Part shown: piece after piece, positions 1-64,000 of the stretch | Layout of the letters: every line of letters begins with the position of its first letter | Position numbering within the stretch: the stretch's first letter is position 1 | Virus record (IMG/VR): IMGVR_UViG_3300029957_000007 | Span: 32,001 to 96,000 of that record | DNA length: 64,000 bases | Reading direction: 5' to 3' (one strand) | DNA from: a virus | Position numbers and translations under genes: made by a program | The notes under the pieces: model-generated | The model's database searches: none | Told to the model about the DNA's origin: nothing | What the model saw: only the letters and a program-made list of their open reading frames with translations

Positions 1-7
1 TGGTCTT

Positions 8-874
8 GTGCGAGATAGAGGCGCTTTGGTCGTTGCACATGGCGTTCCAGTCATATTGAAGATGTACGATGCTGAATCAAACGAAGTGAAGGATGTGGTT
101 GTCAACCAGGTGGTTGAGGATCTCATCGTTACTTGGCAACCAGATAAAAAGCGAGATCTCCAAGTTTCAGTGAACAACATGGAGACGATGCTGACTGATC
201 TGATCAAGCTTGGTCTTCGCATTAGACATGTCACATATGATCAGTGGAACAGTGCTTCAGCTATTGAATCGCTTGCAAAGAGCGGTGTCAAGGCTTCTCA
301 ACACACGATCAACACTGATGATTACAAGCTACTTCGCAATCTTGTTTATGCTGGTGGTGTTAGATTACTCAACCATCCAGTACAACGCAAAGAGCTTGAG
401 CAGTTGCAGTTGAAGAATGGAAAGAAGGTTGATCACCCTCCAGAAGAGGACGGTGGTTCAAAGGATATCTCTGACTGTTTAGCTGGTGTAACTCGCTTGC
501 TGAATGACCCAGAGATCAGGCATGAGATCAGTAAGAAGATGCCAAGATCAACAATTGGTTCTTCTTTGATGGGATCTAAGCCAAGACCATTTGGACCAGA
601 AATGGTTCCAGAACTTGGTGGCTCACATCCTTTGGCTGGTCATCCAGGTGTTGGTGTCAACACACGCATCACACCAACAAGAGAGATCGAATGGGAAGGA
701 AAGAAAGTCGTCAGAGTCCTTGAAGATAGCTATGGACAAGGCATGAGGAAACGAATGCCTAGATCTTCAACTACTTCTGGGACTGGTTCTCTCACTGGTC
801 ACGGTGGTAATCTAGGAAACAGAGCTCCATCGCCAGTAGAACTTGCTCAACGAATTCGAAGCTTTGACTCTTAG
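8..874 (+). CDS. terL: Terminase large subunit, C-terminal RNase H-like nuclease domain (5' partial) with a low-complexity C-terminal tail
   Basis: Motifs VTYDQWNS and KVDHP..GSKDISDCLAGV are typical of TerL nuclease domains; upstream of the portal gene; frame is open to the window edge. Confidence 0.85.
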   Translation: MRDRGALVVAHGVPVILKMYDAESNEVKDVVVNQVVEDLIVTWQPDKKRDLQVSVNNMETMLTDLIKLGLRIRHVTYDQWNSASAIESLAKSGVKASQHTINTDDYKLLRNLVYAGGVRLLNHPVQRKELEQLQLKNGKKVDHPPEEDGGSKDISDCLAGVTRLLNDPEIRHEISKKMPRSTIGSSLMGSKPRPFGPEMVPELGGSHPLAGHPGVGVNTRITPTREIEWEGKKVVRVLEDSYGQGMRKRMPRSSTTSGTGSLTGHGGNLGNRAPSPVELAQRIRSFDS

Positions 875-883
875 GAGAAGCCA

Positions 884-1162
884 ATGCCATTGGACACTGA
901 ACCGGTATTGCAAAGTGAGAACATCACCAAAGATGAAGATCTGAACATGCACATCATCACACGGCCAACGGATCCAGAGAAGCTTGACAGTCAGCAAGCC
1001 TTGAACAATAAGGCCGCTCAATTGTCAGTTCTCGGTTTTCATACATCGTGGATCTATGATCCTGGTTTCTCTTCTGGGGTGAAAGGCTTAGTTGCCGAAA
1101 AGGTGATGGGTCCAGATCTCATGAAGCGATTGACCTTCTCTACAGAAAACAAAAAGGGGTAA
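884..1162 (+). CDS. Hypothetical protein
   Basis: 92-aa ORF with RBS (aggag), tightly packed. Confidence 0.6.
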   Translation: MPLDTEPVLQSENITKDEDLNMHIITRPTDPEKLDSQQALNNKAAQLSVLGFHTSWIYDPGFSSGVKGLVAEKVMGPDLMKRLTFSTENKKG

Positions 1163-1165
1163 TCG

Positions 1166-1492
1166 ATGGCTGCTGCAAAGAAGATCTATGGTGCTGATGA
1201 TCGTCTTTTGTGTGTTGTGTGCAATGAAAACAACGCAACATCAGAGGACATTCCATACTGCATTCTCTGCAGCAGCAAATGCGATGGCTTGCTTTTTGCT
1301 CAAAACAAAGTCAGCAACATCGAAAATGGTGTTGCTGACTTGATTATGGGCTTCCAACAGAGAGGCTTGAACGAAATTGCTTTAGATTTCCAAAGAGCTT
1401 TAGAGTCCCTCGACATAGCAAAAAAGAAACTCGACAAGAATCCTTTACTTCGCCTCGAACAATTGAAGCGAGGAATGACTACGGAGCTTTGA
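1166..1492 (+). CDS. Hypothetical protein with N-terminal CxxC...CxxC zinc finger and coiled coil
   Basis: CVVC..CILC motif; packed operon. Confidence 0.65.
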   Translation: MAAAKKIYGADDRLLCVVCNENNATSEDIPYCILCSSKCDGLLFAQNKVSNIENGVADLIMGFQQRGLNEIALDFQRALESLDIAKKKLDKNPLLRLEQLKRGMTTEL

Positions 1493-1493
1493 C

Positions 1494-2033
1494 ATGATCT
1501 TCGCACAACGTAAGGGAGCTGACTATAAAGCTGAAGAGATCTTTCGTAAGATCAGGCTTGAAGAGAATATTGGAGCTCGAGACAAGAACGTTCGAAAGAG
1601 TGGCTTGATCTACAATGAAGATCCTTGGGGTAAGAAGAAGATCGTTACTCCAGACGACATTCGCAAACAAAAGATGAATCTGAATGGTCACCTCCTTAAA
1701 GATGGAGATTTCAGGCTTCGTTGTTCTGAATACCTAGCTGAAGTGTACGAGGAGTTTCTTCGCATGTATCAGTTAGCTTCTGAAATGGCGAAGTCAGGGA
1801 AGGTGATGAGAACAGCAACTGGTCGAGCTGTTACTGGCATCTCCTTCAACGATTGGATCTTTGAGAATAAGCTCACTTTGATGAGCAGAAAGAAAGAATT
1901 GAAGCGAGCATTTCAACACGGGAAGATCAGCAAAGAGATGTATGACTTCCATGAAGAGATCCGTAGAAAGAGCATTGAATACTGCGATAAATACATTTCT
2001 GCTGGCAAAGCCACGCAGATAACGATGGTTTGA
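1494..2033 (+). CDS. Hypothetical basic protein
   Basis: 179-aa ORF, contiguous with neighbours. Confidence 0.65.
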   Translation: MIFAQRKGADYKAEEIFRKIRLEENIGARDKNVRKSGLIYNEDPWGKKKIVTPDDIRKQKMNLNGHLLKDGDFRLRCSEYLAEVYEEFLRMYQLASEMAKSGKVMRTATGRAVTGISFNDWIFENKLTLMSRKKELKRAFQHGKISKEMYDFHEEIRRKSIEYCDKYISAGKATQITMV

Positions 2034-2043
2034 GGAGAACATC

Positions 2044-2799
2044 ATGGCATCCGCGATTCCGAGAGATAGGCTTCGTAAAGAAGCGATGAATTTCATCCCG
2101 GCAACAAGCGTTGGTAAGATCAATCGCTATGCTGGTGGTGGACATGGTGGTGGAGCCAATGTTCATGCGGAAGAGATTCCGATGATGGATGCTGCACAAT
2201 TAGCGAGGATGGAAGAAGATCAGATCCTCGAAGGCATCGAGGAATTCGCGGATGGTGATCCAAGGCATGGCTCTACGCACTTCAAAGCTTATTTCCAGAA
2301 GAGCGCTAGAGAGAATCAGATGCCTACTGACATGATGGAAGCTCTTGCTGAGGAGCAAGAACCTACACTCACACAGCAAGATCGTGGTGAAGATCAAGAG
2401 AGAGATGGATATGGTGATCTCGACACGACTCAGCAAGGTGAGAGCCCAGCGTCAGGTCATCGACCAGTTGCTGCTGGAAAGCTGAACTTCAAACAGCGAG
2501 TGTACATCGCTTCACTTGATGTCCTTGGTTCTGTGTACGAGGACAATGGGAACACTGTGACTGTGAAGACAGTTCACGGCAAGTGGATCGATGTAAGCAA
2601 GAAAGATGTTGAAGTGATCAATGCTGGTATCAACGATGGTGGAACTGGCACACCCACATTATCTCCTCGTAAAGTCAATCAAGAGGATGGCGATGGGGAA
2701 GTGCGAGATGAAGACAATGGTCAAGATTCAATGTCGGCTTTCAGTGAGCGACGCGTAGAAAGCGGGACCTATGCGGACAGGCGAAGAGCACGCCGCTAA
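2044..2799 (+). CDS. Acidic putative head/internal protein with an SH3-like module
   Basis: Acidic and disordered, with a beta-rich segment LNFKQRVYIASLDVLGSVYEDNGNTVTVKT; RBS gagga. Confidence 0.55.
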   Translation: MASAIPRDRLRKEAMNFIPATSVGKINRYAGGGHGGGANVHAEEIPMMDAAQLARMEEDQILEGIEEFADGDPRHGSTHFKAYFQKSARENQMPTDMMEALAEEQEPTLTQQDRGEDQERDGYGDLDTTQQGESPASGHRPVAAGKLNFKQRVYIASLDVLGSVYEDNGNTVTVKTVHGKWIDVSKKDVEVINAGINDGGTGTPTLSPRKVNQEDGDGEVRDEDNGQDSMSAFSERRVESGTYADRRRARR

Positions 2800-3661
2800 A
2801 CGTCGCCTAGCGTACATTGAGAATGAGTCATTAGCTCCAGACAATGATGATAGCTTTCTCTTTGAGCGCGATGTCGACAAAGTCGGACCAGAGAACATCG
2901 AGTTCGAAACACAATCGCAAGTTCCAGGCATCGACCAAGCACCCATCGAGAGAAAAGACAATCCCTTCAGGGAGCCTATTATGGGCAGTGAGAGAAACGC
3001 GTCAGAAGATGACGGTAGCTACAATGTCGGGGAGAAGCTCCTTGATGAAAAGACAGGTGAGATTTGGACTGTCAAAGAAGTGAATGGTGAGGATGAATGG
3101 CTTGATGCGACCTGTGGTGAGACAAAAGGTCAACCAAGAACACAGACATTCACCTTTGATCAGGCAGACAACATGCAGAGAACAGCATCAACAAGAGAAG
3201 CAAAGAAGGATTCGCTGGATCTTCTGAACGTGAAGAACAGAAAGGTGAAGCAACCTTTCGACACAGAAGAGAATCGTACCATGGTGGATCGCTCACCTGG
3301 TGATTCTCTTTTTGGCGATGATAAACAGACGCAAGGTCGCCACATCACGAACATGAAAGGTCCCGGTGGTCTCAAAACAGGAATGGTGAAGAAAGCTGAA
3401 TTGAACATTGGTGATGATGTACTCGTTGGTTCATCGACCTATAAGGTCGCTGAGATCAAGAGCAATGGCATCATCGCTCGTCATGCTTTCACTTCATCTG
3501 ATCATTTCTTCGACGCTCCTCAATTCAACAGAATTGCGGTGGCAGCTTTTGTACCGGGCGATGGCACGGTGCAAGAAGCCGAAGCACCGAAGTTGTTCTT
3601 TGAAGGCAGTGCTGAAGCTGGTCTATTTCCAATCGGTGGTGACGACACCATCCCAGAATGA
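2771..3661 (+). CDS. Acidic putative head/internal protein with two SH3/KOW-like modules
   Basis: YNVGEKLLD and LNIGDDVLV modules; linker motifs KRRLA, QRTAS, KKAE. Confidence 0.55.
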   Translation: MRTGEEHAAKRRLAYIENESLAPDNDDSFLFERDVDKVGPENIEFETQSQVPGIDQAPIERKDNPFREPIMGSERNASEDDGSYNVGEKLLDEKTGEIWTVKEVNGEDEWLDATCGETKGQPRTQTFTFDQADNMQRTASTREAKKDSLDLLNVKNRKVKQPFDTEENRTMVDRSPGDSLFGDDKQTQGRHITNMKGPGGLKTGMVKKAELNIGDDVLVGSSTYKVAEIKSNGIIARHAFTSSDHFFDAPQFNRIAVAAFVPGDGTVQEAEAPKLFFEGSAEAGLFPIGGDDTIPE

Positions 3662-3670
3662 GGTGTCGTC

Positions 3671-4183
3671 ATGTCGAAAGAAGAAGATCTGATCGCTGAA
3701 GCATTTTCTGGAGACATGGAATTCGTAGGACACAGCGAACCAAGACTTGTGCAATCTGAAAACGAAAAGCGAGTACGACTGATGACGGGGAAGAGCGAGC
3801 TAATTGATCTGGCCGCTCAGATGATTCAGACAAAAATGGCATCTCTTGCTGATGTCGTTTATGTCTATCAATATGTTCTGACGAGGATCTCGTCAAAGCA
3901 TGTTGCAGACAACGGAGCTATCCTTGACGGTGCTGTAGACTTCAGTATGACGCTTGGATCTTTCCGTTCACGGAGAAAGATGAGCATTTCGGTTTCTTTC
4001 CCTGTGATAGACGGTAAGCTAAGAGATACGAACCAGTTTTCGACATCAACTGGCGCCGCCCATCTCTTGACGAAAGAGGCAGTCAAGAAGTTTTTGGGCG
4101 TTAAAGAGTCAGACACTCAGATCATGAAAGCACGTGAAGGCTTCATGAGAACCATGCAGTGGTCTGCTAACTTTAACAACTGA
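3671..4183 (+). CDS. Hypothetical protein (head cluster)
   Basis: 170-aa ORF with RBS gaggtg. Confidence 0.65.
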   Translation: MSKEEDLIAEAFSGDMEFVGHSEPRLVQSENEKRVRLMTGKSELIDLAAQMIQTKMASLADVVYVYQYVLTRISSKHVADNGAILDGAVDFSMTLGSFRSRRKMSISVSFPVIDGKLRDTNQFSTSTGAAHLLTKEAVKKFLGVKESDTQIMKAREGFMRTMQWSANFNN

Positions 4184-4212
4184 GCCTCTCATCCTCGTAC
4201 TTTGGTGAGATC

Positions 4213-5073
4213 ATGTCGTATCCTCCGTACAGCGGCACTACCAGCAAGCAGTTCAATGATGCGCCAATCAAGGCTTCCAACAACGGTGCCAACCAGTTGG
4301 CTTACCAGAAGTCGTTGATCTACTCAACGCCTGGTCTCGTCACCAATGTGACTGGCGTTGTGTTGAATTTCACTGGTCTGACGCTTGCTCAGATTCCACA
4401 ACCAGGTGCAAACGCTCTGGTGTACACCGCTTCAGGCACATTGCTGTCATGGAATGGTGGAGCTGGTGTGAACGTCGGTGCTGGTGGCACATTCGTGTTG
4501 ACCGGCCAAGATGGTCGTGTGATCAATGCCGTGGTCACAGCTGGTTCGCTGCCATCAGGCAACCAGACTGATTCGATCGTGGTGAGCAGCCCGATCAACA
4601 TCGACGACAAGCGTGTGGTTTACGCTGAGGCTGGTTTCAACCGCATCATGCAGTCAGCGCCTTGGGTGGATGTGAACAACACCCATGCTGGAACCTTCGA
4701 TACGGTGATGTCGAATGTCAACACCAACAAGATCACAAAGCAGCCTTCGAACATCACTGGCGTCGTGTTGAGCAATGATGGCATCGCTCTTGGCAGTCAG
4801 CTGGTTGTGGGTTCACACAGCCTCGCTTACACTGCTTCTGGAACGCTGCTCGCTGTTGATGGTGGCACTGGCGTGAATGTTGGCGCTGGTGGCACCTTCA
4901 CTCTCACGGCTCCGAATGGTTCCACTGTCAAGGCGATCGTCACTGCCGCCAACCTTCCAGTTGGCAATCAGTCAGACAGCGCTTTGACTGTCACTGCCTT
5001 CCCAACTCAAGCCCTGGTCAAGACAGACACGAGCTTGCGCAACAGCTTGGCCGCTGTTTACAACGCCCTTTAA
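4213..5073 (+). CDS. Putative virion structural/decoration protein with two tandem beta-rich domains
   Basis: Internal duplication YTASGTLL..GG.GVNVGAGGTF.LT; Gly/Thr/Val-rich; biased codon usage. Confidence 0.6.
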   Translation: MSYPPYSGTTSKQFNDAPIKASNNGANQLAYQKSLIYSTPGLVTNVTGVVLNFTGLTLAQIPQPGANALVYTASGTLLSWNGGAGVNVGAGGTFVLTGQDGRVINAVVTAGSLPSGNQTDSIVVSSPINIDDKRVVYAEAGFNRIMQSAPWVDVNNTHAGTFDTVMSNVNTNKITKQPSNITGVVLSNDGIALGSQLVVGSHSLAYTASGTLLAVDGGTGVNVGAGGTFTLTAPNGSTVKAIVTAANLPVGNQSDSALTVTAFPTQALVKTDTSLRNSLAAVYNAL

Positions 5074-5082
5074 GGATCACAC

Positions 5083-6282
5083 ATGCCAAGGATCGAACAA
5101 CCACGCTCACCGATCACTGGTGAGATCCTTACAGCTGATTCGCTCGAGATCGCTGCTCAAGAACACGGCATCGATCTCGCGTCTACATCAGTTGGGCGGA
5201 TGTTTGACATGGGTGTTGAGAAGCTTGCCGCCAAAAAGCGGCAAGCTTCTCTCACTCGTAAGCCGAAGCGCATTGCTGCCATCAAGAAACAAGCAGCTGA
5301 AGGTGATCCTATTCAGATCGAGTTCGAAGGCAAGATCTACACGGCGACTCCTGAACATGAAGGTGGTTACTACATCTTCAATGATGGATCTGGCCGTGAT
5401 GGTCTGTGCTTTGCTTATGACGACATCAGTCACGGAGTCGTTCAGATCTACGATTCTGGTGACGAAGTCGATCTGGCGAAGGTTATCAAAGAAGGTGCGC
5501 TCAAGCAGAAGGCTGACAATGGCTGGACGAAGACATACAACGATCCTGAAGTCGGTGACAGAGTCACTTTCGATCTCCATGGTGAGATGAAGGAAGGTAT
5601 CTGCACAGAGCCTTGGGATGAGTCTTCTGACTATTGCCGTGTGAAGACGAGCGATGGACAAGAGGAGATCGTCAACGTCAGTCAAGTGAAAGACGTCTTC
5701 GTCAAGACTGCTGGTTTGATGAGCGGCAATTTCAGCGAAGATCATGAAGAGGAAAACAAAGAGAATGAAGAACCAAAGTACGATCGCTATGAAGATGAGA
5801 ATGGCAAAGGTGGGAAGCCTATCACCGCAGCACTTCCGAATGGAATGCGTTTCTACAATGAAAAGAAGCAGAGCTATATGACGTTGGATCATAGCGACTC
5901 TGACTCATATACTTTCGCCTTAGACAGCGGAAGTATGTTGACATATACAAAGGAACAGTTCTCTGATCGCTTAAGAGATGGTATTGTCACAAAAGCTTCA
6001 ATGAAGCGTAAGGATGGAGCTACAATCACAGCTGCTCGTAAGATCACGATCAAATACAAAGGCGAGGAGATCGAAGCAAAACAAGGCTCGAATTCTGACG
6101 AATGGAACTTCAGCTACAATGGTCAGAAGCTTGGTTTGATCTTGGGTGAGGACGAAAAGGCTGGTGGCGTTGTCGATGAACAAGGCAATGAAGCTGGAAC
6201 TGCTCGTTTGATCTCACCATCGAACACATCAGAAGCTGCAAAGAGAACAGCTTACGCTGCAAAGCGTAGAGCCAGAGCTTAA
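5083..6282 (+). CDS. Acidic multidomain putative head protein with KR-x-A linkers
   Basis: KRQAS, KRIAA and KRTAY motifs; PEVGDRVTF SH3-like module. Confidence 0.55.
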   Translation: MPRIEQPRSPITGEILTADSLEIAAQEHGIDLASTSVGRMFDMGVEKLAAKKRQASLTRKPKRIAAIKKQAAEGDPIQIEFEGKIYTATPEHEGGYYIFNDGSGRDGLCFAYDDISHGVVQIYDSGDEVDLAKVIKEGALKQKADNGWTKTYNDPEVGDRVTFDLHGEMKEGICTEPWDESSDYCRVKTSDGQEEIVNVSQVKDVFVKTAGLMSGNFSEDHEEENKENEEPKYDRYEDENGKGGKPITAALPNGMRFYNEKKQSYMTLDHSDSDSYTFALDSGSMLTYTKEQFSDRLRDGIVTKASMKRKDGATITAARKITIKYKGEEIEAKQGSNSDEWNFSYNGQKLGLILGEDEKAGGVVDEQGNEAGTARLISPSNTSEAAKRTAYAAKRRARA

Positions 6283-6288
6283 AAGAAG

Positions 6289-6340
6289 CTGGTGGCTCAC
6301 AGCCTACCAGTGAGAAATCGCTGGTAGGATGATTGCCATC
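6289..6340 (+). promoter_or_regulatory. Long GAAA-capped RNA hairpin upstream of the portal gene
   Basis: cctaccagtga-gaaa-tcgctggtagg plus outer stem tggtggc/gccatca; no U-tract. Confidence 0.5.
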
Positions 6341-6356
6341 AACCATGGAGTAATCA

Positions 6357-8057
6357 ATGCCTCGCATCCCTTCAGATGATAAGCGAATTATCATGGCATC
6401 GAAAGGATTGGAAGGCGAGATGCGTCAAGCTCAGTCAGTGAGGCGAGTGCCAGGTTCAGCTGGTATTCATCACGGTCTTGGGAGACGCAAAGCTAATTTC
6501 GCCGACGTTACCCTTTCAGCGCCTGAAGTTCGCAACCCTCTCCTCAACATCGTCAACTTCTATCTTCCGCAGAATTACAAGGTCCTCAATCAATGGGTGC
6601 GTTACTACGACACCTTCAATGAGCTCATTGGTAACTGCGTTGATGCTCACGCTGAATACCCAATCTCTCAATTTCATTTCGATGGCATTGATGATGAGGT
6701 GATCTTAAGAGCGTATGACGAACTCGCTGAGGAGCTTGATCTTTTCAATGTGATCTTGGCTATGTCTCGTGAATATGAGCTCATCGGTGAGACGTTCCCA
6801 TTTGCTCATTGGGACAAGAACCTGAATCGTTGGGACAAGATCACGATCTTGAACCCGGATTATGTGGTCATCAATCAAGCCTATCTCGCTTACAAGAACG
6901 AGATTAAGGTTGAGCTAGAGCCAGATGAAGACACTAAACGTTTGGTGCACTCAACCGATCCACGAGATCTTGAGCTTAGAAGTGGTTTGGATCCAATGAT
7001 CATTCGTGCTGTGGAGGAAGGGACTAACATCCCAATAGATTCCTTCTCAGTAGCTCAGATCGCAAGAAAGTCTTCACCATACGAACCAAGAGGCAAGACG
7101 CCAATCTTGAGAGCGTTGAAGACATTGCTCTATGATGACAAACTGATCGAGCTGCAGCAATCAATCGCTGACAACATGATCACACCTCGTCAGATCTGGA
7201 AACTTGGCGATCCACAGAACGACTACATGCCAGGCGACGAGGAGATCGAGGACTTCAGAGCACTGTTGGATCGACTGCATGGTGATCCAAATGCTCAGAT
7301 CGTTACGCACTACGGTACTCAGTTAGAGCTGATCGGTTATAATGGTAAGATCCAACCGATCATTCAAGAGCGCCAGTACAATGAAGAGCGCATCTTGATG
7401 GCGATGTACACTAACAAGTCGGTACTGAAGGGCGAAGGCCCAGGTTTCTCGTCAGGTCCTCAGGTTGCTTTCCAATACCTGCAAGGACGCTATATGTCGA
7501 AGCGCCACAAGATCGTGGCTTACCTTCGAGACAAGATCTTCATTCCATTCGCTATTGCAAATGGCTTCTGGAAGAAGACTGATAAGGGTCGCGAGCTCAT
7601 TCTGCCTGAATTTGTTTGGGATCAGAAACTCGATCTTGTGGAAGACACAGCGAAGAAGCAGTATGTTATGCAGCTTCGTGATCGTCTACAAGTTTCGGCT
7701 CGCACTCTGTACGAAACGCTTGGGATGGATGCCAAGCAGGAGATCAAACGTCTCGGGGAGGAACGTGGCACTCCGATCGATCCTGTCGAGATTGAAAAGT
7801 ACAAGAAGCAAGGTGCGATGGACAGCGCTACTCAACTTGAGAAGAAACTTCCCGGCGTTGACAAGGATCCATCGGTTCAACAAGAGATCGTGAAACAAAC
7901 GCTAACACCAAGCAAAGAGCCAAGTGGTAGCGCTCCAAAAGCTCCTTCTGATGAGAGCAAGATCAAGGCGCCAAACACGCCAGGTCAGAAAGAAGGAGCT
8001 AAAGCAAATTTTCTGAAGGTGAGTCGGGCTTCGCTTTTCGCTTCGGAAGAAGTCTAA
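6357..8057 (+). CDS. Portal protein
   Basis: 566 aa; NQWVRYY..FNELIGNCVDAHAEYP, KITILNPDYV and PRQIWKLG motifs; lies between TerL and MuF. Confidence 0.85.
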   Translation: MPRIPSDDKRIIMASKGLEGEMRQAQSVRRVPGSAGIHHGLGRRKANFADVTLSAPEVRNPLLNIVNFYLPQNYKVLNQWVRYYDTFNELIGNCVDAHAEYPISQFHFDGIDDEVILRAYDELAEELDLFNVILAMSREYELIGETFPFAHWDKNLNRWDKITILNPDYVVINQAYLAYKNEIKVELEPDEDTKRLVHSTDPRDLELRSGLDPMIIRAVEEGTNIPIDSFSVAQIARKSSPYEPRGKTPILRALKTLLYDDKLIELQQSIADNMITPRQIWKLGDPQNDYMPGDEEIEDFRALLDRLHGDPNAQIVTHYGTQLELIGYNGKIQPIIQERQYNEERILMAMYTNKSVLKGEGPGFSSGPQVAFQYLQGRYMSKRHKIVAYLRDKIFIPFAIANGFWKKTDKGRELILPEFVWDQKLDLVEDTAKKQYVMQLRDRLQVSARTLYETLGMDAKQEIKRLGEERGTPIDPVEIEKYKKQGAMDSATQLEKKLPGVDKDPSVQQEIVKQTLTPSKEPSGSAPKAPSDESKIKAPNTPGQKEGAKANFLKVSRASLFASEEV

Positions 8058-8110
8058 CAGTCGACAGCCACGGTGAAGCGATTTATCGCTCAGCAGCGTG
8101 GTATGATCGA

Positions 8111-9478
8111 TTGAAGCAGACTAAGATCGATGAGAAAAGCAAGGGTCTGATTCAAGACCTTGAGGAAGCCTTACTCACCAAACTCGAGAAGAATGGTAAT
8201 CCATTCGTCAAAGGGCTCGTTGATCAAGATACGATCACAGTCAATGATTTGACGAATGGAGTTCTTCAATCGTGTGAGGATAACTCAGTTGGCGTGAAGG
8301 AAGTGCTAGATGACTACCTTCAAAAGATCCGACTGAGAGCTAAAGAGCACGCTTTGAAGATGATTGGCAAGCCTAAAATCGCTGGTATTGTTCGTACTGC
8401 TGCCAGCAGTTTTGAGGACTCAGTCAATCAAGCTTTCGAAGCAATTGATGGTATCCCTGCAGAGATCGTTGAGAAGATCAAGGCCGAATGGCTTGAGTCA
8501 GGCGGCGAGAACAACATGATCCCTCAATTGATCAAGAAAGAATTGTCAGAGTTCAAAGATGAAGGCTTCAGCAAGAAGGAACTGCGTGAAGCGCTCTATG
8601 AACTCTGGGAAAAGCAGAAAACCGTCTACAAACGAATTGTGCGAACGACAACGATCAACGCATATGCTAAGTCACAGCTCGAAGAATGGGATGCACAAGG
8701 CATTGCTGAAGTGGAACGGCATTGTATTGATGATCACAGAACTTGTCAGATCTGTAGGATGCTGTGTGCACCTGGCCGTAATCGGTATACCATCAAAGAG
8801 TTGCTTGGCTTTGATGATCCGATTACTTATGCCTCACATCCTCAATGCAGAGACTTCTACACTCCAGTTGTTGATTGGCAATCACTCGACGAGTACTTCA
8901 CTGAGCCATTGGTTGATGTAGACGTCGACGATGCTGAGATCTCGAATCTTCCAACTTCACTGCAAGAGCAAGTTGAAGAGCTAAGCAAACGTGTTGATCT
9001 TGAAGGTGTGATTGAATTCGTGCCTGACATTGTCGACACAGTTGAATGGCAGGAAGATAGATTCAATGAGCATCGTGATGCTGGGTATGGACAACGTGAA
9101 GCATTGCAAATGGTTGAGATGGAGAAGGAAGATCTTCGCGGGACACTCATCACATATGAGAATCCTGAGAAGATGCTGATCTCTGGACAAGCCGTTGATG
9201 CTTCATCGTTTGCCTACAGCATGGTGGTCTCACAAGCTTCACAAGCTTGGAGAGATGCAGACAAAGGTGAGTGGCGCACTATGTACGAAGAACATCTCGC
9301 ACATGATCTTCCATTCATCACGTTCGATGCTGAACAGAACGCTGAAGCGTACTTTGTAGAATGCTTCATTGCATTCGTCACCAACCCATATAGGTTGCTA
9401 ACCATAGACGAAGAAGCCTACACAACCATGACGGAAGTGACTGGCAAGGACTTCTTCGAGTTAGGAGCTGTACGGTAA
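8111..9478 (+). CDS. Head morphogenesis protein (MuF/SPP1 gp7-like) with a C-terminal zincin-like extension
   Basis: RIVRTTTINAY, D.RTCQIC and HPQCR MuF motifs; directly after portal; TTG start. Confidence 0.75.
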   Translation: MKQTKIDEKSKGLIQDLEEALLTKLEKNGNPFVKGLVDQDTITVNDLTNGVLQSCEDNSVGVKEVLDDYLQKIRLRAKEHALKMIGKPKIAGIVRTAASSFEDSVNQAFEAIDGIPAEIVEKIKAEWLESGGENNMIPQLIKKELSEFKDEGFSKKELREALYELWEKQKTVYKRIVRTTTINAYAKSQLEEWDAQGIAEVERHCIDDHRTCQICRMLCAPGRNRYTIKELLGFDDPITYASHPQCRDFYTPVVDWQSLDEYFTEPLVDVDVDDAEISNLPTSLQEQVEELSKRVDLEGVIEFVPDIVDTVEWQEDRFNEHRDAGYGQREALQMVEMEKEDLRGTLITYENPEKMLISGQAVDASSFAYSMVVSQASQAWRDADKGEWRTMYEEHLAHDLPFITFDAEQNAEAYFVECFIAFVTNPYRLLTIDEEAYTTMTEVTGKDFFELGAVR

Positions 9479-9771
9479 TGGACATCGACTCAGAGGCAAG
9501 GGCCTTTGCTGCCAGGAAGGATCGCCGAAAGGTATTCCTTCCTGGCAGAAGGCAAGACATCGATCTCGAAACTGTGAGAGAAACACTCATCAAGCTTCGA
9601 GAAGTAAAGGATGGGATGTGGAAAGAGAAAGTGATCACATCCGATCCGAAACATGCTGCAATGATCGTTGAGGCTATTAACGAGGTAAACCTCAAGATCG
9701 CTGACTATGAAAACCAACTCAAGGTGCTCAATGCTAGACCTCGAACAGGTGAACGACAAACTGGTCGCTAA
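9478..9771 (+). CDS. Hypothetical protein
   Basis: 97-aa coiled-coil ORF whose start overlaps the previous stop. Confidence 0.6.
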   Translation: MDIDSEARAFAARKDRRKVFLPGRRQDIDLETVRETLIKLREVKDGMWKEKVITSDPKHAAMIVEAINEVNLKIADYENQLKVLNARPRTGERQTGR

Positions 9772-10150
9772 GGTGGCCAATCATCGTGCGCTCATTCTTC
9801 GTCTCAGTAAGATGAAGAATGAAGATGTGTACGACAAACGATCTCGCTGCAGACTTTGCGGTAAGACAGTGAAGTCACGCAAGCTAGAAGATCATGCACA
9901 TCCATGCCTTTACGTACTTGCTCATCACGTTCCGAAGACCAATCGGGACCTCAAAGCAATGACCTGGCGTAAGATACACGTCAGGCTGAGCAGATTGAAG
10001 CCTGAACCGTCCTGGGTGGAAAGAATAGTGCTCCAGGGACTGGTTTGGATGGACAAAATTGATCATTACCGCACAGTTGATGCGATGGTCAAATGGTTAG
10101 AGCTTCATGGCTTCATCGTTTACGGAGTGCGAAAAAATGCGCGTTCCTAA
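9707..10150 (+). CDS. Hypothetical zinc-finger protein (start uncertain)
   Basis: CRLC...HAH motif. Confidence 0.5.
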   Translation: MKTNSRCSMLDLEQVNDKLVAKVANHRALILRLSKMKNEDVYDKRSRCRLCGKTVKSRKLEDHAHPCLYVLAHHVPKTNRDLKAMTWRKIHVRLSRLKPEPSWVERIVLQGLVWMDKIDHYRTVDAMVKWLELHGFIVYGVRKNARS

Positions 10151-10376
10151 AGCTGATCTCAAGATCACGCAACAAGCGATTGAAGACGAGCTGTGGAAGA
10201 CTCTCCACAAATACGTAGGCAAGCCTAACAGCGAAGCAACGCAGCGGAAGATCATTAAGCTCACAGCAAAGATGATCGCCAATGGCATTCGTTTCAGAAT
10301 CGGTGTAAGCAACTCCGATACGAACCCTGGCAAGATCACTCTTGCTATTGAAGCCTACTTCAAAGGATCTTTCTGA
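10137..10376 (+). CDS. Hypothetical protein
   Basis: ATG with upstream ggag; packed. Confidence 0.5.
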   Translation: MRVPKADLKITQQAIEDELWKTLHKYVGKPNSEATQRKIIKLTAKMIANGIRFRIGVSNSDTNPGKITLAIEAYFKGSF

Positions 10377-10585
10377 TGGCAAAGCGAGAAAGTCTGCATG
10401 ATGCAGTCGCTGAGTTTAGAGAGAAACATAAACCGGTGCGTACAACGACGTGGGAGCTTCAGTTCAACTTCAGAAACTTGTGGATTGGTATCTATTGGGA
10501 GACGCATCCCAAACCTTACCGCAAGGACTTGTTCATCTGCTTCTTCCTCTTTGCGATTCACATCGTAACGAAGGAAGGGATCTGA
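10376..10585 (+). CDS. Small hypothetical protein (hydrophobic C-terminus)
   Basis: Overlapping stop/start. Confidence 0.5.
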   Translation: MAKRESLHDAVAEFREKHKPVRTTTWELQFNFRNLWIGIYWETHPKPYRKDLFICFFLFAIHIVTKEGI

Positions 10586-10599
10586 CTAAGAGGATTGGC

Positions 10600-11019
10600 A
10601 TGACTGACAAAGCGCAGTTCAAACGCTACGACCCAGATGCGAGTGCGAAAGAGGTGCTGTACGTCAATCCGTACCTTGAAGCTCAATTCGCCAAGCTCAA
10701 AACTGATGATGAGAAACGAGCATTGTTGGAGAAGCTGAAGGACGAGTGCAATGCACAGGTCTTTCGTTTCTTCAGTCGTTTCTACACATTGCAACACTAC
10801 GAAGAAACAGGCACAACATTTCGCCCAGAGACGATGCACACTGAGATGCTCATTGGTGAACCGATCATGGCTGCACCTATCTTAGTCGATCGCATCCTCT
10901 CACTCAAAGGCGACAAAACAAAGCTGAACACCAGAAATGGACGATTAGACTTCGGTGAGCGTGTGAACGACTACGGTTACCTGGAGTTCTACATCTTTTG
11001 GCATGGATTCTGGTCATGA
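10600..11019 (+). CDS. Hypothetical protein
   Basis: ATG at 10600 after gagga RBS. Confidence 0.6.
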   Translation: MTDKAQFKRYDPDASAKEVLYVNPYLEAQFAKLKTDDEKRALLEKLKDECNAQVFRFFSRFYTLQHYEETGTTFRPETMHTEMLIGEPIMAAPILVDRILSLKGDKTKLNTRNGRLDFGERVNDYGYLEFYIFWHGFWS

Positions 11020-11210
11020 TCATAGACCAGATCGTAATCGACGACAAGATGCACAACTACACGCAAACAAGCGGTGGTAGCATTGTGCTCCTCGGTACTC
11101 ACAGCGAGGAAGAAGCTGCGATGGTGAAACAGAAGATCAGAACACAGATCAGTACAAAGAAACGCAGGCCAATCGTCACTACAGAGTTTTTTTACGGTCG
11201 AGTTTGGTAG
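10998..11210 (+). CDS. Small hypothetical protein (start uncertain)
   Basis: Fills the gap in the + strand operon. Confidence 0.45.
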   Translation: MAWILVMIIDQIVIDDKMHNYTQTSGGSIVLLGTHSEEEAAMVKQKIRTQISTKKRRPIVTTEFFYGRVW

Positions 11211-11279
11211 GCGATCAGGTAAGAGCAATGACTTACGAGATGCTCTTGCATATGCGTTTGGAATACCAGAGGAGATGCT

Positions 11280-11786
11280 TTGATGTACAAGCCTGATTGG
11301 GGCTCTCCATTTCGTGATCAGAACAGCGAAGAATATGAGGCTAAGCCGGAATTCGTTCCTCGCCTCTTCACCTTCGACTGGATCATACACCTGAAGAACA
11401 TGCTTTTTGGCTATACGATCAATGCAACACTGAAAACTATCCTCTACAAGAGGAGACAGATGAGCAAGGAAGACGAGCTGAGAGAAAAAGAACGGCTTCT
11501 CGCTGCCGCTTTAAGCACGCAATCAGGCATCAAAAAGATAGGTGATGTGATTCACAAGCATATGGTTGGCGATTGGAAGAAGCTTGAGAGTCCAATACCC
11601 TGTCCTGACTGCAAATCGTTGAACACTGAGCATCGACTCGGACTCATGCAACACTGGTCTGGAGCTGCACATAGATGCCTCGACTGCGGACACTTCCATG
11701 TTGGATTACAGCCGATAAACAGAGGCTTCCTCATCGTAGAGAAGCTGGAAGATCAGAATGTGAAGGTGGACTATGAATACCCATAG
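11280..11786 (+). CDS. Hypothetical protein with C-terminal zinc ribbon
   Basis: CPDC...CLDC; RBS aggag before TTG. Confidence 0.55.
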   Translation: MMYKPDWGSPFRDQNSEEYEAKPEFVPRLFTFDWIIHLKNMLFGYTINATLKTILYKRRQMSKEDELREKERLLAAALSTQSGIKKIGDVIHKHMVGDWKKLESPIPCPDCKSLNTEHRLGLMQHWSGAAHRCLDCGHFHVGLQPINRGFLIVEKLEDQNVKVDYEYP

Positions 11787-11915
11787 GCATGACCTCCTCA
11801 CACGTGATGGTGAACAGATCTTATCGCACCAATCAGAACCTGCAAACATTATCATCACAGCTCTACCTGGAAAGAGCATGATAGCAAATGTGTACGCCGT
11901 GCCTCACAAAGTAGA

Positions 11916-12104
11916 GTGGCTACATCTGAGCTTAAGCATATGAGAGCCTTCAACACCAAAGAAGAAGCACTACGCACAAGAGACGGACAGGTAATAGAGA
12001 GGATAGATTATAAGAACAGAGAGATATGGGTGCAGGTAGGGTTCAATGCATTCGGTATATTCGGTAAGAGAGTAGTAGTGCGGACAGATACGTTGTTGCG
12101 CTAG
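11916..12104 (+). CDS. Small hypothetical protein
   Basis: 62-aa ORF; start uncertain. Confidence 0.4.
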   Translation: MATSELKHMRAFNTKEEALRTRDGQVIERIDYKNREIWVQVGFNAFGIFGKRVVVRTDTLLR

Positions 12105-12272
12105 TCGCTCGTTTGCCTTAATTAGCGCTGTAAACGTGTGGAATGTGTGTGTGCAATCAAGACAAGACGATCACTGTAGGCAGGCGTAGGCGTTAGGACT
12201 GGGCATTCTAACGTTTTGTTGTTTTACAAGCACTGTACATGGGAAGACCAAGACAACTGGAGCTATACTGAC

Positions 12273-12635
12273 ATGACGGACAAACAACTGAAATTGCAGG
12301 ATGTGAAGGCTCTCGTCTTCCAATGGTTAGACGGTATGAAGTATCGTCGAGCTGATTGGAAGGACTACGTCACATTCGAAGACGAAGTGAAGGGGTTCTT
12401 TAAGATCACACTGTGGACAAACGAGTTCAAGTACACGATCACAGTGTCGGCCGAAAAGAACTACATCGCTTGTTACGCTCAACATCGAAAGATCAGGCCA
12501 GGCGATACGACTCCGAAAGCAAATGATCTACACAGCGGTAAAGTCGAAAAAGCAACATTCGATCAGATCATGCTGGACATCGTCTCTTACGAGCTGGTGA
12601 GCATCTTCAAAAAGCCTAAAGCCGAAGAGGTGTAG
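12273..12635 (+). CDS. Hypothetical protein
   Basis: ATG at 12273 with ggag RBS. Confidence 0.6.
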   Translation: MTDKQLKLQDVKALVFQWLDGMKYRRADWKDYVTFEDEVKGFFKITLWTNEFKYTITVSAEKNYIACYAQHRKIRPGDTTPKANDLHSGKVEKATFDQIMLDIVSYELVSIFKKPKAEEV

Positions 12636-12637
12636 CG

Positions 12638-13087
12638 ATGAGCGACGAGACGAAAGGCGATTTGAACCTGCCTGAGATATTCCACGACATGGACGGATCT
12701 TCACACACAGCGGCGTTCAGTTCAAGACCAAATCTGCAAGAGGAGATCGTTGGGTTTGGTGACACATCGGTAGAAGCGGTAAAGAACTTGCTAGAGCAAT
12801 GCTCACAATCTCTTCAACAAACAGAAATTGCTGCATGCAGAGCTTGGTTGAGGATCAACGCTCCACCTGAAAAGGGTGTGATGACGATCAGCAACATGAT
12901 CAAGCAGCTTGAGTACGTGAAGAATACATACGGCGATGGAAAGGTTGTGTTGGTGTACGATCACTCAAAAGGTGGTGCACCTTCTGACACTCCTGAGAAC
13001 TGCACTCAAGACGAGAACATCTTCTTCTCGAGTGTCGGACAGCCGGACGGATCGTTTGAGTTGTGGCTTCAGAACTTTCCGTACTGA
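12638..13087 (+). CDS. Hypothetical protein, HicB-like N-terminal segment
   Basis: LQEEIVGFGDTSVEAVKNL resembles the HicB/UPF0150 'G.T.EEA..N' motif. Confidence 0.4.
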   Translation: MSDETKGDLNLPEIFHDMDGSSHTAAFSSRPNLQEEIVGFGDTSVEAVKNLLEQCSQSLQQTEIAACRAWLRINAPPEKGVMTISNMIKQLEYVKNTYGDGKVVLVYDHSKGGAPSDTPENCTQDENIFFSSVGQPDGSFELWLQNFPY

Positions 13088-13088
13088 C

Positions 13089-13385
13089 ATGTCTGTACTT
13101 CTTCTTTTCATCCTCATCGGATTCATCGCTGGTTTTGTCGTTGGAGCGATACACGAAAGACGTGATGCTAGAGAGCGTAGCAGAGCGGTGTACCCACACG
13201 ACATATTTCCAGTTGGGAGCATGACGACGCTCAAACAGCTAGAAGACGACATGAAAGCAGAGCGAGAAACACACAAGCCATGCGGTTGTTTACGCAATGG
13301 TGAATGCATTCATGTAGGCAGGCCTAAGCACAAACAAGCTTCTGCTCATGAGATCTTCAAAGCACTCGGTGGCAAAGACATGTAG
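13089..13385 (+). CDS. Membrane-anchored hypothetical protein
   Basis: N-terminal TM helix LLLFILIGFIAGFVVG. Confidence 0.55.
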   Translation: MSVLLLFILIGFIAGFVVGAIHERRDARERSRAVYPHDIFPVGSMTTLKQLEDDMKAERETHKPCGCLRNGECIHVGRPKHKQASAHEIFKALGGKDM

Positions 13386-13394
13386 GAGGCGGCA

Positions 13395-13508
13395 GTGTAC
13401 AGCATTGAAGTTGTACATGCAATGAGGCTTGGTTTCGTTTTAGGCTTCATCGCTGGAGCACTGCTGATCGGATTCATCTGGTTTGTGAGATCTGACCCGG
13501 AAAACTAA
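13395..13508 (+). CDS. 37-aa single-TM peptide
   Basis: aggagg RBS plus GTG; LGFVLGFIAGALLIGFIWF. Confidence 0.5.
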   Translation: MYSIEVVHAMRLGFVLGFIAGALLIGFIWFVRSDPEN

Positions 13509-13534
13509 ACGCACCACTGACTAAGGAGAACGAC

Positions 13535-13972
13535 ATGAAAATCGGAGAGCTGCCAAAGACGCTGGAAGACAAGAGGAAATGGTTTGAGCATTACACACGA
13601 GTCGATGTGATCGCTCACATCCTCAACAACGAACGCTGCACCACGTTCGACGACATCACGAAAGACGAGCTGATGACGCTCTTCCTCGCCAAATGTGCAA
13701 TGGCGGCAGAGGATCAAGATCTCCTCACTAAGATGACGACCAGCAACAACGCCAATGCTAAGAACTTTGAAGCATCGCAAAGAGAAGTAAGAAACATGCA
13801 CCAAAGAATTGCTGATGCTCAAGATCTTTGCAAGTCGCAAGCAGTATTGCAAAGTGAGAACATGTTCCTGCGTGGCTTGGTGGAGAAGCTGACAGACAGA
13901 GAATTTAGCTTCGAGGACAGCGGCCTCAAGTTCAAGCTTGGTAGCAACGACAAGAAAGTGGAGCCGTCGTGA
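13535..13972 (+). CDS. Hypothetical coiled-coil protein
   Basis: RBS aaggag; 145 aa. Confidence 0.65.
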   Translation: MKIGELPKTLEDKRKWFEHYTRVDVIAHILNNERCTTFDDITKDELMTLFLAKCAMAAEDQDLLTKMTTSNNANAKNFEASQREVRNMHQRIADAQDLCKSQAVLQSENMFLRGLVEKLTDREFSFEDSGLKFKLGSNDKKVEPS

Positions 13973-14427
13973 TAAGGCTGCTGAGCGACTTGCTTTGGAC
14001 ATACCGCTTCCAACGCTTTGCGACAGAGCGCATCATTCATACGTTGGAACAGAGCCACACGTTAGAAAGCTTTGAAACTTCGAAGGAAAAGGCGGTGCGT
14101 GTTGCATCAGCACTGCAAACGCAAACAGGTTGCTATATGCTGTTGAACAAGATGTTGATGCCTTATCATTTTTACAACAGCGAACACCGCAAGATCGAGA
14201 GACGTGAGACGTACCTCGAAACGACGCTTGGTTGGTGGATCGTGTTGTACCGTATCAACAACTGGAAGCGTGATAACGAATGTGCATGGCAATGCATCTT
14301 CCTTCCAACACGCAAAGAGGAAGACCTTGACGAATCTGCACAACAAGCAGTAGAACAGATCAGAACTGCAGCGCAGATACAACGTGAAGCTGAAGCCTTT
14401 CACACACCATCGAAAGCAGGTGGATGA
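13969..14427 (+). CDS. Hypothetical protein
   Basis: Overlapping start/stop. Confidence 0.55.
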   Translation: MIRLLSDLLWTYRFQRFATERIIHTLEQSHTLESFETSKEKAVRVASALQTQTGCYMLLNKMLMPYHFYNSEHRKIERRETYLETTLGWWIVLYRINNWKRDNECAWQCIFLPTRKEEDLDESAQQAVEQIRTAAQIQREAEAFHTPSKAGG

Positions 14428-14834
14428 TGAGCATCCTTGACACATTACAACAAGAGCTCAACGAACTGCCTAAGATCGGTACTGACGAGCAATGGGCAGA
14501 ATTCGTTAGACAGAAGATAAGAAGCTGGAAACGTGAATTCGTTAGCAACAGACTGCACGATGTGTTGTCAAACGAATTCGGAAAGATCGAGAAAGAGCGA
14601 GAGCCGGTAGATGAGATGATCATCTCTCCTTTTGCAACATCGGTGTTCAGAGAATTTGACATGCTTGATCCTCACTCGATGGAAGCAATGCAAGAGGTGA
14701 GGAAGACAGGCATCCTCGGTAAGTTCTGGCAAGCACTGTTGAAGGTAGATGATAAGATGTCGAGAACTGAGATCAAGTTAGTTGGAAGAAAAGGAACGGT
14801 GAGGATTGTGAACATCGCTGAGTTCATGCAGTGA
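14424..14834 (+). CDS. Hypothetical protein
   Basis: ATGA overlap. Confidence 0.6.
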   Translation: MMSILDTLQQELNELPKIGTDEQWAEFVRQKIRSWKREFVSNRLHDVLSNEFGKIEKEREPVDEMIISPFATSVFREFDMLDPHSMEAMQEVRKTGILGKFWQALLKVDDKMSRTEIKLVGRKGTVRIVNIAEFMQ

Positions 14835-15061
14835 TGGGCACTCTGCGAGTTCAAACAAGCAAGCCGATTGATGGGACAACAAAATGGATAGGTTTACCCG
14901 TCAGTCGCAACTTCAAAGAACGCATTGGGACAGTGGTTGCAGAGTCAGGCGACACATTGACGCTGGAGATCACAGACGCAGCGGTCATCAAAGAGATGGA
15001 AGCGAATGTGAAGATCAGCATGGGGACATCGTTTGACATCACTACTTCTCAGAGGCAGTGA
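14831..15061 (+). CDS. Small hypothetical protein
   Basis: Overlapping start/stop. Confidence 0.5.
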   Translation: MMGTLRVQTSKPIDGTTKWIGLPVSRNFKERIGTVVAESGDTLTLEITDAAVIKEMEANVKISMGTSFDITTSQRQ

Positions 15062-15070
15062 TGATTTCAA

Positions 15071-15100
15071 TTGACATCAATCATCAGCACACAGTATTGT
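15071..15100 (+). promoter_or_regulatory. Candidate sigma70-type promoter
   Basis: TTGACA-18 bp-TATTGT in an intergenic gap upstream of 15173/15371. Confidence 0.4.
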
Positions 15101-15172
15101 GTTGGTTGAAGATGTTAAGCTGGAATCCACAACCATGTACGTGTAAACAACCCAAATAAAAGGAGGCTGACA

Positions 15173-15361
15173 ATGCGGTGCTGTGAACTTGGCTCGTGCC
15201 ACAAAGCGGCTGAGTGGAGAGAGAAGAAAACGATCTTTGCTACCAACCACAACAATGCCTACTGTTCAGCTTGCAAAGAAGTCGTGAAGAGCAATGAGGG
15301 CACGACTGATGAGGACTTTGTCGCTATCGGAATGCAATTGGTCCTCGCCAAAGCTGCATAG
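15173..15361 (+). CDS. Small Cys-rich hypothetical protein
   Basis: aggagg RBS; CC...C and CSAC. Confidence 0.5.
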   Translation: MRCCELGSCHKAAEWREKKTIFATNHNNAYCSACKEVVKSNEGTTDEDFVAIGMQLVLAKAA

Positions 15362-15370
15362 GAGATATAA

Positions 15371-16573
15371 ATGAAAAAGTATACGCTAGTAATTTTGTTC
15401 ATGCTGCTCACAACTTGTTTGTATGCAGCGAGTCCTTTGAATGGTGTAAGAATTTCAGAATGTTTTATCAATAGAAACACTGGTGCTGGGTACGATCATA
15501 GCTATATTACATTGTTCAATTCTACAACGTATACTGTGAATGTGAGTGGTGGAGCCGTTGAAACTGCTTTCAGTCTTGGTTCATATGTGCATTTGGTAAC
15601 CAACTTAACTGGTTCCATTGCCGCGCATAGCTTCTACTTGATTCAATTCGGGCCAACACTTGCAGGTACGGCATTACCAACACCAGATCTGATTGAAACT
15701 GCAACTTCAACAGGCTGGTCTCACGGGAATGGTCTTAACAGGTATGTCTTGCTTCTTGATACACAGGTTGATTCAGCTTGCGCCGATCCAAACGTTGTCG
15801 ACGCTGTTGGATTTGGATTATCACCTTGTTTTCAAGGTACCGCATCTTCGTACATTGCGAACCTTGGTGCGAACTCGATGCTTCGAACAGATCTGTGTTT
15901 GACTACAAACAACAATACAACAGATTTTTCTTCAATACCGGCGAATCCAAGAAATTCTTCCAGTTCCACGTGGGATTGCTCTGTACCTTCTGCTACACCA
16001 ACATCGACATTCACACCAACACCATCATTTACAGACACGCCACAAGATACAGAAACAGACACACCGACTCCAGTCGACACCGATACAGCTAGTCCCACCG
16101 CCACGCCTACAGAAACACCATCTGTTACGTTGACAGTCACATCAACGTCGACATCAACAGCAACTGCAACACCAAGTCCTACAGCAACATTCAATCCAGC
16201 AACGCAATGTGGGAACGTGACAACGCAGTACAACGTGGTGAAGAACTACTTCTCACATAACGCTTTCAACATTACGATCTTGACACCTGGTGGGACTGCA
16301 TTCGTTCCGCCGTTCAGTGATGCAGTCGCTACGCAATTGAACTACTTCAGGAACTACGGCAACAAGTACTTCATCGTCGACATGAGGAACCACTCATGCT
16401 TCTCCGATGCTGCACTGCTGACTTTCAAGAATGCAGCGAGAGGAAGTCAAACGTTCGTTGCAATCGATTCAACAACCGACGCAGTGTGCTTGAAGCACAT
16501 GAAAGTGTTGAACAGTGGAGTTTGGCAATTCTGTTCAACACCAGACGCATGCAACCATCTGATCATACACTGA
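15371..16573 (+). CDS. Secreted lamin-tail-domain (LTD)-like protein with Thr/Pro-rich linker
   Basis: Signal peptide MKKYTLVILFMLLTTCLYA; VRISECF...YITLFNST.TVNVSG LTD pattern; TPT repeats at ~15985-16200. Confidence 0.65.
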   Translation: MKKYTLVILFMLLTTCLYAASPLNGVRISECFINRNTGAGYDHSYITLFNSTTYTVNVSGGAVETAFSLGSYVHLVTNLTGSIAAHSFYLIQFGPTLAGTALPTPDLIETATSTGWSHGNGLNRYVLLLDTQVDSACADPNVVDAVGFGLSPCFQGTASSYIANLGANSMLRTDLCLTTNNNTTDFSSIPANPRNSSSSTWDCSVPSATPTSTFTPTPSFTDTPQDTETDTPTPVDTDTASPTATPTETPSVTLTVTSTSTSTATATPSPTATFNPATQCGNVTTQYNVVKNYFSHNAFNITILTPGGTAFVPPFSDAVATQLNYFRNYGNKYFIVDMRNHSCFSDAALLTFKNAARGSQTFVAIDSTTDAVCLKHMKVLNSGVWQFCSTPDACNHLIIH

Positions 16574-16584
16574 CGAGGAACCAC

Positions 16585-17238
16585 ATGCAGTATCCTGGCA
16601 AACTGACAAAGAAAAAGGCAGAAGAGCTTCGCATAGAAGAAGAGATCAAGCTGCGAGTGAAACAGCAATGGCACTGGAACATGGTGGTCGCCGTTCTTGT
16701 CGCCGTGTTGTTCATCGGCTTGATCATGCTGAAGAGCAATCAAGTCGATGCATATAAACAGGAAGTCAAAGAGCTCAAGCAAGAGGTCGCTGATGCTGAT
16801 GTTCAAAAGCAAGCGGCCGTTGATGCACTCACTGCAAATGAGCTCGCTACGCAAAAGCGAATTGCTCATCACCGCAAGCACAAGCATGTTGCAGTGAAAG
16901 CGAAGTACAAGTTGGAAGACGCACACTTCGACTACATCACTTCTGTCGATCTGAAGCCGATCACCACCACATCGATCACAACACCTGTCGACATGTTCTT
17001 AGTCGTGAGAGTTGAGGAGAACAACGCAGCGGCATGGCCAGTGAAGATCGTGCAGAAAAGTGACAACGTGATGTCGATCAGATGCAAGGTGACGAACGTC
17101 GCTGATGTGCCATCTCGTAAGATCGACAACAAGATGGCGACTGTAGGATTCAGAGCTCAGCCAATCAGAACTGCGAAACAAGGTGAAGCTGCATACAACA
17201 TCATCATCGATGGTACTTACGAACCGGCGGTGCAGTGA
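16585..17238 (+). CDS. Membrane-anchored coiled-coil protein
   Basis: TM helix VVAVLVAVLFIGLIML followed by a coiled coil; RBS gagga. Confidence 0.6.
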   Translation: MQYPGKLTKKKAEELRIEEEIKLRVKQQWHWNMVVAVLVAVLFIGLIMLKSNQVDAYKQEVKELKQEVADADVQKQAAVDALTANELATQKRIAHHRKHKHVAVKAKYKLEDAHFDYITSVDLKPITTTSITTPVDMFLVVRVEENNAAAWPVKIVQKSDNVMSIRCKVTNVADVPSRKIDNKMATVGFRAQPIRTAKQGEAAYNIIIDGTYEPAVQ

Positions 17239-17987
17239 TGAGCATGAACATTGCACAAGACGTTCGCATCGGCGATCAAGTTGATCTACAACTCAACAAT
17301 GCAACGCTGATGAGCGGCATTGTTCACGACATGGATCCTGACAATATGTCGCTGCTTCTTGGTAGCAAGAAGATCTTGTTCCAAGACATCGTTGGATGGA
17401 CGGTCACATCTCACGTAATGCGTGATGTCTATCAAACGCAGCACCAGGACGATGTGCGCTTTGCTCATAACACAGAACAGCGAATGCTTCGCACAATTGG
17501 CGCATATCTTGCGAATAACGGCTTCACTGTCGAGCAGCTACCCGATGGTTTACCGCATTGGTCTCGTAGTGAGATCATGGAATATGCGTTGATCACGAGC
17601 GTAAGCAAGCATTTCATCGCTGAAGAATTCGCTGATCTATTCGTCAAGAACATGTTGCGACATGGCAAGAGCACAAAAGGCAAGTTCATCACTTTCCGTA
17701 AACGAGTTGGTGTACTGCCAGTGCCACGTGGTTTGAATAAAGAACTCGAACTCATCGCTTACGTGTTGTTCTATAGAGATGAATATCGAGCCGATCACTT
17801 CGAAGTCGGACAAGAAGTTCGAGTGAAGGTTCCGCAATCTATTCAAGTCGGAGATAGATGCTACCTTGAGATCAAGCAAGGTGAGGTGGTAACCATCATG
17901 CAGAAGTTGAACAACGATCAGTACTTCATCAGAACACAAGGCAATCAGAAATGGTCACTGCTTGCCTCACATCTCGAGAGGATATAA
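17235..17987 (+). CDS. Hypothetical protein with SH3-like termini
   Basis: VRIGDQVDL and FEVGQEVRV segments. Confidence 0.55.
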   Translation: MMSMNIAQDVRIGDQVDLQLNNATLMSGIVHDMDPDNMSLLLGSKKILFQDIVGWTVTSHVMRDVYQTQHQDDVRFAHNTEQRMLRTIGAYLANNGFTVEQLPDGLPHWSRSEIMEYALITSVSKHFIAEEFADLFVKNMLRHGKSTKGKFITFRKRVGVLPVPRGLNKELELIAYVLFYRDEYRADHFEVGQEVRVKVPQSIQVGDRCYLEIKQGEVVTIMQKLNNDQYFIRTQGNQKWSLLASHLERI

Positions 17988-17990
17988 GCG

Positions 17991-18311
17991 ATGGAACAGC
18001 CATTCACAGCAGAGCATTTCGTCGATGCAGACAAGAATCCCGCTGGTGGCTTGAGTGAAGCCACAGGCATTCGGATCCAATGGCAACACGGTCCGCTGAA
18101 GGTTGGTGGAGTACAACGCGATCCAAACGGTGCTTTTGTTGAGACTGTTCTGCACATCGCAAAGAACAGGCTGGATTTCTATCAAGGCAGCAAGTTCAAT
18201 TGCGCCGACAACCAAGAGGCGATCGATCACATCCTCAAAGCCATTGAAGCGCTGAATAGACGGACAAAGAACAGAACTGAACGCGGTGTTGAAGGCACTC
18301 ACAAGGTTTAG
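17991..18311 (+). CDS. tad1: Tad1-like immune-signal sponge protein (anti-Thoeris/anti-CBASS)
   Basis: QWQHGP...NG, RL..YQ..KFNC..N..AI and RRT..R..RGVEGTH match the Tad1 family signature. Confidence 0.8.
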   Translation: MEQPFTAEHFVDADKNPAGGLSEATGIRIQWQHGPLKVGGVQRDPNGAFVETVLHIAKNRLDFYQGSKFNCADNQEAIDHILKAIEALNRRTKNRTERGVEGTHKV

Positions 18312-18323
18312 AGGTACAACAAC

Positions 18324-18692
18324 ATGATCGATCTCATTGCAATCCTCAAGAACGACGAAGGTGACGTGACACGGCATGGTTGCATCGCTTTAGACCATAA
18401 CGGGTCTGTAGCCATCTTTTCAGACACCAACATGGTGGATGCAATGAGCGCAATGTTCCGTGACACCAAATCGCTGTTTCGTACAAGCAACCGCGATCGA
18501 CATCTTGTTCGTGAAGAGATCTTAACCAACGAACGAGGTGCTTGGCTCTCGGAAATGCGTCGTCAGCTGCCTTCACCTTACTACGGTGGTCCGATCACAA
18601 GCTCTATGTATTCACTCGATCAGATCGAAGGTGAGTATGTAGGCATTGACGGTGAAGACAAAAGCAAGTACACCTACAAGAGGTTCACATGA
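18324..18692 (+). CDS. Hypothetical protein
   Basis: 122-aa ORF with RBS. Confidence 0.6.
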   Translation: MIDLIAILKNDEGDVTRHGCIALDHNGSVAIFSDTNMVDAMSAMFRDTKSLFRTSNRDRHLVREEILTNERGAWLSEMRRQLPSPYYGGPITSSMYSLDQIEGEYVGIDGEDKSKYTYKRFT

Positions 18693-18901
18693 GTGAGGCG
18701 ACAATGGAGCGTGTGATCGTTGTTCGAAGAGCTGAGTTCCACGAAAAGGTCGGTGGAAGATACTACAGCTACTCGACAAACACACGCATCGATGCAAAGA
18801 TCGCTGAGATGTTAAGGGAGTTCATCGCGACAGGGAAGAACAGTGAGCACTTCCTGTTGGTCGATGAACAAGGACTAGAGGTGAAGGACAATGATCGTTA
18901 A
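18689..18901 (+). CDS. Small hypothetical protein
   Basis: ATGA overlap. Confidence 0.55.
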   Translation: MSEATMERVIVVRRAEFHEKVGGRYYSYSTNTRIDAKIAEMLREFIATGKNSEHFLLVDEQGLEVKDNDR

Positions 18902-19163
18902 AATCGGAGACAAGAAGTTCGACTCAGAAAAAGAGCCCATCATGATCGAGCTGAGTTTGGAAGAGCGAGATCTGATCGCCAACATGGATCAGGCAGCTAC
19001 CAAGTATTGCAGCTATCCACTTGGCATGGAAGCGAACGATGTTGCCAAGTTCATGGAGATCGAGCTTGGTGAGGAGTTGGAAGAAAAGACGGAGGATCCG
19101 GATGGGAAAGCCGACGATCAAGCAGCAGATGGAACAGCACAAGGAGACGTGCCCAAAGTGTGA
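18891..19163 (+). CDS. Small acidic hypothetical protein
   Basis: MIVKIGDKKFDSEKEPIMIEL, a pattern common in small phage ORFs. Confidence 0.55.
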   Translation: MIVKIGDKKFDSEKEPIMIELSLEERDLIANMDQAATKYCSYPLGMEANDVAKFMEIELGEELEEKTEDPDGKADDQAADGTAQGDVPKV

Positions 19164-19296
19164 TCGTGAAATGCAGAGGGTAGAAAACACGTACAAATGC
19201 TTGAGCTGTGGCTTCATGAAACACAAACGAGGTACATCGCAAGATCATGGAGTCGATGGTCGACTCTACGACAAACAACGAGGCCTGTACCTTTAG
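19102..19296 (+). CDS. Small zinc-ribbon protein
   Basis: CPKC...CLSC. Confidence 0.45.
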   Translation: MGKPTIKQQMEQHKETCPKCDREMQRVENTYKCLSCGFMKHKRGTSQDHGVDGRLYDKQRGLYL

Positions 19297-19325
19297 GTAC
19301 TGACTCATAAAACAAGGAGCTCGAC

Positions 19326-19799
19326 ATGAGCATCGCGTCATGGTTTTCAGGTTTGTGGAATGCGATCAAAGGCAATGCTGGCAAGGCTGAGAGCATTGCT
19401 GCTAAGATCGGAGCTGGAGCCGCAGTGGTTGGGCGTGATGCTGCTATCGTCGCTCAGAATCCTGTGACCATCGAGGTCGCCAGTGGCGCACTTACAGCGA
19501 TGGGTCACCCTGAGATGGCGAATGCGCTGAATGCAGTGCAGGCCGCAATGCAGCAGGTCAATGCTGCTCGTCAGACGATCGTCACAACGGATCTGAGCAA
19601 GCCGATGACAGCTCAAAGCGCTGCGGCTTTGGTTGGCAGCGTTGCTGATGCTACCCAAAAGGTCGCAGCTGCCACTCAGGCTGCTGCCGGTGCCGTGGCT
19701 GCTGTTCCTTCCGCCGCTCCTGCTCCGGTTCAACCTGCTGCCCAGCCTGTGGCTCCTGCCGCAGCTCCGGTGGTGGTTCTGCCGTCATCGCAAGGCTGA
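19326..19799 (+). CDS. Ala-rich hypothetical protein with amphipathic N-terminus and Pro/Ala tail
   Basis: Strong RBS aaggag; GC-rich biased codons. Confidence 0.65.
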   Translation: MSIASWFSGLWNAIKGNAGKAESIAAKIGAGAAVVGRDAAIVAQNPVTIEVASGALTAMGHPEMANALNAVQAAMQQVNAARQTIVTTDLSKPMTAQSAAALVGSVADATQKVAAATQAAAGAVAAVPSAAPAPVQPAAQPVAPAAAPVVVLPSSQG

Positions 19800-19871
19800 A
19801 AACACGATGCAGATCTACTAGCGGCGTTGTGATGTGCAACGCCGCTAGATCCATTCGACTTTGGAGCAGAA

Positions 19872-20261
19872 ATGCTACGAAAGAAACAAGAGGATTTGAC
19901 TGAGAAAGAAACGTACTTCGACAACGTAAAACGCTGCATACAACTGATCGATGCTCGAAAGCGTTTGGGCATGCCAGTTGGTGGGACACTACAATCGCTG
20001 GAACGGCTACTCAAGATCAATGTGAATTGCGAGGATGTTCACACAGACGACTACATCTGCGCTGTGATGATCGATGGTTTCTTAGCAGAGGCTGTGAAAC
20101 CAACAGAGGATCCTGAGCTCAGCGATGAGATGCGTCCTGCGACGTACCTTAGCACGAAGGAGCACATCACGTTCTATTCTGAACGGATGCTTCCTGCCAA
20201 CAGCATTGTGATCTTCACTGATCAACGCGTTCTTTACGCTAAGTGGAAGCACCAGCGATGA
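19872..20261 (+). CDS. Hypothetical protein
   Basis: 129 aa, RBS ggag. Confidence 0.55.
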   Translation: MLRKKQEDLTEKETYFDNVKRCIQLIDARKRLGMPVGGTLQSLERLLKINVNCEDVHTDDYICAVMIDGFLAEAVKPTEDPELSDEMRPATYLSTKEHITFYSERMLPANSIVIFTDQRVLYAKWKHQR

Positions 20262-20578
20262 ATGTGATCTCCGTCACCTTCAACTGCGATGTCGACATAT
20301 CATTGCTTCGACAGTTTAAGGAGATCGTGAAGTTCGCAAAGAAAGTAGGCAAGCACTGCTTTGTTGTGAACCTCACAACGCATTTCATTCCTGAGAACTT
20401 CATCACATATGTGAAACAAGAAAACAGGTACTTGAAAGACTACAAAGGCGGCATCAAACTCGTGTCGCAACATGGTAGCATCAGACGACAAATGCGCTAC
20501 CACGACCCAGTCATTTCAGTGCAGGTGTTCGATCACGAACAACAAGCACTTGACCAATTTGCTCTTGAGGCTAGGTAA
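20258..20578 (+). CDS. STAS-domain-like protein (anti-sigma-factor antagonist fold) lacking the phospho-acceptor Ser
   Basis: Pattern VISVTF..DVD-helix-FVVNL..FI-helix-GGIKLV...IRR...VFD.E..AL fits STAS topology. Confidence 0.6.
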   Translation: MNVISVTFNCDVDISLLRQFKEIVKFAKKVGKHCFVVNLTTHFIPENFITYVKQENRYLKDYKGGIKLVSQHGSIRRQMRYHDPVISVQVFDHEQQALDQFALEAR

Positions 20579-21057
20579 TGGCCGGACCTAAGGAACTACA
20601 AGACAGAATGAAGATGATTAAGAACAACGAGCTTCGCACCAAGTTGAATGGCGAAGCTAGAGACAAGATGAATGCGTTGTTTGCAACCATGAACAAGCTC
20701 GACTACGCTGCTTACAAATTGCTACTTGGTCTAGCATTTGTAGACGACGACGTCAAGCAAATGGTGAGAGAGCTTTCGAATCTGAATGAGGACTCGAAAG
20801 AGTGGAGTGACAAGTACTTCCACATCCACTGGTGGGTCAAAGGCGTGATCGATGCTCGACGTGGTGAGATCAACAAAGCTACGAGAGAGAACAATACACG
20901 AGAGCTTGCCACATTCACAACTACGATCTTGGACGACGCTTGTGTGAGCCTCATGATCTCAACACATGTGAACGTCTTGAAGATCTACATCGCTACAGAG
21001 GATGCCATCAAAGCTGCGGAGGCTGTGAGCCATGAAACTGACCAGCCTGCTCAGTAG
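20578..21057 (+). CDS. Hypothetical helical protein
   Basis: Overlapping start/stop. Confidence 0.6.
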   Translation: MAGPKELQDRMKMIKNNELRTKLNGEARDKMNALFATMNKLDYAAYKLLLGLAFVDDDVKQMVRELSNLNEDSKEWSDKYFHIHWWVKGVIDARRGEINKATRENNTRELATFTTTILDDACVSLMISTHVNVLKIYIATEDAIKAAEAVSHETDQPAQ

Positions 21058-21535
21058 CCAAAGCATTGTCGACAAGCTTCGTGCTGAAGAACTTGAACGC
21101 GTTGAGTCCATTCGACGTAAAGCTGAAAAGGACTCACGTGTAAAGCACTGGTACGACAAGCTGTTGCTTCGATGGTACATCACACTGGTCAAACTGTTGT
21201 GGTGGACACAGAAGGCACTTCAACGTGCAGTCAATCACCGCAACAAGTACAGCGAGACATGGATCACACACGAGTCAACACGCATCTTCGCTGAGATGCT
21301 GCAAGGCGATCAGTTAGACGTGCTGAAGGAGCTCAACATCCTTCGAGCATGGAAGATCGACGACTCGAAGCTGATGATCACATTCGGCAAGATCGAAAGA
21401 GATGAAGAGAAATACGTATTCCCTGACGAGGGCATGTTCATTGTCGTTGAAGCTGTGAACGACCATGACGCTACATTCCTGAAAATTGGAATGGACACGT
21501 GGGAGAAGGAAAATGATTCAGCAAGAAGAAATTAA
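21032..21535 (+). CDS. Hypothetical protein
   Basis: 167-aa ORF in operon. Confidence 0.55.
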   Translation: MKLTSLLSSQSIVDKLRAEELERVESIRRKAEKDSRVKHWYDKLLLRWYITLVKLLWWTQKALQRAVNHRNKYSETWITHESTRIFAEMLQGDQLDVLKELNILRAWKIDDSKLMITFGKIERDEEKYVFPDEGMFIVVEAVNDHDATFLKIGMDTWEKENDSARRN

Positions 21536-21797
21536 GCAAGATGTGCTGAATGCTTTACAGCTTCTGAAACCTGAGAGAGAAGAGCAGTTTGATACGACTT
21601 GGGAGATCTTCACCAAGAAGTATTCGCTTCACTCAGTTGAAGCAAGTGGGAACGGGATTGGTCAACACGTTCTTGCTGATCTGCTGCGACCAATTGCACA
21701 GGGTCATCACGAAAGGCACATTCACATTTTCTACAAGCATTTGGTGACAGTGAATGGCGGCATCGTTGAAGTGGACTTCTTGTTCAAGTGGTTCTAA
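21513..21797 (+). CDS. Hypothetical protein
   Basis: ATG after aagga. Confidence 0.5.
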   Translation: MIQQEEIKQDVLNALQLLKPEREEQFDTTWEIFTKKYSLHSVEASGNGIGQHVLADLLRPIAQGHHERHIHIFYKHLVTVNGGIVEVDFLFKWF

Positions 21798-21800
21798 AGA

Positions 21801-21966
21801 CTTGCGGTTGCAGTTGGTGCAAGAGCCAAAGGGCCCAGGACTTGAGCATCGGCCCCCTCGTTCCTTTGCTCAAGTATGACCACCCTAATGCGAATGGGAA
21901 ATCGCATCGTAGGCTGAGCGAGTTTGGAGTCATGCCTCCAATGTAGCAATCCTACACAACCGCAAG
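21801..21966 (+). ncRNA. Candidate structured non-coding RNA or cis-regulatory element (no family recognised)
   Basis: 10-bp closing stem, four internal stems (9, 6, 6 and 5 bp) and two possible pseudoknots in a 190-nt intergenic gap. Confidence 0.6.
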
Positions 21967-21987
21967 GTTTCTTTGACGGAGAGATCC

Positions 21988-22467
21988 ATGCTGAAGAAAG
22001 TTGACACGCTACTCAAGCAGTGCAAGGGTAAGACGACTGTGCATAAGTTTGAGAATCTACTCACGAAACTCGATGGTCTATGCAGAATGGACTTCGACTT
22101 CTTGATGAGAGGCAACCTCATTCCTTACCGAGTCACATTCGCAAATGGTGTGAGTAAAGAGGAGTGGGATGCGACACCAGATAAAAGTAAGGTAGTGACG
22201 ATCGAACATCAGGATCCTGACCAACTCGGCAAGTTGTTCTTCGCAGCAGTGATGGACACACGTCGTCCTCATGATACCACACTGACATTCGTTGATTACT
22301 ACTCGAAAACGATTTCAGTGCGAGTTAAGGGCGATGACTATCACAATCCGATTTTTGTGGCAGAAGGAAGGATCCTCTGGAATGGGGCTCTCGAAGATCA
22401 TCTTCGTGAACAAGAACACGAGGCGATCAAGGAGAAAAACAAAGAGAAGTGGAGAAAGTCACTATGA
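21988..22467 (+). CDS. Hypothetical protein
   Basis: ATG after ggagag. Confidence 0.6.
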   Translation: MLKKVDTLLKQCKGKTTVHKFENLLTKLDGLCRMDFDFLMRGNLIPYRVTFANGVSKEEWDATPDKSKVVTIEHQDPDQLGKLFFAAVMDTRRPHDTTLTFVDYYSKTISVRVKGDDYHNPIFVAEGRILWNGALEDHLREQEHEAIKEKNKEKWRKSL

Positions 22468-22772
22468 GCGACGCCAACAACGTGGTGGAGGGAAAGGCTG
22501 CGGACCACGATGAGCATGTGAAGTTCTTCTCCAAGTTCATCTTTCGCAGATTGAAGCAAGCAAATCAACCGCAGATCTTGACAATAGATCAAGCGAAGCA
22601 GGTTGAAAAGGATGAAGTGTTAGTTCGCAAGTTCCTTAACAGACTCGTGGAATATGATGTGGTCCATCGAGCCGGATGGTTGGGGAACATCGAAGCCTAT
22701 GCAATAAAGGAAGAAGCTTACAAAGGTGAGCTCACACTTGACGAGATCAAAAAGATCCTAAGCATCATCTGA
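22464..22772 (+). CDS. Possible winged-helix DNA-binding protein
   Basis: LVRKFLNRLVEYDVVHR helix-wing pattern. Confidence 0.4.
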   Translation: MSDANNVVEGKAADHDEHVKFFSKFIFRRLKQANQPQILTIDQAKQVEKDEVLVRKFLNRLVEYDVVHRAGWLGNIEAYAIKEEAYKGELTLDEIKKILSII

Positions 22773-22783
22773 CAGAGGTCGAC

Positions 22784-23152
22784 ATGCAATTGCCTGAAGT
22801 AGCGCCTCCATCTGCTCTACAAACAGAGAAACTAGAGGTTGGCTTCAAATTCATTCGCTGTTTTGCCGAAGTACTCAAGCACCAGAAAGTTCCTTATCGT
22901 CCTGTGAACGAACTGACAGACGAGTTCGTGAAGATCGAAATAGCAAATGTGACTCGCGACAACGCTGAGATGCAAGCTGGTCGTGCAGCAGCGTTTGTCA
23001 TGAACAAGAAAGAAGGCGCTCAAAACGTCTTTGAGTTCAGTCGCATGGCTGTTGCTACAGAGGAAAGCCGCGACCATCAGTTCACACTCAACTTCTATGG
23101 TAGATGGAAGGTTGAAGAACTGAAGGAGATCGGTGATGAAGTTCAAAACTAA
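22784..23152 (+). CDS. Hypothetical protein
   Basis: gagg RBS. Confidence 0.6.
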   Translation: MQLPEVAPPSALQTEKLEVGFKFIRCFAEVLKHQKVPYRPVNELTDEFVKIEIANVTRDNAEMQAGRAAAFVMNKKEGAQNVFEFSRMAVATEESRDHQFTLNFYGRWKVEELKEIGDEVQN

Positions 23153-23369
23153 GGAAGACATTCACTTTGGCGACATTCGAATCCCAAAAGACACGACACT
23201 GGTCCTTGTGGAAAAGAAAAACAAGGTTGGTTACCACACACCACCCAATATCGTGTATGGGCAACGCCCAGAAAGATACAGCTTTGAGATGTTCTATTGC
23301 ATCTTAGAGGGAACAGGTATCCCAATTCAATTCGGTTTTAGAGAGCATCAGATAGAGGTGATGTCGTGA
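23133..23369 (+). CDS. Small hypothetical protein
   Basis: Packed ORF. Confidence 0.5.
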   Translation: MMKFKTKEDIHFGDIRIPKDTTLVLVEKKNKVGYHTPPNIVYGQRPERYSFEMFYCILEGTGIPIQFGFREHQIEVMS

Positions 23370-23839
23370 CGGAGCCTCGAAAACTTACAGAGAAGTTCAT
23401 GGATGAACATGACTTTCTCATGCTTGTACCAGAGTTCCTTGTTCGTGGCACTGGCAAAGATCCAGACACACTCATCATGGAATTGGCGAACAAGGACCTT
23501 CACTCATTTGAGATCTTCGCAAATGCGGACGACATCAAGTGGGGTTTGAAGAGAGGCGACATCAAGTACTACAAGCCTTACATTCTGCCGATTCAAGAGA
23601 ATCCTCTACGCTATGAAGCATTGAAGCGTTATGTAGAGGAAACAGTTACCCAAGCGAGTGCAAGTAAGAAGATGGATTTCAATGCTGATAACTTTTCATT
23701 CCAGTTCGATGAGCCAACCATTTCAGATGTTCAAATGGTTGGAATACCGAACATCAAGTACTTCCGAATCGTGAGGCTCTTGAAAGAGGGAGAGCCCATG
23801 AAGCAAGAAGTACCTGATCCTTCATTTTTCTGCAAGTAA
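23366..23839 (+). CDS. Hypothetical protein
   Basis: GTGA overlap, gaggtg RBS. Confidence 0.6.
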   Translation: MTEPRKLTEKFMDEHDFLMLVPEFLVRGTGKDPDTLIMELANKDLHSFEIFANADDIKWGLKRGDIKYYKPYILPIQENPLRYEALKRYVEETVTQASASKKMDFNADNFSFQFDEPTISDVQMVGIPNIKYFRIVRLLKEGEPMKQEVPDPSFFCK

Positions 23840-23962
23840 CTATCGCAGAAGAACAACGTTGACTTGGGCGAAGAGAAGCCGCTGAAGGTGTCCGTAGGAG
23901 ATGCATGAGAGAATCACTCATGCAGATCAACGTTGAAATTGAAAAGAGAGGAGGTGAGACGA

Positions 23963-24187
23963 ATGGTTAAGATTGGTGATCACGTAGTGTACATCGATCC
24001 TACTCGAATCGAGCGACAAGCATTGGTGACTGCAGTGTTCAGTCAAGACTGCATCAACATCATGTTTGCATCTGCTGATGAGAACAAGCAGGATTCGTAC
24101 GGACGGCAACTTGAACGTGCAACATCGCTGCCACGTGAAGGCGCTTGGAACAATGGCGCTGGTAATTGCTGGAGAGAAGTGCAGTAA
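23963..24187 (+). CDS. Small SH3-like phage protein
   Basis: KIGDHVVYID...ALVTAV...D.YGRQ pattern; ggaggtg RBS. Confidence 0.6.
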   Translation: MVKIGDHVVYIDPTRIERQALVTAVFSQDCINIMFASADENKQDSYGRQLERATSLPREGAWNNGAGNCWREVQ

Positions 24188-24249
24188 CGACTCAACGCCG
24201 GTCTTGGAACCGATGAGGAACCTACAATGGACCGGTAATCAATGGGCAT

Positions 24250-24324
24250 CGGGATGTAGCGGAGTGGTACCGCACCTGCTTTGGGAGCAGGGGATCGTGA
24301 GTTCGAACCTCACCATCCCGACCA
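24250..24324 (+). tRNA. tRNA-Pro(UGG)
   Basis: Acceptor stem CGGGATG/CATCCCG plus ACCA; anticodon arm CCTGC-TT-TGG-GA-GCAGG; T-loop GTTCGAA. Confidence 0.95.
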
Positions 24325-24340
24325 ATCGACGGAGAAAGCT

Positions 24341-24655
24341 ATGCAGTGTCCTATCTGCACGAAAGAGATGAAGCACATCGAGACACAGAAACTGGTCGAA
24401 CGAACACGTGAGATCTTTGGACGTGAATCGGAGTCGAGAGAAGAGAAACATTTCTGCACTGACTGCGGTGTAGGTGTTACCGCTCTACTGACCATATCAC
24501 GGCCATTGCTGAATGCTGCTCGAACCCCACAGGTGGTTCCTCAGGACGGCCACCGGTCGAAGACGATTGATCCATTACCACATCAAGAGACACACGCCGT
24601 AGGCCAAAGGCGGCTTGGTCAACCAAAGGATCCTACTGATCCAATGCGGACGTAA
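24341..24655 (+). CDS. Zinc-ribbon hypothetical protein
   Basis: CPIC...CTDC; ggag RBS. Confidence 0.55.
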   Translation: MQCPICTKEMKHIETQKLVERTREIFGRESESREEKHFCTDCGVGVTALLTISRPLLNAARTPQVVPQDGHRSKTIDPLPHQETHAVGQRRLGQPKDPTDPMRT

Positions 24656-24659
24656 AAAG

Positions 24660-24689
24660 AAACTGCTCTCCCTTTCGGGAGAGCAGTTT
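24660..24689. terminator. Intrinsic, probably bidirectional terminator between convergent genes
   Basis: aaactgctctccc-tttc-gggagagcagttt, 13-bp stem; A-tract on the left gives a U-tract on the - strand. Confidence 0.85.
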
Positions 24690-24715
24690 AACAGGGAGGA
24701 AGTCGTTGTGGTGGG

Positions 24716-24988
24716 CTAGATCTTCACGGCCTTCGCAGCCTGCTCGAAGGAGGCCTTGATGGCGTTGAGCGCCTTCACAGCGTCCTTGTCGTCCTTGACC
24801 TTGGCGATCTCCTTGTCGATCTTCGCAGCGTTCTTCGCCAGCCGCTTGCTCAGCCGATCGCTGATGCCGTTGAACCAGGCAACTCGGCCCTGACCGAAGG
24901 ACTTGCGCTCCTTCTTCGGAGCCTTGACCTTCTTCTCGGCCTTGGAAGCGGTGGCCTTCTTAGCGGTCTTCTTGTCGGCGTTCTTCAT
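24716..24988 (-). CDS. Small Lys/Ala-rich basic protein (histone H1-like composition), putative DNA-binding
   Basis: MKNADKKTAKKATASKAEKK; gagg RBS; strongly biased codons; its own terminator. Confidence 0.75.
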   Translation of the reverse strand: MKNADKKTAKKATASKAEKKVKAPKKERKSFGQGRVAWFNGISDRLSKRLAKNAAKIDKEIAKVKDDKDAVKALNAIKASFEQAAKAVKI

Positions 24989-25160
24989 GGTGAACCTCGT
25001 GAATGAGTGAGCCATTGTGGCTCTGAGCGAACTGGCTGATCCAGTAGGCTCACTGCCAGTTTACTACAATGCGGTAAACGTGTATACAGAAAAGTGCGGT
25101 AAACCTCAACAAGGAAAACGTATAGCTTGTAATGGCTTTCCAGCACAAGCAGAAATAAGT

Positions 25161-25247
25161 GGAAGGGTGGCTGAGTGGTTGAAAGCACCTGACTTGAAAT
25201 CAGGCGATCCAGCAATGGATCCGTGAGTTCGAATCTCACCTCTTCCT
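25161..25247 (+). tRNA. tRNA-Ser(UGA)
   Basis: Acceptor GGAAGGG/CTCTTCC; anticodon arm CCTGA-CT-TGA-AA-TCAGG; long variable arm; GTTCGAA; no encoded CCA. Confidence 0.9.
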
Positions 25248-25272
25248 AAGATGCAGAAAACTGGAGGCCGAC

Positions 25273-25644
25273 ATGAGCTACATCATGGTTGAGCCCGGAC
25301 ACGTTGGATACGAGTTGATGGTGGTCAAAGCGATCTACTACTCAAACTACGGTATCTTGAGAATCGATGGCCACTTCATCAACCGCATTCGTACACCACA
25401 ACGAGTGCTTGACATGATGAAGAAGAAGCGGATCAATCGCATTGGTCTCTTCTCACATGACGTGCTGGAGCTCGGTAAACTGAACAAGATCAAGAACAAA
25501 CCAGCGACCATGAATCAGTGGTTCAAAGATGTTTCGTCGGCCGAACGTTTCTTGAGACGCTGCAACATCACTGTGCCCATTGAGCAGCGTATCATCGAGG
25601 TGAAGGATGAAGAAGCCAGAAAAGCAAGAGAGATCAAATGGTGA
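25273..25644 (+). CDS. Hypothetical basic protein
   Basis: ggagg RBS. Confidence 0.6.
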   Translation: MSYIMVEPGHVGYELMVVKAIYYSNYGILRIDGHFINRIRTPQRVLDMMKKKRINRIGLFSHDVLELGKLNKIKNKPATMNQWFKDVSSAERFLRRCNITVPIEQRIIEVKDEEARKAREIKW

Positions 25645-25650
25645 TGAGAC

Positions 25651-25866
25651 ATGATCACAGCCGCTGACGTGATGAACGCTGTCGATGCTGAGACGCTAAG
25701 CGCTGGCAAAGTACATGCTATCCCGTTTCAGAAGATCGTTGACCGCTGTGAAGTGATGAAAGACTCAGCCGACTTCGTGTTGCTTGGAAATATCCTCGAC
25801 GTCTTGTGCAGCACCAAAAAGCTGAAGCGGATCAATGGTAATCCGCCGATGTACATCAAGATCTAG
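25651..25866 (+). CDS. Small protein, possible winged helix
   Basis: LGNILDVLCSTKKLKRINGNPPMY. Confidence 0.45.
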   Translation: MITAADVMNAVDAETLSAGKVHAIPFQKIVDRCEVMKDSADFVLLGNILDVLCSTKKLKRINGNPPMYIKI

Positions 25867-26017
25867 CGGAGGAGAACCACCATGTCTCTTGAAGAAGGCA
25901 AGGAGACCTTGGATTCAACGCTTGTTCAAGCGTTCCAAGGGATCTCAAGCTTTTCAGAAGAACTGGCGAAGTTTAAAGCTCAAGCATTGAGCCTCGCCTT
26001 ACCCATTGGAGAACGAC

Positions 26018-26413
26018 ATGAGAACCAAGCTTTGCATCGCCCTGCTCTTTAGCACAGCATTGATCGGATGTGCTTCTGCCATGAAAGAAGGCAAGAAGCT
26101 GCCTGGTCAGTATGTCGCTTCTGAGAGCGATCTGAAGAAGGAACTCACTGCCAAACCTGTGTTGAGTGAGTCAAACACTTTTGTTGCTCAACCGGTTTAT
26201 ACCGTGGTCAAAGGTGACTGTTTGTGGAGAGTATCGGAAAAGGTGTACGGTGACCCTTTCCTATGGCCTTCACTCGCAATGAATATCTCAAGCGCTGACT
26301 GCATAGTTGCTGGTCAGCAGTTGTTCTACCTCAAAAGCCTTGGTACTGAGACGCAGCACTTTGTGCAAGAGGCGAAAGATCGGAAGCCATACACTTCCAA
26401 ACCATGTAAATAG
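26018..26413 (+). CDS. LysM-domain lipoprotein
   Basis: Lipobox ALIG-C; [32 protein letters not shown] is a LysM pattern. Confidence 0.8.
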
Positions 26414-26424
26414 GAGGCACGGCA

Positions 26425-27774
26425 ATGCGCTTGCTCTTAGCACTTCTGCTCTCGCTATTCATTGGAGCTTCAGCGCATGCTGATACTCCTACTTCGACGA
26501 ACAGCCCATCACCAACGATCACACCAACTTCAACGATCACACCGTCACCTACGCCAGGTGCCATCGTTGCGTTCTATGCCGGAGACGTCGGTTGCCAGTT
26601 GTGCAACACGATTGGTTCAACGGCTTTGGTGCTGACGACATCCAACGGTGCCGTCCCACCAACAACCAGTCCCGCTGCACCAATTGGTTCTCAGAACTTG
26701 GGCACGAACTTCGCTGCATTGAACAGCTACTTCGTTGCACCAGCGGCTGTGATCACACAGAATGGCAGCATTGCGTTGTACTACTACGCTTATGCTCAAG
26801 TGCTACAGCCTTCTGTTGAAACGGTGTTGGAGGTTCGAGGCGTTTCAGTTGGCAACAACCTGACACTGGTCTACAACTACAGTCAGAAGAACATGCGGAT
26901 CTATTACAACGGCAAGCCAGGCGGTGCTGCTGTTTACATCGATTCGCCGTTGTTGAATACGTCTACTTGGAACATCGTGCAGATCAATCACAACGAGAAC
27001 GGCGTTGGGATCAGCATCAACGGAAGCCTCTACGCTACCAACTCAACAGTTTGGCAAACTGGAACTGTGAGCCAAGTGAACATCGGTGGTTCAGCTTCCT
27101 ACTTCCCGATGACGTCAACCAACATCATCGACTCAGTGTTGTTCAGCAATGAGATCAATGAGGGTTACCCACCTACCCTTGCGACTCCGACGAACACACC
27201 AACAATCACAAAGACAAGTACACCAACAGCTACGAACACGTTCACGTTCAGCCCAACAACTACACCAACACCTACGATCAGCAATACGTTCACGATCTCA
27301 CCGACGTTCTCTGCGACTTTGACGATCAGTCAAACGATCACGCCAACCAACACACCAACTGCGACACCGACGATCAGTCAGACAGCAACACCAACAGCGA
27401 CGCCTTCTTCAACGCCAACAGCTACACCAACACAGATTCCGAGCTACAGCAGCCTTTCGCTTGTGCAGGAATCTGCGATCTTGAACTTCCCAGGGACTGG
27501 GACGCAGTACAAGACGCACTTCTCACGTAACATCGTTCAAGTGATCAACGTGTACTTCAGAGATACGACGGTGGCTGGCTATCCGAACATTGGTTCGGAC
27601 TTGACAGTGGCTGGTCCAGTTGACTCGGTGGATGCATTCACCTACTCAACTCCACATCAAGTCGTGTCATGGGATACCAACAAAAACATGATCTTCAGTT
27701 CGAGCGGTGGAAGCGTGATGAACTCATCACACACGTACATCGTCACATTGCAGTACTTGACTGATAACCGCTAG
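26425..27774 (+). CDS. Secreted protein: Thr/Pro linker, LamG/concanavalin-like domain, Thr/Pro linker, C-terminal beta domain
   Basis: Signal peptide [19 protein letters not shown]; WNIVQINH...ISING...IDSVLFS LamG-like pattern; TPT repeats. Confidence 0.65.
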
Positions 27775-27783
27775 GAGGCTGAC

Positions 27784-27954
27784 ATGACACTCGTTCGCTA
27801 TGGCGTCAACAAAAGCGTGAAGAAGCCTGATCTTGCGTCAGATCTTCCTAGCACTGCTAAGAAGCACGTTGCTGAGGTCAAGCAAGCTGAACTGAAAGGA
27901 GATAAGCATGGCAAAGCCGCTGAACGACCTGCTGGCGAGCTTCGCAGAGGCTGA
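27784..27954 (+). CDS. Small basic hypothetical protein (56 aa)
   Basis: aggagg RBS plus ATG at 27784; read manually. Confidence 0.45.
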   Translation: MTLVRYGVNKSVKKPDLASDLPSTAKKHVAEVKQAELKGDKHGKAAERPAGELRRG

Positions 27955-29680
27955 GCAAAAAGTCGCTGACATGGCTCCTTCGGTGAACATGCCTCAGAAC
28001 GATTCGCTGCAGAACACGACTGGGATTGAGGATCATGACGATCAAGATCCCAATCACAAGATCGAAGAGTTCCGCGAGGATGCGCAGGACGAACCAACCA
28101 ATCTTCGTCGTAACGACTTAGATGAAGAGATCAAGCTCCTCGAAGCAGCGATCAAGAAACTCGCCGCGTACGTCCTGCAGACGAACGACCCGGACGCATT
28201 CATGATCTATAGGACAATCAAGCGATTGCTCACAGACATGAAGCTGAAAGAAAAAGCGGCAGCTGTTGATCTCGAGCAAGGTCGCTACGATCATGAATCA
28301 CAAGAACGCTATGGCTCGAAGAAGTTTAAGCGAGTTGCTTTCTTCAAGCCTGGGACGATGATCGACTTCAAGCACAACGATGAGATCTGGACTGGAACTG
28401 TCATTGGTAATGATGGCGTCATGTTGTTGGTTGATCATCCGCCGACAGATGCCGCTGGGCCAATGAAGGTCGATCCGTACTCAGTTGTCGATCATGGTGA
28501 AGAGGATGACGAAGCAGAAGAGGTTCTTGAGTACAACAAGAGGCAGGAACTTTTGGATTGGCCTGACCGCGATCATTTGTACGTTGGGTCTCGTCACTTC
28601 AATGCTGAAGAACTGTCTGACCTCAATGGCGAAGCTCAAACAGATAAGACGAAGGCTCCACAGCCAGTTGATATGCGAGCCAACTCACAGCATACACCAA
28701 CTGATTCGAATCCAAAGGCTTCAATCGGCATGAAGCGAAAAGCTGACATCACAGACATGCAAGGACAAGACATCGATGTTCATGACGTTGTTGAGTGGGA
28801 AGGAAAACAAGTTGAAGTTGTTGATGTGATGGACAGTGGGAACATCATGATCTCATACGACGACAAGCTTGTTGGTGTGCACCCTCAAGAGACAGTGAAA
28901 GTCGGCTTCTACAAGAAGTCAGAGAAATTCGTCAAAGCTTCATTGGCCAAGCGATTGGCCTATGATATTGGCGATGGTGCTGACATCAAAGATAAGGTAG
29001 ATCAGTTCCGTAACAGCGAGAAGAACGGCTCAGTCAAGACGGCTGAAGAGACGTTCAAGCACGGTGAAGTCGTCACCGTCGATGGTGAGAAATTCAAGGT
29101 CGTTCAGCAAGATCAAAACGGCGATCTCGATCTCATGGCCATTGATGACGACACAGACGTCATTACCGTCAATCCAAGTGAAGTCATCAGATCAGCATCA
29201 AAGAGGATTGCAATGAAGCGAACTGCGAACGACAAGCTGATGAAGCATGTCGACTTTGACGACATTTCCTGCGGTGTGGAATGGCCGAAGGATACAATGC
29301 GTCAATACAGCGATGGCTTCAAACAGCACATGAAATGCGATTATGGCTACGTTCGCAATTCGCTTGGCGATGATGGCGAAGATCTTGATTGCTACATCGG
29401 CGATCCGCAAACGCAGAAAGTACATCGCATCGATCAGTTGGTTCCAGAAACTGGAGAACATGACGAGTACAAGTACATGCTTGGATTCCCAGACACCAAA
29501 GCTGCTGTCGGCATGTATCTGCAACACATGCCGCTCGAGCATTTTGGTGGGTGTGATGAACTGAGCATGGATCAATTCAGACACATCGCTCGAACTGGTG
29601 ATGAGGAACTGCAACAGTACCAAGAACCAGTGAAGGAAGGCGCTGAAGACATTTCCCACATGGAAGGCGAAGGAGCTTAG
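27908..29680 (+). CDS. Multidomain polyvalent-type protein: SH3-like modules and a C-terminal InPase (inorganic pyrophosphatase-like) domain
   Basis: DYGYVRNSLGDDGEDLDCYIG...IDQ....G.HDEYKYMLGF matches the InPase pattern; KR-x-A linkers. Confidence 0.7.
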   Translation: MAKPLNDLLASFAEAEQKVADMAPSVNMPQNDSLQNTTGIEDHDDQDPNHKIEEFREDAQDEPTNLRRNDLDEEIKLLEAAIKKLAAYVLQTNDPDAFMIYRTIKRLLTDMKLKEKAAAVDLEQGRYDHESQERYGSKKFKRVAFFKPGTMIDFKHNDEIWTGTVIGNDGVMLLVDHPPTDAAGPMKVDPYSVVDHGEEDDEAEEVLEYNKRQELLDWPDRDHLYVGSRHFNAEELSDLNGEAQTDKTKAPQPVDMRANSQHTPTDSNPKASIGMKRKADITDMQGQDIDVHDVVEWEGKQVEVVDVMDSGNIMISYDDKLVGVHPQETVKVGFYKKSEKFVKASLAKRLAYDIGDGADIKDKVDQFRNSEKNGSVKTAEETFKHGEVVTVDGEKFKVVQQDQNGDLDLMAIDDDTDVITVNPSEVIRSASKRIAMKRTANDKLMKHVDFDDISCGVEWPKDTMRQYSDGFKQHMKCDYGYVRNSLGDDGEDLDCYIGDPQTQKVHRIDQLVPETGEHDEYKYMLGFPDTKAAVGMYLQHMPLEHFGGCDELSMDQFRHIARTGDEELQQYQEPVKEGAEDISHMEGEGA

Positions 29681-29681
29681 C

Positions 29682-30653
29682 ATGAAGCGCATTGAAGGTG
29701 AAGGTGGTGAAGGACAGAGTTCTCAATCTGTTCCTTATTCTTCTGAACATTGGAAAGAGCTGAAGGATCGTGGTCTCACTACCTCCACACCTTCGCCTTC
29801 GATGCGTCAAACTGACTACAAGCAAGTGAATGCAGGGGATAAGTTCACCAGCTTAATTGCTGGTGAACTTACCGTTGCTTCAGTCACTGGTGAGATCACA
29901 CACGTCGCTGACAAGAAAGGTCAGACGTTCATGGTCTCTACGGCGAGATTGAAAGAGCTCAAAGCCAAGCGTAGAAGCGTGAGCTTTAATATCGGTGTGA
30001 ATCACGGTATGGTCATGATCTCATCTGAAGACGATCGTGACTCAGACCTGTGGAGATCAATGTGCGAGATATTCAAACGCAATGGCTACACACCTGACAG
30101 CGGCTATACGATGTTCCAGAAGCTTGACACGAACATTGAAGACGAAACTGCAAAGCTGATCGCTGAGTTCGAGAAGGAAGGATACAAAGTTCATCAGGAT
30201 TCTAGCGGTGGATTGAACAGCACTTTCTACATCTACTTCGATTCTGAAGATGCTGAGAGAGCCGCATCAAAAAGGAAGATCGTTGCAGTAATGAAAGAAA
30301 AGACGAAGACGCTGGTCTTCGATTTCGATGGCACTATCACATCGGAAAATACCTTCCCTGAGATCGCCGATCCTAATGAAGAGATCGTTGCGTACATGGA
30401 AGAAGCGAAACAGCTTGGGTTTGAGATCATCATCCATAGCTGCCGAACATCGTCTGAGCTGAATGATCAGAGCACTGCTGCTGAGCAACTCAAAGCGATG
30501 ACTGACTACCTTGCACTGCACGATATTCCTTATGATGAGATCTGCACATCAGACAAGCCATTGGCCGTTGCTTACATCGACGACAAAGGCTGCAATGTGC
30601 TGGATGCGCAACGTCTTCGAAGCATCATTCATACTTCAAAGAGGATTCGATGA
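29682..30653 (+). CDS. Multidomain protein with a C-terminal HAD-family phosphatase
   Basis: LVFDFDGTI (DxD), IIIHSCR and KPLAVAYIDDK HAD motifs. Confidence 0.75.
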   Translation: MKRIEGEGGEGQSSQSVPYSSEHWKELKDRGLTTSTPSPSMRQTDYKQVNAGDKFTSLIAGELTVASVTGEITHVADKKGQTFMVSTARLKELKAKRRSVSFNIGVNHGMVMISSEDDRDSDLWRSMCEIFKRNGYTPDSGYTMFQKLDTNIEDETAKLIAEFEKEGYKVHQDSSGGLNSTFYIYFDSEDAERAASKRKIVAVMKEKTKTLVFDFDGTITSENTFPEIADPNEEIVAYMEEAKQLGFEIIIHSCRTSSELNDQSTAAEQLKAMTDYLALHDIPYDEICTSDKPLAVAYIDDKGCNVLDAQRLRSIIHTSKRIR

Positions 30654-33400
30654 GCAAGATCAAGACAACGGCTGATGCCGACAACTTCGATTTGACTGAA
30701 GGGATTTTGAACGACGCTCAAGTTGCTGCTTATGGCGAGCATGCGCCGAACAAGATCGATCAGCCGAATGATTTTGCTTCGCCAGGAGAAAAAGCTCCTG
30801 ATGGTTTCACAGCCTCAAGACGAGCTGCTGTGCGAACAAATGCCCCAGAAGAATTCAACAATGAAGATGAGCTGATCGACTACTTCACTGATGTCAATCG
30901 CACTGGCGATGCGTACATGGTGAGAGCGATCATTGATGGTGCCACCACCTACGTCAAGTACCAGCGGGATGGCAACGTCATCAAGCGTCAAGCCTCAAAG
31001 CGAACTGCTGAGTCCTATCGTGTCACGGTGGAAACTGAGAGCGGCACCGAAGAGAAGATCCGTATCCTCGATGCTACTTCAGAGGATGATGCGAAAGAAA
31101 AAGCAATGAAGCAATACAACAACTTAAAAGGTGTCATTAGCGTTGAGAAGGTAGCTTTTAAACGCACTGCTTCAGGCGACTACGAAGTTGGTGACATCTA
31201 CACCGATGTCAATGGCAACAAGTATACGATCAAGTCTTCAACAGAGGAATCGTCAGTTGCAGATGAGTATGATGAAGCCTTCTTCAAGGTGGAAGTCAAC
31301 CAAGCTGTTTTTTATGATGGTCCAAAAGTTGTTGACATGGAGATGAGTGAATCAGCGTTGGACGATCTTGGCTTGGTTCGAGTCGGTTCAAAGCGCACTG
31401 CTTCACGATACAAGGACTGGAATGGCAGAGAATTTGATGTGCTCAATGGCATCGAAGATGACGACACAGTCACCGTCAAGTACGTTGATGACGGCAGTGA
31501 ATCGAATGTCGATGCAAGGTCTCTCGCCAATTCGGTCAAAAAAGGAGACGTCGTGAAAGTCGCTTCAAAGCGCAAGGCTTCAATCGATAATGACGATGAG
31601 AGACAGAAATATCTTGCCTACATCAAGCATAACTTAGTCAGCTCACCGCCAAATGAGATCAAGAATGATCTGCGCAAAGATGGCCTCTCAGAAGAAGAGA
31701 TTAGCGGTCTCTTTGAAGAACTGAGAAACACTGTGACTGGTGCCAAAGGCATTCGTGTTGGCAAGCTTAAGCGCAAGGCGTCTTTTCAAGTTGGCGATCT
31801 TGTGAAGAACAAGATCGGTGAAGAAGGAAAAGTTGTTGAAGGTGATGAAGGCGATGGAATGGTTGGTGTTGATTTTGGTGGGCCAATTGAGCTTATCGAA
31901 GTCACCGACCTACAGGCGTGGAATCCTTCAGGAACCGAGAACGACGTTGACAGCTTCACGGAGAAGGGTACTTACGGTGTCAAGAGCAAGAACGCTCCAG
32001 ATCCTGAGGACGCTGCTCACTCAACTGATGTGGACTACATCGCTTCAAAGAGAACCGCTTCAATGTCTGTTGGTGATAAAATCACTGATGGTAATGGAGA
32101 AACGTTCATTATCACCGGCTTTGCAGATAATGGTCGTGTGCTGGGTACGATTGATGGAGAAGAAACAGAATTTACTGAGAAAGAGCTTTATAACAAAGTT
32201 CAGAATGGTGAAGCCACTCGAGTTACTGGTTCAAAGCGAACCGCTGCTAAGATCGAATGGAACAGTCAAACAATTTGGGCAACTCAAAACCCAGATGATG
32301 GCTCATATGAATTCGAATTTGGTGGTAAGGAGTTTTATCTGGAAGGTGACCAAGTCTACAGGGCTATAGATGGTTCACCAATTGGCACTGGTAAAGTGAT
32401 AGAAGCTTCAAAGCGAACAGCTTCATTCAAAGGTCAGCAAGTTGTTGTTGATGCTGAAGGTTTCAACTACGTCGAAGGTCTTGTTGCTGATGAAGGCACC
32501 ATTGAAGAGTTGATGCAACGCAACGATGCAGCTGCTGCTCAAGGCGATTCGCTGATCGATGATGGTATGGGCTTCGGTGCCGACACGCAAGCAGTGATCA
32601 TCAACACGGAAGAAGGTGACGTGCTTGTGCCTTCAGAATTTGTGAGACAGCAAGTTGAATCTGGCACAGTGGTCGGCCGTCTGTTCAAGAAAGCTGATGA
32701 ACAACCACAAATTGGCGATACTCTTGTCGATGCTGAAGGTCGCAAAGCTCGTGTTATTGCATTTGGAGATGATGGGTCAGTGGAAGTTGAAGGGCCAGAT
32801 GGCGAAACATATCACACTTGGCCAGATGGAGTGAAGATCATTAAACATAAAAATGTTGTTGATGCATCAACAAAACGCACCGCCAAAGGTTTCGGCATTG
32901 GTGACAAAGTGGAATGCGAGCAAGGCTTCGGTGTCGTGAAGGATATCGACTTCGATGGCGATGGCAATTCAATCTACACCATCTCGCTTGAAGGCGGCGG
33001 TGAAGATGATTACCAAGAAGGAATGCTTTCAAAAGCTGCTTTAAAACGTCTTGCTTCAGATGAATACGATTTTGAAGTCGGTGATCGATTCAGAGACAAA
33101 AACGATCTTGAATGGATTGTGATCGAGTCAACTGATAGCAACGATCCAAACGCTGACAATCGCATCGGATTGATGGAGCCACTCACTGGCACGAAGATTT
33201 ATCCTGATGCTGACAGCCTCGAAGCGAAGATCTCTTCTGGTGAGATGGTCAGAACATCAGCCAAACGTACAGCTGATGAAGCTCATGAAAAAGAAGAGAT
33301 GGGTGAGGAACAACGCATCAAGAAAGATCTGGAAGAGATCGATGAGATCATCGATCACATGTTCGATGCTGACTCTAAGCAAGTGAAAGGAGTTGAGTGA
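30650..33400 (+). CDS. 916-aa array of acidic SH3/KOW-like modules separated by KR-x-A motifs (putative head-packaged polyprotein)
   Basis: 11 in-frame KR[T/K/L]A motifs; repeated xxVGD modules. Confidence 0.65.
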   Translation: MSKIKTTADADNFDLTEGILNDAQVAAYGEHAPNKIDQPNDFASPGEKAPDGFTASRRAAVRTNAPEEFNNEDELIDYFTDVNRTGDAYMVRAIIDGATTYVKYQRDGNVIKRQASKRTAESYRVTVETESGTEEKIRILDATSEDDAKEKAMKQYNNLKGVISVEKVAFKRTASGDYEVGDIYTDVNGNKYTIKSSTEESSVADEYDEAFFKVEVNQAVFYDGPKVVDMEMSESALDDLGLVRVGSKRTASRYKDWNGREFDVLNGIEDDDTVTVKYVDDGSESNVDARSLANSVKKGDVVKVASKRKASIDNDDERQKYLAYIKHNLVSSPPNEIKNDLRKDGLSEEEISGLFEELRNTVTGAKGIRVGKLKRKASFQVGDLVKNKIGEEGKVVEGDEGDGMVGVDFGGPIELIEVTDLQAWNPSGTENDVDSFTEKGTYGVKSKNAPDPEDAAHSTDVDYIASKRTASMSVGDKITDGNGETFIITGFADNGRVLGTIDGEETEFTEKELYNKVQNGEATRVTGSKRTAAKIEWNSQTIWATQNPDDGSYEFEFGGKEFYLEGDQVYRAIDGSPIGTGKVIEASKRTASFKGQQVVVDAEGFNYVEGLVADEGTIEELMQRNDAAAAQGDSLIDDGMGFGADTQAVIINTEEGDVLVPSEFVRQQVESGTVVGRLFKKADEQPQIGDTLVDAEGRKARVIAFGDDGSVEVEGPDGETYHTWPDGVKIIKHKNVVDASTKRTAKGFGIGDKVECEQGFGVVKDIDFDGDGNSIYTISLEGGGEDDYQEGMLSKAALKRLASDEYDFEVGDRFRDKNDLEWIVIESTDSNDPNADNRIGLMEPLTGTKIYPDADSLEAKISSGEMVRTSAKRTADEAHEKEEMGEEQRIKKDLEEIDEIIDHMFDADSKQVKGVE

Positions 33401-33777
33401 TGAGCTTCACACCATTGAACGTGAAGATCGATGCGACGGTGGTCGTCACACAGGCTAACCCATTGAATCCAGCTGTTTCAAAGCCAGTGTACCAAGGTGT
33501 TGATTTCTCTGGGTTTGCTGATGCTCAAGCATCAAATGCAGATAACCAAGGGAATCTCAATATTCCGGCTAACACATCTGCGAATGTTCCACTTCCGGCA
33601 GGTACTACGAACTCCAAGTTCCTGTTCTATCGCTTCAACAACCCAGTGAATCTGTCTGGACTTGTGAGTGCGCAGAACACGAGATACGGGATTTTGGAGA
33701 TCACATCGGCTGTTGCACTGACTGTTGCCGCAGGAATCAACGACACACAAGGCTTCGTGATGATCTTAGGAGCCTAA
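33397..33777 (+). CDS. Putative small virion structural protein
   Basis: Beta-rich, uncharged composition; head cluster. Confidence 0.5.
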   Translation: MMSFTPLNVKIDATVVVTQANPLNPAVSKPVYQGVDFSGFADAQASNADNQGNLNIPANTSANVPLPAGTTNSKFLFYRFNNPVNLSGLVSAQNTRYGILEITSAVALTVAAGINDTQGFVMILGA

Positions 33778-34467
33778 ATGAAAGTTCAGACAAAGAAAGC
33801 TTTTATGACGATCATCCTCGCTTTGGTGCTCATGAATCTCACAACAGTATGCGTTATACTTGTTGTGCTTGATCGGAACACCAAAGCGCTGGAAGATGCA
33901 AAGGCTGAAGAAGTACTTGCACGAATTGGGGACAATAGGATGTTAAGGGCACGGAGTAACTTTGAACTGCCGGGCTTTACACCTACCCACCTCGAACGTG
34001 TCACGAGGAACGCTGACACGATGGGAATACCGTGGTGGGTACCAGCCGGTATTGCAAAGCACGAAAATGGAGGTGACACGCTCGAGGTTGGGATGCAAAT
34101 CATCCCAATGAACATCCGCATGAACACTCCAGTAATGGAGTGGCAGTACGTTGCACTCATGCGAATGCTCAACCAACAGGCGTGGAGAGTGATACTCTCT
34201 GACCCTGAACTTCTGCCGAAGGTCCTCATACCTTTCGCTCAGAACTACAAATCGTCTGACCCTCAACTGTGGCTGAAGCAAACCAACAATGCAATGATCG
34301 ACTTCAGAAGCAGAGAGGAGATCTCGAAAGTAGCACATGACACGGTGGTGTCTGATCCACCTTCACCTTCGAAGTTGAAGAAAAAGAAACCTTCGACTAA
34401 GAAGTTTCACAGGAAGTTTAGGATCAACCCTAAACTCAAACGAACACAAGGAGAAAACAAACAATGA
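33778..34467 (+). CDS. Membrane-anchored lytic transglycosylase/lysozyme-like protein
   Basis: N-terminal TM helix; GIPWWVPAGIAKHENGG...GMQI resembles the SLT motif with catalytic Glu. Confidence 0.5.
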   Translation: MKVQTKKAFMTIILALVLMNLTTVCVILVVLDRNTKALEDAKAEEVLARIGDNRMLRARSNFELPGFTPTHLERVTRNADTMGIPWWVPAGIAKHENGGDTLEVGMQIIPMNIRMNTPVMEWQYVALMRMLNQQAWRVILSDPELLPKVLIPFAQNYKSSDPQLWLKQTNNAMIDFRSREEISKVAHDTVVSDPPSPSKLKKKKPSTKKFHRKFRINPKLKRTQGENKQ

Positions 34468-35021
34468 AGAAGATTCTGCTGGCTTTGCTGATCGCCGCTA
34501 CCACAACCTTCGCTACCACCTCGTTGAAGGCCGATCAGGCCGTGACGACTGCCGCTGCCGTGGCTCCTGCCTCGGATCAGGTGCAGTTGGACGGCGCCAA
34601 GTTCGTCGATGGCAATTGGTTCCAGATCGCTGGGTTCACCGGCGATGTGTCGAACTACGGTGGCCCTGGTGACAGCACCATCACCGACCTGAAGAAGCAG
34701 CTGGACGACTATGCTGCTGCCAAGGCCAAGGCCGAGGGTGACGACAGCGACATCGCGAGCCGTGAGGATTGCGAGAAGTTGGCTGTTCGCTCAGCTGTTC
34801 GTGGCCAGTACGCCCTGGAAGTCGGTCGACTGTACGCCAAGGCTGGTGACACCGTCAAGGCGAAGGCTGCTTGGCTGCGAGCCTTGGCCTGGGGCAAGAC
34901 CGCAGTGAAGGCGACCTACGACACCGACAACGATGTGGAGAACGGCAAGATCGCTGATAACCAGAAGACCGGCGAGTTCGTGGTGAACACCGCCAAGCGT
35001 TGGTTGAAGAAGATCAAGTAA
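34464..35021 (+). CDS. Secreted helical (TPR-like) protein
   Basis: Signal peptide MKKILLALLIAATTTFA; GC-rich biased codons. Confidence 0.6.
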   Translation: MKKILLALLIAATTTFATTSLKADQAVTTAAAVAPASDQVQLDGAKFVDGNWFQIAGFTGDVSNYGGPGDSTITDLKKQLDDYAAAKAKAEGDDSDIASREDCEKLAVRSAVRGQYALEVGRLYAKAGDTVKAKAAWLRALAWGKTAVKATYDTDNDVENGKIADNQKTGEFVVNTAKRWLKKIK

Positions 35022-35033
35022 AAGGGACCTAAA

Positions 35034-35096
35034 AGTCACCTCAGGGATCCATCTCGTACCCCACAGGTTGGTCCCTGAGGCACCATTTAAGTGACT
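35034..35096 (+). promoter_or_regulatory. Extended intergenic hairpin
   Basis: cctcaggga/tccctgagg 9-bp stem plus agtcac/gtgact outer pairing. Confidence 0.45.
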
Positions 35097-35129
35097 GTGC
35101 ATAATCAAACGGACTGACCGAGGAGCATC

Positions 35130-35468
35130 ATGCCTGACATAGCGATCACATGTGATGGTGAAGAGGTAAACATCACTCGACTTGATAAAGCATTCGGCTT
35201 CAATACTCTCACTGATCTCGTGGAACATGCTTCTGGTGAGGAACTAAGCTACACTCCAGAACTTTACGAGAACGGTGAAAGGCTCACCATCAAATGCTTC
35301 ACATTGGAAGATGCTCAAAGGTTAACGAAGCGAATCCAGTCGGAAGTGCCGAACCACATCATTGGAAGTGCTGTTGAAAAGACAGAGATCAAGAAAGAGG
35401 ATGCCAATCCTCCGGATGACGATGAAGGTCCGAAGGAAGAGCTTCCAAAGGACGAGATCCAGTCCTAA
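35130..35468 (+). CDS. Hypothetical acidic protein
   Basis: gaggag RBS; immediately upstream of the protease. Confidence 0.6.
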   Translation: MPDIAITCDGEEVNITRLDKAFGFNTLTDLVEHASGEELSYTPELYENGERLTIKCFTLEDAQRLTKRIQSEVPNHIIGSAVEKTEIKKEDANPPDDDEGPKEELPKDEIQS

Positions 35469-35482
35469 ACACGGAGGAAGGC

Positions 35483-38359
35483 GTGTTACTGAGATATGCG
35501 AAAGCCAAGATAACACGAATCGCCTCGTGGGATGAGATCTTTATCAGAGACAGAAAGGTCAGAACAGCTTCCATCCTGGAAGACAAAGCACTTGATCGTA
35601 CCATTCAGATCAAGCCAATCGCATTGAACCCACAGAAGTATTTGTATGTTCAAGCGAGAGCAGTGAGTGGCGGTGAAGTACATGGTCCAAACGACAACGG
35701 CGACTACTTTCGTTGGGAGGAGCTGCAAGAACGGTACATGACGTTCATTGGAGCTGCTGTCAACATCGACCACAAGAACAACGCACCAGAATGGGCTTGT
35801 GGTATCATCATCGACGCACAACTCAATCCTGAACAATGGGTTGAGATCGTCATGGCTATCGATAAAGCAAAAGCAGAGAAGTTGTACCCTGGAGTCATCA
35901 AGAAAATTGAGGCTGGAGCTATCACAGACGTCTCAATGGGCTGCTTGGTAGAATGGTCGATCTGCTCAACTTGCTTGAGAACGAAGGCCGATGGCGATGA
36001 ATCGAAGCTTGTGCAGGGTCAAGGGCTTGCAATGGAGCCTGAAGATTATTGCGAGCATGTCGATGAAGATTCGCCTGCATTCTGTAAAGGAATGCCTGAT
36101 CCGGATGGAGAGATCTGCCATGAAGATAATCGTGGCGTGACCTTCTTTGAAGAGAGCATCATCACAACTCAAGGCGCAGATCCAGACGCCAAACTCGGAC
36201 AACGCTTTGCGTCTGTCAAGATCAACGAAAAAATTCGAATCGCTTCATTCGCTCCACCTCAGCACACACCTTCAGACAAGTCGGCATTAGCGCCGTACAT
36301 CAACTTTCGGTCACTCGACAATGTGCGACTTGCACATTTGAAACGGATCTCAAAAGGAGAAGATAGCATGGGTGCTGAGAAGAAGCCAGTGGTTGCTGCT
36401 GGTCCGGGGAATCCAACGGATACAGAGCAGGACAGAGGCGATTACGGCAAAGCCAGCGAGAAGGACAAGGCTCTCTTCGATCAAAGCAAGCAGAAGAGCC
36501 AGAAGGAAGACGAGAAGCGAGGCAATGAGGTGGAGACCATGATCGACCGTGGCGACTACACACTCGCTGCTTTGGCTGCAGTGCAAGTCCTTCGCAAAGC
36601 TGGTAAGGCCGATCCAAAGCTGATCGCTTCCCTGCTGCCACTCATCGCCTCGGAAGAGGAAGTTGAGAAGCCAGGCGAGAAGAAGGCTGATGAGGTCGAC
36701 ATGCACAAGGACAAGGCGAAGCCCGGTGAGGAAGAGGGCGTCGAGGAAGTCCCTGAGAAAAAGGAAGTCGGTGAGAAGCCAGGCATGGTTGAGAAGGGCG
36801 AAGAGGAATATGTCGAGCCAACAGCTGCCACTGCTGCTAAGAAAGATGTGAAGCTGAGCGGCAAGGATTCCAAGTTCGCTCAGGCCAAGGCTGTTTTGGC
36901 TGATGCAATGAGCAAAATTGGTGCCATCCTTGGCAATCCTTTAGAGACCGCAAAGGATGCTGGCGATTACGATGCTGGCGATGTGAACAAAGAGACCAAG
37001 TCAGTGGCTGACAGCAATGCTGGTGCCACTGAGAAAGAGAAGAAGGCGCAAGATGCCGCTGGCAATTCGACCAAAGAGGATCGTGAGAAACAGGTCGAGC
37101 TGGCCAAGCGTGCTGCTGCCAAACAGCGCAAAGCTGATAACGAAGACAAGAAAGTGGACTTCATCACGAGTGAGATGATGAAGGGCAAGAACTTCGACGA
37201 CTCCAAGCAAGAAGCTGATGAGCGCTATAAAGAAGACGAGACTCGTCAAGCCGCTGCTGAGCCAGAGATGAAGGACGGCACAGACAAGACGCAGAAGTCA
37301 CCAGCCACTGAAGACAAGGCTGAAGGCGAGAACAAGATGCAAGACAAAGAATTGGATCAAGAGAAAGCTGGTTCCTCAGTCGAGAAGCCTGAAGTCGAGC
37401 GAGAGATCGCTGCTGGCAAGAAGGTGAAAGCTGAGAGCACCGAAGAGGAAATGCAAAAAGGCACTGAAGAGACCAAGGACAGCAAGAAGGAAGCCGCTGC
37501 TGAAGAGGCTCCCGAGTCGAAGGAAGAGAAAGAGGTCGAAGGCGCCAAGGAAGAGAAATCCGAGAAGCCAGAGGAAGTGGTTGGGAAGCTCGACACCGCT
37601 GCTGCCGCCTTTGAGGACGAGGAGAAGAAGCTGAAGGAAGAGGCCGCAAACCTCGCCTCCCTCGGCCTGAAGGAAGAGGCGAAGCTGATCGTCAAGCGGA
37701 TCTCTTCACTTCAAGAGAAAGTCGCTGTGCTGAACAGCCTGGCGAACAAGATCGAGGACAACGGCAAGCGCGTTGCTTCGGTTGCGAACATTGCTCAGCG
37801 GAAGAAAGCGCTGGGTCAGTTCTCCATCATGGTCAAGAAGGCCTCGGTGATCCTGGCTGAGGTCTGCAAGGGCGATGATGAGGAGAAGAAGACGGTCGAG
37901 TCTTCGATGCAGAAGTCGGCTTCGGCCAAGCGGCTTGCTTCAGAGAATGCTCAACTGAAGGCCTCCCAATTGAAGCAGCAAGCGGCTATCCAGCGCATTG
38001 CTCGCTCTCAAGCGGTCTCCAGCCTGATCAAGATGGCGAAGGAGAAGGGGCTGATCGACGAGACACAGGTTGCGAGCACCATCGAACGCTGGTCTAAACT
38101 CTCGGATCCTGCTTTTGCCGAGATCAAGGCCCACTTCGCTGCTGCAAAGCCTGTTCGAGTGGCTGGTGTGCAGGGTCTGCGCAAGAATCTCCGTGAGGCT
38201 GCTGCGGGCTTGACCCGTGTCGCCAATGGAGAACTTGAAGGCGTGGAAGCTCCTGTGGCTGGCTTGATGAAGCAATCGGACCTTGACGAACAGCTGGCGG
38301 ACATGTTCATGGACGATGCTCGTGCCATGGGCAGCAAAGGACCCCGCGGAAGCTTCTAA
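35483..38359 (+). CDS. Prohead protease fused to a long acidic scaffold domain
   Basis: NDNGDYF, VNIDH (His), DVSMGC (Ser) and CSTC..CEH motifs, then a ~650-aa charged coiled coil; upstream of the MCP. Confidence 0.8.
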   Translation: MLLRYAKAKITRIASWDEIFIRDRKVRTASILEDKALDRTIQIKPIALNPQKYLYVQARAVSGGEVHGPNDNGDYFRWEELQERYMTFIGAAVNIDHKNNAPEWACGIIIDAQLNPEQWVEIVMAIDKAKAEKLYPGVIKKIEAGAITDVSMGCLVEWSICSTCLRTKADGDESKLVQGQGLAMEPEDYCEHVDEDSPAFCKGMPDPDGEICHEDNRGVTFFEESIITTQGADPDAKLGQRFASVKINEKIRIASFAPPQHTPSDKSALAPYINFRSLDNVRLAHLKRISKGEDSMGAEKKPVVAAGPGNPTDTEQDRGDYGKASEKDKALFDQSKQKSQKEDEKRGNEVETMIDRGDYTLAALAAVQVLRKAGKADPKLIASLLPLIASEEEVEKPGEKKADEVDMHKDKAKPGEEEGVEEVPEKKEVGEKPGMVEKGEEEYVEPTAATAAKKDVKLSGKDSKFAQAKAVLADAMSKIGAILGNPLETAKDAGDYDAGDVNKETKSVADSNAGATEKEKKAQDAAGNSTKEDREKQVELAKRAAAKQRKADNEDKKVDFITSEMMKGKNFDDSKQEADERYKEDETRQAAAEPEMKDGTDKTQKSPATEDKAEGENKMQDKELDQEKAGSSVEKPEVEREIAAGKKVKAESTEEEMQKGTEETKDSKKEAAAEEAPESKEEKEVEGAKEEKSEKPEEVVGKLDTAAAAFEDEEKKLKEEAANLASLGLKEEAKLIVKRISSLQEKVAVLNSLANKIEDNGKRVASVANIAQRKKALGQFSIMVKKASVILAEVCKGDDEEKKTVESSMQKSASAKRLASENAQLKASQLKQQAAIQRIARSQAVSSLIKMAKEKGLIDETQVASTIERWSKLSDPAFAEIKAHFAAAKPVRVAGVQGLRKNLREAAAGLTRVANGELEGVEAPVAGLMKQSDLDEQLADMFMDDARAMGSKGPRGSF

Positions 38360-38430
38360 CATTAGTGAGCGAAGCTCATTAGTGTCCTTGAGCTGGATGA
38401 TCTAGCTCAAATGCAATGGAGGAAAGAACA

Positions 38431-38901
38431 ATGGGTATGCAGGTCCTGCAACTCAGCTTCAAGGATGGCAACATCCCGTTGGATCCCACCGTGGCTGCGA
38501 ACGGCTACTTCGGTGGTCAGCCCGCTGCCATCAATTCGCTCGGTCAGGCCACGAAGGCTACCAGCGGTGGTGGTTCACCGGCTTACATCGGCATGTTCAA
38601 GAACTCACAGTACGAGGACGCTCAGAACGGCAACGTGACGATCGTCTTCGGCGCTAGCAAGGTGCAGTTCATGAACGGTTCGGACCAGGTGGAGAACACT
38701 GACCTGTCAGGCAATGTGATCGAAGGCGCTCCGTATGATACCACTCAGACGTACGCCAACGCTCAGTACCTGTACATCGATCACGTGTCCGGCCTGTGGA
38801 CCAACCAGAGCGCTGGCAACGGCACTGCGAAGGGCATCATCACCAAGGCCCCGACGTCGACAGACTCGACGCTGGAAGCCTACATGTTCGCCGTCGCCTA
38901 A
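38431..38901 (+). CDS. Head decoration/capsid cement protein
   Basis: Between scaffold and MCP; GQYL..D..GLWT...GIITKAPT pattern; ggagg RBS. Confidence 0.7.
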   Translation: MGMQVLQLSFKDGNIPLDPTVAANGYFGGQPAAINSLGQATKATSGGGSPAYIGMFKNSQYEDAQNGNVTIVFGASKVQFMNGSDQVENTDLSGNVIEGAPYDTTQTYANAQYLYIDHVSGLWTNQSAGNGTAKGIITKAPTSTDSTLEAYMFAVA

Positions 38902-38943
38902 GCCAACTCAACCGACATAACTGTCACCGGAGGAATCACAACA

Positions 38944-39912
38944 ATGGATCCGAGAATGTCACGTGCCATGCAGGCTTTCGCTTCGGCTTACAACGGCGAC
39001 CCTGCTACTGCCGGCAAGCACCCCGGCCAGGTGAGCTCTGAGAAGCGTGAGGCTGCCAAGCGCATGCATCTTCGTCGTGAGGCTGCTCTCACCCAGGCTC
39101 TGCAAACCGAGGCTGGTCTGAAGCGCATCGCCGCGAACATGTCGAACCCTGTCCGCTTCAAGTTGGACTACAAAGGGATCTTCCGCAAGTTCGTCATTGT
39201 GGAACAGATGCCCGATGGCGTCCCGCTGATCTGGGACAAGGATCAGCCGCTGGCTCCTGCCGTGAAGGTCGGCAAGGGCGGTTCACCTCGCATGATCGAG
39301 ATGCGAGGCAAGCGTGTGGAGCTCCAGGCCTTTGAGATCGCCAGCCGTGTGAAGGTTCCTTACGAGGAGCTGTTCACTCGCCGGTACAGGGCCCTGGATC
39401 GTGCCAAGGATCGTCTGATCGAAGGCATGGAGCTGCGTGAGGATCTGATCGGCTTCTCGCTGATCGAGACCGCGAGCTCCCTGGTTAACACCCCGGTGGT
39501 GACGGCCGGTGCTTTCGACCGTGATCTGCTGGCCAAGATGTTCGTGCAAGTGGAAGCCAATCGCTTGCCTGTTGCGACGGTTCTGATGTCGCCATACGGC
39601 ACGATGGGCATCCGTCGTCTGCAGTTCCAGAACCTGGACCAGGTCGGCATGCAGGAAGTCCGGGAGACCGGGTACCTCGGCAACATGTGGGGTGCTGACT
39701 TCTACGTGTCAGATCAGATCCCGGCTGGTACGGCTTACGCCTTCACCGGTCCAAAGTTCTTCGGCTGGATGCCGATCCGCAAAGACACCGACGTCATCCC
39801 TGCTGATGACCCGGACAATCTGCGCCTCGGCTTCGTCGGCTATGAGCTCCTGGCCATGACGATCTTCAACGCCCTGGGCGTGGTGAAGGGCAGCTTCAAC
39901 ATCGCTGCCTAA
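38944..39912 (+). CDS. Major capsid protein (HK97 fold)
   Basis: 322 aa; P.R.KLDY.G..RK..VEQ.P.G, FEIASRV and GYLG.MWGA motifs; strongest codon bias in the window. Confidence 0.88.
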   Translation: MDPRMSRAMQAFASAYNGDPATAGKHPGQVSSEKREAAKRMHLRREAALTQALQTEAGLKRIAANMSNPVRFKLDYKGIFRKFVIVEQMPDGVPLIWDKDQPLAPAVKVGKGGSPRMIEMRGKRVELQAFEIASRVKVPYEELFTRRYRALDRAKDRLIEGMELREDLIGFSLIETASSLVNTPVVTAGAFDRDLLAKMFVQVEANRLPVATVLMSPYGTMGIRRLQFQNLDQVGMQEVRETGYLGNMWGADFYVSDQIPAGTAYAFTGPKFFGWMPIRKDTDVIPADDPDNLRLGFVGYELLAMTIFNALGVVKGSFNIAA

Positions 39913-39935
39913 GATCGACTGACGCAATGTGGAAG

Positions 39936-39964
39936 GAGGAGGAGGAGCTATCAGCCTCCTCCTC
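39936..39964 (+). promoter_or_regulatory. Stable hairpin just after the MCP stop (attenuator or mRNA stabiliser)
   Basis: gaggaggagg/cctcctcctc 10-bp stem; no U-tract. Confidence 0.5.
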
Positions 39965-40001
39965 TAACCATTATCCTCTGACTCAAACAAAAGGAACTAC
40001 C

Positions 40002-40454
40002 ATGTCGAATGCTAAAGTCGTGACACGTGAGATGATCGAGAACATCCGCTTCGTTCAGAACACGTTGAACGCTCAGCTGATGATCCCTGACCTGGGCAAG
40101 AACGGCATCGTTCTGACGCCTTACGAGATCGTGGACTTCTCTCGCTTCTTCTCCAAGCGTGAGCTCGGTCAGTCATCGCACTTGGATTACTGCCTGAAGG
40201 AAGGGCATCTGAAAGTGCTGGAGACTCCTGCCAATGTTGCCGAGGCAACTGGCGAGAATCTCAAGTTCAAGGACGCTGTGCAGGAAGAGGACAAAGAGAA
40301 GCTGCGTGGTGAAGAGCTCCCGAAGGACACGCCGGTCACTGATCGTGTTGAGACCAAGTTCGATGAGGGTCTGGACAAGGTTGAGGACAAGGAAGACCAG
40401 GAAGACGAAGAGACCAAGCTCAGCAAGAAGCGTCGCAAAGCCAGCCAGGAATAG
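40002..40454 (+). CDS. Conserved-position protein downstream of the MCP (head-associated?)
   Basis: aagga RBS; acidic tail. Confidence 0.6.
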   Translation: MSNAKVVTREMIENIRFVQNTLNAQLMIPDLGKNGIVLTPYEIVDFSRFFSKRELGQSSHLDYCLKEGHLKVLETPANVAEATGENLKFKDAVQEEDKEKLRGEELPKDTPVTDRVETKFDEGLDKVEDKEDQEDEETKLSKKRRKASQE

Positions 40455-40467
40455 GTGGACAGCGATT

Positions 40468-40502
40468 AAGGATCTCCCTCAGCAAAGAGGGAGATCCCTT
40501 TG
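40468..40502 (+). terminator. Intrinsic terminator of the head operon
   Basis: ggatctccctc-agcaaa-gagggagatcc followed by ctttgt. Confidence 0.75.
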
Positions 40503-40575
40503 TGTTGTGAAACAGCGAATTCACAACACAAATGGATCTACCACGTTTTTTTTCCACCCACAAGGGAGACAAGCA

Positions 40576-42771
40576 ATGAAGAGAACAGCGCTGCTCATTG
40601 GCTTGCTGATGTGCACCATCAGCGCATGGGCCAATCCATCAACACCAACGGGACTTGCCGTTGTGACAAACACAGCGACAAGTGCTAATCTGACTTGGAA
40701 TTCAGTCAGCGGCATTGGTATCAAGTACAACATCTATCAGAATGGAACATTACTCGGAAACAATGGCGGCACAAATGCTCAAGTGTCTGGCCTTGTAACT
40801 GGCGTGAGTTATGGATTCGGCGTTCAAGCTTTTGACATCAACAACCTCGCATCAGCGGTTTCGCCATATGTGACGATCACTGCTGGATCTGGTGTCACGC
40901 CAACTGGTCAAGTACAGAATGTCTATTGCGTGAATTGTTCCTCTGGGTCAGGTGGCGGAGGTGGTTCCGTCACACAGGGGACTTCACCATGGGTTACGAG
41001 CGGAACAATTACAGGATCTATTCCAACTGGTAACAATACAATAGGTGCCGTTGGTGTGACAAGTATGCCAACTATTTCAATTAATCCGGCCAATGTCTAC
41101 ATCACTGGCACGGTGAATGCTAATGTCACCTCTTCTACTGCGCAACAGATTACGATTACTGCTTCGAGTATCACGTTACCAGTTAGTGTGACGGCGGCAT
41201 TACCAGCTGGAACAAACTACATTGGTGCAATAAATATTAGCAATACATCAGCAATTAGCATTAGCGCCACCGGCGGGGCATTTGGAGTGAACAACTTCCC
41301 AACCTCACTGACAAACGGCGATTGGGTCTCAGGTGATACGCCAGAAGCTCAACTTGCATCAGTGGAAGCCTACTTGAAGATGTCGAACACGGCTGGTACT
41401 GCTGACAACGTAATGGGTGACACCACCAATGGTCTGTGGGTTAATCTGAAGAATGCAGTCGCTTTGACTGTGAATACCCATGCCGTTACGCAGTCTGGAG
41501 CATGGGCTGCATTCGTCACACCAAGCGTTGGTACGTCCAGTGGTTCTCCTGCTTTCATCTCCGTGACAGGTCAGGTTCCAGTGACTTGCTCTAATTGTAC
41601 TAGCGGAAGCAGTGGAGCTTCTTCTGGGCTGAGTCTGGGAGCGCAGACTACAACTGCCGTTGTCGGATGGTTTGGCGGCATCACGAGTTCGGTATCCGTA
41701 AATACACATGCAGTGACTCAAAGCGGAGCATGGGCTGCATTCGTCACACCAAGCGTTGGTGTTGTGGCTGCAACTCCAGTATTTGTTTCCATACCAGCGG
41801 GAACTTACCTGACAGCCAATCCGGTGGGAGGTGCATTCCTTGGTTCTGTTTCCTTCGTTGCAGGTGCGATTGGAACTTCTTCTGGCAATCCACAATATGT
41901 CAATCAAGCTGGACTCACTTACTACAACAGTGTGAGTAACAATAGTTCTGTTCAACTTGCTTCATCTGCTACATTCACTGGAGCTATCGAAGGAGCTTTT
42001 AACCAACCAGCTGCACAGGTTATGGTCTTCGGCGACCAACCCATGACCATCTATTGTGACCAGTTTAACGCCCTAAACAACGTTGTGGAAACAGATACTT
42101 TTACTTATGTGACATTCACTACTGGCATCGCAAGTCAGGGATTCAATCGTAACATTATGATTACTGGAGACGCCTTTAGGGTGCGGTGTCAGAATACGGG
42201 GGCAGGCACCACTACTACATTTAATTTAGAAACCACTTACGGTACCTTACCACCAGAACCCAACGCCATCACGAGTTTAGGTAATAAAAAGATTGCTTTG
42301 ATGGAATTAGGAGGCCTTCTCCTGAACGCTGCTGGAATTCCTATTTCAGGAACGGTCAATTCAAATCTGTACGTCGCAGGTGCTGCCAATAATGCAACTA
42401 ACGGCGCGTTCTTCAGCAACCTTGGCAACTACTCTACCGGGCGATACGTCACCACAGCCGCTGGGGCTACGAATGCAACTTCCATTAAAGCCAGCAGTGG
42501 CATGATTACTGGATTGTGGGCCAGCAACACCAATGGCAGTACACAATATATTAAACTTTATGACGTGTCATACACGCCACAAGTCGGTGTTACTGTACCG
42601 ATGCTAACCATAGGCGTCCCAGCAAATGGTGGTTTTCTCAATCCAGTTGGAGCATCTGCCTGTCTGACATTTACATCTGGGATTGCAACCGCTACTACAG
42701 CTAACAGTGGTGATACAGACGCAACGAGCATTGCTGCTTCAACATTGAAATTTATCATTAACTGGAAATAG
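40576..42771 (+). CDS. Signal-peptide FN3-domain fibre-like protein
   Basis: MKRTALLIGLLMCTISAWA; PSTPTGL...LTW...YNIYQNG...Y.F.VQAFD FN3 pattern; Gly/Ser/Thr-rich shaft; phage-type C-terminal beta domain. Confidence 0.65.
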   Translation: MKRTALLIGLLMCTISAWANPSTPTGLAVVTNTATSANLTWNSVSGIGIKYNIYQNGTLLGNNGGTNAQVSGLVTGVSYGFGVQAFDINNLASAVSPYVTITAGSGVTPTGQVQNVYCVNCSSGSGGGGGSVTQGTSPWVTSGTITGSIPTGNNTIGAVGVTSMPTISINPANVYITGTVNANVTSSTAQQITITASSITLPVSVTAALPAGTNYIGAINISNTSAISISATGGAFGVNNFPTSLTNGDWVSGDTPEAQLASVEAYLKMSNTAGTADNVMGDTTNGLWVNLKNAVALTVNTHAVTQSGAWAAFVTPSVGTSSGSPAFISVTGQVPVTCSNCTSGSSGASSGLSLGAQTTTAVVGWFGGITSSVSVNTHAVTQSGAWAAFVTPSVGVVAATPVFVSIPAGTYLTANPVGGAFLGSVSFVAGAIGTSSGNPQYVNQAGLTYYNSVSNNSSVQLASSATFTGAIEGAFNQPAAQVMVFGDQPMTIYCDQFNALNNVVETDTFTYVTFTTGIASQGFNRNIMITGDAFRVRCQNTGAGTTTTFNLETTYGTLPPEPNAITSLGNKKIALMELGGLLLNAAGIPISGTVNSNLYVAGAANNATNGAFFSNLGNYSTGRYVTTAAGATNATSIKASSGMITGLWASNTNGSTQYIKLYDVSYTPQVGVTVPMLTIGVPANGGFLNPVGASACLTFTSGIATATTANSGDTDATSIAASTLKFIINWK
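41470..41760 (+). repeat. Duplicated 21-aa segment VNTHAVTQSGAWAAFVTPSVG (41470-41532 and 41698-41760)
   Basis: 36 nt are identical between copies (41497-41532 = 41725-41760). Confidence 0.9.
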
Positions 42772-42781
42772 GGAGTCTATT

Positions 42782-43399
42782 ATGAAAAAAATCAGTCTTC
42801 TAGTTCTACTGCTCGGCTTGAGTTCTTTAAGCCTAGCTCAAATGCCAGTTAGCGTCAGTGCTACCGCTAATGCAACTTATGCTTGGACCACCAGCAATAC
42901 CGGTTACAGTTTAGTGGTAGCTGGTTTGGGCATGGCAGATACAGGCCAAGGTGCATTGTCTGGTACTATTGGTTTTACAATGGTCTCCTTGGTGAACAAC
43001 TCAGCTTCTACCAATCTTGTTTTGGATGAGTCGAATGTCTATGGCGGTTTGAATGGCAATCCAGTTTCTGGCAGAGTGGATTTCTATTTGACCAATGCGG
43101 TAACGTTCCCAGCCAACGTTTCCAGTGCTGTGGTTCCAGTTGCCAATGATACTAAATTTACAAGTACACCAAGTACCATTACGGCGCAGGCCAACTTTAT
43201 CGGGACTGGCGCTTTGGTGGTTTCTGGGTCAAAGGTCTGGATGGGAGTTTTTCAGCCAGGGCAGACAGCTTTTAAAAATTGGAATGAAAAACTTATTATC
43301 TCCCCTGGGTGGCGCCTTGACGTGCAGATCTATCCAATCAATGGAAACACCGGCCTGGTGACATACTTGAAGTGGTTTGAACAGCCAATAATTCCATAA
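42782..43399 (+). CDS. Signal-peptide beta-sandwich protein
   Basis: MKKISLLVLLLGLSSLSLA; beta-rich mature region. Confidence 0.6.
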   Translation: MKKISLLVLLLGLSSLSLAQMPVSVSATANATYAWTTSNTGYSLVVAGLGMADTGQGALSGTIGFTMVSLVNNSASTNLVLDESNVYGGLNGNPVSGRVDFYLTNAVTFPANVSSAVVPVANDTKFTSTPSTITAQANFIGTGALVVSGSKVWMGVFQPGQTAFKNWNEKLIISPGWRLDVQIYPINGNTGLVTYLKWFEQPIIP

Positions 43400-43408
43400 G
43401 GAGACGAC

Positions 43409-44161
43409 ATGACCAAAGACAAAGCCTTCGAGACGGCATTCAAAATTACATCATGGTTCGAAACTGGCGATCAACCATTTACACAAGCTAGTGGTAACTT
43501 TGATGGGCAAGGGTTGTCGTGGGGTCCTCGTCAGACTTGCATTGGACAAGGCTCCCTTCAACCGTTGCTGCAAAGAATGTCTGTCAGTTGCCAAGCAATA
43601 TTGGTTGCTGAGCTCGGGAGCTTGAAGGCTTCCTTTGATCAAATGTTGGCGATCGGTGATACGAAGAAACAGACAGCGTTTGTTGTCACAAACTGGAACT
43701 CAGCAACAAATAGATTGCTTCCACAATGGAATGTAGCTTTTGCTGCACTAGGAAAACATCAAGAGATCCAAGACATTTTCATGGCAGAAGCAAAGAACGC
43801 GATCCTAGCTGTTGATGATCTCGCCAAATTCATCAATGGGTCAGGTCCAGTACCTTTCAGAACTTGGTGCTTGGCATTTGACATCAACACGCAAAATGGA
43901 GGCTTTGCTTCTTGGTTCAAAGCTGTGCTGACGGTCATCAAACCCATGCTTGCTCCACTGAAGCAAGATGATAGGGATTGGATGAGAACTGTCGTTTGGC
44001 TTCGAGCTGCTCAAAGCTATATCAAAGGGAATCGACCCTTTGCATTAGATGTCTTGTCTCGAAAGCTTCTCATCGTGGAAGGACACGGCAAGTTCCGCGG
44101 TGGATATGTAGATCTTGACGCAACGTTGGGCGTCACTGATGAACCAGTCGAAGGCTTATAG
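43409..44161 (+). CDS. Lysozyme-like peptidoglycan hydrolase (endolysin candidate, chitosanase-related fold)
   Basis: ITSWFETG...GNFDGQGLSWG..Q...GQGSLQPLL motif. Confidence 0.7.
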   Translation: MTKDKAFETAFKITSWFETGDQPFTQASGNFDGQGLSWGPRQTCIGQGSLQPLLQRMSVSCQAILVAELGSLKASFDQMLAIGDTKKQTAFVVTNWNSATNRLLPQWNVAFAALGKHQEIQDIFMAEAKNAILAVDDLAKFINGSGPVPFRTWCLAFDINTQNGGFASWFKAVLTVIKPMLAPLKQDDRDWMRTVVWLRAAQSYIKGNRPFALDVLSRKLLIVEGHGKFRGGYVDLDATLGVTDEPVEGL

Positions 44162-44169
44162 GAGAAACC

Positions 44170-44622
44170 ATGTCGATCGCGGCTTCTGATCTACTCTACT
44201 ACCAGTCGAACAATGCTGGAAGCACTGGCGGTACAATTTCAGCTCTTCAGATCGTTGATGCAACACTCAACAATCTATTTCCTGACGTTTCTGGTGACGG
44301 CGCTGTGACTGGCCAAAAGGACTATCGCAAGGTCTTCGTCAAGAACAATCACTCAACTCTGACGTTGATGAATCCACTCCTGTGGTTGCTGCGTCAAGCT
44401 CAAGATGACGATGTATGTTCTATAGCTCTTGGGACAGTGAATGATAGCAATCCAACGAGCCTGAATTTCGTCTCGCCGCTGGACAAGACATCTGGACTTT
44501 CGTTCCCAGATCTAGCTCCAGGACAATCACAAGGCTTCTGGATCTTGAGAACAACGCCACCAAATGCGAAAGCGTTTCCGGCGGCATCAATTCAAGTCGT
44601 CGTTGAAGGCGACACGCTTTAG
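44170..44622 (+). CDS. Virion structural protein (tail/neck associated)
   Basis: NNLFPDVSG...G..DYRKVFVKN pattern seen in myovirus structural clusters. Confidence 0.55.
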   Translation: MSIAASDLLYYQSNNAGSTGGTISALQIVDATLNNLFPDVSGDGAVTGQKDYRKVFVKNNHSTLTLMNPLLWLLRQAQDDDVCSIALGTVNDSNPTSLNFVSPLDKTSGLSFPDLAPGQSQGFWILRTTPPNAKAFPAASIQVVVEGDTL

Positions 44623-44630
44623 AGGAAACG

Positions 44631-46190
44631 ATGTCACTCACTGTTTATCCAGCAGCATTTGATCAGTTTCCAGAACGTGTTGATGGGCCAGGTCAATGGA
44701 TCATGGCTGAACACGTAAACTTCATTCAAGACGCTGTCACATCAATTGAACAGATCCTTGGTACCAATCCACAAGGATCCTATTCAACTGTGTCCGCAAG
44801 AATTGCTGCAGCTGGCGGTGGTGGTGAAGGAACTCGTTTAGTGAGAGAGAGCTTTTCAGTTGCTCATTCAAACAGCGAAGTTGCTTTGACGCTTCATTAC
44901 ACACCATTGGCCATCGAATCGTTCACTGCGTTCATGAACAATCTCTATGTTCAAGAGACGTTCTTCCAATTGCTTGTAGGAAATAGCAGTGGATATATGT
45001 CATTTGACACGGTCACTGGAAACATTTTGTTGGTTCCAAACTACAATGGCGTCAATGAGATCAATCAGATTCTGCAAATAGAGCCAAGTGGAAAGATCTC
45101 GGCTCTTTGTGGCAATGGCACGACTGGGTTTTCAGGAGATGGTGGATTAGCAATCAACGCTCAATTCAATAATCTTCAATGTGTGAAAGCGTATCCAACA
45201 GCGATATTCGTTCTTGATGCAGGAAATAATCGGATCAGAAAAATCGATAGATCAACTGGTATTGTGACAACTGTCGCTGGCAATGGATCTAACGGTACCA
45301 CTGGTGATGGTGGACAAGCAACATCAGCTTCAATAAACCCAGGTGATTTAGCATGGGACCCAGCCAGAAATTTTCTTTACATGGGTTCATATACGAACAT
45401 GCGAAAAGTCGATCTAAACACAGGCGTCATAGATAGATTTGCTGGGATATACAATTCTTCTGGATATTCTGGTGATGGTGGCCAAGCGCTTTCTGCTACA
45501 TTTACTTTTTGCAATAGCATAGCTATAGACAGCCATGGCAATGTTTATTTCAGCGATCTATCAAGCGCTGTGATAAGAAAGATCACACAAACTACCAACA
45601 TCATAACTAAATATGCTGGTGGTAATGGCCAAGGCTACAATGGTGATGGTGTCGCTGTCAATGTCGAGATCAATACAGCATTTGCATTGACATTTTCAAG
45701 TGGTGATGTTTTGTACTTCGTCGATGAAGGTAACGACATCATCAGAAAAATAGATCCAGGCACTGGGCATATCATAACAATTACCGGTACTCCGTTACAA
45801 TCTGCGGCTAACGGTTATGGCCCGTGGCCGATGCCAATTACGACACCACAAACAGTAGCTGGCATTGCATTTGATGAAACAAACAACAAGATTTACGTAA
45901 ATGAAAACAACACTGGCTTCGGCATCTTCGATCTTACAGCTGGAACGTGGGATATTTTTGCAAAAGGCGCTACGATGTCTATCTCTACAAATAAAAAGAC
46001 ATCACAATGGCCAGTGCTTCCAGATGCAACTGAATATGCCAATGTCAAAGATGCACTTCAAAAGTACTCTCTACAAAATGGCGTGTTCTATCCAGGCGCT
46101 GGGAAGGTTGTGAATGCATTTTCAAAGATCGCTCCATTCTATTCAATTGACACGTACCACGTTTCATACCTCACGAACGACGCTCCATAG
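44631..46190 (+). CDS. Virion protein with NHL-repeat beta-propeller
   Basis: Repeats of AG.G..G..GDGG.A; N-terminal AEHVN.IQDAV..IEQ.LG anchor motif. Confidence 0.75.
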   Translation: MSLTVYPAAFDQFPERVDGPGQWIMAEHVNFIQDAVTSIEQILGTNPQGSYSTVSARIAAAGGGGEGTRLVRESFSVAHSNSEVALTLHYTPLAIESFTAFMNNLYVQETFFQLLVGNSSGYMSFDTVTGNILLVPNYNGVNEINQILQIEPSGKISALCGNGTTGFSGDGGLAINAQFNNLQCVKAYPTAIFVLDAGNNRIRKIDRSTGIVTTVAGNGSNGTTGDGGQATSASINPGDLAWDPARNFLYMGSYTNMRKVDLNTGVIDRFAGIYNSSGYSGDGGQALSATFTFCNSIAIDSHGNVYFSDLSSAVIRKITQTTNIITKYAGGNGQGYNGDGVAVNVEINTAFALTFSSGDVLYFVDEGNDIIRKIDPGTGHIITITGTPLQSAANGYGPWPMPITTPQTVAGIAFDETNNKIYVNENNTGFGIFDLTAGTWDIFAKGATMSISTNKKTSQWPVLPDATEYANVKDALQKYSLQNGVFYPGAGKVVNAFSKIAPFYSIDTYHVSYLTNDAP

Positions 46191-46199
46191 GAGTTGAAA

Positions 46200-46400
46200 A
46201 TGGGAGCTTACGGTAAATCACCATATGGTGTGGCAGCGTATGGTGTTGACACAACGGCTGTCAAAAGAATTCTCACTTTAAGCTGGGATGTTAAAAGCTC
46301 CATACCAGCGACAACACCGAAGCTCCCAGTCGTGAGTGATATCCTTCAGCGACCCCAAACACCAGAACTCACTGGTCTTGAGAAGAGAGGCGAACGATGA
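46200..46400 (+). CDS. Small virion protein
   Basis: YGxxxYG repeats at the N-terminus. Confidence 0.45.
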   Translation: MGAYGKSPYGVAAYGVDTTAVKRILTLSWDVKSSIPATTPKLPVVSDILQRPQTPELTGLEKRGER

Positions 46401-47149
46401 GCGTCGTGGTTTCTTGGATTCCACCTGATCAGATCCTCGACATCGGTGAGAAGAACACCGTTGTTAGAGTCATGATCAATCGTTCGCCTCTAGCTGGCGG
46501 ACCATTCGCAAATATTGCGAACGTCGATGCCGTCGATCAGACCGGCTGCAAAGTCACGATGTTTGAAGATCTTGACGGGACTCTTGACCATTGGTATACC
46601 ATTCAATTCCAGAATCAAACTGGTCAAGTGAGTGCACCAACAGCACCAGGTCAAGCTGGTTACATAGATAAGAAATACGAGATGCTTCAAGATGTGAGAT
46701 ACCGATTGTTTGATTTTGATCCGACGAAATATCGTCTTGATGACGAGACTTTCATTTGGGTCACAGGACAATTGAACTCATTCCTGCAACAAGCTCTCAA
46801 TCGCGTCAATCAAACGCCTCCTCGCTTAACCAATCTCAGTTTTGAAGATCAGGTGCTTCCAACTGAATTGGTCAAGGACTGGACAGTGTTTTACGCATTG
46901 AAGTCGAGAGCTATCTTGGAGAACTTCAATGCCTTCCAATTTAGCGATGGCGTCAGCTTGACATATGAACGTGCTTCGAAGCTTTTTCAAGCTTCTGATG
47001 GTACGTTCAGCAACATTGATACAGCTACTCAAAGATGGAAGAGAGCTTATCGCCCAAGAGCCATTGGCTTCGGTACGAGCAGACTTCCATTCCGTGTTCT
47101 TCGTCCGCTCAGCTTCCTGCCTAACATGAAGAATGTGTTCGGCATCTAG
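46397..47149 (+). CDS. Head-tail adaptor (neck) protein with N-terminal FN3-like domain
   Basis: DVRYRLFD...ALNRVNQTPP...F..SDG.SL pattern; gene position. Confidence 0.65.
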   Translation: MSVVVSWIPPDQILDIGEKNTVVRVMINRSPLAGGPFANIANVDAVDQTGCKVTMFEDLDGTLDHWYTIQFQNQTGQVSAPTAPGQAGYIDKKYEMLQDVRYRLFDFDPTKYRLDDETFIWVTGQLNSFLQQALNRVNQTPPRLTNLSFEDQVLPTELVKDWTVFYALKSRAILENFNAFQFSDGVSLTYERASKLFQASDGTFSNIDTATQRWKRAYRPRAIGFGTSRLPFRVLRPLSFLPNMKNVFGI

Positions 47150-47151
47150 AG

Positions 47152-47625
47152 GTGAACATGTCTACAGCTTTCCCAAATGGCATCGACACCTTTAATGATA
47201 AGGTGGATGAAGATGTCCCACAAGAAGAAACACAATCCATTCCGGCGACCACACCATTCACAATCCAACTAGGTGAAAAGCCTAAGGGCCCATCACGTGG
47301 AACGAATGGTGTGATCAACTCTTCTACTGTCTTTGTCTTCGGATTCAAAGAGGTAGAAGGTACACCGCAGGTGAAAGGTCAATACAACGTCGACTACAAT
47401 TCAGGCATTGTGACCTTTCATCCTGACAACAAGAGTCAAACGATCACAGTGCAGTATCTCACGGCTGGTGATCCAATCACTGCAGAGGACTTCAATACTG
47501 TTCAAGATGCGATAGTTGCTCTTGAACAGTTTTGCCTTGCTCCATATCTGAAAGACGTGAACAACGTCAAGTGGTACTTAAAGGTAGATGCAACTGGCGC
47601 TCTCTTCACGAGCAACCAACCATGA
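47152..47625 (+). CDS. Virion structural protein
   Basis: AFPNGIDTF and AEDFN.VQDAI.ALEQ motifs shared with 44631. Confidence 0.6.
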   Translation: MNMSTAFPNGIDTFNDKVDEDVPQEETQSIPATTPFTIQLGEKPKGPSRGTNGVINSSTVFVFGFKEVEGTPQVKGQYNVDYNSGIVTFHPDNKSQTITVQYLTAGDPITAEDFNTVQDAIVALEQFCLAPYLKDVNNVKWYLKVDATGALFTSNQP

Positions 47626-50534
47626 AGACGATCAAGATCTTGGCACTATTGTTGATGGCCGTTGTGTCTTCAGCAATAGCTATGCCAACACAAACATCTC
47701 CAGTAGCCACAGTCAACTTCACTGGTGATGGTACTGGCAACTACATCGACTTTATGACTGGATCTGGTTCTAACAGAGTCCTGATCGTAACGTCAACACA
47801 GTACGATCCATCACTGACTACGCTGACCAGTGTAACTTGGAATGGCTTGCCATTGACAAAGTACATTGACAGACATCACACTGATGGAATCAGCTATGCA
47901 AATGTTGAGTTTTGGTATTTGCTGAATCCACCAGCGAATACTGATGCTCACGTGTTGTTTAACTACAGTAATAGCGCTGGTTCATATCTCATTGGAGCCA
48001 TCGAATATTCTGGTTGCAATACTGGATCTCCATTCCTTCAAAACGCAAATGATGAAGGAGTAGGCACAAACAGCACTATCTCGATGTTTCCAGCATCTGG
48101 CGATAGCCTTATGTTGGATGCTGTTATATCGAATGGTGGACCAGGCTCGGTTTCTCCAGCTGGATTCCTTGGCACTATATACAACTCTTCATTTTTCTCG
48201 AATGCAGCTGCTGGCGCTTTGGAATGGTCAACGCCTTCAGGCTTTTCATACGCATCAAATTTTGGTTCAAATTCAAACTATGAAAATGTGTTAGTAGAAC
48301 TTGCTCCAGCACCAGCACCAATTGCTGGCATCAATGGTCTCTACTATGGTGATGCGTCTGGCGGTCAGATACATGACTACTCGAACAATGGCAATGATCT
48401 GACGATGTACGGGACTGTTGCTAACCCATCGTCACCAACACCTCCGCAAGGTGATCATTGGCTTGGTGGTGACAATTGGTCTACAACAAACTACATGACG
48501 GTTCCAACTGTTGTGTACAACAACGGTCAAGGTTCAATTGGCTTCTGGTTTCGACAAACGATTCCAGCGACAGGTCAAGTCAATAAGTTCATCATGAGAA
48601 TTGGTGGAACAGATCTAAGCTCCAATCCAATTGAGATCATGAGGATCTCGTACATAAACGATCAAACGTCACTGCATTATATTGAGATTCCAAGATACAC
48701 AACGGGATCTTGTACTCTCAATGGTTACATAGCTGCGAATTTCAATTCAATAAATACCAATCACTACTTCAGATACGAATGGGGTTCATTCGGCGCAAGA
48801 CTCCGAATGGATGGCGTTGTAGTAAGCTCAACTACTGTGCAGAATGGAGCTATTTCAACTGTCACTGACATTGAGATTGGTGGTTATCCACCTGGTACTT
48901 TCCCAATGTGCTATGGCAGTACACCAATCGGTTGGATTGGATTGCTTGATGGTGTGATGTTTAGCAGCGATCCAAATCAACTTGATCCTAGCGGTCCGAC
49001 TGCTACACCAACGTATTCTGTGTCGCCTACAATTTCGGCGACACCATCGAATACACCTTCACCAACATCAACACCAACATCAACACCATCGAATACACCA
49101 ACGATCACTCCAACTGCTCTTTATGCAGATGCTGATCAATACAATGTGAACACAGCGTTCATGTTGAATGGAAGTCTTGCAACTCAGCCATACAATATCT
49201 CTTTGGCTGTGAGCTTCTATCCAAATCAGATTGGGCCACAAAGTAAGGTGTGGCTCTATCTGAAGAGGATAGGGATTGGAATGGCAATTGGGAATCTTCA
49301 ATTGCGTATCCATCAGAATGATTCGAGTAGTGGAACAGATAAACCACTTGGACAAGGAACTATCATCGGTGCAATTCCAGCATCATCTGTGCCAACGTCA
49401 TATCAATACATGACATTCACGGTGATGACGAATTCTGTCTCCCTGATTCCAGGTCAGAAGTACTGGATGTCATTGTCCAAAGCAACACCTTCAATCGACG
49501 CATCTAATTACGTTCAATGGCGATTGAACAACGTGAACACATTCCCATCAGTTCAAGGGAATGGAACATACACAAATGCTGGTTGGATCTTGATCTCGCC
49601 GGATTTCATGTTCGTTGATTACTCGACGAATACATCTCCAACGATCACTCAGACATGGACATCAACATCAACTGTGTCTCCAACACCAAGCATTACTCAA
49701 ACGTTCACGTTCACGAATACGAAGACAGTGACACTCACTCGTTCACCAACGCCAACATCAAGTCCAACAGCTACTAGCACGGTGACGCTCACTTCTTCAC
49801 CAACGCCAACAAGCACGAAGTCGCCAACTATTACGAAGACAGCGACAGCGACACCAACGCTTCCAGGAACATATACTGACACGCCGACATTGACAGTCAC
49901 AAGAACCCTGGTAGCAACAAAGACCTGGACGATGTCGTCAACGCCAAGTTCGACGATCAGTCCAACATTCACATTGTCGTCTACACGTACCATCACAAAG
50001 ACGAAGACTGTGACACCAACATATACAGCAACACCAACTGCAACGCCAACTGCAACGCCAACCAATTCACCGACAAGAACAATCACAGCCACATACACGT
50101 CGAGTCCGACAATTTCTCCGACATTCACAGCAAGTCCGAATTTGTCGAGTACTCAAACGCAAACAGTTACACCGTCGGCAACGCCAACGATCACGGCAAC
50201 ATTTACGATCACGGCGACATTTACATCGTCACCAACTGCAACACCTTCATGCACACCAATCATCAATCACGTCTATGTCAATCCAGCGAATTATCTCCTT
50301 GGTGTTGCTGCATTTAGCAATGTGTCGGTTGTGACACAAACATTGAGCGGATTGAACCGTTGGTTGCCATCAACGTACTTGGTGACAGTGACTGCTCAAA
50401 CTTATGATGCATCAACGTTCTATCAGATCACAAATGGAACGAAGCAGTTCACAATCACAGCAATCGATACAGGAACTTCACTACCAAAGACGGTGACAGC
50501 TAACGTCAATTGGACAGCGAGGATCTTGTACTAG
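47622..50534 (+). CDS. Large signal-peptide protein: beta domains, LamG-like domain, extended Thr/Pro/Ser repeats, fibre-tip-like C-terminus
   Basis: MKTIKILALLLMAVVSSAIA (ATGA overlap at 47622); GSIGFWF...H....W....L.MDG LamG pattern; ~210-aa T/P tract. Confidence 0.65.
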   Translation: MKTIKILALLLMAVVSSAIAMPTQTSPVATVNFTGDGTGNYIDFMTGSGSNRVLIVTSTQYDPSLTTLTSVTWNGLPLTKYIDRHHTDGISYANVEFWYLLNPPANTDAHVLFNYSNSAGSYLIGAIEYSGCNTGSPFLQNANDEGVGTNSTISMFPASGDSLMLDAVISNGGPGSVSPAGFLGTIYNSSFFSNAAAGALEWSTPSGFSYASNFGSNSNYENVLVELAPAPAPIAGINGLYYGDASGGQIHDYSNNGNDLTMYGTVANPSSPTPPQGDHWLGGDNWSTTNYMTVPTVVYNNGQGSIGFWFRQTIPATGQVNKFIMRIGGTDLSSNPIEIMRISYINDQTSLHYIEIPRYTTGSCTLNGYIAANFNSINTNHYFRYEWGSFGARLRMDGVVVSSTTVQNGAISTVTDIEIGGYPPGTFPMCYGSTPIGWIGLLDGVMFSSDPNQLDPSGPTATPTYSVSPTISATPSNTPSPTSTPTSTPSNTPTITPTALYADADQYNVNTAFMLNGSLATQPYNISLAVSFYPNQIGPQSKVWLYLKRIGIGMAIGNLQLRIHQNDSSSGTDKPLGQGTIIGAIPASSVPTSYQYMTFTVMTNSVSLIPGQKYWMSLSKATPSIDASNYVQWRLNNVNTFPSVQGNGTYTNAGWILISPDFMFVDYSTNTSPTITQTWTSTSTVSPTPSITQTFTFTNTKTVTLTRSPTPTSSPTATSTVTLTSSPTPTSTKSPTITKTATATPTLPGTYTDTPTLTVTRTLVATKTWTMSSTPSSTISPTFTLSSTRTITKTKTVTPTYTATPTATPTATPTNSPTRTITATYTSSPTISPTFTASPNLSSTQTQTVTPSATPTITATFTITATFTSSPTATPSCTPIINHVYVNPANYLLGVAAFSNVSVVTQTLSGLNRWLPSTYLVTVTAQTYDASTFYQITNGTKQFTITAIDTGTSLPKTVTANVNWTARILY

Positions 50535-50554
50535 CCATTCGCTCTGGATCAGTG

Positions 50555-51442
50555 ATGTCTACCAAATTTGGGACCTCACGGTTCGGCACTTCTGTCTTTT
50601 CAGAGGTGCCGGACCAGAGCGGTGTAGTTGTACAACCAGAAAGCTACACCCCAAAGCATTCAAAATTCTTCACGCCAAAAATGGCGAAAGAGATCAGGCG
50701 TCGCCACAACATGGCTGTGAAGAATTGGGGCACTGAATATGTGCTCTATTCTAGAAAGCTGAATGGTGAGCATCTGACCTTCAAGATCTCGGAGTTTGAT
50801 ACCACGAGTCCATACAGCAAGACCATTTGGACTCGTGGTGTTGGGCGCAATGCGAATTTCGGACATCCAAACACACAGAAACTTGTCGTGAAGGCCAATG
50901 GTCTTTTCTTATCTCAAGTGAATGATGAGAAAGCGCTGTTTGGGACCTTCTCATTCTACATCAAAGTGATGCAGGACAAGTCGATCGTGTTGCTATTCAG
51001 TCCAAACTTCGATCCAACTGGCAAGTTGATCGTTGTAGAATATGATTCCATTTGCCATTGTACAGACCCAGTCTCAATGCAGTCTTCAAATCCAAGATGT
51101 CCGCTCTGTTTTGGTACCACCTTTGAAGGTGGCTATGATCGTTACTACAATCCAGAACATCCATTTGGTTACGTGAGCATCAGAAAGCGCTTCAGTGCAA
51201 GAGCTCAACAGTTGAAGGAACAAGGCTTCGCTGTTTCTAACCAAGCAGAATTCTGGACGATCCCAGAACCAGGCATGAAGGATAAGGACATCGTTGAGCA
51301 AGTGGATGGCAATGAAAAAAGCAAACGTTTCTTCATCACAAACTGGAATATGCATAATGTTGGAGTGCATGATACATCGCAGGTTTTCCAAATGACTGAA
51401 CTGACGTCAACGGATCCTGCCTATGCTATGTCATTCCTATGA
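50555..51442 (+). CDS. Neck/head-closure protein
   Basis: C.C....CPLCFGT.FEGGY motif; gene position. Confidence 0.65.
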   Translation: MSTKFGTSRFGTSVFSEVPDQSGVVVQPESYTPKHSKFFTPKMAKEIRRRHNMAVKNWGTEYVLYSRKLNGEHLTFKISEFDTTSPYSKTIWTRGVGRNANFGHPNTQKLVVKANGLFLSQVNDEKALFGTFSFYIKVMQDKSIVLLFSPNFDPTGKLIVVEYDSICHCTDPVSMQSSNPRCPLCFGTTFEGGYDRYYNPEHPFGYVSIRKRFSARAQQLKEQGFAVSNQAEFWTIPEPGMKDKDIVEQVDGNEKSKRFFITNWNMHNVGVHDTSQVFQMTELTSTDPAYAMSFL

Positions 51443-51954
51443 TGGGATTCAAAGTTTCTTTGCAGATGAAAAAGAGCGCTATAGCAAAATTAGTAGTCGG
51501 TACAACACTCACTGAGGTTACGGAAAAAGCTCTTGATCTCATTAGACAAGATCTTATGCGCAACCTACAACTTGAAGCAGCTCAAGCCGACTTCAAACAG
51601 ACCAGCGGCAAGTACGTTCAGTCGATCAAGGTAGAGAGAAGACGAGGCTACCTCAGGATCTACTCAATACACCCAGCAGCGTCAGCTATTGAGTATGGCT
51701 TCAAAGAAGAGAGGCCAATGACGTGGTTGGTCACTGGTAACGCTATTGCATTCAAAACGGAAGATGGAAAGACGATCATCAGGCACGTGACTGCTGAAAT
51801 GATTGGTCGACCATCTGATCATTCTAAGTCTGGTAAGTCATGGACTTATCCGATCATGGAAGGCAAGTTCATCTTCACAAGAGCTTTGAAGAAGACAATG
51901 CCAGATGTCAGAAGACATCTTTCAAGGATCTATAAGATCATCGTAGAGGATTGA
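51439..51954 (+). CDS. Neck/tail-completion protein (HK97 gp10-like position)
   Basis: A.AIEYG and W.YP.MEG..IF.RA motifs. Confidence 0.55.
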   Translation: MMGFKVSLQMKKSAIAKLVVGTTLTEVTEKALDLIRQDLMRNLQLEAAQADFKQTSGKYVQSIKVERRRGYLRIYSIHPAASAIEYGFKEERPMTWLVTGNAIAFKTEDGKTIIRHVTAEMIGRPSDHSKSGKSWTYPIMEGKFIFTRALKKTMPDVRRHLSRIYKIIVED

Positions 51955-51955
51955 C

Positions 51956-52666
51956 ATGGCCAACGATCAAGCAGCTTTCGTCTTCGGTGAGCAGTTGATC
52001 CTTACTGGTGTTTCGATTTTGCAAGATGCATTTAAGAATTCCGGCTTTGAGCCAAATGCATTTAGCAAGAACGATCCAAACTGCACTGGTGAAGACAAAT
52101 CCTCAGCGACAGACGAGGATGATAGGCTTTTGACATGGAACAACAACAGAGAAGAGACTGAAGGTCTCGTGATCACAGAGAAAGAGCCATTCGACATTCA
52201 AAGATTTCCAACCATCACAACTTCGATATCCAATGGTGACATGAAGAATCTCGACTTTGGTCAGTTCATGAGACCATATGTCAAAGATGGTGTTCATGTC
52301 GGTGACGTACTTGGAGGTGGAGGTGAGTTCGATATGGTCTTCAGATGCATGGCTGAGTCCACTGCCATGAGGAAGAAGATGACAGATCGAGTGATGGCAG
52401 TCCTCTTGATCAAACGAGAGGAATTCTGGAAATATGGTGTCACACTTCAAACTGTTCGACTCGGCGGATACAACTCAATCCCCTACATCAATAACGATAA
52501 GAGCATCTATTACTCAGACATCGTTGCGCATTGCTGGGGAGAGTGGGAATTCCCGTTCGACAAACGCCTTCCGCTACTCAAACAGTTCAAATTGGCTTTT
52601 CAACTCGTCAGAGGCCAAGTTCAAAGCTCTACAAAACTTCTCTGGAACGTTGAGAACAATCCATAA
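51956..52666 (+). CDS. Tail terminator protein
   Basis: Directly upstream of the sheath; I.RFP.IT..S pattern. Confidence 0.6.
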   Translation: MANDQAAFVFGEQLILTGVSILQDAFKNSGFEPNAFSKNDPNCTGEDKSSATDEDDRLLTWNNNREETEGLVITEKEPFDIQRFPTITTSISNGDMKNLDFGQFMRPYVKDGVHVGDVLGGGGEFDMVFRCMAESTAMRKKMTDRVMAVLLIKREEFWKYGVTLQTVRLGGYNSIPYINNDKSIYYSDIVAHCWGEWEFPFDKRLPLLKQFKLAFQLVRGQVQSSTKLLWNVENNP

Positions 52667-52677
52667 AGGAGGATAGC

Positions 52678-54471
52678 ATGTCAAGTCCGATCTTCAGGGA
52701 TCTTGGAGTGTTTTCCAAGACCATCATCAACACCGTGCCAGTGCAGCAAGGTGGTGTACTGGTTCCTGGCGTCATTGGCTTTGGTCGTGACTGGTTCATC
52801 GTCACTTCAGAAGCTGTGACCAAGTCGCCGTCAAGCAACAATGACAACACAGCGAATCCGATCACGAAGGTGCTCAACCGAGTGGGTGACACACCGACCA
52901 GCAGCGATTATGTGATTGGCACTGACGTGTCGATCCAATCGCCTACGCCAACTGGAGTCGTGTGGAACAACACGGTGATCTTACCTCCGACGATCACTTC
53001 ATCGACTGTGATCCCCAGTGGTGGAAGCTTTGCTTCTGGAACTTGGTTCTTCGTGATCACATCGAAGAATGCATGGGGTGAGACTATCGCTTCGACTGAA
53101 GTTGAAGTTGATATTGCTGCTGGCATTACCAACTCGATCCAGTTGAACTGGAGCCTCGTTCCCAAGGCTTCTTCGTACACTGTGTATGGCACTTTGGTGA
53201 GTGGCACCTACGGTGCGACATCATTGATCGCCACCACAGCGAACACATCTATCACGATCACGTCCTTTGCTCCGACCGCTGGGCAACCTCCAGTTTCGAG
53301 CACTGCGTACAACAAGCCGGCTGCCAACGCGACGTTCTATGTCACGTATGACCGCTTCAAGATCGCCACCGATTACGCTCCACAGTTCGTCACATCGTTC
53401 TCAGATGTTCAGACAAGCTATGGTGGTGACACAATCAACACTGGCACTTTCAGCTCACCAGTGTACACGCTGAATCCTCTGGGCTTGGCTGCCGATCTGA
53501 TCTTTGCCAACGGTGCACAGGGCATGTACATGGTTCAGCTGAACAACGTCACAGTGAACAACCCAGTGAACACTCTCACTCCAGCTTCAGGTGACGGTGA
53601 CATTCGGAATGCTTTCAAGAATGCGCTGGCTCAGCTTGAAGGCAAGAATGTGTACTACATCGTCGGACTCTCAACCAACGCCAACACGAGACAAGACATC
53701 TTCAATCACGTCACGAACATGTCGAGTGAACAGCGTCGTGCAGAGCGAGTCATGTTCTACAGCTTCCCACAGGGTGAGATCATCGGCGATCCATCAACCG
53801 GTGGAACGATGACAGGCACTGCGAAGGCCTACTCACTTTTGGGTGGAGCTTTAGCTGGTCGCATCATCTTGATCGGCAACAATCAAGGCACCAAGCAGAT
53901 CGCGAATGATGATGGCTCATCGCAGACACTCACTTTGACTGGTGAGTACTTTGCTGCTGCTTTGGCTGGCAAGCAGAGTGGCATGCAGCGCATCACTTTC
54001 CCGATCAATCGCAAGCCGATCAGCGGTATCGATACAATGGTGCCGTTCAGCGAAGAGAACAGGTTGTTCCTGCAAAACAACGGCGTGTCAGTGCTCTACT
54101 ACGTCGGTGAGACGATCATCTCGGTTTCACGTCTGTTGACGTGTGCCAATGATCTGATCGAATACCAGGAGCTCACCACTCTGCAGCAGATCGATGTTGT
54201 TGGTTCGGACATGAGACAAACACTGGAGAATATCTTCATCGTCTCCGGTGATGCCATCATTGATGAGACCACACCGATCCTGGTTCAGAACATGGTGAAT
54301 GTGATCTTGAAACGTGACAAGCAGAACAAGCTGATCAGCGATTGGTTCCCTGACTCAACGAAAGCGACTCAGGATCCAAACACGCCGACGCTCATCAACA
54401 TCACCTACAAGATGAAGTTGGTGTATCCACTGCTGAACGCCGAGATCACCCAGGTTATCTCACTGACATAG
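52678..54471 (+). CDS. Tail sheath protein
   Basis: 597 aa; H...MSS..R.ER, AAALAG, L.QNGV..L and VPF motifs; followed by the tube gene. Confidence 0.85.
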   Translation: MSSPIFRDLGVFSKTIINTVPVQQGGVLVPGVIGFGRDWFIVTSEAVTKSPSSNNDNTANPITKVLNRVGDTPTSSDYVIGTDVSIQSPTPTGVVWNNTVILPPTITSSTVIPSGGSFASGTWFFVITSKNAWGETIASTEVEVDIAAGITNSIQLNWSLVPKASSYTVYGTLVSGTYGATSLIATTANTSITITSFAPTAGQPPVSSTAYNKPAANATFYVTYDRFKIATDYAPQFVTSFSDVQTSYGGDTINTGTFSSPVYTLNPLGLAADLIFANGAQGMYMVQLNNVTVNNPVNTLTPASGDGDIRNAFKNALAQLEGKNVYYIVGLSTNANTRQDIFNHVTNMSSEQRRAERVMFYSFPQGEIIGDPSTGGTMTGTAKAYSLLGGALAGRIILIGNNQGTKQIANDDGSSQTLTLTGEYFAAALAGKQSGMQRITFPINRKPISGIDTMVPFSEENRLFLQNNGVSVLYYVGETIISVSRLLTCANDLIEYQELTTLQQIDVVGSDMRQTLENIFIVSGDAIIDETTPILVQNMVNVILKRDKQNKLISDWFPDSTKATQDPNTPTLINITYKMKLVYPLLNAEITQVISLT

Positions 54472-54491
54472 TTCAACAGGTCGTGAAACAT

Positions 54492-54520
54492 GATCCACTC
54501 AGGAGTCACCTGGGTGGATC
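54492..54520 (+). promoter_or_regulatory. 12-bp hairpin between the sheath and tube genes
   Basis: gatccactcagg-agtca-cctgggtggatc. Confidence 0.55.
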
Positions 54521-54556
54521 TGCACGGCCCCTAGAACCCACTTTTAGGAGCAAGAC

Positions 54557-54988
54557 ATGGCCAATCCGAACATGAACCATGTCGTTTCTCAGTCGGCGAC
54601 ATTCATCGCCTCTGGACGACGGGTCGGTTCAGTTCAATCGGTGAGCCCTTCAGAGAATCTCACAACGATCCTCATCCGTGAATTGGATGCTGATATCGCT
54701 GGTGAGATCATCGAGATCGGCATCGGTGTTCCGAGCTTTAGCTTGGGGCTGACGAAGTTCATGCTTTACCAGCAGACCTTCTTCGCTGCCTTGGGCTACG
54801 TGGTTCGCAACATCGGCGACATCACTGATCCACTGGATCTGCAAGTCGCTTTCCGTTCTGCCAAGACTGGCAACACGGTTGCGAAGACATTCATCGATGG
54901 TGTGCTGAAGAGCCTGACTTCGTCAGTGAACATCGGCACCATCTTGATCACGGAAAACGGCAACTTCGACGTGCGTTCCATTGTCTAA
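54557..54988 (+). CDS. Tail tube protein
   Basis: 143 aa after the sheath; VGSVQS.S..E....RE and I.E....DVR pattern. Confidence 0.8.
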   Translation: MANPNMNHVVSQSATFIASGRRVGSVQSVSPSENLTTILIRELDADIAGEIIEIGIGVPSFSLGLTKFMLYQQTFFAALGYVVRNIGDITDPLDLQVAFRSAKTGNTVAKTFIDGVLKSLTSSVNIGTILITENGNFDVRSIV

Positions 54989-55010
54989 CTAAAAGCTTGA
55001 GGACAAAGAA

Positions 55011-55448
55011 ATGATGGTCAAAAATGACTTGAAAAAGGCTTTGAGCCTTGACGACTTCATCCTTTTTGGTTCAGTGAAAGATGAAGTCGAAGTGTTCGGA
55101 CAGAAAGTGACGATGAAAACTCTTGAATCCGGTTTCCTGCGAAACTTAGCTGTTGAAACTTCCGGACTCGATCTGCTAGCCAGGGATCGAGTCTGGAAGA
55201 TCAACGTGCTTGCAAGAGCGATCAAATCATTGAATGGTAATTCATTGGTGCCAGAAGATCCAGATGATGAATTGAAAGATCGATCAGATCGCACTGATGT
55301 GGTCAAAGAGGCGATCAAGAAGATCAGCAAATGGGAGCAGTTCGTTGTTGATGCTTTCTACAATGAGTACGCTAAACTCGAGAAGCAGCAAAGCGAATTC
55401 GCCGAGGAAATGAGAAAAAAATACGAGAAAAAGACGTCCCAATCCTGA
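55011..55448 (+). CDS. Tail assembly chaperone (G-like)
   Basis: Between tube and tape measure; ends with a slippery site. Confidence 0.7.
   Translation: MMVKNDLKKALSLDDFILFGSVKDEVEVFGQKVTMKTLESGFLRNLAVETSGLDLLARDRVWKINVLARAIKSLNGNSLVPEDPDDELKDRSDRTDVVKEAIKKISKWEQFVVDAFYNEYAKLEKQQSEFAEEMRKKYEKKTSQS
55415..55421 (+). other. Predicted -1 ribosomal frameshift heptamer A-AAA-AAA
   Basis: In-phase (AGA AAA AAA); -1 frame is open from 55376 to 55900. Confidence 0.65.
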
Positions 55449-55900
55449 GATGGTGGACGCTTCTTCGGCGCGAATTGCCGTTTCCCTGGGGAGTCAAAAG
55501 AGCTTCTCATCTACAAGCATGGCAAGTCGAGTATATGCAGTACGCTGAGTATCGCGAAAAGAAAAGCGATGATAAGCGATTCAAACAATTCCTCGACTAC
55601 CTTGGATCTTACACGGACCCAAAACGTGCTAATGAGGAGCTGAAGGCTTCCTACGAATCAGGGCCCGATGGGTCCGAAGAATCCTCAACACAAGTCGTTT
55701 ATAGAAACGACAACTTCGGCAAGGAAGATCAACCAATTGTCAAGATGGAGAGTGAGGAAGCTAAAGTGAAGTTCCTCACAAACTTTGACAAAGCGATGCG
55801 TGAGAAATTCGGCGACACTTACGAGGAAGTTGAAGTCGTTACTCCAGCAAAGGTTGAAGATCCAGACGATAACGAGCCGGACGAGATCATCGTGAGGTAA
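55421..55900 (+). CDS. Tail assembly chaperone, T-like frameshift extension
   Basis: -1 frame relative to 55011; no convincing ATG/RBS of its own. Confidence 0.6.
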   Translation: MREKDVPILRWWTLLRRELPFPWGVKRASHLQAWQVEYMQYAEYREKKSDDKRFKQFLDYLGSYTDPKRANEELKASYESGPDGSEESSTQVVYRNDNFGKEDQPIVKMESEEAKVKFLTNFDKAMREKFGDTYEEVEVVTPAKVEDPDDNEPDEIIVR

Positions 55901-55901
55901 T

Positions 55902-57554
55902 ATGGCATCCCCAAATGAAAAGATCGTTCAGGAACTCGGCCTTGTCTTCACGACCGATGAACAATCGAAAGAACAGGTGCTGAGATCTCTTGATGAGATC
56001 AACAGCAAAGCCAAGTCAGTCAACGACAATATGGCGGCTGGTAGTGAAGGTGCTTCTAAGCTCTCTGAGACATTGAGGAAAGATCTTGGTGGTGCTCTTG
56101 ATAAGTTCTCGCCTGCTTTAGGTGAGATCGGCGGCTTGTTGAAAGCAGCTGGGCCAGTGACTGCACTGGTCACTGGTTTTATCTTGGTAGTCGATAAGAT
56201 GGCTGACTTGAATAAAGAAGCTGTTGATGTCAATCGCCAATTCTCTTCGATGTACTCAACGATCAAAGACATTGCTGATCTTCAGAATCATATGTCCATG
56301 ATGGGCTATGATAAAGAGGAGACAAACAACATCACTAGCCGTTTGGCTAGGAATGGGGCAGCTTCGACAGCTGAACAGCTCACAGATGCTACTATCACGA
56401 CTGGTGCCTTTGCAAAGATGACTGGCATGGAGACATCATCTGTCGCCAATATGATTGCGATGGCAGTTAAGAGCGGTGCTCTTGATGCCAACAATTTGCA
56501 AGGTGGCGTGTTTGGTGAAGGTGGAAAACCTGGTCTATTCCAGAACATGACTAAAGGCGCTGCAGAAGCTTCAATGTCGATGGAGCAATACTCCAAGTCT
56601 TTGTTTGATCTTTGGGGAACCACACGCAACTACAATATCAGTTTTGAAGATACACAAAAGCTGATGGGTCGTTGGGGTGATTCGCTGAACAAAGGCATTG
56701 TGTCGTTAAATGACATTGCCGCTTTGTCGACTGGCAGCAAGTTCAGCGATGGTCAGAAGATCTTCATGGCTCAACAAATGGGCATTGAAGGATCGCCACT
56801 TGAGATGATGACGAAGTTCGAAGCTAGCCTGAGTAAACCTGAATTCCAAGAACGACTTGGAACGAAGGTCTATGACATGGCTAAGCAAAGAGCTAAGAGC
56901 CCAACAGAGATGGTTGAATGGGTTCGAATGATGAATGATACGCTGACTGGTGGTTCAATTCCCGGTCTAAACTCATTGGGTGGAGCTCTTTCATTTTTAG
57001 AGTCTCATGCATCTGATCAAGATCGTGGCAAGTATTTTGCTGCGTTCCCAGGCGTTGTTAACAACCAGAATGAAGAACAGCGCGTCATTGCTAGAATGCA
57101 AAATGAAAGTTTGGCTAATGATAGGGCAAAGCGTTTGAATAGTCCAGAAGCGATCAAAGATCAATTGGGCATCGATGTGATGAGCACTTCAGGCGTTTTG
57201 TCTCTGGCAAAACGAGCAGTTGGGCTTCTCTACAATGACATTGGTGCTGGAGCTGACCAAGAAGGAACGATGAGACATGCGATGGGATTTGATTCTCAAC
57301 GCGGTTTGAAAGCGTTTCAAGGTCTTGATCCACATCAACAAGCTGAAGCATTGAGAGAAATGTCAAAGTTCACTGGTGCTACTCAATCGAAGCCAATTGA
57401 ATTGAAACTTGACAATCACCAATCACTTGACATCAACATCAAGATGAATGGTCAGCAAGTCAGTACACAACGATTGAACAGCAAACCTGGAACCCAATCG
57501 TTCACGCTACCAGCTGGGATGGATATGGGTATCACAGTTGAAGGGCATAAGTGA
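55902..57554 (+). CDS. Tape measure protein
   Basis: Helical Ala/Gly/Met-rich 550 aa after the chaperones. Confidence 0.75.
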   Translation: MASPNEKIVQELGLVFTTDEQSKEQVLRSLDEINSKAKSVNDNMAAGSEGASKLSETLRKDLGGALDKFSPALGEIGGLLKAAGPVTALVTGFILVVDKMADLNKEAVDVNRQFSSMYSTIKDIADLQNHMSMMGYDKEETNNITSRLARNGAASTAEQLTDATITTGAFAKMTGMETSSVANMIAMAVKSGALDANNLQGGVFGEGGKPGLFQNMTKGAAEASMSMEQYSKSLFDLWGTTRNYNISFEDTQKLMGRWGDSLNKGIVSLNDIAALSTGSKFSDGQKIFMAQQMGIEGSPLEMMTKFEASLSKPEFQERLGTKVYDMAKQRAKSPTEMVEWVRMMNDTLTGGSIPGLNSLGGALSFLESHASDQDRGKYFAAFPGVVNNQNEEQRVIARMQNESLANDRAKRLNSPEAIKDQLGIDVMSTSGVLSLAKRAVGLLYNDIGAGADQEGTMRHAMGFDSQRGLKAFQGLDPHQQAEALREMSKFTGATQSKPIELKLDNHQSLDINIKMNGQQVSTQRLNSKPGTQSFTLPAGMDMGITVEGHK

Positions 57555-58258
57555 TGGCACGACACAGAGTGATCTTCGTCGCCGGTCTGGGCAACTACTT
57601 GCCAGGACAACTCTCAAGTCCAGCACAAGCTGCTTCATTTGTCGCTGGTGTAGCATCTCTTGGAAATCCTGTTTCAGCTGCTACTGTTGCACAGTCAGGA
57701 TCTCTTATCAATCCAGCGGTTGGATTGGGATCTCAGATCGCAACAGCGGCTTTGTTGAAAAACGCTGGATCGCTTGGTATCCCACAGAATCTACAGAACT
57801 TCATCTCAGCGTCATTGAACACTGGCGGTCTATTTGTTGAACTGCTTTTGAATCCACAGCGGATCAAAGAAGAGCAACAGAAGATCATTACAAAGCAACC
57901 TACGGCGAATGGTTACGCCTACTTCCATTGGGGTCTCGAGCCTAAGAAAATAACGTTTGAGATCATCACCAAATCGCTGAGACCGAAGATCAGCGACAAT
58001 GGAGTGAGTGCTTCAGATGCACAAAGCAATTTGGATCAGATGGAGAAGTTCTTTCAAGTCAACAACTTCAATGTGGGGCTGATCTACCAAAATAAGATCT
58101 ACGTTGGACACTTTGAAGGCGTTTTCATGAAGACCAGAGATGTGAACAATCCGAACATCACTAGCGCAAGTTTCACATTCATCGTGGATAAGATCCCGAG
58201 TGTGATGGTGCCTGGTTTTGGATCGTTCAACATCAACACCATCCCTTTCAATGTGTGA
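57551..58258 (+). CDS. Tail tube initiator/baseplate hub component
   Basis: LLLNPQ.I......T..G....HWG..P..I.F pattern; gene position. Confidence 0.6.
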   Translation: MMARHRVIFVAGLGNYLPGQLSSPAQAASFVAGVASLGNPVSAATVAQSGSLINPAVGLGSQIATAALLKNAGSLGIPQNLQNFISASLNTGGLFVELLLNPQRIKEEQQKIITKQPTANGYAYFHWGLEPKKITFEIITKSLRPKISDNGVSASDAQSNLDQMEKFFQVNNFNVGLIYQNKIYVGHFEGVFMKTRDVNNPNITSASFTFIVDKIPSVMVPGFGSFNINTIPFNV

Positions 58259-60120
58259 TCATGGTTGACTTCGCATCTATCGACCCAGGTTCTCAGCCAT
58301 CTGCTAGAAAAGCACAAGCTGACGACGACGCAAGGACCGGCTTCATTAGGAATACTATCCCAACCATTCTACACTATATTGCGAATATGGTGCAGAATGC
58401 GTTGCCAGTTCCTACCAGTGTTCATGTTGCACCTGACTTCTACATTCAAGTGTTCAAGCTTCGATTCAATTACGATGCAATAACGAATGCATTAGCTAGT
58501 GGATCAACATCAACAGACATTTCAGCTATCATTCAAGGCATTGACATCTTTCAATTGAATGACTTGAGAAATGTCACATCAGCAATGAGCTGTGGTAAAA
58601 ATCCAGGCTCTGCTGGATTCACATTGAACCAGCTGCTGATCAATGATAAACTTGTTGAGACGATCGATGTGCATGGTCAGAAGTTTCTCACGCCAAGAGA
58701 GACGCTGAAGAATGTGAAGAATCCAGATGTCACGATCGATTATATGGACATCGTCAAGGTTTTCATTCGTAATAGATTTCCGGATCCTACGAATGGAGCC
58801 AACAACTATTCGTGCACATTCACTGGTTTCATCACATCAGTCACGCACATTGATCAACCAAAAGTAGACTTTGCTTATCAATATGGTGCTCACGATATCA
58901 GCACTGCACTGCGGTTAGCCCCGGTCCCATCACAGATCAATCTTCAACAGATGGTCAATGGTGGCCCAGGTTATCAACAACTTCAGAAGAATATCTATTG
59001 GAATAATCCACTGGTCGTCAATCAATCGGCCATTGATACTATCAAGACGCTGATCGATTCGAGTTGGTGGACATATCCAAACTCAGCTCAAGTGCTTACC
59101 AAAACACAACCGTCAGATAATGCAAAGGTATCAAGGGTTCAGATCTTGAATCCATCAAGTTTAGGTTTGTTGAATCTCAACATCTTCCCAGCTAACTTGC
59201 CAAACATCAGAGCGTACGGTTCAGTGTTCAATCGCAATATGAATCTTGCATTCTATCAACAAAGCGACAAATTGCCATATGAGGTGTGTAAGGATCTTGC
59301 TGACGTCATCGGTCTCGAATTCTACGCTACACCCGAAGGCAATCTGTACTTTGGCATTCCAAAGTGGGATATCGATATTGACGGATCCTACTATGCCATA
59401 GAAAATAGCATCATCACGAGAACTGGTTTCTTTGATCTGAATGGAACGCTGTCTAGTATCCCATCACAATCATACGTTTCTGAGATTGATGCTTACACCA
59501 TCAATCAAGAAGACGTAATTGGCTATGAGGAAACTGGATCAGTAGAAAACATCTACACAAGAGTCGATGTTGGTTTTGTCAGTTGGGATGAAGATCTTTT
59601 GGCAACACTCAACCCATCCGTTTCACAGAGCGTCTTCAAAGAGAAATTCTTCTTCTCATTCCCAGACATCAAGTTCTGGGATCCATCGTCAATGGACAAC
59701 AACTCTGAATTCCTCAGAGAGATGACGAGGTATGGAGTTCGTCCATTCCCAGTGAGTGGCAAAGCTTTTCTTCAGACGGATGAAGCTATCAAAGCTTATG
59801 CTCAATTTGTTTATGACAAATTGAAAGGTCAACGCACTCAAGCAAAATTGACGATTGTTCCACGACCAGAGATCAGAGCTGGTAGAACGATTCGTATACC
59901 ATATAAGAACTTGATAGCCTATGTGACGAGTGCTACGAACTCAGTGGTACCAAAGAAGAGCGCTTCAACGACATTGCAATTATCGTTCATCCGCTCTGCT
60001 GAGTACGATCCAGAGAAAAGTCGTTTTTCATTTGATGGATTGACTAGCATCGTCGAACAAAAGTACGGGTCGTTCATTCCGGCTGGAACTTTCGACTTCA
60101 CTGCCCTTCAGGAGAACTAA
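58255..60120 (+). CDS. Baseplate hub protein (gp27/gpD-like)
   Basis: DLADVIGLEFYATPEGNLYF and PRPEIRAGRTI motifs. Confidence 0.7.
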   Translation: MIMVDFASIDPGSQPSARKAQADDDARTGFIRNTIPTILHYIANMVQNALPVPTSVHVAPDFYIQVFKLRFNYDAITNALASGSTSTDISAIIQGIDIFQLNDLRNVTSAMSCGKNPGSAGFTLNQLLINDKLVETIDVHGQKFLTPRETLKNVKNPDVTIDYMDIVKVFIRNRFPDPTNGANNYSCTFTGFITSVTHIDQPKVDFAYQYGAHDISTALRLAPVPSQINLQQMVNGGPGYQQLQKNIYWNNPLVVNQSAIDTIKTLIDSSWWTYPNSAQVLTKTQPSDNAKVSRVQILNPSSLGLLNLNIFPANLPNIRAYGSVFNRNMNLAFYQQSDKLPYEVCKDLADVIGLEFYATPEGNLYFGIPKWDIDIDGSYYAIENSIITRTGFFDLNGTLSSIPSQSYVSEIDAYTINQEDVIGYEETGSVENIYTRVDVGFVSWDEDLLATLNPSVSQSVFKEKFFFSFPDIKFWDPSSMDNNSEFLREMTRYGVRPFPVSGKAFLQTDEAIKAYAQFVYDKLKGQRTQAKLTIVPRPEIRAGRTIRIPYKNLIAYVTSATNSVVPKKSASTTLQLSFIRSAEYDPEKSRFSFDGLTSIVEQKYGSFIPAGTFDFTALQEN

Positions 60121-60947
60121 TGCAGATCTTCGAAGGGGAAGAACTAGTTCAAGATATGAAAAAAGAGTTGAACAAAGGGGTACGTTATGCTATCATCGCA
60201 GCTGTTCATGATGATCTCATTCAGAACCCACAATCAGAGGTTGATGAACGCTTAAGATACATGACGGTTGATTTGACATTCATCGACTTTCCTGGTGTTC
60301 AAACTCGAGTTGCCATTACAGGCTTTGAAGCATCAAGTGGCGAGGTAACAGTTCCACAAGTCAATTCAATTTGCATGTGCATCTTCTTACCAAATAGAAA
60401 AGCCTTGCTCTTGACGCAAGTATCTGGTGGAGACGTTGGTGCCACCAGAACAATGAGAGATCTCGTCAAGAGTGGTGTTGTCCTTCCAATTCAACGTGGA
60501 GAACAGTTGAAGTGGAATGGAAGCACATATTGGTATTTAAGATCATGTGCTAAAAAGATCGTTCATACGATCGGCACGGTTCTTGATGCCACGCTGGCTA
60601 AGGTGTTACTTGATGGCAAGGAAATTCACTACCAAGTTGAACATGAATCTGGGACTAAGATCTCGATCGATGCAAGTGGCAACATCATCTTGAGTCCAGG
60701 AAGCGGAGCAAAGATGTTTGAAGGATTGGTGCCATCAGGAGCTACTGATGAGAATGCACTGGTCACTCGAAAGTTCTTGCTCGATTTCTACAATGACTTA
60801 GTGCAGAAATTCAATTTGCATACACATCCATATGTGAATGTGACAACGCCATCTACAACTTCAGTTACTGCTACATTAGCAACAGAAGTTTCGCCGTCCC
60901 TTCCGGACACGGTGTCAACACCAGACATCAGAGCTAAGAGCGCATAA
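60120..60947 (+). CDS. Baseplate central spike (gpV/gp5-like)
   Basis: OB-fold N-terminus (VPQVNSIC), beta-helix, FNLHTH metal-binding tip. Confidence 0.75.
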   Translation: MQIFEGEELVQDMKKELNKGVRYAIIAAVHDDLIQNPQSEVDERLRYMTVDLTFIDFPGVQTRVAITGFEASSGEVTVPQVNSICMCIFLPNRKALLLTQVSGGDVGATRTMRDLVKSGVVLPIQRGEQLKWNGSTYWYLRSCAKKIVHTIGTVLDATLAKVLLDGKEIHYQVEHESGTKISIDASGNIILSPGSGAKMFEGLVPSGATDENALVTRKFLLDFYNDLVQKFNLHTHPYVNVTTPSTTSVTATLATEVSPSLPDTVSTPDIRAKSA

Positions 60948-61663
60948 TGGCCACTGTAGCGATCCAGCAAAAATTGCAGTGTGACCACTCGTTTATCATC
61001 GAGGGTCAAGCACAATCCTCAACTGCTAATTCTCTCACGGATCTCACGAAAAATTGGCCCTTGAACCTCCTAGTTGGTAAAACACTGATGATCTGGTATG
61101 GTACTGGGGCTGGACAGTCAGTGAATGTGAACGCAAATGCTCACAACCAACTTTGGATCGATGGACAATGGGCCATTCAACCGGATAGGTCCTCACTCTA
61201 TCGAATCCGAGTGAATTCAACTGAAGACTACTGTGCTAAATGCAATGGTTCAAATGCCTATCGTGATCTTCAATTTGCGAGCGGGAGACGTAAGACTTTG
61301 ACTGGCATTCAAAAGCTTGCACAGTCAGTTGACACGGTTTTGCTCTCACCACATGGTGCTTCAATATTCAATCCTGACTTTGGGAGTGGTATTGAACTTG
61401 CACTCACAGCAGATATTGATGATGACGATGAGCTGTCGATGTATGTTGAGAACAACACGGTATCTGCGTTGAATGTGCTGACAAATGCACAATCAGCTGC
61501 AGTACCGTTCTTGTCATTCGACAACTCAGAGCTACTGAACCAATTGGTGAGCGTCGACGTCGCTAGAGATACGGTTGATCCAAGAGATCTTGAATTGACG
61601 GTCGATGTTAACTCCGCAAGTGGACAGCAAACCACTGTGACCGCCCCACTCAACACTAGGTGA
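60947..61663 (+). CDS. Baseplate wedge subunit (gp25/gpW-like) with N-terminal Zn motif and inserted beta domain
   Basis: KLAQSV..VLL..G..IFNPDFGS gp25 motif; CDH...CAKC. Confidence 0.75.
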   Translation: MATVAIQQKLQCDHSFIIEGQAQSSTANSLTDLTKNWPLNLLVGKTLMIWYGTGAGQSVNVNANAHNQLWIDGQWAIQPDRSSLYRIRVNSTEDYCAKCNGSNAYRDLQFASGRRKTLTGIQKLAQSVDTVLLSPHGASIFNPDFGSGIELALTADIDDDDELSMYVENNTVSALNVLTNAQSAAVPFLSFDNSELLNQLVSVDVARDTVDPRDLELTVDVNSASGQQTTVTAPLNTR

Positions 61664-61667
61664 TAGC

Positions 61668-63329
61668 ATGTCAATTGATACTTCCGGGATCAGAACACAA
61701 GCTCAAGTCCTTGGGAATGTCGATGGTAGTGGGGATGGCTTCAGAGAATTCATCCTTGCACTGAACATTACCACTGACGGGATCGATGGCAAAACCATCG
61801 ACATCACTGACCCTGAGTTCTTGATCCAAGCTGAATTAGCGCCAGTGTCTCTTGAATTCGCGAATGTCTACATCATCGACGACTTCAAGAACAGAGCGAT
61901 CGATATCAACAAGCTTCTTGAAGTTGACAACGATCCTTCATACAAATCGAATTTGCAAGCGGCGCTTCACATGACAGCCGTTCAAACACAAGCGCTCATC
62001 GACATGTTGTTTGATTATCACGGCTCAAATGTTGGGAAGCCAAGAAAAGGTACGACTCAAGCCATTGGCACACAGGTCTTTTCCTCAACATCAGCACCAA
62101 CAGCCGATGCTGTCATTTTAGCTGGGACTCGTGTTTCAACTGAACCAACATCAACAAACCCAGCAGTTGTATTCGCTACAACTTCGACTGTGACGATGTA
62201 CGCCGCTTTAGCAGCAAGCTATTTGAATCCAGCTAATGGACTCTGGGAGATCCCAGCTAACATCAAAGCTGTTTCTCCTGGCGCTAATGGTAATCAGATC
62301 GCTGGTTCTGTTAAAGTCTTGGTCAATAGCGTCAATGGCATCTCTGCAACACGCAACATTGCCAAGACTGAAGGCGGTCAAGATCAAGAATCGAATGCTG
62401 CATATGCGGCACGTATCAGTGCTGCTTACGCTGGTTCAAACATCTACACGCTGAGCGGTAGACAAGGCATTGTGCTCAATCAATCGAATGTGAGCGCTTG
62501 CGATGTAGTTGGCAGTGGTGATCCATTGATGCTTCGTGATCTTGGCAATGGTGGTAAAGTAGACATCTATGTTCAAACCAACAACAATGATGTTCAACAG
62601 GTGACTGATGAGCTCCAACCATATGTGAACACTCAAACGACATATGTGATGGAAAATCAGCCAGTCGAAGCGAATCCTGCCGTCAATCCAGTTGGCGTTG
62701 ATGTCTACAACAATGGTGCTGTCGTTGGAACACTGACGATAGGCACGCACTTCAATTTTGTGAAGTCAAGAGATAACACTCCTCTGAATGTATATGTGGA
62801 GTGGTCGAGCTTTGCGAGTGATGCGATTGTCCTGACACCAGCTGGTGTCACATACATCTCTGGTCTTGGAACAGTCACTCACCTCGGCCTTTCATATTCA
62901 TATGACAAGAGAATCGGTGCAATTCAAACAATCTTCAGTGCACCAGATGGACACGCTCTGACTGAAGACATTCAAGTCAGAAAGGCTAAGTACGCTGAAT
63001 TGAATGTTGCTGTGACTGTGAAGCTGCTCACTGGCTACCAGCTCATTGATGTGCAGAATTCAGTGGCAACACTGTTGTCTGATCTTTACGACATCAGTAA
63101 AGATATCCTTGGTCTTGGTGGCATTGAATCTATCATCACAACAACGATTCAGAATGGTGGATCCGCAATTGGCGTTTCACAAGTTGAGCTTGGCACATTG
63201 GTGATGACACTGTCGAATGGCAACGATCTTGTAGCGAATTATGCCTACACTGTCGATGTTTACGGCAACATCATCATCCCAACGAACGAGTTCCTTCAAT
63301 TGGGAACCGTCACGCTAACGGCGGCGTAA
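61668..63329 (+). CDS. Baseplate wedge protein J (gp6-like)
   Basis: AVSPGANGN and N.AKTEGGQDQESNAAYAARI baseplate-J motifs. Confidence 0.85.
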   Translation: MSIDTSGIRTQAQVLGNVDGSGDGFREFILALNITTDGIDGKTIDITDPEFLIQAELAPVSLEFANVYIIDDFKNRAIDINKLLEVDNDPSYKSNLQAALHMTAVQTQALIDMLFDYHGSNVGKPRKGTTQAIGTQVFSSTSAPTADAVILAGTRVSTEPTSTNPAVVFATTSTVTMYAALAASYLNPANGLWEIPANIKAVSPGANGNQIAGSVKVLVNSVNGISATRNIAKTEGGQDQESNAAYAARISAAYAGSNIYTLSGRQGIVLNQSNVSACDVVGSGDPLMLRDLGNGGKVDIYVQTNNNDVQQVTDELQPYVNTQTTYVMENQPVEANPAVNPVGVDVYNNGAVVGTLTIGTHFNFVKSRDNTPLNVYVEWSSFASDAIVLTPAGVTYISGLGTVTHLGLSYSYDKRIGAIQTIFSAPDGHALTEDIQVRKAKYAELNVAVTVKLLTGYQLIDVQNSVATLLSDLYDISKDILGLGGIESIITTTIQNGGSAIGVSQVELGTLVMTLSNGNDLVANYAYTVDVYGNIIIPTNEFLQLGTVTLTAA

Positions 63330-63330
63330 C

Positions 63331-64000
63331 ATGTCAAAAGTCCGATCATCCATCTCGATTGAATGGAATACTCGCAATCTCGTTGATGCAGTCCTGACCT
63401 TGAGCTACAAGGTCTGCAATCAAAATATCCATTTAGCGAGATATGTCCAGGACTTATATGGTGTTCTGAATCGCTTGCGATCTCAGAACATATACAACAT
63501 CTACTACAGAATGGTCGGCAAAGAATTCTGTCGTGTGAATCAAGGACAGATGGCCGGCCTCTTCAACTTGTTCATGGACTCTGCTGACTTCGACACGATC
63601 AAAGGCAAATGGTCAGATCTTGTTGGATTCACATTCAGAGCCAATTTCACAGAGCCAGAATATCGACAGTTCATCTACAGCTTCAGAGCAATGATCTTTG
63701 GGAACTCCACACCTGCTGAACTTCAACTTGCGCTGCAACAGATGCTGCAGTTGGATAGCAACAAGGTGAAGATCTTAGAGTACTTCAAAGACTCTGCGAT
63801 CATGACGTTCTTCACAAACGATTGGGCGATTCGAAACAACGCTCAATTGATCCATGCAGGAACAACTGACGGAAGCAACGTTACCAACTCACCAAATAAA
63901 CTCGGTGATTCAACGTTCCTTGCTTCCGCAACACCAAATCAGTACATTGGAATGAAGATCGTCATCACATCAGGAGCTGGTCAATCTCAAGTAGCGACTG
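63331..64000 (+). CDS. Baseplate wedge protein (gpI-like), 3' partial
   Basis: ATG at 63331, frame open to the window end (MSKVRSSISIEWNTRNLVD...); follows baseplate J. Confidence 0.65.
   Translation, partial: MSKVRSSISIEWNTRNLVDAVLTLSYKVCNQNIHLARYVQDLYGVLNRLRSQNIYNIYYRMVGKEFCRVNQGQMAGLFNLFMDSADFDTIKGKWSDLVGFTFRANFTEPEYRQFIYSFRAMIFGNSTPAELQLALQQMLQLDSNKVKILEYFKDSAIMTFFTNDWAIRNNAQLIHAGTTDGSNVTNSPNKLGDSTFLASATPNQYIGMKIVITSGAGQSQVAT

Follow-up and report, generated by a model that had tools for sequence, protein, structure and literature searches.

The stretch of DNA analyzed here (herein the window; 64,000 nucleotides) comprises bases 32001 through 96000 of a 122,758-bp IMG/VR virus record that is estimated to be 76% complete. 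Almost all genes are carried on the + strand, and the small genes between ~18.9 and 24.2 kb form a tight run, with most neighbors overlapping or abutting. Within this run, + strand genes at 20243 through 20578, 20578 through 21057, 21032 through 21535, and 21513 through 21797 lie 5′ of a non-coding gap, and those at 21988 through 22467, 22449 through 22772, 22784 through 23152, 23133 through 23369, and 23366 through 23839 lie 3′ of it. The gap (21798 through 21987) is 190 nt long and is the largest in this block, in agreement with the preliminary description of a 190-nt interval in an otherwise packed region. A putative structured RNA of 166 nt (21801 through 21966, + strand; herein the element) takes up nearly all of it. 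Two tRNA genes, tRNA-Pro(TGG) (24250 through 24324) and tRNA-Ser(TGA) (25161 through 25247), are found on the same strand, 2.3 to 3.2 kb downstream of the element.

None of 50,697 deposited phages is closely related to this one, and the only DNA similarity of the 19- to 25-kb region to these is in tRNA-Pro. No significant Pfam or PHROG family was found for nine neighboring proteins; the only two rows, both well short of threshold, pair the product of 22784 through 23152 with Cas6_N (E = 0.09) and that of 19326 through 19799 with ApoLp-III (E = 0.037). The first of these is a protein of 122 aa that scores 13.5 bits against the Cas6 N-terminal domain (cut-off 27), a row that would be of interest only with a confirmed RNA partner nearby.

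The upstream gene, P0002 (21513 through 21797, + strand; 94 aa), has no homolog among 5.8 billion clusters other than itself, the identical sequence being present on four contigs (JGI, Logan, and ENA). The downstream gene, P0001 (21988 through 22467, + strand; 159 aa), belongs to a family of six known sequences; its relatives P0003 through P0006, from Logan assemblies, are 54 to 71% identical, and a fifth relative, P0007 (JGI contig of 9.4 kb), shares 89% identity with P0003; the contigs encoding the five range from 3.7 to 38.6 kb. In the AlphaFold model of P0001 (pLDDT 77), a long helix packs against a β-sheet. Foldseek returned no convincing match for this model, only weak rows to Alba-type nucleic-acid binders; its resemblance to HK97-type capsid and encapsulin chains is middling and unconvincing (Z up to 7.5, a range that the tool calls common). 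As P0002 lacks homologs and P0001 has relatives, the left side of the gap appears to be unique to this lineage and the right side shared; the isolation of P0002 also suggests that the junction is evolutionarily young or variable. Searches for further examples of the locus were negative: the DNA of the element has no blastn match in the 50,697 phage records, P0001 has no tblastn match in phages, scans of viral, metagenome, and genome collections with P0001 and its family alignment returned nothing, and neither did a head-locus protein scan of viral contigs.

On the + strand, the element is predicted to adopt a five-way multibranch fold closed by a terminal helix, P1. RNAfold gives a minimum free energy (MFE) of −62.8 kcal/mol for residues 21801 through 21966 and an ensemble diversity of 7.3 nt over 166 nt; 49 of the 50 predicted pairs are Watson-Crick and one is G-U, and every named helix (P1 through P5b, and P3a) has a mean pair probability of at least 0.92. 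P1 is formed by CUUGCGGUUG (21801 through 21810) and CAACCGCAAG (21957 through 21966), a perfect 10-bp Watson-Crick duplex of −15.3 kcal/mol. It begins 3 nt past the TAA stop of P0002 and ends 11 nt ahead of GGAGAG, the ribosome-binding site of P0001. Reading of the flanks suggests that P1 could be extended by pairing of AAAGA (21796 through 21800) with UCUUU (21970 through 21974) across a 3-nt bulge (21967 through 21969); the local optimum identified by RNALfold spans 21795 through 21976.

Four arms are enclosed by P1. P2 (21814 through 21829) is a 5-bp hairpin, UUGGU/GCCAA with a GCAAGA loop (stem 21814–21818/21825–21829), and holds the only G-U pair of the element (pair probability 0.92). 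P3 (21840 through 21875) has a perfect 9-bp stem (21840–21848/21867–21875) and an 18-nt loop (21849 through 21866). P4 (21888 through 21907) pairs AUGCGA with UCGCAU over six perfect base pairs (pair probability 0.95), with the loop AUGGGAAA. The P5 arm (21909 through 21955) consists of a 5-bp base helix (21909–21913/21951–21955), an internal loop, and a perfect 6-bp tip helix (21924–21929/21936–21941). The MFE fold also contains a 4-bp helix (21830–21833/21883–21886). P1, P3, P4, and the two helices of P5 had been listed by eye; all five are perfect Watson-Crick helices at exactly the positions first given, and RNAfold recovers every one of them, adding the P2 hairpin and the 4-bp helix.

The 18-nt loop of P3 is complementary to two other segments, which had been put forward as possible pseudoknots. 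In the first candidate, loop residues GGCCC (21851 through 21855) would pair with GGGCC (21831 through 21835; duplex −11.3 kcal/mol), in competition with the 4-bp helix of the MFE fold; in the second, CUCGUUC (21857 through 21863) would pair with GAGCGAG (21916 through 21922; −10.1 kcal/mol). Both complementarities are present, and they are reproduced together by 0.3% of shuffled 18-nt loops (P about 0.003). The multi-stem, doubly pseudoknotted arrangement is thus supported as a single-sequence prediction.

The element matches no known RNA class. At gathering thresholds, Rfam 15 families, which include riboswitches, self-cleaving ribozymes (hammerhead, twister, HDV-like, pistol, and hatchet), phage prohead RNA (pRNA), Y RNA, 6S RNA, and the large phage-associated RNAs, find only the two tRNAs in the whole window and nothing at the element; at E ≤ 10, the only row in 21600 through 22200 is a spurious lncRNA match (13 bits; cut-off 55). 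A tRNA or tmRNA was rejected, as ARAGORN found none at default thresholds, at relaxed ones, or with introns allowed, its only call at the 85% threshold being an implausible “tRNA” with a 209-nt intron. The label “unrecognized” therefore stands: there is no Rfam, tRNA, or tmRNA match and no conserved or coding-like open reading frame (ORF). Neither strand has a terminator-like site between 21798 and 21987, the AACC-GCAA-GGUU hairpin near the 3′ end having only 4 bp (−3.2 kcal/mol), and an intrinsic terminator was rejected on these grounds. A consensus scan found no sigma-70 promoter in the gap, and no processing signal was identified for the element. Two phage-associated classes were discarded on the basis of missing partners: a retron msr-msd RNA, because the 122.8-kb record (76% complete) has no RVT_1 (reverse transcriptase) match and the downstream gene is a 159-aa orphan, and a phage Y RNA, because the record has no TROVE (Ro60) match and Rfam gives none at the element.

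In the 122.8-kb record, blastn and a covariance model of the element both retrieved the element alone, with no second copy; matches of 12 to 14 nt elsewhere in the genome are at chance level and fall in coding-like sequence. Seven exact DNA patterns derived from the loops, a weak test for copies, gave either nothing or matches in viral, metagenome, and genome collections, and all matches that were read or aligned proved to be unrelated coding sequence or chance G+C-rich sequence. These results bear on a miniature inverted-repeat transposable element. The 10-bp perfect inverted repeat at the ends is of the kind that such an element carries, but the flanking sequences, AAAGA and GUUUCU, do not form a direct repeat and provide no target-site duplication, and the phage has a single copy, with chance matches only in the pattern scans.

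Four ORFs of 41 to 52 aa are open in the gap, in four frames. None is present in a collection of 15 billion proteins that does contain both flanking genes; the + strand 52-aa ORF (GTG start, 21788 through 21946) has no homolog, and a 51-aa ORF on the − strand has no match among 1.84 billion representatives. By codon usage, the gap ORFs score −0.04 to −0.17 per codon, lower than 99.3% of genuine stretches of 52 codons in this phage; the flanking genes score +0.11 and +0.14. Frameshifting or readthrough from P0002 was also rejected, there being no slippery heptamer and a zero-frame stop 16 codons on.

We compared the stability of the fold with three nulls; the resulting significance estimates are all post hoc, the region having been chosen by eye. 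The folding energy of the 166-nt + strand is better than that of all but one of 500 dinucleotide shuffles (z = −3.73). For the − strand none of 500 shuffles is as stable (z = −5.34), and for the + strand with flanks (193 nt) one of 200 is (z = −2.58). The genome itself was the second reference. In a 170-nt sliding fold scan of the first ~87,300 bases of the genome, the segment holding the element ranks 181st of 3487 on the + strand and 8th of 3487 on the − strand. RNALfold (z = −3.62 on the + strand) places 222 non-overlapping local structures of at least 100 nt ahead of it (rank 223) and ranks the − strand fold (z = −5.02) 37th among such structures. When the genome was shuffled in 1-kb blocks, 38 to 39 structures reached z ≤ −3.62 and two reached z ≤ −5. 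Given the 222 better local folds and the 38 to 39 in the shuffled genome, stability on the + strand does not by itself single the element out. The earlier view that so dense a pairing is unlikely by chance thus holds against shuffles of the element (1 in 500) and fails against the local-structure background of the genome (rank 223).

Other properties are less common. Among 297 local + strand structures of 140 to 200 nt with z ≤ −3, the element ranks near the bottom in both ensemble diversity (lowest 2.7%) and G-U content (lowest 2.4%). With all criteria combined, five regions qualify in the real genome and two in the shuffled genome; of the other four real regions, three lie within the window, inside or across long ORFs of the ORF list, and the fourth lies outside the window and thus outside the ORF comparison. 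The element is the only non-coding one among the qualifying regions compared with that list. Perfect 10-bp inverted repeats 100 to 200 nt apart number 32 in the genome and 22 in the shuffle. By our own arithmetic, such a repeat would bridge the ends of this particular gap by chance in roughly 3 of 10,000 cases and the ends of any gap in about 1%, taken over all gaps. It is the combination that stands out as moderately unusual: the ends of the gap are joined by 10 bp of helix, the ensemble is sharply defined, G-U pairs are nearly absent, and the loop has two strong complementarities. Overall, the chance tests give moderate support, short of proof.

The same scans revealed several other structures. 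The highest-ranking structures in the RNALfold list are long perfect hairpins, some of which precede T runs and resemble terminators. The strongest local fold in a non-coding gap of the window lies at 9493 through 9660 (z = −8.2 on the + strand, −7.9 on the − strand; gap about 9479 through 9706, ~228 nt), with 8018 through 8180 scoring marginally lower on the + strand; it holds a 13-bp perfect hairpin (CUGCCAGGAAGGA...) and two further arms, and is a much stronger thermodynamic outlier than 21801 through 21966. At 40454 through 40647, a pair of perfect hairpins (11 and 13 bp) precedes a T8 run, with GGGAGA and an ATG near 40576 after it. This looks like a terminator and then a new gene start; ORF 40234 through 42771 therefore probably starts at this later ATG. 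The best z-scores of the genome (−9.3 and −7.5) belong to 113279 through 113399 and 112749 through 112862 (genome coordinates, outside the window), adjacent intergenic, very long perfect hairpins of 14 to 18 bp that are probably strong bidirectional terminators. Elsewhere outside the window, dense GAT/GAC/GAG/GAA-rich 11-mers, with the same words in both places, occur at L040:7300–7900 and L040:18700–19100 (genome coordinates) and suggest two related Asp/Glu-rich repeat proteins.

Several explanations of the gap other than a folded + strand module have to be weighed. A small protein encoded in the gap, such as that of the 52-aa GTG ORF or the − strand 51-aa ORF, is very improbable: the frames are open and the 52-aa ORF contains a CxCxxC motif, but no ribosome-binding site precedes the GTG, and both the absence of homologs and the codon usage speak against translation. 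A functional RNA transcribed from the − strand, antisense to the operon, is unlikely. Its predicted fold is 8.7 kcal/mol more stable (−71.5 versus −62.8 kcal/mol), with G-U pairs (three, versus one on the + strand) gained where the + strand has A-C mismatches, and it is the − strand that scores better in the shuffle test and in the genome-wide ranking, where only two folds as good arise in the shuffled genome. Against this, its ensemble is diffuse (diversity 25 nt, versus 7.3 nt for the + strand), three of its helices have probabilities below 0.5, no − strand promoter or terminator flanks the element, and the neighboring genes all lie on the + strand. With pairs that are almost exclusively Watson-Crick, the sequence alone cannot decide the strand; it is the context, the strand of all the neighboring genes, that leads us to favor the + strand as the functional one. 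A riboswitch-like leader, as originally suggested, or one otherwise regulated, controlling translation or transcription of P0001, we regard as improbable. The element lies directly 5′ of P0001, stopping 11 nt short of the ribosome-binding site, and aptamers are usually built in this way, as a multi-helix junction closed by P1 with loop docking. The features noted at the 3′ end are all present: the AACC-GCAA-GGUU hairpin, which overlaps the 3′ strand of P1, a U-rich run, and, as read from the sequence, GGAGAG (21978 through 21983) ahead of the ATG at 21988 (21978 through 21990 in all, + strand); UUUCUUU can in addition pair with the ribosome-binding site. However, the only alternatives that use the 3′ strand of P1 or the ribosome-binding site are this hairpin (−3.2 kcal/mol) and a G-U-rich hairpin covering the ribosome-binding site (−3.3 kcal/mol), compared with −15.3 kcal/mol for P1. 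The thermodynamic prediction thus lacks the two mutually exclusive structures of comparable stability, linking P1 to a terminator or to a hidden ribosome-binding site, that would be expected of a riboswitch. The ribosome-binding site is predicted to be about as accessible as elsewhere (unpaired probability 0.31 to 0.34; median 0.37 for 107 genes of the window), no riboswitch family appears at E ≤ 10, and nothing about P0001 suggests a role in metabolism or transport. As no expression platform is visible in the predicted energies, a static fold is favored over a switch.

The reading that we prefer, at a probability of about 0.4, is a discrete, constitutively folded RNA module on the + strand of the operon transcript, which may be either a stable RNA released by processing or a fixed site of processing or stabilization. 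The module would comprise about 166 to 182 nt within a polycistronic message of small accessory genes. A helix of 10 bp, or perhaps of 15 bp interrupted by a bulge, would join its ends and span nearly the entire gap; inside P1 there would be four hairpin arms, and the 18-nt loop would dock on two other unpaired segments to give a compact pseudoknotted core, a structure that would be static rather than switching. The paired ends would most likely mark the module for excision or protection, yielding a small stable RNA that acts in trans; alternatively, the module could serve as a fixed processing and stability point between two cistrons. What the analysis establishes is the set of helices, the non-coding character of the gap, the sharply defined predicted ensemble, and the lack of a known family; transcription from the + strand, processing, and any target are inferred. 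Several observations count against this preferred reading: the prediction rests on a single sequence, its calculated stability is ordinary for this genome, and helices with almost no other pairs than Watson-Crick are equally compatible with a palindrome at the DNA level or with a young element. Its main competitor, which we consider possible but somewhat doubtful, is that the gap has no RNA function and is a mosaic junction or spacer, such as what is left of a decayed gene, an insertion bounded by terminal inverted repeats, or a promoter region that escaped recognition, its foldability being due to chance or to DNA palindromes. The unexceptional + strand z-score is consistent with this, shuffled genomes yielding ~39 equal folds and two with all the extra features, as are the strand symmetry of helices in which 49 of 50 pairs are Watson-Crick, the resemblance of the 10-bp terminal inverted repeat to the ends of a miniature transposable element, and the position of the gap at the boundary of conserved (P0001) and unique (P0002) DNA. 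It is opposed by our own arithmetic, according to which a chance structure of such quality would fall entirely within a non-coding gap and be bounded by it in only a few percent of such genomes, by the rarity of the two loop complementarities among shuffled loops, and by the lack of a target-site duplication, of a second copy in the phage, and of copies in viral, metagenome, and genome collections by the patterns tried, a weak test. A bolder interpretation, that the element is the first member of a new phage RNA class with a compact, doubly pseudoknotted fold, would make it either a small ribozyme or a trans-acting RNA that docks through its 18-nt loop, within or between molecules as in phi29 pRNA, and that comes from an accessory, possibly anti-defense, block; it seems unlikely to us.

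An unrecognized structured RNA at this locus is therefore plausible but unproven. If real, the RNA would add to the unassigned structured RNAs already on record, here from a large uncultured phage and among small orphan genes, and its compact, possibly pseudoknotted core would be a reasonable target for probing and self-cleavage assays. About 10,000 candidate structured phage RNAs have been predicted from IMG/VR, in classes that include tRNA-like, terminator, and upstream cis-regulatory RNAs (Fremin, Bhatt and Kyrpides 2023, PMC10690425). Like those candidates, the element is intergenic, folds strongly, comes from an uncultured phage contig, and has no family assignment; those, however, were identified in covarying alignments, and the element is based on a single sequence. 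Since phage candidates are already known in thousands (PMC10690425) and the present one has this single-sequence basis, its interest is modest.

Other known RNAs offer partial parallels. The element shares with the aptamers of lysine, SAM-I, and cobalamin riboswitches a four- to five-helix junction closed by P1, loop–loop or loop–junction docking, and a position just 5′ of a gene; it differs from them in having no family match, a P1 far more stable than usual, and no visible expression platform. The prohead RNA of phi29 (pRNA, RF00044) is likewise ~170 nt long and has a junction of several helices and 5′ and 3′ ends that pair with each other; in both, complementary loops could in principle allow pairing between molecules. 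In contrast to pRNA, the element has no Rfam match at E ≤ 10 and lies in an accessory block rather than at the genome end, and the large size of the phage together with a baseplate gene of the contractile-tail type indicates that the phage is not phi29-like. Small stable RNAs also occur beside tRNA genes in large phages, for example the species 1 and 2 RNAs of phage T4. Unlike these, the element is not adjacent to the tRNA genes and has no identified processing signals. Both belong to large tailed phages, are compact (~120 to 170 nt), and lie on the strand of the surrounding genes, and the element has its tRNA genes 2.3 to 3.2 kb downstream.

Follow-up and report, generated by a model that had tools for sequence, protein, structure and literature searches.

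A head-locus open reading frame of an uncultured phage encodes a chain of small acidic modules joined by K-R-x-A linkers, a candidate substrate of the phage's own capsid protease

Coordinates refer to a 64,000-nt window, the whole stretch of DNA analysed, which covers positions 32,001-96,000 of the uncultured phage record IMGVR_UViG_3300029957_000007 (IMG/VR; genome of about 160 kb). The open reading frame at 30650-33400, here P0001, is preceded by an AAGAGG ribosome-binding site and shares ATGA start/stop overlaps with both adjoining genes. It lies on the same strand as the genes for the portal (6357), a MuF-like protein (8111), the protease-scaffold fusion (35483) and the capsid protein (38944). 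From the strand and the gene overlaps, P0001 is encoded in the head morphogenesis module and is presumably co-transcribed with the head genes. The protein is strongly acidic outside its linkers, with a net charge of about -76, and searches of Pfam and PHROG with the whole chain or module by module assigned it to no family. The gene and the sites found by motif scan are as follows.

30650..33400, + strand: ORF of the putative polyprotein P0001; 916 aa, 100 kDa, pI 4.5, intact reading frame
30650..30829, + strand: N-terminal leader (aa 1-60) with the first site, SRRAA, at its end; sole part common to all five family members
30983..31009, + strand: double site KRQA-S-KRTA, aa 112-120
31160..31171, + strand: KRTA, aa 171-174, then S and a YEVGD module
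31391..31402, + strand: KRTA, aa 248-251, in a low-pLDDT gap ahead of folded module 252-296
31568..31579, + strand: KRKA, aa 307-310; a beta module precedes it and the three-helix module 311-364 follows
31769..31780, + strand: KRKA, aa 374-377, then S and a FQVGD module
32048..32059, + strand: KRTA, aa 467-470, N-terminal flank of a module common to P0003 (flank there KKKA)
32234..32245, + strand: KRTA, aa 529-532, C-terminal flank of the module common to P0003
32411..32422, + strand: KRTA, aa 588-591, after beta module 533-586, the best predicted
32687..32695, + strand: degenerate LF-KKA-D, aa 680-682 (VVGxLFKKKAD in homologues), then a PQIGD module
32873..32884, + strand: KRTA, aa 742-745, then a GFGIGD module common to P0004
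33044..33055, + strand: KRLA, aa 799-802, then S and a FEVGD module
33263..33274, + strand: KRTA, aa 872-875, ahead of the acidic C-terminal helix 876-916

An earlier note on this DNA had described eleven in-frame K-R-[T/K/L]-A motifs in the chain, and all eleven are present at the positions it gave; eight are KRTA, Ser comes next in seven, and the spacing is mostly 54-93 aa, as it had reported, with one gap of 154 aa. Further sites are KRQA (30983), SRRAA (aa 56-60, 30815-30829), whose counterpart in an aligned homologue is GSKRTA, and the degenerate LFKKAD (aa 678-683), which divides the 154-aa gap. With KRQA and RRAA included, Ser follows Ala in 8 of 13 sites, and the extended linker consensus is [AG]-S-K-R-[TK]-A-[S]. 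The proposed comparison with shuffled sequence was run: KRxA occurs 12 times against 0.25 expected, and the maximum reached in 20,000 shuffles was 4. These 12 copies differ in their synonymous codons (AAG/AAA, CGT/CGC/CGA/AGA, ACT/ACC/ACA, GCT/GCC/GCG), such that it is the peptide that is conserved and selected, not a DNA repeat. The view that selection acts on the linker while the modules diverge is thereby upheld, with varied codons at a near-identical tag and modules that share 20-30% identity or have unrelated folds.

The same note had called the chain an array of SH3-like modules. About eight segments do resemble small beta modules; however, the description is too uniform, and the Tudor, SH3 and KOW matches of these segments are weak (Z 4.5-5.4, under the noise level of Z 8). 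They include a PHF20 Tudor domain (Foldseek probability 0.98, with a weak E of 0.38), a designed SH3 (Z 4.7, rmsd 1.6, also under the noise level) and, for aa 680-730, the LBR Tudor and NusG KOW domains (Z 4.5, likewise under it), and in the ESM Atlas SPT5 KOW arrays and Tudor proteins come up as neighbours, at TM < 0.3. The single-sequence model of P0001 is poor (mean pLDDT 43) and has only four folded modules, with the sites falling in the low-confidence gaps that separate them. In this model, module 311-369 (311-364 in the site listing) forms a three-helix bundle and a beta-grasp-like shape is seen for module 121-178, whereas the ends of the protein are the conserved leader and an acidic helix. 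The xVGD starts YEVGD, FQVGD, MSVGD, FGIGD and FEVGD are all there, PQIGD is an additional one, and the relationship among the six modules of this type is weak but detectable. The modules thus modelled appear to be heterogeneous, and the label "SH3-like" is weakly supported. The linkers are about six residues long and run between strand ends of the modules; access of a protease to such short linkers is therefore an assumption.

Only four relatives of P0001 (P0002-P0005) were found among 1.84 billion (1.84e9) representatives. A leader of about 55-60 aa is kept in all five proteins, and in three of them (P0001, P0002 and P0005) the first site falls at aa 57-58; we regard this leader as a candidate loading signal. 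Each of P0002-P0005 is significantly enriched in [KR][KR]xA at a spacing of 55-220 aa, and their punctuation is of the same kind (KRTA or KKKA), while the intervening modules differ or are reordered. The segment aa 467-532 of P0001 is 61% identical to aa 221-286 of P0003, yet it is flanked by KRTA...KRTA in the former and by KKKA...KKKA in the latter, from which it follows that the tag goes with the lineage and not with the module. As judged from sequence, P0001 combines a virion-gene context with a mosaic architecture.

The predicted reader of the motif is encoded downstream, where the following features were located.

35483..38359, + strand: prohead protease-scaffold fusion, 958 aa; PHROG head maturation protease; predicted motif reader
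35516..35572, + strand: two R-x-A-S sites (RIAS aa 12-15, RTAS aa 27-30) in a disordered stretch ahead of the fold
35627..36214, + strand: predicted protease fold, aa 49-244, of assemblin/T4 gp21 type; invariant H97 and S151
36203..36247, + strand: R-x-A-S twice, as RFAS (aa 241-244) and RIAS (aa 252-255), at the fold's C-terminal edge
37766..37942, + strand: four [KR]xAS sites, aa 763-820, in the scaffold tail, including ASAKRLAS (aa 813-820)

The fusion protein is 36% identical to gp19 of Bacillus phage G. The sole sequence match of the protease was PHROG 18299, head maturation protease (E 9e-11); Pfam at E up to 10, S77 and S78 included, and a profile search of PDB sequences gave no match. 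An AF2 model made with 16 sequences (pLDDT > 90 over most of aa 50-240) retrieved only herpesvirus assemblins or T4 gp21 as top Foldseek matches and at VIA ranks 1-38. The assemblins matched at Z 8-11, among them the VZV protease 1vzv (Z 11.0, rmsd 2.7, 118 aligned); T4 gp21 5jbl gave Z 10.1 (rmsd 3.6, 132 aligned), and the next unrelated fold Z 6.9. The model thus points to an assemblin fold for aa 49-244, and the analogy with assemblin, which cleaves Ala-Ser bonds, as drawn in the earlier note, has a structural basis as far as the fold goes. As there is no Pfam or PDB sequence match despite this fold, the protease clade appears to be a distinct sequence family with a shared fold. H97 and S151 (in D-V-S-M-G) show no variation among 16 relatives and are the candidate catalytic His and Ser; their spacing of 54 residues resembles that of gp21. 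The site that follows the fold keeps its position in relatives as far as phage G (...GADxxAKI-x-[KR]-hydrophobic-A-S), and ASAKRLAS of the scaffold tail is the top match outside P0001 to a matrix of the P0001 sites (17.6 bits). When nine protease-fusion proteins from relatives, which are not independent of one another, were scanned for patterns without bias, K.AS was found 35 times against 7.2 expected (z = 10).

In the genome, 26 of the 31 KRxA motifs lie in five head-locus proteins. The enrichment check of head against other proteins gave 9 [KR]xAS in P0001 (0.55 expected) and 8 in the protease-scaffold (1.24 expected), whereas the other 173 ORFs stand at expectation with 17 (17.3 expected), such that the motif is concentrated in the head locus. 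Three further tagged proteins are listed here.

27908..29680, + strand: 590-aa head-locus protein; five KRxA (28328, 28733, 28949, 29201, 29216) and two P0001-type modules
5083..6282, + strand: 399-aa protein encoded immediately ahead of the portal gene; four KRxA against 0.16 expected
38944..39912, + strand: major capsid protein; KREA at aa 34-37 (39043-39054)

The 590-aa protein carries a C-terminal InPase domain (aa 445-559, E 2e-23) directly after the double site SASKRIAMKRTA; InPase is a domain of phage polyvalent proteins predicted to be packaged in virions (PMC5512222). Enrichment is weak in the capsid protein, where KREA lies within an N-terminal extension of about 37 aa that phage-G-like capsid proteins do not have and might, tentatively, be a propeptide site; KRIA at aa 60, in a conserved core segment, is probably not cut. 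A leader common to P0001 and the other tagged head-locus proteins of the genome was looked for and not found. Pfam and PHROG searches recognised no second protease in the head locus, and no metallopeptidase in P0001 or the head locus.

Since the same tag brackets the capsid protease of the phage, P0001 is probably cut inside the capsid into mini-proteins by this enzyme, and the linker is most likely what the N-terminal domain of ORF 35483-38359 recognises. By analogy with the Ala-Ser bond cut by assemblin, and given the invariant Ala, we place the predicted scissile bond after Ala ([K/R]-x-A↓S, the arrow marking the cut). A protease-cut polyprotein had been suggested before; the motif, the module exchange, the sites flanking the protease and the fold comparison argue for it, and from these we infer the cleavage itself. 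On balance, we lean towards a head polyprotein composed of the leader and about 12-14 small modules (4.8-16.5 kDa, nearly all acidic) with short basic linkers, which would be read by the maturation protease such that the chain is diced in the prohead. The uncut chain would be built into the prohead, possibly via its leader; the protease would release itself at the R-x-A-S sites flanking its fold and trim the scaffold tail; and it would then dice P0001, the 590-aa InPase protein and the 399-aa portal-adjacent protein into small proteins. The fate of the fragments is the least certain step. They may be cargo that is retained alongside the DNA and, like T4 IPI*, reaches the host, which the mosaic and fast-changing modules favour, or disposable core material; loading, retention, packaging in the capsid and ejection into the host are conjecture. 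The most extended version is an array of cargo cassettes, in which one leader loads a dozen or more mini-proteins, an assemblin-fold protease of a clade that includes the megaphage G dices them by a previously undescribed [K/R]-x-A↓S code, and acidic proteins of 5-16 kDa are injected alongside the DNA as a swappable anti-defence or host-takeover set, with cassettes gained by exchange at the tag boundaries; as a whole we consider this possible but doubtful.

The alternative that survives best, although we find it unlikely, is a head protein that stays uncut as beads on a string, with the K-R linkers as hinges that touch DNA or an acidic partner and the acidic modules as spacers. It accommodates the basic linkers of about six residues abutting the strand ends of the modules, and the acidity of the rest of the chain; a net charge as negative as that of P0001 would nevertheless be odd for a DNA binder. 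The suggestion that the linkers bind DNA, which the earlier note had offered as its own alternative, is also weakened by the invariant Ala and frequent Ser and by the R-x-A-S sites at either edge of the protease fold, whose conservation extends to phage G, none of which it explains; nor does it explain the lineage-specific flavour of the tag around a conserved module. Distinctly improbable, in our estimate, is that the prohead protease does cut the chain, but as disposable core or scaffold filler whose fragments exit before DNA packaging and have no role in the host. In T4, core proteins are degraded to peptides that exit the prohead (PMC9958956), with those of gp22, gp67 and gp68 as the model, and the location of the P0001 gene among head genes just upstream of the scaffold-protease, together with fragments of 5-10 kDa, small enough for escape, would suit such a role. 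Pure filler, however, would not be expected to trade entire folded modules among close relatives with only the leader and tags kept, and the adjoining tagged 590-aa protein bears an enzyme domain of a sort usual in injected polyvalent proteins. We give very little credit to the tags being cut by another enzyme, of the host or the phage, or serving for docking or sorting: Pfam and PHROG searches recognised no second protease in the head locus, and the tag stands on both sides of the prohead protease's own fold and recurs in the fused scaffold. That the tag is a functionless remnant of one ancestral module duplicated in tandem, a history to which the weak kinship of the six xVGD modules could be ascribed, is barely credible, as a near-identical tag with varied codons separates modules at 20-30% identity or of unrelated folds and is also found next to modules without homology, both in four other phages and in other proteins.

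The processed-polyprotein reading of P0001 has partial parallels in known systems. In T4, IPI, IPII, IPIII and Alt are small non-essential head-core proteins that are loaded into the prohead, trimmed by gp21 at a three-residue code and kept with the DNA, and IPI* is injected and counters host defence (PMC9958956). P0001 would resemble them in being cut by an assemblin-fold protease at a short code, and in its predicted fragments (5-16 kDa), which fall in the size range of IPI*. Each T4 internal protein is the product of a separate gene with its own targeting sequence of about 10 aa and a single cut after Glu (L/I-x-E), whereas P0001 has about a dozen modules in one frame behind one leader, and its predicted code is [K/R]-x-A↓S. 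The motif of P0001 is common to the phage's own protease and scaffold, as in the T4 internal protein and phiKZ type, and its use as a cut site is predicted. In phiKZ and SPN3US, where gp175 and gp245 cut the ejection and inner-body proteins, a single protease motif recurs in many head proteins, among them the portal, the capsid protein and abundant ejection proteins, and some have several copies (PMC10052503). The likeness lies in head proteins with a common motif and in a protease that also cuts itself, as is predicted for the phage analysed here; unlike in P0001, the motif is A-x-E, cut after Glu, and multiple sites lie in removed N-terminal propeptides, not in a chain of folded modules.

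The herpesvirus assemblin precursor is likewise an in-frame protease-scaffold fusion, with sites at the C-terminal edge of the fold (release) and near the scaffold C-terminus (maturation). Its consensus, V/L-x-A↓S, has Ala at P1 and Ser at P1'; P3 is basic in the phage instead of hydrophobic, and the relation is at the level of the fold only (8-14% identity). We know of no cargo polyprotein in herpesviruses. Polyvalent proteins are multi-module, mosaic and encoded next to packaging and head genes; the prediction for them is that they are packaged, travel with the DNA and are processed to give separate units (Iyer et al., 2017; PMC5512222). P0001 is also multi-module and mosaic in a head-gene context, and the adjoining 590-aa protein has their InPase domain. 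However, polyvalent proteins are defined by enzymatic or effector domains that can be recognised, and as a rule they contain a zinc metallopeptidase of their own, and P0001 consists of mini-domains of 55-90 aa that match no family, with the capsid protease as the predicted processing enzyme. We also considered P0001 as a polyvalent protein by domain content and rejected this: in Pfam and PHROG searches it showed no effector or enzymatic domain and no metallopeptidase, and its 590-aa neighbour had InPase alone.

The polyprotein strategy is textbook knowledge for RNA viruses; for phage head cargo, we found no description in the literature searched. Should the tags prove to be cut sites, tailed phages would bring numerous small proteins from one gene into the capsid via true polyproteins, and the whole phage capsid-protease clade would have a herpesvirus-like Ala-Ser specificity with a basic P3, which would strengthen the link between assemblins and phages at the level of the substrate code. 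It would also provide a simple rule to annotate mature virion proteins in this clade, and the mosaic mini-modules would offer, in compact form, candidates for injected anti-defence proteins. Because the clade includes the cultured Bacillus phage G, the code is directly testable there; in the first 36 annotated proteins of that phage (terminase to gp39), [KR]xAS occurs 14 times against 3.8 expected.

The source record is 122,758 bp long and estimated to be 76% complete; the window takes up its bases 32001-96000, and the + strand carries nearly all of the window genes. The genes of the head morphogenesis block, in which some 18 kb of small genes lie between the minor head protein at 8111 and the InPase protein at 27908, are as follows:

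5083, + strand: 399-aa protein, head morphogenesis block
6357, + strand: portal, head morphogenesis block
8111, + strand: MuF/SPP1-gp7-like minor head protein, head morphogenesis block
27908, + strand: 590-aa protein, InPase domain at its C-terminus, head morphogenesis block
29682: HAD-like protein, head morphogenesis block
30650-33400, + strand: P0001, the 916-aa polyprotein ORF, inside the head morphogenesis block and followed by four small ORFs
35483, + strand: 958-aa protease-scaffold, N-terminus matching the PHROG 'head maturation protease', head morphogenesis block
Between the 35483 protein and the capsid gene at 38944: 161-aa ORF, head morphogenesis block
38944, + strand: major capsid protein, head morphogenesis block

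The P0001 ORF is intact, has a good ribosome-binding site and shares an ATGA overlap with both adjoining genes. All 11 in-frame KRxA motifs of the earlier note were found in it, eight of them KRTA and seven followed by Ser, and we located three tag sites beyond these:

30983, + strand: KRQA
P0001 aa 56-60, + strand: SRRAA, aligning with GSKRTA of a homologue
P0001 aa 678-683, + strand: degenerate LFKKAD, which is LFKKKAD in homologues

KRxA occurs 12 times in P0001 against 0.25 expected, and the maximum reached in 20,000 shuffles was 4. Since the tag copies use different synonymous codons, it is the peptide that is conserved; on the same ground, the idea that the tags mark a repeat or a recombination box in the DNA was rejected. 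If all sites were cut after Ala, the predicted products would be 41-154 aa long (4.8-16.5 kDa) and, save for one, acidic.

A HMMER scan over 1.84 billion representatives gave four relatives of P0001 (P0002-P0005, 717-1279 aa) and thus a family of five members in all, where a word-index protein search had given one; tblastn of P0001 against 50,697 phage records found no match, and a related-locus search of viral and metagenome contigs with the family alignment found no locus. The N-terminal 55 or so residues are common to all relatives, and little else is held in a fixed order. The motif [KR][KR]xA is significantly enriched in each of P0002-P0005, as GSKRTA in P0002 and as AS-x-KKKA in P0003-P0005, and in three of the five members (P0001, P0002 and P0005) the leader is directly followed by the first site, at aa 57-58. 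Modules reappear at other positions among the relatives: aa 467-532 of P0001 and aa 221-286 of P0003 are 61% identical, flanked on both sides by KRTA in one phage and by KKKA in the other, and the GFGIGD module of P0001 is also present in P0004. A partial P0001 homologue with RRKA, KRKA, KKKA and RKKA is present on the related phage contig L002, which encodes a capsid protein of 87% identity. The tag thus survives module exchange and its flavour tracks the phage lineage, as would be expected if a lineage-specific factor recognised it.

Six modules with an xVGD start are weakly related by all-against-all comparison and HMM, and two more match the HMM marginally; the sole match of this HMM is the neighbouring protein 27908, with none in the related loci. 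Pfam and PHROGs gave nothing significant for the whole of P0001 or for single modules (best, Tudor_RapA, E 0.065). The single-sequence AlphaFold model of P0001 is poor overall (pLDDT 43), with folded parts at aa 252-296, 311-364, 533-586 and 688-725 and low-confidence gaps at the tag positions. Whole-chain fold searches with Foldseek, VIA wide and ESM Atlas returned sub-threshold matches only; from this weak model, the beta modules resembled Tudor/SH3/KOW-type barrels, aa 311-369 a three-helix bundle and aa 121-178 a beta-grasp-like unit. The 'SH3-like array' described earlier is therefore plausible, on these models, for part of the chain and does not extend to the whole of it.

Of the 31 KRxA motifs in the genome, 26 lie within five head-locus proteins (5083, 27908, P0001, the protease-scaffold and the capsid protein). 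The broader form [KR]xAS, suggested by the relatives, stood above expectation in P0001 (9 observed, 0.55 expected) and in the protease-scaffold (8 observed, 1.24 expected), and at expectation in the other 173 ORFs (17 observed, 17.3 expected). With a position matrix derived from the tag sites of P0001, the best match outside this ORF is in the scaffold (aa 813-821, ASAKRLASE, 17.6 bits), and the next best are in 27908 and 5083. The idea of a leader shared by P0001 with the tagged proteins 5083, 27908, 2771 and 29682 of the head locus was rejected for lack of similarity.

The protease had no sequence match in Pfam or the PDB, so that a tie at sequence level was discarded and fold comparison alone succeeded. 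Its AlphaFold model, computed on an alignment of 16 sequences, is confident. Herpesvirus assemblins or T4 gp21 take all of the top 38 places among its structural matches (Z 11.0 to 7.4), ahead of the best unrelated fold at Z 6.9, and H97 and S151 are invariant. The [KR]xAS sites of this protein lie in the disordered N-terminus (aa 12 and 27), exactly at the end of the modelled fold of aa 49-244 (aa 241 and 252) and in the scaffold tail (aa 763-820). By analogy, this layout, in which a site marks where the protease fold stops and further sites come close to the scaffold C-terminus, would mirror the release and maturation sites of herpesviruses. The post-fold site, GADxxAKI-x-[KR]-hydrophobic-A-S, is kept in L002, in Bacillus phage G and in most of the 16 aligned relatives. 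Assemblin-fold proteases read a short P3-P1 code: herpesviruses have V/L-x-A|S, and T4 has L/I-x-E|. That of the SPN3US protease is A-x-E| (PMC10052503). The predicted [K/R]-x-A|S code fits, by analogy, the short P3-P1 pattern of this protease fold. In L016 (10001-10780), the catalytic domain of the protease carries, after the conserved EYC segment, an insert that is Hint/intein-like (Pfam Hint_2, E 1.5e-6).

Phage G is the nearest cultured relative (36% identity for the protease and 36% for the capsid protein), and Cluster C mycobacteriophages are further off for both proteins. Its first 36 annotated proteins (NC_023719.1, 1-30000) contain 14 [KR]xAS motifs where 3.8 would be expected: three in gp4, four in gp7, two each in the portal gp14 and the protease gp19, and one each in gp11, gp12 and gp38. 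Both gp19 sites, EKVAS and LKIAS, lie directly after the protease fold, and RKMAS occurs in the portal gp14. In nine protease-fusion proteins, K.AS was among the top non-cysteine patterns of an unbiased three-of-four-residue scan (35 against 7.2 expected, z = 10), a count that is not independent, several of the nine being mutually related. In relatives, the protease forms the N-terminal head of giant fusions of 1,500-2,200 aa with repeated K/R-x-A-S:

L004:9920-14494
L012:1104-6002
L014:8231-14170
L015:9836-15433
L016:10001-16684
L017:3190-9129
L019:10001-15691

In the L004 fusion, a small xIGD module immediately follows the protease, and hence a single polypeptide can hold both cargo modules and protease.

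The most economical reading, to which we lean with modest confidence, is that P0001 would be loaded into the head as a polyprotein and diced there by the capsid protease. As to the fate of the fragments, injected cargo is favoured on sequence grounds, because the modules turn over mosaically and the InPase domain of the neighbouring protein lies directly behind a double tag. Among phage polyvalent proteins, for which packaging and injection are predicted, InPase is a known domain (PMC5512222). Alternatively, the fragments may be degraded and expelled, on the model of the T4 core proteins (PMC9958956). An uncut chain with DNA-binding linkers is less likely and leaves unexplained both the invariant Ala/Ser of the basic tag and the positions of the sites around the protease. 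For the predicted head-loaded, protease-cut polyprotein, the ingredients are already known: assemblin-fold proteases that cut internal head proteins, and the polyvalent proteins of phages. The literature searched yielded no paper with a K/R-x-A|S phage code or a comparable polyprotein, and the phage G multi-omics paper is without cleavage data; we did not find described there either about a dozen mini-modules behind a single leader in one frame or a [K/R]-x-A|S code such as is predicted here for the protease clade related to phage G. Phage G offers a cultured system for testing this predicted code.

Capsid proteins of the close clade (the window, L002, L004 and L012) carry an N-terminal extension of about 37 aa that phage-G-like capsid proteins are without, and in three of these four a basic-x-A motif lies near the extension junction; the comparison hints weakly that the extension may be a propeptide. 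KRIA at aa 60 was rejected as a cut site: it sits in a segment conserved with the phage G capsid protein, which begins upstream of the equivalent segment, and a motif in this conserved core is probably not a site. In the closest relative, L002 (5613-7652), an insert of about 970 bp interrupts the major capsid gene behind the position that corresponds to aa 157; it contains a 287-aa ORF (Pfam DUF7487, E 7e-13; weakly DUF559/Vsr-like endonuclease) and is probably an intron with a homing endonuclease.

Other genes of the region deserve mention. In the HAD-phosphatase-like protein at 29682-30653 (PHROG 1238, E 2e-19, aa 192-306), between the InPase protein and P0001, the HAD domain is immediately preceded by AASKRK, possibly a degenerate tag. 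A 296-aa protein at 2771-3661, with the looser tags ERNAS, QRTAS and VKKAE followed by xVGE/xIGD-type module starts, appears to be a member of the same tagged head-region set. A 286-aa protein without PHROG match (4213-5073), encoded a short way upstream of the portal and of the 399-aa protein with tags, consists of two clearly repeated halves, …YTASGTLL…GG.GVNVGAGGTF.LT…VTA..LP.GNQ.DS… occurring twice. Between P0001 and the protease (33778-35021), two small ORFs, neither matching Pfam, each start with a hydrophobic segment, which looks like a membrane anchor in the first (MKVQTKKAFMTIILALVLMNLTTVCVILVVL) and like a signal peptide in the second (MKKILLALLIAATTTFATTSLKA), a gene type uncommon within a head module.
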